Shown here piece by piece: positions 1 to 17,086 of a stretch of DNA of 17,086 nucleotides. Each line of letters starts with the position of its first letter. Positions within the stretch are counted from its first letter, which is position 1. The stretch spans positions 1 through 17,086 of the forward strand of contig BAAFSQ010000216.1 of NCBI GenBank assembly GCA_054661495.1. Direction: 5' to 3'. The notes below the pieces were generated by a model. The model saw nothing but the letters and a program-made list of their open reading frames with translations, ran no database searches and was not told where the DNA came from. The translations under genes and the position numbers were made by a program. The stretch is from Zygophlyctis sp. KS116 (lineage: Eukaryota > Fungi > Chytridiomycota).

Positions 1-33
1 CGTCACTGTTGCTACTTCCAATAGAGTTGACAT
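1..33 (-). CDS. Possible 5' end of a gene running off the left edge (MSTLLEVATVT...), product unknown
   Basis: The ATG is in an aaaATG context and the frame is open to the window edge. It is divergent from EHD3. Too short to identify. Confidence 0.35.
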   Translation of the reverse strand, partial: MSTLLEVATVT

Positions 34-78
34 TTTAAAGGAAAGAGTTGATTGAGTAGATTTTAAGAGGACGCCTTC

Positions 79-88
79 ACCACGTGGT
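79..88. promoter_or_regulatory. Palindromic E-box (ACCACGTGGT) in a probable divergent promoter
   Basis: A perfect 10-bp palindrome with a CACGTG bHLH core lies between the putative left-edge gene and EHD3. Function is inferred only. Confidence 0.3.
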
Positions 89-232
89 AACCATACATAC
101 ATATCCTCCATTGAGTATGACTATGGAATAGAGAGCTCCTCATCAGCAACCAAACAAGCATTTTGCCATCACAGATAACTGGCAAGACAATGATTGAGTA
201 GGCGTAAGTCTGGGTGTTTTAAAAGATTTTGA

Positions 233-1998
233 ATGTTTCAGAGATTTATGGTAGTTTTTCTAGTCTAATTATAAGAGTTCATATGTCCGATCGGAATCAA
301 TACATTCGATATTAAAATTAACTTTGGATCGACCAAATGCCTTGAATGCATTGAACAAGGAAATGATTGCAGATCTACAAAAGAAAGTGCATGTATCTAA
401 ATTTAAATTTAAAATTAGGATTATCAAAATTCTAATATTTGTAAAATGATTATGATCACTAATAATGATGACTGTAGGGGTTTTTGCGCAGGCGGTGATG
501 TTAAATGTAAATTTAGAAATGGTTTGATTTAAAGCAATCGTACAAGAAATTTCAATTGGAAAAGAATCGGATATTAATTCAGCTCTAAAGTTTTTTGAAA
601 CTGAATATCAATTGAATCATGCAATAGGAACAAGTAAAAAACCAGTCATCTCTATTATGAATGGTATCACTAGTAATTTAAGATTGAATTTGAGATTTAG
701 TGGGAGGTGGAGTTGGTATTTCAGTTCATGGAATGTTTAGGATTGTAACAGAGAAAACGAAATTCGCAATGCCAGAAACTAGTATTGGTTTATTTCCAGA
801 TGTTGGAGGATCCTTTTTCTTATCAAGACTAGATGGGTATCTGGGAGAATATTTGGGATTGACGGGAAAAGTTTTGTCTGGATCTGATGTTTTGTATGGT
901 TTTATGGTATAAATATTTAGTTTTGCGGGAATAGGAACTCATTATGTTCATTCAAGTAGAATTCCAGAACTCATAAAACAGCTTGCAGAAATTCAATCAG
1001 AGTCTCCAATGACCATTAATGGTGTTTTAAATGATTTTTGTGGTATATTGAAAAATATAAACCTTTAGATAGATTTACTATTGATCAATGGCGAGGATGG
1101 GAACTTGGTGGTAGTGTAATGACAACTATAAACAATTGTTTTAGACATGGTTCGATTCCTGAAATAATTCATGCTTTACAAAAGGAGGTAGAACTTTGGT
1201 TTCTTTAATAATTAGGACTCAGAATGGGCAAAAAAGCAAATAGAGATTTTAAAGTCATCTTCTCCGACTAGTTTAATTGTACATATATTCAGATTTTGAT
1301 TATAGGTGACTTTAGAACAACTTAAACGTGGCGCAAAAACTGATTTCAGAGAATGTTTCAAAATGGAATACAGATTAGTTTCCCAATTCCTTGTAAGACT
1401 CCTCTTATTGAAAAAATGTAGAGGGATAATGATTTTCGTGCTGGAGTTCAAACAAAGCTTGTGGATAAATCCTCAAAAGTTCCCAACTGGGTCCCTGATT
1501 GGAATGCTGCTATGAAGCCATCAAATAGGCTTGAAATTTTACAAAAGTATTTTGATCGGTATCTATCATCTACCTAATATTATTAGAGATAGTATTAATC
1601 TTCACCTAACTAATGATACATTTTCTGATTATCCACATCAAATACTCTCTGGTTATCCAAGTGCAAAGGATTTGCGTCATGCTATCACGAGTATATTGAT
1701 TGTTTATTAAAATTTAGATGATATACCAAACACTAATGTTCCTTTAACACTTGAAAACATCTTATCATGGTAAGTTTATGTTATTAATTCTAGGTTTGAC
1801 AGGAATTGGGGATATTTCAATCCAGAGAATCTGAATCTCGAAAAGACTGATGAGCAGTATCCTTGTGGAAAGGGACATGGGAAGATGAATTTAGAGGAGA
1901 GAATTATACTATTATTGGAACGATTTTGCCTTCTTAATGAGGAAACCAATACGTTTTCTTGGAACCCAAAATCATCATGGGAGATTAAAACAACATAA
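233..1998 (+). CDS. EHD3: 3-hydroxyisobutyryl-CoA hydrolase (crotonase family), ~480 aa, 13 exons
   Basis: Spliced motifs: [68 protein letters not shown] introns: 251-275, 393-418, 507-534, 673-700, 894-920, 1043-1068, 1188-1215, 1279-1305, 1393-1421, 1559-1586, 1691-1717, 1770-1793. The spliced length of 1443 nt is in frame. Confidence 0.93.
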
Positions 1999-2003
1999 TA
2001 TCA

Positions 2004-2495
2004 CTATTCTTCTGGCTTGATTGCATATACAGGATGAATAAAATAAAATTTAATCCATGAACCAATTGAAGCTATTGACGCGAGACTGATTAGAGTAACA
2101 AAGGCAATTCTTGGATGCCATGTAGAATCCAACTATAAATCTTTAATTTAGAATATCATACTTCATTTGGAATGCTATCAATGCTTCCTACTTCTACTTT
2201 AGGGAAAAACACCAAGATTACAGTAATCAAGGCAAACAAAATCGCAGATGCAAAGTTAATTAGACTATGTTTAAAGAAAATTTGTACCCTGAATTCTCAT
2301 GATTTAACATCAAAAGCGAGACTCCCAGCAACAGGAATGCAACCATTGCGCACATAAAGAGTGCTATTCCCAGTCCAAGGACTCTAGGAGTCGCTTGAAT
2401 CACCTTTTAGTTTAACAGCTAATAATTACAGCGGAAGCAGATGCAGTGTATTGTAAAAACATTATGAAAATCATAATCAGGGAAAATCTAATCAT
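2004..2495 (-). CDS. TMEM218: TMEM218-like ciliary transition-zone membrane protein, ~137 aa, 4 exons (absent from the ORF track)
   Basis: Introns: 2404-2429, 2265-2287, 2133-2161. The protein reads MIRFSLIMIFIMFLQYTASASAVIQATPRVLGLGIALF...VILVFFPK...PRIAFVTLISL...FIHPVYAIKPEE. It matches recalled TMEM218 hallmarks VLGxGxxxF, LLLFPR and EPIYAKP, with three hydrophobic segments. Confidence 0.75.
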
Positions 2496-2694
2496 GATAC
2501 TTTCGGACAATAGTAAAATATACAAGAGGATAATAATTTTTAACTTGAAATTTAATTTTAGATGAAATAAATGCTTTATGCCAATGATAGAATCTCAGAA
2601 ACGACCAATATAGACTGATCAGCAGGTAATGACGATCTAAATCCAGCGTTCTATTTTTAGGGTAAAACCTGCCGCAAGACAATTAACTGAAATT

Positions 2695-4395
2695 ATGCAA
2701 GAAGTCCCTAGTGCCCCATATGCAATCAGCTTTGCAATAATGTTTGCTTATAATGGATCTGCTTTCGATGGTCTGGAAAGGTAATGAAAGATAGAATTTA
2801 CTAGTAGATCAAAGGGTTCAAAGACTATTGAAGCCATTCTGTTATCTGCCGTTGCTGCTGTTATTGGTAAAACAGTTGATACTTCTGTTCATATCTCTGT
2901 AAGATGATTTAATTCTTAATGATAGATGATGAATATTAGTAGAGCATCAATCACTGAAAAAGGTGAGCATGCTTCAAGACAATTAATTTCATTGGAAGTG
3001 ACTGGTTCGCCAGATTTAAAAATCCCAGATGTTAAGGAATTGAATGATGCATTACCTGAAGGAATTCATATATTCAAGGTTTTGGAAATGCCCCAAGGAT
3101 TTTCTGCCAGAAGAACTTGTGAAACTAGAACTTTTGAATTTGTTTTTCCTACTTATGTTTTAGCATCACCTCCCGAAGGTACAATGTATTCAAATCCAGC
3201 TCCTCCCGAGGAAGATGACTTTGTTTATCCTTCAGATATGGTCATTGAAGCTCCAGCTGGTGGAATGTTTAAGACAATGGTTCGGCCAAAGTTAACAGAA
3301 AAAGTAAATCAAGGCTCAAAGGAGTCTACTGGAACAGGAGATGAAATAGCTGTGGAGCTGCCTGAAAAACCAAGAAAGAAAGGATTTGCTCACTTTTTAT
3401 CAAAGATTTTGTTTGGAAAAAATGTTCCAGAAAAAATAAGAAAGGATGAAGAATTGAATAATTTAGCCGATAAAAATCTAACTTTGAAAAGAAGAACATT
3501 GCATCGAAAAGATGCACCGGCAATTCCATTGGAGATGCCAATTAAAAAGGTTGAAGAGAACGATAAAAAGCAGAGCAGCGAAGAAGATAATGCGTTCACA
3601 GGAATGTCTGGTTTCTTCTCTACTCTAAAGCGAACAATGTCTGTAAAAAGAAGAAAAGCATCCTTCAAGGATGATAATGCTAGTGAGACAACAATGGTTG
3701 AAGATGTTCAGTACTTTGATCCATTGGAAATTCCATGGGATGAAGCTTATTTGTCAAATTTATCATCCTATCGTATCACAGAATCACAACTCAAATCTTT
3801 AAAGAATATTATTTCTTTGTACAATGGAACTCACAATTGGCATAATTACATTCTGGGAGCTTCAGCGGATGATTCTCGTTGTTATCTTCGAATTTTGAAT
3901 ATTGAACTATCATCTCCAGAAGTTCACCAAGGTTTGGAGTGGATCCGAATCAAAGTTCAGGCAAAAGCTTTTGCTCGGTATCAAATTCGTAAAATGATTG
4001 CTCTTGCCATCATGGTTATCCGCACAAATACTCCAGTCTCTGTAATTGGAAATTCGTTTGGATATGCTAAAATCGATCTCCCAGAAGTTCCTTCTCTTGG
4101 ATTAATTTTGGATGAGCCTCATTATTCAGATTTCAACGATTACGCAGCACGATCCAATAATTCTATGATTGACTTTGACGAAATTAAGGTATTTTACTGA
4201 AACAATTAACTTTAGGATGAAGTTGAAAACTTTCGGAAAACAGAGATTCATAACAAAATCTATGAGCATGAACAAAAGGAAATGGAATTTGCTCATTGGA
4301 TTCATAAGATGGATACTACCTCATTCCTCTATACTTACTTTTTAAACCCACGTGGGGTCATTGATCGTAAGAATATGAACGCATTGAGGAAATGA
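2695..4395 (+). CDS. Pus1/TruA-family pseudouridine synthase-like protein with a degenerate active site, ~539 aa, 4 exons
   Basis: Introns: 2781-2807 (or 2804), 2899-2925, 4189-4215. TruA-family landmarks occur in order: AYNGSAFDGLE, KTIE, ASITEKGEHA, FSARRTCETRTFEF, YNGTHNWHNY, YQIRKMI, PSLGLILD. Confidence 0.85.
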
Positions 4396-4434
4396 TGTCA
4401 CTTGAAATAAATTTTTCCGTTTCTTTATTGCTAA

Positions 4435-6879
4435 ATGAGTGAGCCAGTAAGTTTCCATTACTTGATGATCTAGTCAACTACTGACCTTAAAGGTGTTGCA
4501 GGTGCATTCGGACTTCAGATTGCCATCTGTGCTGTCGTCTTGACTGCTTTCTCGATCCTTCGCCCATCTCTTAAAGCGGTTTACGAGCCTAGAAATTTAT
4601 TTGCTTCAAACGCATTCAAAAAACCACAGCAGCTGAATTCACGGCCGCTGGCTTGGTTATCGCCAGTCTTTAAGATTGCTGAAATGGATCTATTCGATCA
4701 GATTGGAATGGATTCCATCATGTTCTTGCGCTTTATCTCCGCATGCTTTAAATTCTTTGCTGGTGTAATGATCATTGCTGTGCCATTAATGATTTTCAAT
4801 TCAATTATGCCAAATATTCTAAATAACTCTAGAACATTTGCAAATGTTTTTCAAAATCAAACTGTCATTACAAATTCATTACAGAATCTGGCCATAAGGG
4901 ATTTTAGAGCAGCCCCACAGTACTATTATGTGTATTCTTTTGCTACACTGATTGTCTCGCTGTATGCTTACGTTCTGCTTTACTGGACTTGGATGGAATT
5001 CATGATTCTAAGAAATCAGCTACTTAAATCAAATGAACATCTAGAGTCTCCCCATTGTAGAACTGTTCTTTTAAATGGACTTTCGCCCACGCTGACAGAT
5101 AAGAATGAAGTCGTTAAATTGATTTTAAATGTCTACAAAGAAGCCGAAATAGATCAAATTGTATTTGGTCGAGATTATAAAGAATTGACGGAATTATGTG
5201 AAGAACATAGCAAAGCAAACGATAAAATGGAGCAGACATTGAACAAATGTAATAATTTAAATATTTTAACAAAATTAGACTTCTCTGGTAAAAAAAGGCC
5301 ATCTCATAATTCAAAGGGTGTTCTTGGAATTCTCACATTTACTGGTGAAAAAAAAGATTCCATCCTAACATATGGAATGGATTTGAATGATTTGGAAGAA
5401 AAAATATATGGTTTACGTTCCAAAGGTGATGATGCTTTTGGTTTCAGATACAATGCCTTTGTTTCATTTAAAAGTCTTGGAAGTGCCCAAAAGATTTTAA
5501 AAAGAGTGCTTTTACCTGGTGGAATGATTAAAAACAATCCATTATTAACAACTGTTAAGATTAGAGAATGCCCTCCATTTGATGATCTCATCTGGAAAAA
5601 TTTAGGACTTGATCCAAAAACAAAACAAATTCGTCGTCTCATCACATGGGGTTTAACAGCGCTTTTGACAATTGGCTGGACGGTTATAATTGGTTTGATC
5701 AGTTCACTTGCAACTATTGAAACGATTAGTAAGTATTCTCCACAACTTGGCAAAAGAATCCAATCTTCTGATGGAGCAATGTTCTTTCTCCAAGCTATTA
5801 TTGCCCCTGGTCTGCTTGCTGCTATGATTCCTGTTTTGCTAATGTTTTTACATCATTCTTCTGTATTCCAAGGAATACCATCTTGGAATGGAGTTGCACA
5901 ATCAGTCTTGAGAAAGTTTTTCTTTTTCCAAATCTATCAGTTTCTTGTTGTATTGGGTGTTAAAGCTGCTTGGGATTATTTAAGAGATATAAATGATCCT
6001 ACCAAAGTTAAGGATATTCAAAAGTCTATTGTCACTGGATTTCAGAATAGTTCTACTCTATTCATAAACTACATAATCATCAACTTTGTTGGCTATTGTG
6101 TTGAAATACTACAAGGTGCTCGCTTTTTCATGGTTTGGGTTTATAATACGTTTTTGAAACCAGTTCCACGACGCTTATATGCCCTTAAAAAAGCTCCAGA
6201 ACTTGATGTATCAACTGTGATTTGCAATTTGATATTAATATTTCTGTATTGCATCTCTTATTCAGTTGCTGCACCTCTGATTGTTCCTTTTGCCACTATT
6301 CTTTTCGGACTTTCATATATTGTTTTCAAGTATCAACAAATATACGTTTATGAAACTACTCATGAATCAGGAGGAAGATGGTGGCCTAAAATATTCAATC
6401 TTTTATGTTTTTCAATTGGATTTTTTCAATTAATGACTGGTGGTTGTATATGGATCAGTGGTGAAGGCCTAGCAAAAATCCAATCTTCCGTGGTACTTGT
6501 TCAATGTATAATCACATTTCTTTACTGGTTCTTTATACGTGCTAAATTCAAACGTGATGCATTATCTATTGAAAGTGATTTGCCATCAAATTCAAATTTC
6601 AATCTTGAATATTTAATCTGTGACCCAGCAATGGGTGATCCACTTCCCAAAGTCTGGGTTAAAGAAGAATTTAAGACTAAATTACCGATTGAATATAACC
6701 CAAAATATTCTAATACTGTTGATTACATGGATGCCAAAGGAATAAATAATATAGCACATATGGAGACATTAACTCAAAGATATAGAGCCTTTGGACTTCG
6801 ACATAAAAAAGATGCACCATCTGGAACTACACAGCCTCCAGAAATATTTTATTCTTTGAAAGACTTAAAAAACCTCTAG
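4435..6879 (+). CDS. OSCA/TMEM63/CSC1 (DUF221, RSN1/PHM7-like) calcium-permeable stress-gated channel, ~795 aa
   Basis: A 12-nt first exon (ATG AGT GAG CCA) is followed by introns at 4447-4473 and 5249-5278. Motifs: FSILRP..VYEPR, IGMDSIMFLRF, RTVL, AFVSF, DLIWKNL, YSVAAPLIVPF, FKYQQIYVY, ESGGRWWP. There are many transmembrane segments. Confidence 0.93.
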
Positions 6880-6995
6880 TTTCTTCTTTAAGCAATCTTG
6901 CACGCCCTTATTGATTTGATGCTTGAGATCTGTCATGCTTTTGAAGCGCGAAGTTTTGCTACTTAGGGTGCAGAAGATCAAAACCTTTTTTTACA

Positions 6996-8193
6996 ATGGA
7001 AAAAATATTGGATAATGCAACTGTAGAAGCAATCAAGGCAGAAAAAGAGGAAAAAAGGGCTTTCCCTTGGTTTACTAATCCCCCGATCGGATATGAAAAC
7101 TATTCCTATAACCCTCCGTTCCCATCTCCGCTTCCATCTCCCCTGGATCAGACGCAAAATTCGCTATTTACTTCTTTTGAAGGCGATCACACTTTTTCTG
7201 CTCCTCCGCCTTTTTGGTATTCACAGATGCTTGAAGGACATGACATGAAGTCATTTTATATGATGAGACAGGGTCTGATGAATCAGTCAAAGTCTCCTGA
7301 AATGCAAAGTTCATCTCAATCTATAATGGAATCTATGAATGCTTCTGCTGGGTCAATGATGGGATCTCCTGGATCAATGAATGCTTCTATGAATTCTATG
7401 GGTGGATCTGCTAGTGGTTTACAAAGTCCACCAGTTACACCATATCTAAATGAAAACTTGAATACTCTAGGTATATAATTGAAATCTAAATTAAAGGAAG
7501 TTTGCATCAACAGCAATTGAGAGCTATGATGCAATTGCGTGCTATGGGATACGGGTTTGTAAGACCTAAACTAAATATCGACCCTGAAAAAAAGGATCTT
7601 GTGAATACTAATGCTGCAGAGTCTGTTCGAAATGTAATACCCATGAAAAATATGGAAAAAGAAAAACCTTTTCAGTGTACTTATCCTGGTTGTGATGCGA
7701 GGTTTCCCAGAATGTATAATTTAAAATCACACATGTTATGTCATACTGGTAATTTTAAGGAATTAAAATTTAAGGGGAAAGACCTCATGTGTGTCCTTTA
7801 GAATGCGGTGCAAAGTTTGCTCGTAAACATGATTTACAAAGACATATGCGAACTCTTCATTCTCCAAATAGGCCATTTCAGTGTCCATATGAAAAATGTC
7901 AACAAGCTTTCCGTCGGGCTAATTCTTTTTGGAGACATTTAGTGGAGGATCATCCGGAAAAGTCTTTAGAGCATGCAGAAGTTTATCAAAGAGCTGTACA
8001 GCAACAAAAAGTGAATCAGGAGGGTAAAAATATAGTTAAGCCTGCTTCGGCTGTTCCTGCTCCAATTGAAATTCCATTAACTGCACCGGCTCTACATGCA
8101 GTGGAAAATATATCTGGGCAACATTCAGATCCTTTTTTTTCCTCGGTGCCACGCTTGAATGATTCAATGATCTATAGAGGTCATTTTAATTAG
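6996..8193 (+). CDS. C2H2 zinc-finger transcription factor (3 fingers; Crz1/Ace2-Swi5-like), ~381 aa
   Basis: Introns: 7471-7496 and 7749-7774. Splicing restores the HTGERP linker. Fingers: FQCTYPGCDARFPRMYNLKSHMLCH, CPLECGAKFARKHDLQRHMRTLH, FQCPYEKCQQAFRRANSFWRHLVEDH. The N-terminus is Pro/Ser/Met-rich. Confidence 0.9.
7321..7410 (+). repeat. Coding low-complexity Ser/Met repeat (SMNAS-like units)
   Basis: The sequence atgaatgcttct recurs, encoding ESMNASAGSMMGSPGSMNASMNSMGG. Confidence 0.6.
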
Positions 8194-8276
8194 CTGTATA
8201 GATAGGAAATCGTTTATCAATGTTGTGTAATTTTTAAACATGTTTGGATTTTTATCTAAAAATAAACTACATATTA

Positions 8277-9572
8277 CTAATCAATCACATGAAGTATTAA
8301 ATCTGTATTTCCATTGATCCCCCTTGATATCGCCATGCATAATTGAAAGTCTTCATCATCCGTTATAAGTATTGAATCTCCCTGATTATCCTTATATACG
8401 ACTTGGAATGTTATTTCTAGATCCAGCTTATTTTGAATGTGAAGAACTAAATCTCTGAAAGTAACATCTGTGGGAACTCTTACCGAGCAATTAGTTGATT
8501 TATAAAAAAGTTTCACACACATTAAATCTGACTGACTATGTGTTAAATTAAATAATAAATACATTTTTACGTATCCAGAAGAACTAGCATTCCTCTGGAG
8601 TAGTTTTGGCAGTGGTTTTTCCGCTTTTGGAAGTGTATTTGTATCAGTTTCATAAAATCTAGCATCAGTTGTATTCGCCCTGGGTCTTGATGCGGCAATT
8701 CTAGGTGAAAACGTATTTGAATGATGTGTCATCACTGGACTTGAGACTCCTTCAGACAAATAATCAAACAAAAAGTTTTCGCTGTCGAAATCTTGATCCA
8801 AAACCAACTCTGAAATAACTTTACTAGATCCTAGATAATTAACATCTTGAACACTAGTTATTTGATCCGTCTGTGGAGCGAATACCAAAAAAAGAGGCGC
8901 ATATCTAAATGCGATTTCTTTTGGTGCTGCAGCTCCCAACTCTAGAGCTTTTTGACATATTTTTTTATCTATTACTGTAAATTAATAATATATACTTTTT
9001 GAATCCGCTATTTGAATCCCCTTTTTAAAATGCATTTTCGCCTTACTAACATCACCAATTAAAACCGTTGCTAAACCTGCATTAATGACAATATCAATAG
9101 TTTCCAACTGAAATTTTAATCCTATTTGTTTGTAATCAATAAACAAATTCTTCCTCATTGCCTAGGATTTAATTGTATAAATGAGTACTTGATAAGCCTG
9201 GATATAATCTTTAAGAGCTTTTGGAAAGTCTCCTAATTGAGTATAAATCCATGCTCTTTGATAATAAGCAATTGCAAAATAACGATCTGCTTCAATTGCT
9301 TTTCCTAATGCCAATACCTAAGATTTTGAATTGTATCAGATCATACAGCTCTTTGATAATCAAATAGATTACAACAACAAATCGCAATATTAAAATGCAA
9401 TTTCGATATATCAGCAATTTTCTAATTGATTAATAGACTCTATTACACAAAATCTCTCTAAAGCCTCATCCATTTTATGATCATTAAAAGCATCAACTGC
9501 AGCATTCCATTCTATTAGTTTCCCCTATGAATATTATCTGAGAGTATTTACTTTTATATCTAATAAACTCAT
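8277..9572 (-). CDS. noxR: NADPH oxidase regulator NoxR (p67phox homolog; TPR + PB1), ~377 aa, 7 exons
   Basis: Introns: 9525-9551, 9422-9446, 9318-9346, 9162-9188, 8969-8995, 8536-8562. The N-terminus reads MSLLDIKGKLIEWNAAVDAF...KIADISKLHFN...DRYFAIAYYQR...FIDYKQIGLKFQL. The activation-region motif is NYLGSSKVI, and the PB1 acidic motif is YKDNQGDSILITDDEDF. Confidence 0.88.
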
Positions 9573-9605
9573 ATTTAATTACGATGCCGCACTACGTACT
9601 CGCTG

Positions 9606-9613
9606 ATTACGTC
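9606..9613. promoter_or_regulatory. ATF/CRE-like site (TTACGTCA) just upstream of noxR
   Basis: The sequence gattacgtcaatc lies ~35 nt upstream of the noxR ATG in a locally CG-rich patch. Function is inferred only. Confidence 0.25.
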
Positions 9614-9710
9614 AATCGTTGCTGCGGACAGTTTGCATAAACTCATAGTATTCATTTTTTTCATTAATTCCATTTATTCCATTAAAATGCAGTGACTAAA
9701 TAAATCAATT

Positions 9711-10307
9711 CTAATCTGAAACTTTGATTTTTCTATTCTGAACAAATGATAAATATGCATTCCATCCCACATTTACACTATTTACTAGAATAGGTTGATA
9801 TAGAACCGGTAAATATCTAAAATTAATTAATTGTATCGGAGTCCAAACGGCAACATCTGCAATATAAGTATGTTTAAATTCCTGAGATATTTTAGAATTT
9901 AGATCCTTCAAATCTCCTCCTGCCATTAGAGTAGAAAATGAAAAAAATAATGATAGATAAGGAGGATCAAAGATGATCATATCAGCTCCAACTTTAGCCA
10001 ATGTAACATTCCATAATAAAGTAGAAGTATTTGGAGCTTTTAAATGATGAAAATAACGGGAAGCCTTTGATACTATCCTAAATACATTTGCATCCAAGAA
10101 ATTATACCAAAAAGTATATAACGGCCCTGCTAAAAATGTTCCAAAACTTGTCATTATCACTAATCTCTTGTAATCGATTTCTTCATTTGTGAGTTTTTGA
10201 GAGATCAAATCTCCTGTTGCCCACAATAGTCCTGCAGTCAATGACTGTGATGAATACTTGTAATTGGTCAAAAAATAAGAATATCCTCGAAGAATTCTTT
10301 TAAACAT
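9711..10307 (-). CDS. Mpv17/PMP22 family membrane protein (SYM1-like), 198 aa, apparently intronless
   Basis: Motifs: TAGLLWATGDLISQ, DYKRL, GP...WYNFLD, KVGADMIIFDP, VWTPIQLINFRYLP, VGWNAYLS. Confidence 0.92.
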   Translation of the reverse strand: MFKRILRGYSYFLTNYKYSSQSLTAGLLWATGDLISQKLTNEEIDYKRLVIMTSFGTFLAGPLYTFWYNFLDANVFRIVSKASRYFHHLKAPNTSTLLWNVTLAKVGADMIIFDPPYLSLFFSFSTLMAGGDLKDLNSKISQEFKHTYIADVAVWTPIQLINFRYLPVLYQPILVNSVNVGWNAYLSFVQNRKIKVSD

Positions 10308-11318
10308 TCTCTATTTCAACTCCAGAGACAAAATTTAAAATTTTAACCAGACTTGAAACTGAAAATTCCTTGAAAATTCCTTCAACTTTGGATGAAATTT
10401 CTTCAATACTTGAGTCTGCAAATATTAAAACTGTCGGTCCTGCTCCTGATAAACAAGATCCAATAAGTCCATTTGTATTATCAGGTGAAAGATTTAAAAT
10501 TTCTTGTAATCCTGGAACAAGACTTGTCCGATATCTAAATTTTAAAAATTTTAAAATTACGGCTGATGGATTTTATCCTTTAAACATTCAGAGATAATCT
10601 TTGAATCAAGATTTCCTTCTTGATCACCTTTTAATGCAATAGATAATACAGCTATACGTTGTAAATTATATACAATATCAGATCTAGAATATAAACTAGG
10701 TAAAACTGATCTAGCTACAGAGGTTGGTAATTTAAAATCTGGAATAACGGCAATTACTTTTAATTTACAAGAAACTTGAATAGATAAACTAGTCACAAGT
10801 TGAGATTCTAAAAGTATTTTTGATTCCCAAAAGTTTTGAATTGGTGATTCTAGTGAATATGATGCTCTAACACCTCCTAATAGAGATGCAGACACATTAT
10901 CAGGATGTCCTTCAATGACAGTTGCATAATCTAAAAATTTAATTTACTAAAATACTAAAATACCTAGAATTTGGGAATTAGAAAGATTTAACTCCCCAAA
11001 ATAATTTCCAAGAATCAATCCTGCTACAATTGCTGCTCCTGAAGATCCCAAGCCCCTTCCTAATGGAATTTCATTTTGGATGGTAATATTTAATGGTAAA
11101 AGATTTCCTGAATAAATTGAAGTGAGACGTATAGCAGTTTGTGTTATCAAGTTTTTTTCATAGTCTAGAGATATATCAGGGGAATTGGTAGTTATGATCC
11201 AACGCGAATCTTGACAGGCAGACACTGTTAACCACAATGATAAAGCAGCGCCAAGACTATCAAACCCACAACCAAAATTAGCAGTCGAACAAGGTACTTT
11301 AAAACTCAATTGTTTCAT
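10300..11318 (-). CDS. THR1: Homoserine kinase (GHMP family), ~319 aa, 3 exons
   Basis: Introns: 10931-10963 and 10535-10560. Motifs: KVPCSTANFGCGFDSLG, IPLGRGLGSSGAA, IEGHPDNV, DKIHQPYR, LSGAGPT. The stop is TAA at 10302-10300. Confidence 0.93.
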
Positions 11319-11384
11319 AAGGGTGATTTGGGCTGATGAAACGTTGAATTTGCGGCTTCAAATTTGCTTAAAAAAAATCTTGAA
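11319..11384. promoter_or_regulatory. 66-nt divergent intergenic region (probable bidirectional promoter), THR1 / RRM gene
   Basis: Head-to-head start codons at 11318 (-) and 11385 (+). Confidence 0.55.
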
Positions 11385-12125
11385 ATGCCAGGTATTTCCT
11401 ATTAATTAAAGTTAGAAACTATGGATCCACAAGCCTCTTCCTCTACTGCTGTTGATGATCGATACAATCAAAAGGATGATGATCGTAGAGGAAAATCAGA
11501 CGATCGCTACCATTCTTCAAACTCTTACTATCAAGAACGTCGTCCTCATAATGACCATCATCGATCGGATAGATCTCATGATGATCGATATGATGATCGA
11601 TCTTATGACAGACGAAGAAGACCATACTCTCCTCCAAGAAGAAGAAGACCAACTAGACCTGTGATAAGAGGTACAGAAGAAGAAAGGGCTTCAACAACTT
11701 CTCTATATGTTGGAAATTTACCTTATAATTTTGGAGAAAAGGATGTCTCAGAGTTAGTTGAAAGATATGGAAAATTAAAAAGTATTAAAGTACCTCAAGA
11801 CCGATATACTGGAAGAAATAAGGGATTTGCATTTGTGGAATTTGAGGATCGACTGGATGCTGAAGATGCTCTTTCTAAATTACATGATTTTACTGTTGAT
11901 GGTAGAAGAATCAAGCTGGATTGGGATGTTGGACAGACTAAAAAAGAAGAGGTTAAAGAAGAAAAATATGGTCGTAATGATTCATATAGAAGAGAAAGAA
12001 GTGATCGTTCTAGGGATGAAAGAGATCACAGTCCAAGAAGAAATGATAGTCGTGATCGCAGTCGAAATTATAGTCGCAGCCGTGATCGTAGTCGTGATCG
12101 CAGTCATAGTCGTGGAAGATATTAA
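11385..12125 (+). CDS. Single-RRM protein with RD/RS-rich flanks (SR-like splicing factor), ~238 aa
   Basis: A probable 7-nt first exon (ATG CCA G) and intron 11392-11415 join in frame to the ORF starting at 11421. RNP2 is LYVGNL and RNP1 is KGFAFVEF. The C-terminal tail is RSRDRSRDRSHSR. Confidence 0.88.
12045..12115 (+). repeat. Coding RS/RD repeat (cgtgatcgYagt units)
   Basis: Three copies of cgtgatcgc/tagt encode RDRS. Confidence 0.7.
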
Positions 12126-12471
12126 TATACTTTTTTTAACCACTTTTATATACTGAATGAATTGTATGAACAAGACAAGAATCTACCTTTTAATCTCACC
12201 AAAGCGTTTCTAGAGTATTGTCTCTCTCATGATTTATTGTCTATTATTTAATTTCATTCAAATTAGACAAGAAACAGAGGAAAGAAATCAACGAAGAGCA
12301 GCACGCTTGAGTTTGGATTGATTTTTCTAATACATTTGTTTTTTTAGTTGATTACATTCTCATTGAAATTGAGCCTTAATCTCATTGTAAATATAACAGC
12401 CGCCATTAAAATCAGTAAGTTGAATATATTTTGTATGGGAGTCTCATAGAGAAAGAGAGACTGGGCTGTGG

Positions 12472-13257
12472 TTACTGGGGGGTTTTATAAATGTTTAGAC
12501 TCATCTTTTGTAAGTTTAGTAAAAGTACCACAAAATATTCATTTTCCATTGTTTTTAGAGGTACAATTGATGAATTAGGAACCTGTTCTTTTCCACAAGA
12601 GACGGGAATCCATGAATTCAACTATCTTTAATTTTAAAATTTACATCTTCTGGAGGACCTTTTTTATTCACATCTACAATAATAGCAAATGTAGTTTCTA
12701 ATAGTTTAATCAAAACTTGTAAAATTACGCTCTAAAATGGGCTTTAGTAGACTATCACAAGTACTAATCTTTATCAAAAATTCCCTGAAATGTCTTTCTA
12801 AAGCATCTCTTGTCAACATTACATTTTTTGAAGAAATTTCTTTCATAGATGTTCCCATGTCTGAAATCAATAATGATAGATCAAAGCTAAAACGTTCTGA
12901 ATTTAGTAAATTGAAATACCTTTAGGAATCCCTTTTAGATCAGAAATCAATACTATTATTTCCTTGATCAGCCCCTACTTTTGAATAAATATTTATACCA
13001 TGGATAATTCTGGTTGTATTGATTTAAATACTGAATCGACATAATCATTTAATGTCGGCTCGGAGCATGCCTTGATCGGAACTCCGAAAACGACTCTCTG
13101 ATCAAACACATCTATCTCATCAATTTTATAAATTACCCAGAGGATACACTTGCCTAATATATAATATATAATGGATTGCAGATTTTAGAAAACTAGACAG
13201 TGAATCTAATAGATTTTTTAATAGATGTAACATACTCAACAAATCTTCATATTCCAT
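12472..13257 (-). CDS. REV7: HORMA-domain DNA polymerase zeta subunit Rev7/MAD2L2, ~201 aa, up to 8 exons (absent from the ORF track)
   Basis: Introns: 13206-13235 (uncertain, stop-free 3n), 13112-13136, 12975-12998, 12897-12919, 12698-12728, 12622-12644, 12505-12528. Spliced motifs FLKSAIHYILYIRQVYP, FGVP, PTLNDYV, PKERFSFD, FLIKISTCDSLL, TFAIIV, SWIP and IVPLKTM match recalled MAD2L2. Confidence 0.9.
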
Positions 13258-13266
13258 TGATAAGAT

Positions 13267-14110
13267 CTATGCAGGGTTCACTGAAAACAATTGAACTGAT
13301 CCATCTCCTACATCTAATTCAAACGTAATGCATAGAATGGGTGGTTCTGAATCGTAGTCTATTGAATCTTGAATTGGTTTAGAGACAGAAAATGTCTGCA
13401 TTAAACGCAAATGACTGATTGCGCTCTTTACTGACTCTTCAGACATATCTCGTAAACCATTTAAATACGTAGTAAAGAATCCATTCACCATATTCACTGC
13501 ATAAGAATATCTAGAATCTGATTTTTTAACTCGAGGTAAATCTTGAAGTGTTTCCAAGATTCTTGTACCATAACTAAAGACTGTAGTTGTGCATTCTAGA
13601 TTCATTGATTCAATCGACTCAAGAATTGTTAAATTCTTAAATTCACCGTCCAGAATAGATGGTACACATAAATTTAACTGTGATTAAAGGCATTAATGCA
13701 TACTTTGGCGTGATAAAATATTGTACAATTAGAAAAGCTTTCATACAGTGAATCAAAATTTGGGATTTTCATGGCATCACAAACTGATAATAAACTTATG
13801 GGATCATAAACTAGATCTGATGATATTAAAGCTAATGAATGCCTAGCAGTCTAAAATTTAATTATGATTTGAGACTTGCCTGATCTGCATCGTTTAATAG
13901 CGTTTCCTTGTCCCAATATAAATAAAAATATTTTAAAATTAGAGACTCTGGTAAAATTCCATTATTTTCTGCAAAAGGTTTAAGATATTCACAAGGCTCG
14001 GACTCTATAATCTTTGGGAGACATAATCTCTTGTTTAATAAAGCCCTAATGGTATCAGTTGGTGCAAATGGATTCCCATCTATCTATGATTGATCAGACA
14101 TCTTACTCAT
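13267..14110 (-). CDS. TEAD YAP-binding-domain (YBD)-like protein without a TEA DNA-binding domain, ~253 aa, 4 exons
   Basis: Introns: 14080-14106, 13851-13879 (GC-AG), 13678-13703. There is colinear similarity to the recalled TEAD1 YBD: LILKYFYLYWD~LRLVEFSAFLE, RHSLALI~KHLFVHI, FYHAKLNL~FFLVKFWADLN, LESIESMNLECTTTVFSYGTRILE~[34 protein letters not shown]~LLCMACVFEV. Confidence 0.75.
13851..13879 (-). other. 29-nt GC-AG intron
   Basis: The junction is CAG|gcaagtctcaaatcataattaaattttag|ACT. Only this junction keeps the frame open; the nearby GT donor leads to immediate stops. Confidence 0.75.
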
Positions 14111-14363
14111 AATAAATTATTATTTAATCAAACTAGATGATTCCGATAAATACATTTTTGATTTTAATAGCAACGTCCGATAAATGAAGTTGAGCCTTTT
14201 GATTTAGTTCCAGTTTCTAGGCTAGGCTGTGGTTTTTGATTATGTAAAGTAGAAAAATTACTCAAAATAAAAATAAAAAATTTGAAATGAGCAATCGTTC
14301 AGCTCCCAATACCAATTTTATTTAAAAAACTGTTGGTCCACGCCATGAAAAACGTATAATCGC

Positions 14364-15047
14364 CTAGTAAAGTCTCACAGCTAATTTTTTAAACAATATA
14401 AACTTACGTTTTCCCATAGTACTCTTCAAGTACAAAGACTTGACATTTTGCCAATTCTTCTTTAGCAAAGAAACCAAAAAGTTGATTGAAATCATAGTAT
14501 TGTTAACCAATTGATCTTCACTCATCTTAACATGTCCAACTGCAACTCCAAGACATAACACCTTTTTCAACTGGAATTTGATTGTAGATTTTAAATCATT
14601 AACTTTTTCTTCCAAGCTGTCATTATGATTGACAGGAGTAGGAAATTTACCAGCCTTTGATAAACCAGGACCCAAAATTCTAGGAATTTGTTTAATCAAT
14701 GCTTCTGAAGCCAAGAAAGCATCATACTTTTTAGCCAATTTCTTGATTAATTTCTTATTCTTATTCAATTTCTTCAAATCATCAACAGACATATATTGGA
14801 GTCCAATTGCCTTTGCCTGATCGATATGGGCAGCATCAGCCAAAATACAAATCTTCATTTTTGGCTTTGGGACATTTGGCAATTTAACAGTTCCAGAAAA
14901 ACGCTTATCTCTTTGAGGATCATAATTCTTTAGACCGATTTGTAATTCCACGGTTTCAGCAAACTTTCGGACTTTTTCTTCTGTTGAATAAGTCAAGAGA
15001 TTCTTGATCTCTTCTCTCACTGATGACGCTTGAACTTTGCTCGACAT
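14364..15047 (-). CDS. RPL1: 60S ribosomal protein uL1 (L10a), ~218 aa after removing one intron
   Basis: Motifs: [27 protein letters not shown] and [12 protein letters not shown]. Removing intron 14381-14407 restores the conserved C-terminus STMGKPVRLY. Confidence 0.98.
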
Positions 15048-15123
15048 TTTTCAATTTTTTTTTGTAAAATTTTTTTGGTTTTTTTTTTGGTTTTGCCACT
15101 TGTTCACCTACAACTTTGACCTA
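15048..15123. promoter_or_regulatory. 76-nt divergent intergenic region with poly(T) tracts, RPL1 / NR2C2AP
   Basis: Head-to-head ATGs at 15047 (-) and 15124 (+). Runs of T7-T10 are typical of nucleosome-depleted fungal promoters. Confidence 0.55.
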
Positions 15124-15528
15124 ATGAAAGTGTCAGTGTCTTCAGTCAATGCAAGAAATAACAAGGACTATGGGAAACAGTACTTGATGGATGGTAATGA
15201 AGAGACATGTTGGCAGTCTGATCAAGTAAGTTTAAACTAGTAATAGTAGGGATCTCCACAATGGATTATTATAGATTTTGAAAGAGAAATTCAAAATTCA
15301 CAAATTGAAATTATGTTTCAAGGAGGATTTGTAGGGATTGAAACACATTTATTTAGTATTTCTGACCAAGGGGAGTGGGAATTAAGCAAAATATTTTATT
15401 TAAAAGATGATAATTCTAATCAAATACTAGAGACTAGTTTAAAATCTAGTAAAATTAGACTAGAATTTGTAAAATCTAGTGATTTCTTTGGTAGAATTGT
15501 TATTTATAATTTACACTGTCATTTTTAA
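15124..15528 (+). CDS. NR2C2AP: Nuclear receptor 2C2-associated protein (galactose-binding/discoidin-like fold), ~126 aa
   Basis: Intron: 15226-15249. Motifs: VSSV..RNNKDYGKQYLMDGNEETCWQSDQGSPQWI, FQGGFVG, DDNSNQ, SSDFFGRIVIYNL. Confidence 0.9.
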
Positions 15529-15579
15529 TGTGCGTGTTTCTGCCCTCAACATTACCCTAAAATCAAAAGTGACAATTTA

Positions 15580-16989
15580 ATGTCACTCAAATTCAATTGG
15601 CCTGAATTTACTTTAGATCAGATAAATTTAGCAAAAGAACAATTAACACTTGCATTAAATTCAGGACCGAAAACTCCAAATATAGTTGGAGATATAAAAA
15701 TAACAGATTTGAATTTAGGAACAAAAGCTCCAGAATTAGTTTGTGTTAGTTTAGATGATTTACAAGCCTCAATGCTTCCATTTCCTAAAAGTAAGGTGAT
15801 GTTGCATTTAGTTTACGATGGTGATGCTCATCTTGTACTACAGACTTTGGTAATTTTAAATTGTAAAAAAATAGGTTCAAGTTAATCCACTCTCACAAAA
15901 TAAAAATGAAATTAGACCTTGGCCTCATATGGTGGCGGCTAATCAGCCATTGATTCTTCCTTTAAATATAAAGATTGCTGAAATTAGGTTAAAAGGTGTG
16001 ATATCTTTTGCATTTGATGCAGAACAAGGAATTACAATTAAATTCAAGTCTGAAAATCCTCTGATTAGTTTAAAAGTCTCATCTTCTTTTGATCACGTTG
16101 AATCTATTAAAAAAGTATTACAAGAACAGATTGAAAATCAAATTCAATCTCTATTCAAAACAGATTTACCATTGATCATTTATAGACTAAGTCAAACTTT
16201 TGTAAAAGAAATTTCTAGAGATTCTTCGCCAATTAAAGGGTCAGAGTCTTGGAAATGGGCTTCTTCAAGTATAGCCGAGTCAAGTTCACAAGAATTGGGA
16301 ACTCTAGAGCCTGAAAAACTACTAATTGCAAGGAAAGCATCAAAATCACATAAAGGTAAACTCTATAAATTAAATTTCAAGAAAAATGGGGTGGGAATAC
16401 AGATGATGATATTCTATCCATTGATATAGATCCTATAATGAAAAGTTTTCAATCAGAAGAAGGATTGGGAAAGCTAGAAGCTGATTCAAATGTAAATTTT
16501 ATATTTAGAGAAAAGTTGAATCGTTCAACTCGTTCTTATCCGTCGTCTCCTTCAATAACATCTACTACCACAAGCAGAAATAGTGGAATTCCATCTAAAT
16601 CTGGATTTAGAAAGGTTCGATCAAATAGGAGTCATTCAAGTGTCACTGGATCACTTCCTTCAAATTTAGATAAAACCCCAAATATTAGACGACAAAACTC
16701 TGATGACGATCTTGAGAAAGAACCAGAAATGCTTTCTAGAATAGATGTTGAAGCAACAGGGACTGATATAGCCTCTAAATTAATGCATCTCATGTCTGGA
16801 AATAATGCATTTAATGCAAATGTTTTGGTGAAAAATGTAAAACAAGAAATAGTTCATCGAGCTGATCCAAACCTTACATCACCTAGTTCTCCATCAATTA
16901 GCTCTGAACCTGGAGATTCTGGAAAAAGAAAATATCGAGCACCTCTTAAATCACCAGATATCTCGCACAGTAGAAATCAGTTTATCTAA
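15580..16989 (+). CDS. MDM34: ERMES subunit Mdm34 (N-terminal SMP domain, Ser-rich tail), ~452 aa
   Basis: Introns: 15850-15874 and 16356-16381. Motifs: MSLKFNW, LTLALN, IVGDIKITDLNLGTKAPEL, YDGDAHLVLQTLVQVNPL, PLISLKVSSSFD, DLPLIIYRLS. Confidence 0.9.
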
Positions 16990-17086
16990 TCATTACATCA
17001 AATTGCTTTTTATTCTGTTTATACGACTTGTCACCAAGATCTTGCAATTTTAATTTAACAAGAATAAACTACATATAGTTCTAAAA

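Follow-up and report, generated by a model that had tools for sequence, protein, structure and literature searches.

The DNA analyzed here (17,086 nt, below called the window) contains, on the minus strand at 14110–13267, a four-exon gene whose model, rebuilt from the sequence, specifies a protein of 253 amino acids (Table 1). We call it the YBD gene, after the YAP-binding domain (YBD) of TEAD proteins that its product resembles. Its upstream neighbor, on the same strand and about 250 nt away, is RPL10A. The three introns are ultrashort, at 27, 29, and 26 nt. Exon 2 (exon A) encodes an N-terminal motif specific to this clade (NGNPFAxTDTIRxLLxKRL), then a linker that varies, and then LKYFYLYWD, which is the first strand of the YBD. 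Exon 3 (exon B) carries an RHxLA, FP-type helix and ends in a Lys that aligns to the conserved Lys at the mouth of the TEAD pocket, and exon 4 (exon C) supplies the C-terminal two thirds of the domain.

Table 1. Positions of the YBD gene and its features in the window
Feature	Position	Strand	Basis
Coding exon 1: ATG and first base of codon 2	14107..14110	(-)	Sequence, five-lineage comparison
Intron 1: 27 nt, GT-AG, in-frame TAG inside	14080..14106	(-)	Orthologue comparison
Exon 2 (exon A): residues 2-68	13880..14079	(-)	Sequence and profile match
Intron 2: 29 nt, GC-AG (GCAAGT...TAG)	13851..13879	(-)	Orthologue comparison
Exon 3 (exon B): residues 69-117, N-terminal half of YBD	13704..13850	(-)	Profile alignment
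Intron 3: 26 nt, GT-AG	13678..13703	(-)	Orthologue comparison
Exon 4 (exon C): residues 118-253 and stop TAG (13269-13267)	13267..13677	(-)	Pfam, PDB, AF2/Foldseek, RNA contigs
Most conserved block, LECTTTVFSYGTRILETL, homologous to TEAD β7-β8 hairpin	13546..13599	(-)	Column conservation, PDB alignment
Helix-turn-helix (V-N-G-F-F-T-T-Y-L-N-G-L ... A-I-S-H-L), homologous to TEAD α3-α4	13408..13488	(-)	HMMER alignments, AF2, conservation
Spacer, ~250 nt, RPL10A ORF end to YBD-gene start codon	14111..14363	(-)	Six-frame TEA scan

Orthologous loci, selection, and RNA

When the last exon was used as the query in a word search, five metagenome ORF fragments were recovered at 68–96% identity. The contigs on which they lie provided four syntenic loci from freshwater metagenomes, whose proteins are 96% (L001) or about 70% (L003, L004, and L005) identical to the window protein. 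Exons A, B, and C are present at each of the four, with the reading frame changing between exons, and all three intron positions are kept in four of four; intron lengths and sequences vary. The spliced product of ~253 residues that an earlier sequence-only reading of this DNA had proposed thus stands. In L001, L003, and L005 the gene immediately upstream, in the same orientation, is RPL10A, the L004 contig ending about 200 nt before the start codon, and a gene for an RRM protein and THR1 are found downstream in all four loci.

The start context, aataatttattATGA followed by GTAAG (ATGA at the end of the exon, GTAAG at the beginning of the intron), is conserved in five lineages. At the site of intron 1, the orthologues contain 26–28 nt of unrelated sequence with stops. 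Although the proteins are only about 70% identical across lineages, the 11 nt upstream of the ATG are almost invariant and may constitute a conserved start or promoter-proximal signal. Intron 2 has GC-AG ends in the window and in L001 (3727–3755), whereas the intron that L003, L004, and L005 have at this site ends in GT-AG, which looks like a recent GT-to-GC change that is tolerated by this 29-nt intron. We also considered a ciliate-type genetic code, in which the TAG at 14086 would be read as Gln and intron 1 would not exist. This was ruled out by the conserved ATGA/GTAAG preceding unrelated stretches of 26–28 nt in five loci and is also contradicted by the long ORFs of the window, which use the standard code.

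On the other side of the gene, the next ORF on the minus strand has its ATG at 13257, 9 nt past the YBD stop codon. Several short ORF pieces between 13257 and 12706 (minus strand) resemble a multi-exon gene, and Pfam, run on these pieces exon by exon, gave no match. The spacing from stop codon to ATG is equally tight in L001 and is about 135 nt in L003.

The dN/dS ratio is 0.16 between the window and L001 and 0.17 between L003 and L004; in deeper pairs, for which synonymous sites are saturated, it is about 0.1. The YBD gene is under purifying selection. As for RNA, two metatranscriptomes, produced in separate studies, each contain one 162-nt contig that lies over 13260–13442, at the 3′ end of the last exon. 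Since no RNA contig in these two metatranscriptomes crosses any intron of the YBD gene, and the libraries may contain DNA, transcription is only weakly indicated. For the neighboring gene, a spliced RPL10A contig in one of these metatranscriptomes (run X23), from which a 26–27-nt intron close to the 3′ end of RPL10A (14380–14406, minus strand) has been removed and which ends at 14328, short of the YBD gene, is direct RNA support for the splicing of ultrashort introns in this organism. Near-identical DNA of the locus is present in freshwater, wetland, estuary, and river metagenomes (runs X1–X22) from about a dozen studies, so that the organism or its close relatives appear to be widespread in inland waters.

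Homology and predicted fold of the product

For comparisons with known domains, the exons were queried singly (13880–14080, 13704–13850, and 13270–13677, all minus strand). Exon C matches the Pfam YBD family (PF17725) with 21.9 bits (E 1.6e-4; curated cut-off, 23 bits), a score that covers 136 of the about 205 domain residues. All six exon C orthologues match the same family (best E 7.5e-6), and the chytrid family members P0010 and P0008, which are described below, reach 60.5 and 40.4 bits. When the sequences in the PDB were searched with exon C, the best 36 matches were all TEAD or Scalloped YBDs (TEAD2, E 1e-3), and a profile of the chytrid family matched the TEAD4 YBD over nearly the whole domain (E 5.9e-17). 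Exon B matches positions 75–123 of a full-length chytrid YBD profile (E 9.5e-5), and LKYFYLYWD, with which exon A ends, aligns to positions 51–64 of this profile (E 3.7e-6). As the matches of the three exons follow one another in the expected order, the YBD starts near residue 45, and about 205 of the 253 residues are colinear with the TEAD domain, the extent that the sequence-only reading had estimated.

A profile built from the exon C orthologues was run by HMMER against 1.84 billion representatives and gave 114 matches. Proteins containing both TEA and YBD had E values between 1e-10 and 1e-13 (lowest, 5e-13), those of chytrid YBD proteins being between 1e-14 and 1e-20. A local TEA model detected a TEA domain in 44 of the collected proteins, and Pfam confirmed the TEA and YBD pair in every such protein on which it was run. 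With a TEAD protein from Podila as the query, the YBD locus was the only match in the window's genome (E 3.2e-14), and it is the one YBD locus found there. In all probability, therefore, the gene encodes a stand-alone TEAD-type YBD.

Word searches for an annotated full-length protein of the window's lineage, with exon C and with P0002 as queries, recovered nothing but ORF fragments of metagenomes. Structure prediction was therefore performed with AF2 on the closest full-length homologue, a Globomyces protein of 254 amino acids, and separately on exon C of the window. The Globomyces model (pLDDT 82.6, residues 1–49 disordered) superimposes on the TEAD2 YBD with Z 20.0 over 188 residues (rmsd 2.8), and its best 50 Foldseek matches are all TEADs (E 4e-16). 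The exon C model (pLDDT 86.1) also has TEADs as its best 50 Foldseek matches (TMq 0.61–0.67), the comparison with TEAD2 giving the best E, 1.3e-7. The predicted fold is an Ig-like β-sandwich with a helix-turn-helix, preceded by a short disordered N terminus. The next structural neighbors of the Globomyces model are PDE6D (Z 9.4), UNC119A (9.3), UNC119B (8.4), and RhoGDI (7.1). The comparison with the TEAD YBD that the sequence-only reading had called for is thus in hand from both models, and the likeness to PDE-delta and UNC119 that it had pointed out is borne out, as these proteins and RhoGDI are the nearest after TEAD.

The TEA domain and the chytrid YBD family

As the sequence-only reading had stated, no TEA motif is found in the ~45-residue N terminus or in the ~250-nt spacer up to RPL10A. 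A local TEA model was run in six frames on the window, on the orthologous loci, and on the 10 kb that flank the genes of Spizellomyces and Globomyces on each side, and it detected nothing. A family-accession search of the genome with the Pfam YBD overlooked even this locus, and its PF01285 counterpart was weighed only weakly. Since the accession searches proved insensitive, protein and profile queries were used for the genome instead. The queries were PF01285, one TEAD protein, two TEA domains in isolation, and a 10-sequence fungal TEA profile, and with these no TEA domain was found in the 12.7 Mb assembly. Because this assembly is fragmented into 1175 contigs and the prefilter of the genome search is coarse, we describe the domain as not found, its absence being unproven. 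In a word search with a TEA domain, there is no chytrid among the best 120 of 2641 matches, which tells little about the 2500 or so below them; the named entries in this set are almost all from Mucoromycota or Mortierellomycota, with one ascomycete (Saitoella); several entries are nameless.

The non-detection accords with published work: a secondary loss of Scalloped (Sd) in chytrids is described in PMC4761220, which cites Sebe-Pedros 2012, and Table S1 of PMC7035326 gives 0 for both Scalloped and Yorkie in Spizellomyces punctatus. The main text of PMC7035326 states that the Yorkie/Scalloped complex was completed in Spizellomyces punctatus, which contradicts its own Table S1; the table is followed here. 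YAP has been reported to be absent from fungi.

The nearest full-length relatives of the window protein, identified through cluster look-ups, come from about 12 genera of chytrids and are YBD proteins without TEA. They include proteins from Globomyces (KAI8894796), Homolaphlyctis, Batrachochytrium dendrobatidis and B. salamandrivorans (an example from Batrachochytrium being XP_006676207), Spizellomyces (XP_016607785), and Fimicolochytrium, as well as from Geranomyces, Zopfochytrium, Polychytrium (XP_052969927), Quaeritorhiza, and Neocallimastix. Most are 230–300 amino acids long; some have long N-terminal extensions, and no other Pfam domain was found in these longer members. They share with the window protein its TEA-less architecture, similar length, and conserved motifs. 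The window protein differs in being about 30–37% identical to them, in its own N-terminal motif, and in the ultrashort introns of its gene. Several members bear the automatic UniProt name "YAP binding domain-containing protein," and we found no paper that uses this name or their locus tags or that describes a chytrid YBD family. As far as we could find, a chytrid-wide family of stand-alone YBDs is therefore present in databases and apparently undescribed, and the window gene is a new, divergent member. Hence the earlier claim of a stand-alone YBD in a fungus is upheld insofar as the gene is real and under purifying selection, yet the gene is no one-off.

When 75 YBD regions were placed in a quick maximum-likelihood tree, which is unrooted and without holozoan and amoebozoan outgroups, the main split was (SH-aLRT 94) a TEA-less clade of 25 rows against a clade of 50 rows that holds all 35 of the 35 TEA-bearing rows. 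The 25-row clade consists of chytrids and includes the window lineage, on a long branch. The members of the 50-row clade that were looked up are all from Mucoromycota, Mortierellomycota, or Zoopagomycota. A survey of the two architectures, which the sequence-only reading had proposed, thus places YBD-only proteins in chytrids and TEA plus YBD in these three phyla. The TEA-less rows of the 50-row clade are nested among TEA-bearing rows and look like partial gene models. Two TEA-less YBD proteins within this zygomycete clade, P0044 (Apophysomyces, 303 aa, on a 280-kb contig) and P0050 (308 aa, from Mortierella sp.), may be shortened gene models; alternatively, they may be paralogues or isoforms that became TEA-less independently.

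How did the TEA-less form arise? Holozoan TEADs are fused, with both TEA and YBD (PMC7035326). Since the split in the tree coincides with the split between species and the holozoan proteins are fused, the simplest reading is that there was a single TEAD gene from which TEA was lost on the chytrid stem. We infer that the ancestral opisthokont TEAD gene, once its TEA domain had been lost, most likely gave rise to the chytrid family. It is also possible that the chytrid YBD is an older, TEA-less paralogue, a reading for which a tree without an outgroup leaves room; domain loss would be our choice between the two on the unrooted tree.

The zygomycete proteins that contain TEA and YBD have the fungal YBD signature in common with the chytrid family (ECTTxxYSFG, VNQFFxAFLxG, and PLLxxxYEFxxGxG) and, like it, Asn at the Cys position, whereas they have kept the TEA domain and fall on the other side of the main split. 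In HMMER alignments to TEAD2 and TEAD4, the acylated Cys of TEAD aligns to Asn in the window protein (exon C residue 65, codon 13485–13483), and this column is Asn in 83% of the TEA-bearing fungal rows. The sequence-only reading was thus right that the acylation Cys is replaced; since Asn is also present in TEA-containing zygomycete TEADs, the replacement is a fungal trait and not a mark of the free form of the YBD. The Lys at the pocket mouth of TEAD is kept.

Possible roles and known systems

Conservation within the fungal YBDs peaks at three places, which are identical in the TEA-less and TEA-bearing sets: the hairpin L-E-C-T-T-T-V-(Y/F)-S-(F/Y)-G-x-R-I-L-E-T, which corresponds to TEAD β7-β8; the helix V-x-x-F-F-x-x-(F/Y)-L-x-G, which corresponds to TEAD α3; and an A...L...Q.F segment after α3. 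In animal TEADs, the β7-β8 edge strand forms interface 1 and the α3-α4 groove forms interface 2, and these hold the strand and the helix of VGLL and YAP. At interface 3, which serves the omega-loop of YAP, the C-terminal Tyr that contacts YAP seems to align to Phe in the window protein and to be variable in chytrids; we regard this as a lead only.

As the conserved hairpin and groove are the sites at which animal TEADs bind a VGLL- or YAP-type strand and helix, the role that we consider most likely is that of an adaptor. The protein cannot bind DNA through a TEA domain and, with Asn at the canonical site, cannot be S-acylated there. It would act as a protein-protein adaptor that captures a short strand-plus-helix motif of a putative fungal partner. 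Since the hairpin and the helices also belong to the core of the fold, their conservation is no proof of a binding site, and the putative binding surface, like the putative partner and its kind, is what we infer. As a whole, the best explanation is probably that the protein is a TEAD descendant in which the DNA-binding domain is missing and which acts as an adaptor that binds peptides; the adaptor mechanism, taken by itself, we put forward more tentatively.

The main rival of the adaptor reading is that the protein carries a lipid or lipidated cargo, using non-covalently, for a fatty acid or the lipidated tail of a protein, the central hydrophobic pocket in which TEADs hold palmitate, as do PDE-delta, UNC119, and RhoGDI. 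That these proteins follow directly after TEAD2 among the structural neighbors (Z 9.4–7.1 versus 20) and that the Lys at the pocket mouth is retained are consistent with such a carrier, and the role would suit a TEA-less and probably non-nuclear protein. However, Z scores of 7–9 are common for shared arrangements, the sequence identity is 4–14%, and the acyl-acceptor Cys is absent. Moreover, the strongest conservation is on the surface elements that correspond to the TEAD peptide sites and not specifically on residues that line the pocket. We consider a non-covalent lipid carrier rather unlikely.

Less probable still is that the protein is one subunit of a split transcription factor, in which the YBD would be brought to DNA by a TEA-only gene product or by an unrelated factor, through either the N-terminal motif or a surface of the sandwich. 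Of the first 19 positions of exon A, where the N-terminal motif (NGNPFAxTDTIRxLLxKRL) lies, 17 do not vary among the five loci, and motifs of this kind often dock onto partners. Nevertheless, it is absent from the other chytrid members, whose N termini are unrelated and predicted to be disordered, no TEA-only gene was found, and nothing links the protein to DNA.

The sequence-only reading had suggested that a free YBD could be a cofactor decoy. Such a protein would act as a dominant negative, titrating a TEAD cofactor in the manner of TEAD4-S or TEAD4-deltaN, and its architecture is indeed that of the TEAD4 isoform without TEA, a cytoplasmic protein that has been reported to sequester YAP (PMC10888684). 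A decoy, however, needs a TEAD with which to compete, and none was found: five queries detected no TEA domain in the genome, the YBD locus is single, and both Scalloped and Yorkie are reported to be absent in chytrids (PMC4761220; PMC7035326, Table S1). This suggestion was therefore set aside, and we regard it as highly improbable. Least probable of all, and next to negligible, is an artefact of the gene model, in which further 5′ exons including TEA would lie beyond RPL10A or on another contig: although RNA that spans an intron is lacking and the first exon is only 4 nt, five loci that have diverged share the start context and this 4-nt exon, the four whose sequence extends that far all have RPL10A as the immediate upstream neighbor on the same strand, the RPL10A RNA contig stops at 14328, before the YBD gene, independent NCBI models in at least 10 chytrid genomes begin with Met and without TEA, and there is no TEA within 10 kb in two of those genomes.

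A broader reading can be envisioned, in which fungal YBDs, both TEA-linked and stand-alone, serve a conserved pre-YAP partner on the hairpin and groove, and the ancestral function of the domain was independent of both TEA and YAP. We consider this possible, if somewhat doubtful. Were it true, a module of YBD and partner would have outlived its DNA-binding half by hundreds of millions of years in chytrids, and the loss of Scalloped would be a half-loss.

TEAD, the endpoint of Hippo signaling, is a target for drugs, and discussion of its YBD is usually confined to the docking of YAP, TAZ, and VGLL. In chytrids, the YBD probably has a role for which neither DNA binding nor YAP is required. A YBD that is kept under purifying selection, without TEA or YAP, across a fungal phylum would show a function that belongs to the domain itself, and the chytrid family would correct the view that Scalloped was simply lost in chytrids. 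Since Spizellomyces punctatus carries a member of the family (SPPG_05125) and can be transformed (PMC7213984), it offers a direct means of searching for whatever partner or ligand the YBD had before YAP.

How does the protein compare with known systems? Its predicted sandwich shares its overall topology with PDE6D, UNC119, and RhoGDI (Z 7–9.4), but this match is far weaker than that with TEAD (Z 20) and there is no detectable sequence similarity. With TEAD and Scalloped (PF01285 plus PF17725), the likeness is closer: the YBD is homologous over its whole length, with the same sandwich and α3-α4 helix-turn-helix, and the β7-β8 hairpin and pocket-mouth Lys are conserved. The window gene differs from these proteins in that it has no TEA domain, with none detected in the genome, in that the acylated Cys is Asn, in that its YBD is only 15–20% identical to animal YBDs, and in that YAP or Yorkie is not reported in its lineage. 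The mammalian TEAD4-S and TEAD4-deltaN resemble it in having a YBD without a DNA-binding domain, and TEAD4-deltaN is mainly cytoplasmic (PMC10888684). However, these are isoforms of a full TEAD gene that act on YAP beside full-length TEADs, whereas in chytrids, a lineage apparently without TEAD or YAP, the TEA-less protein is the sole form and is fixed in the genome.
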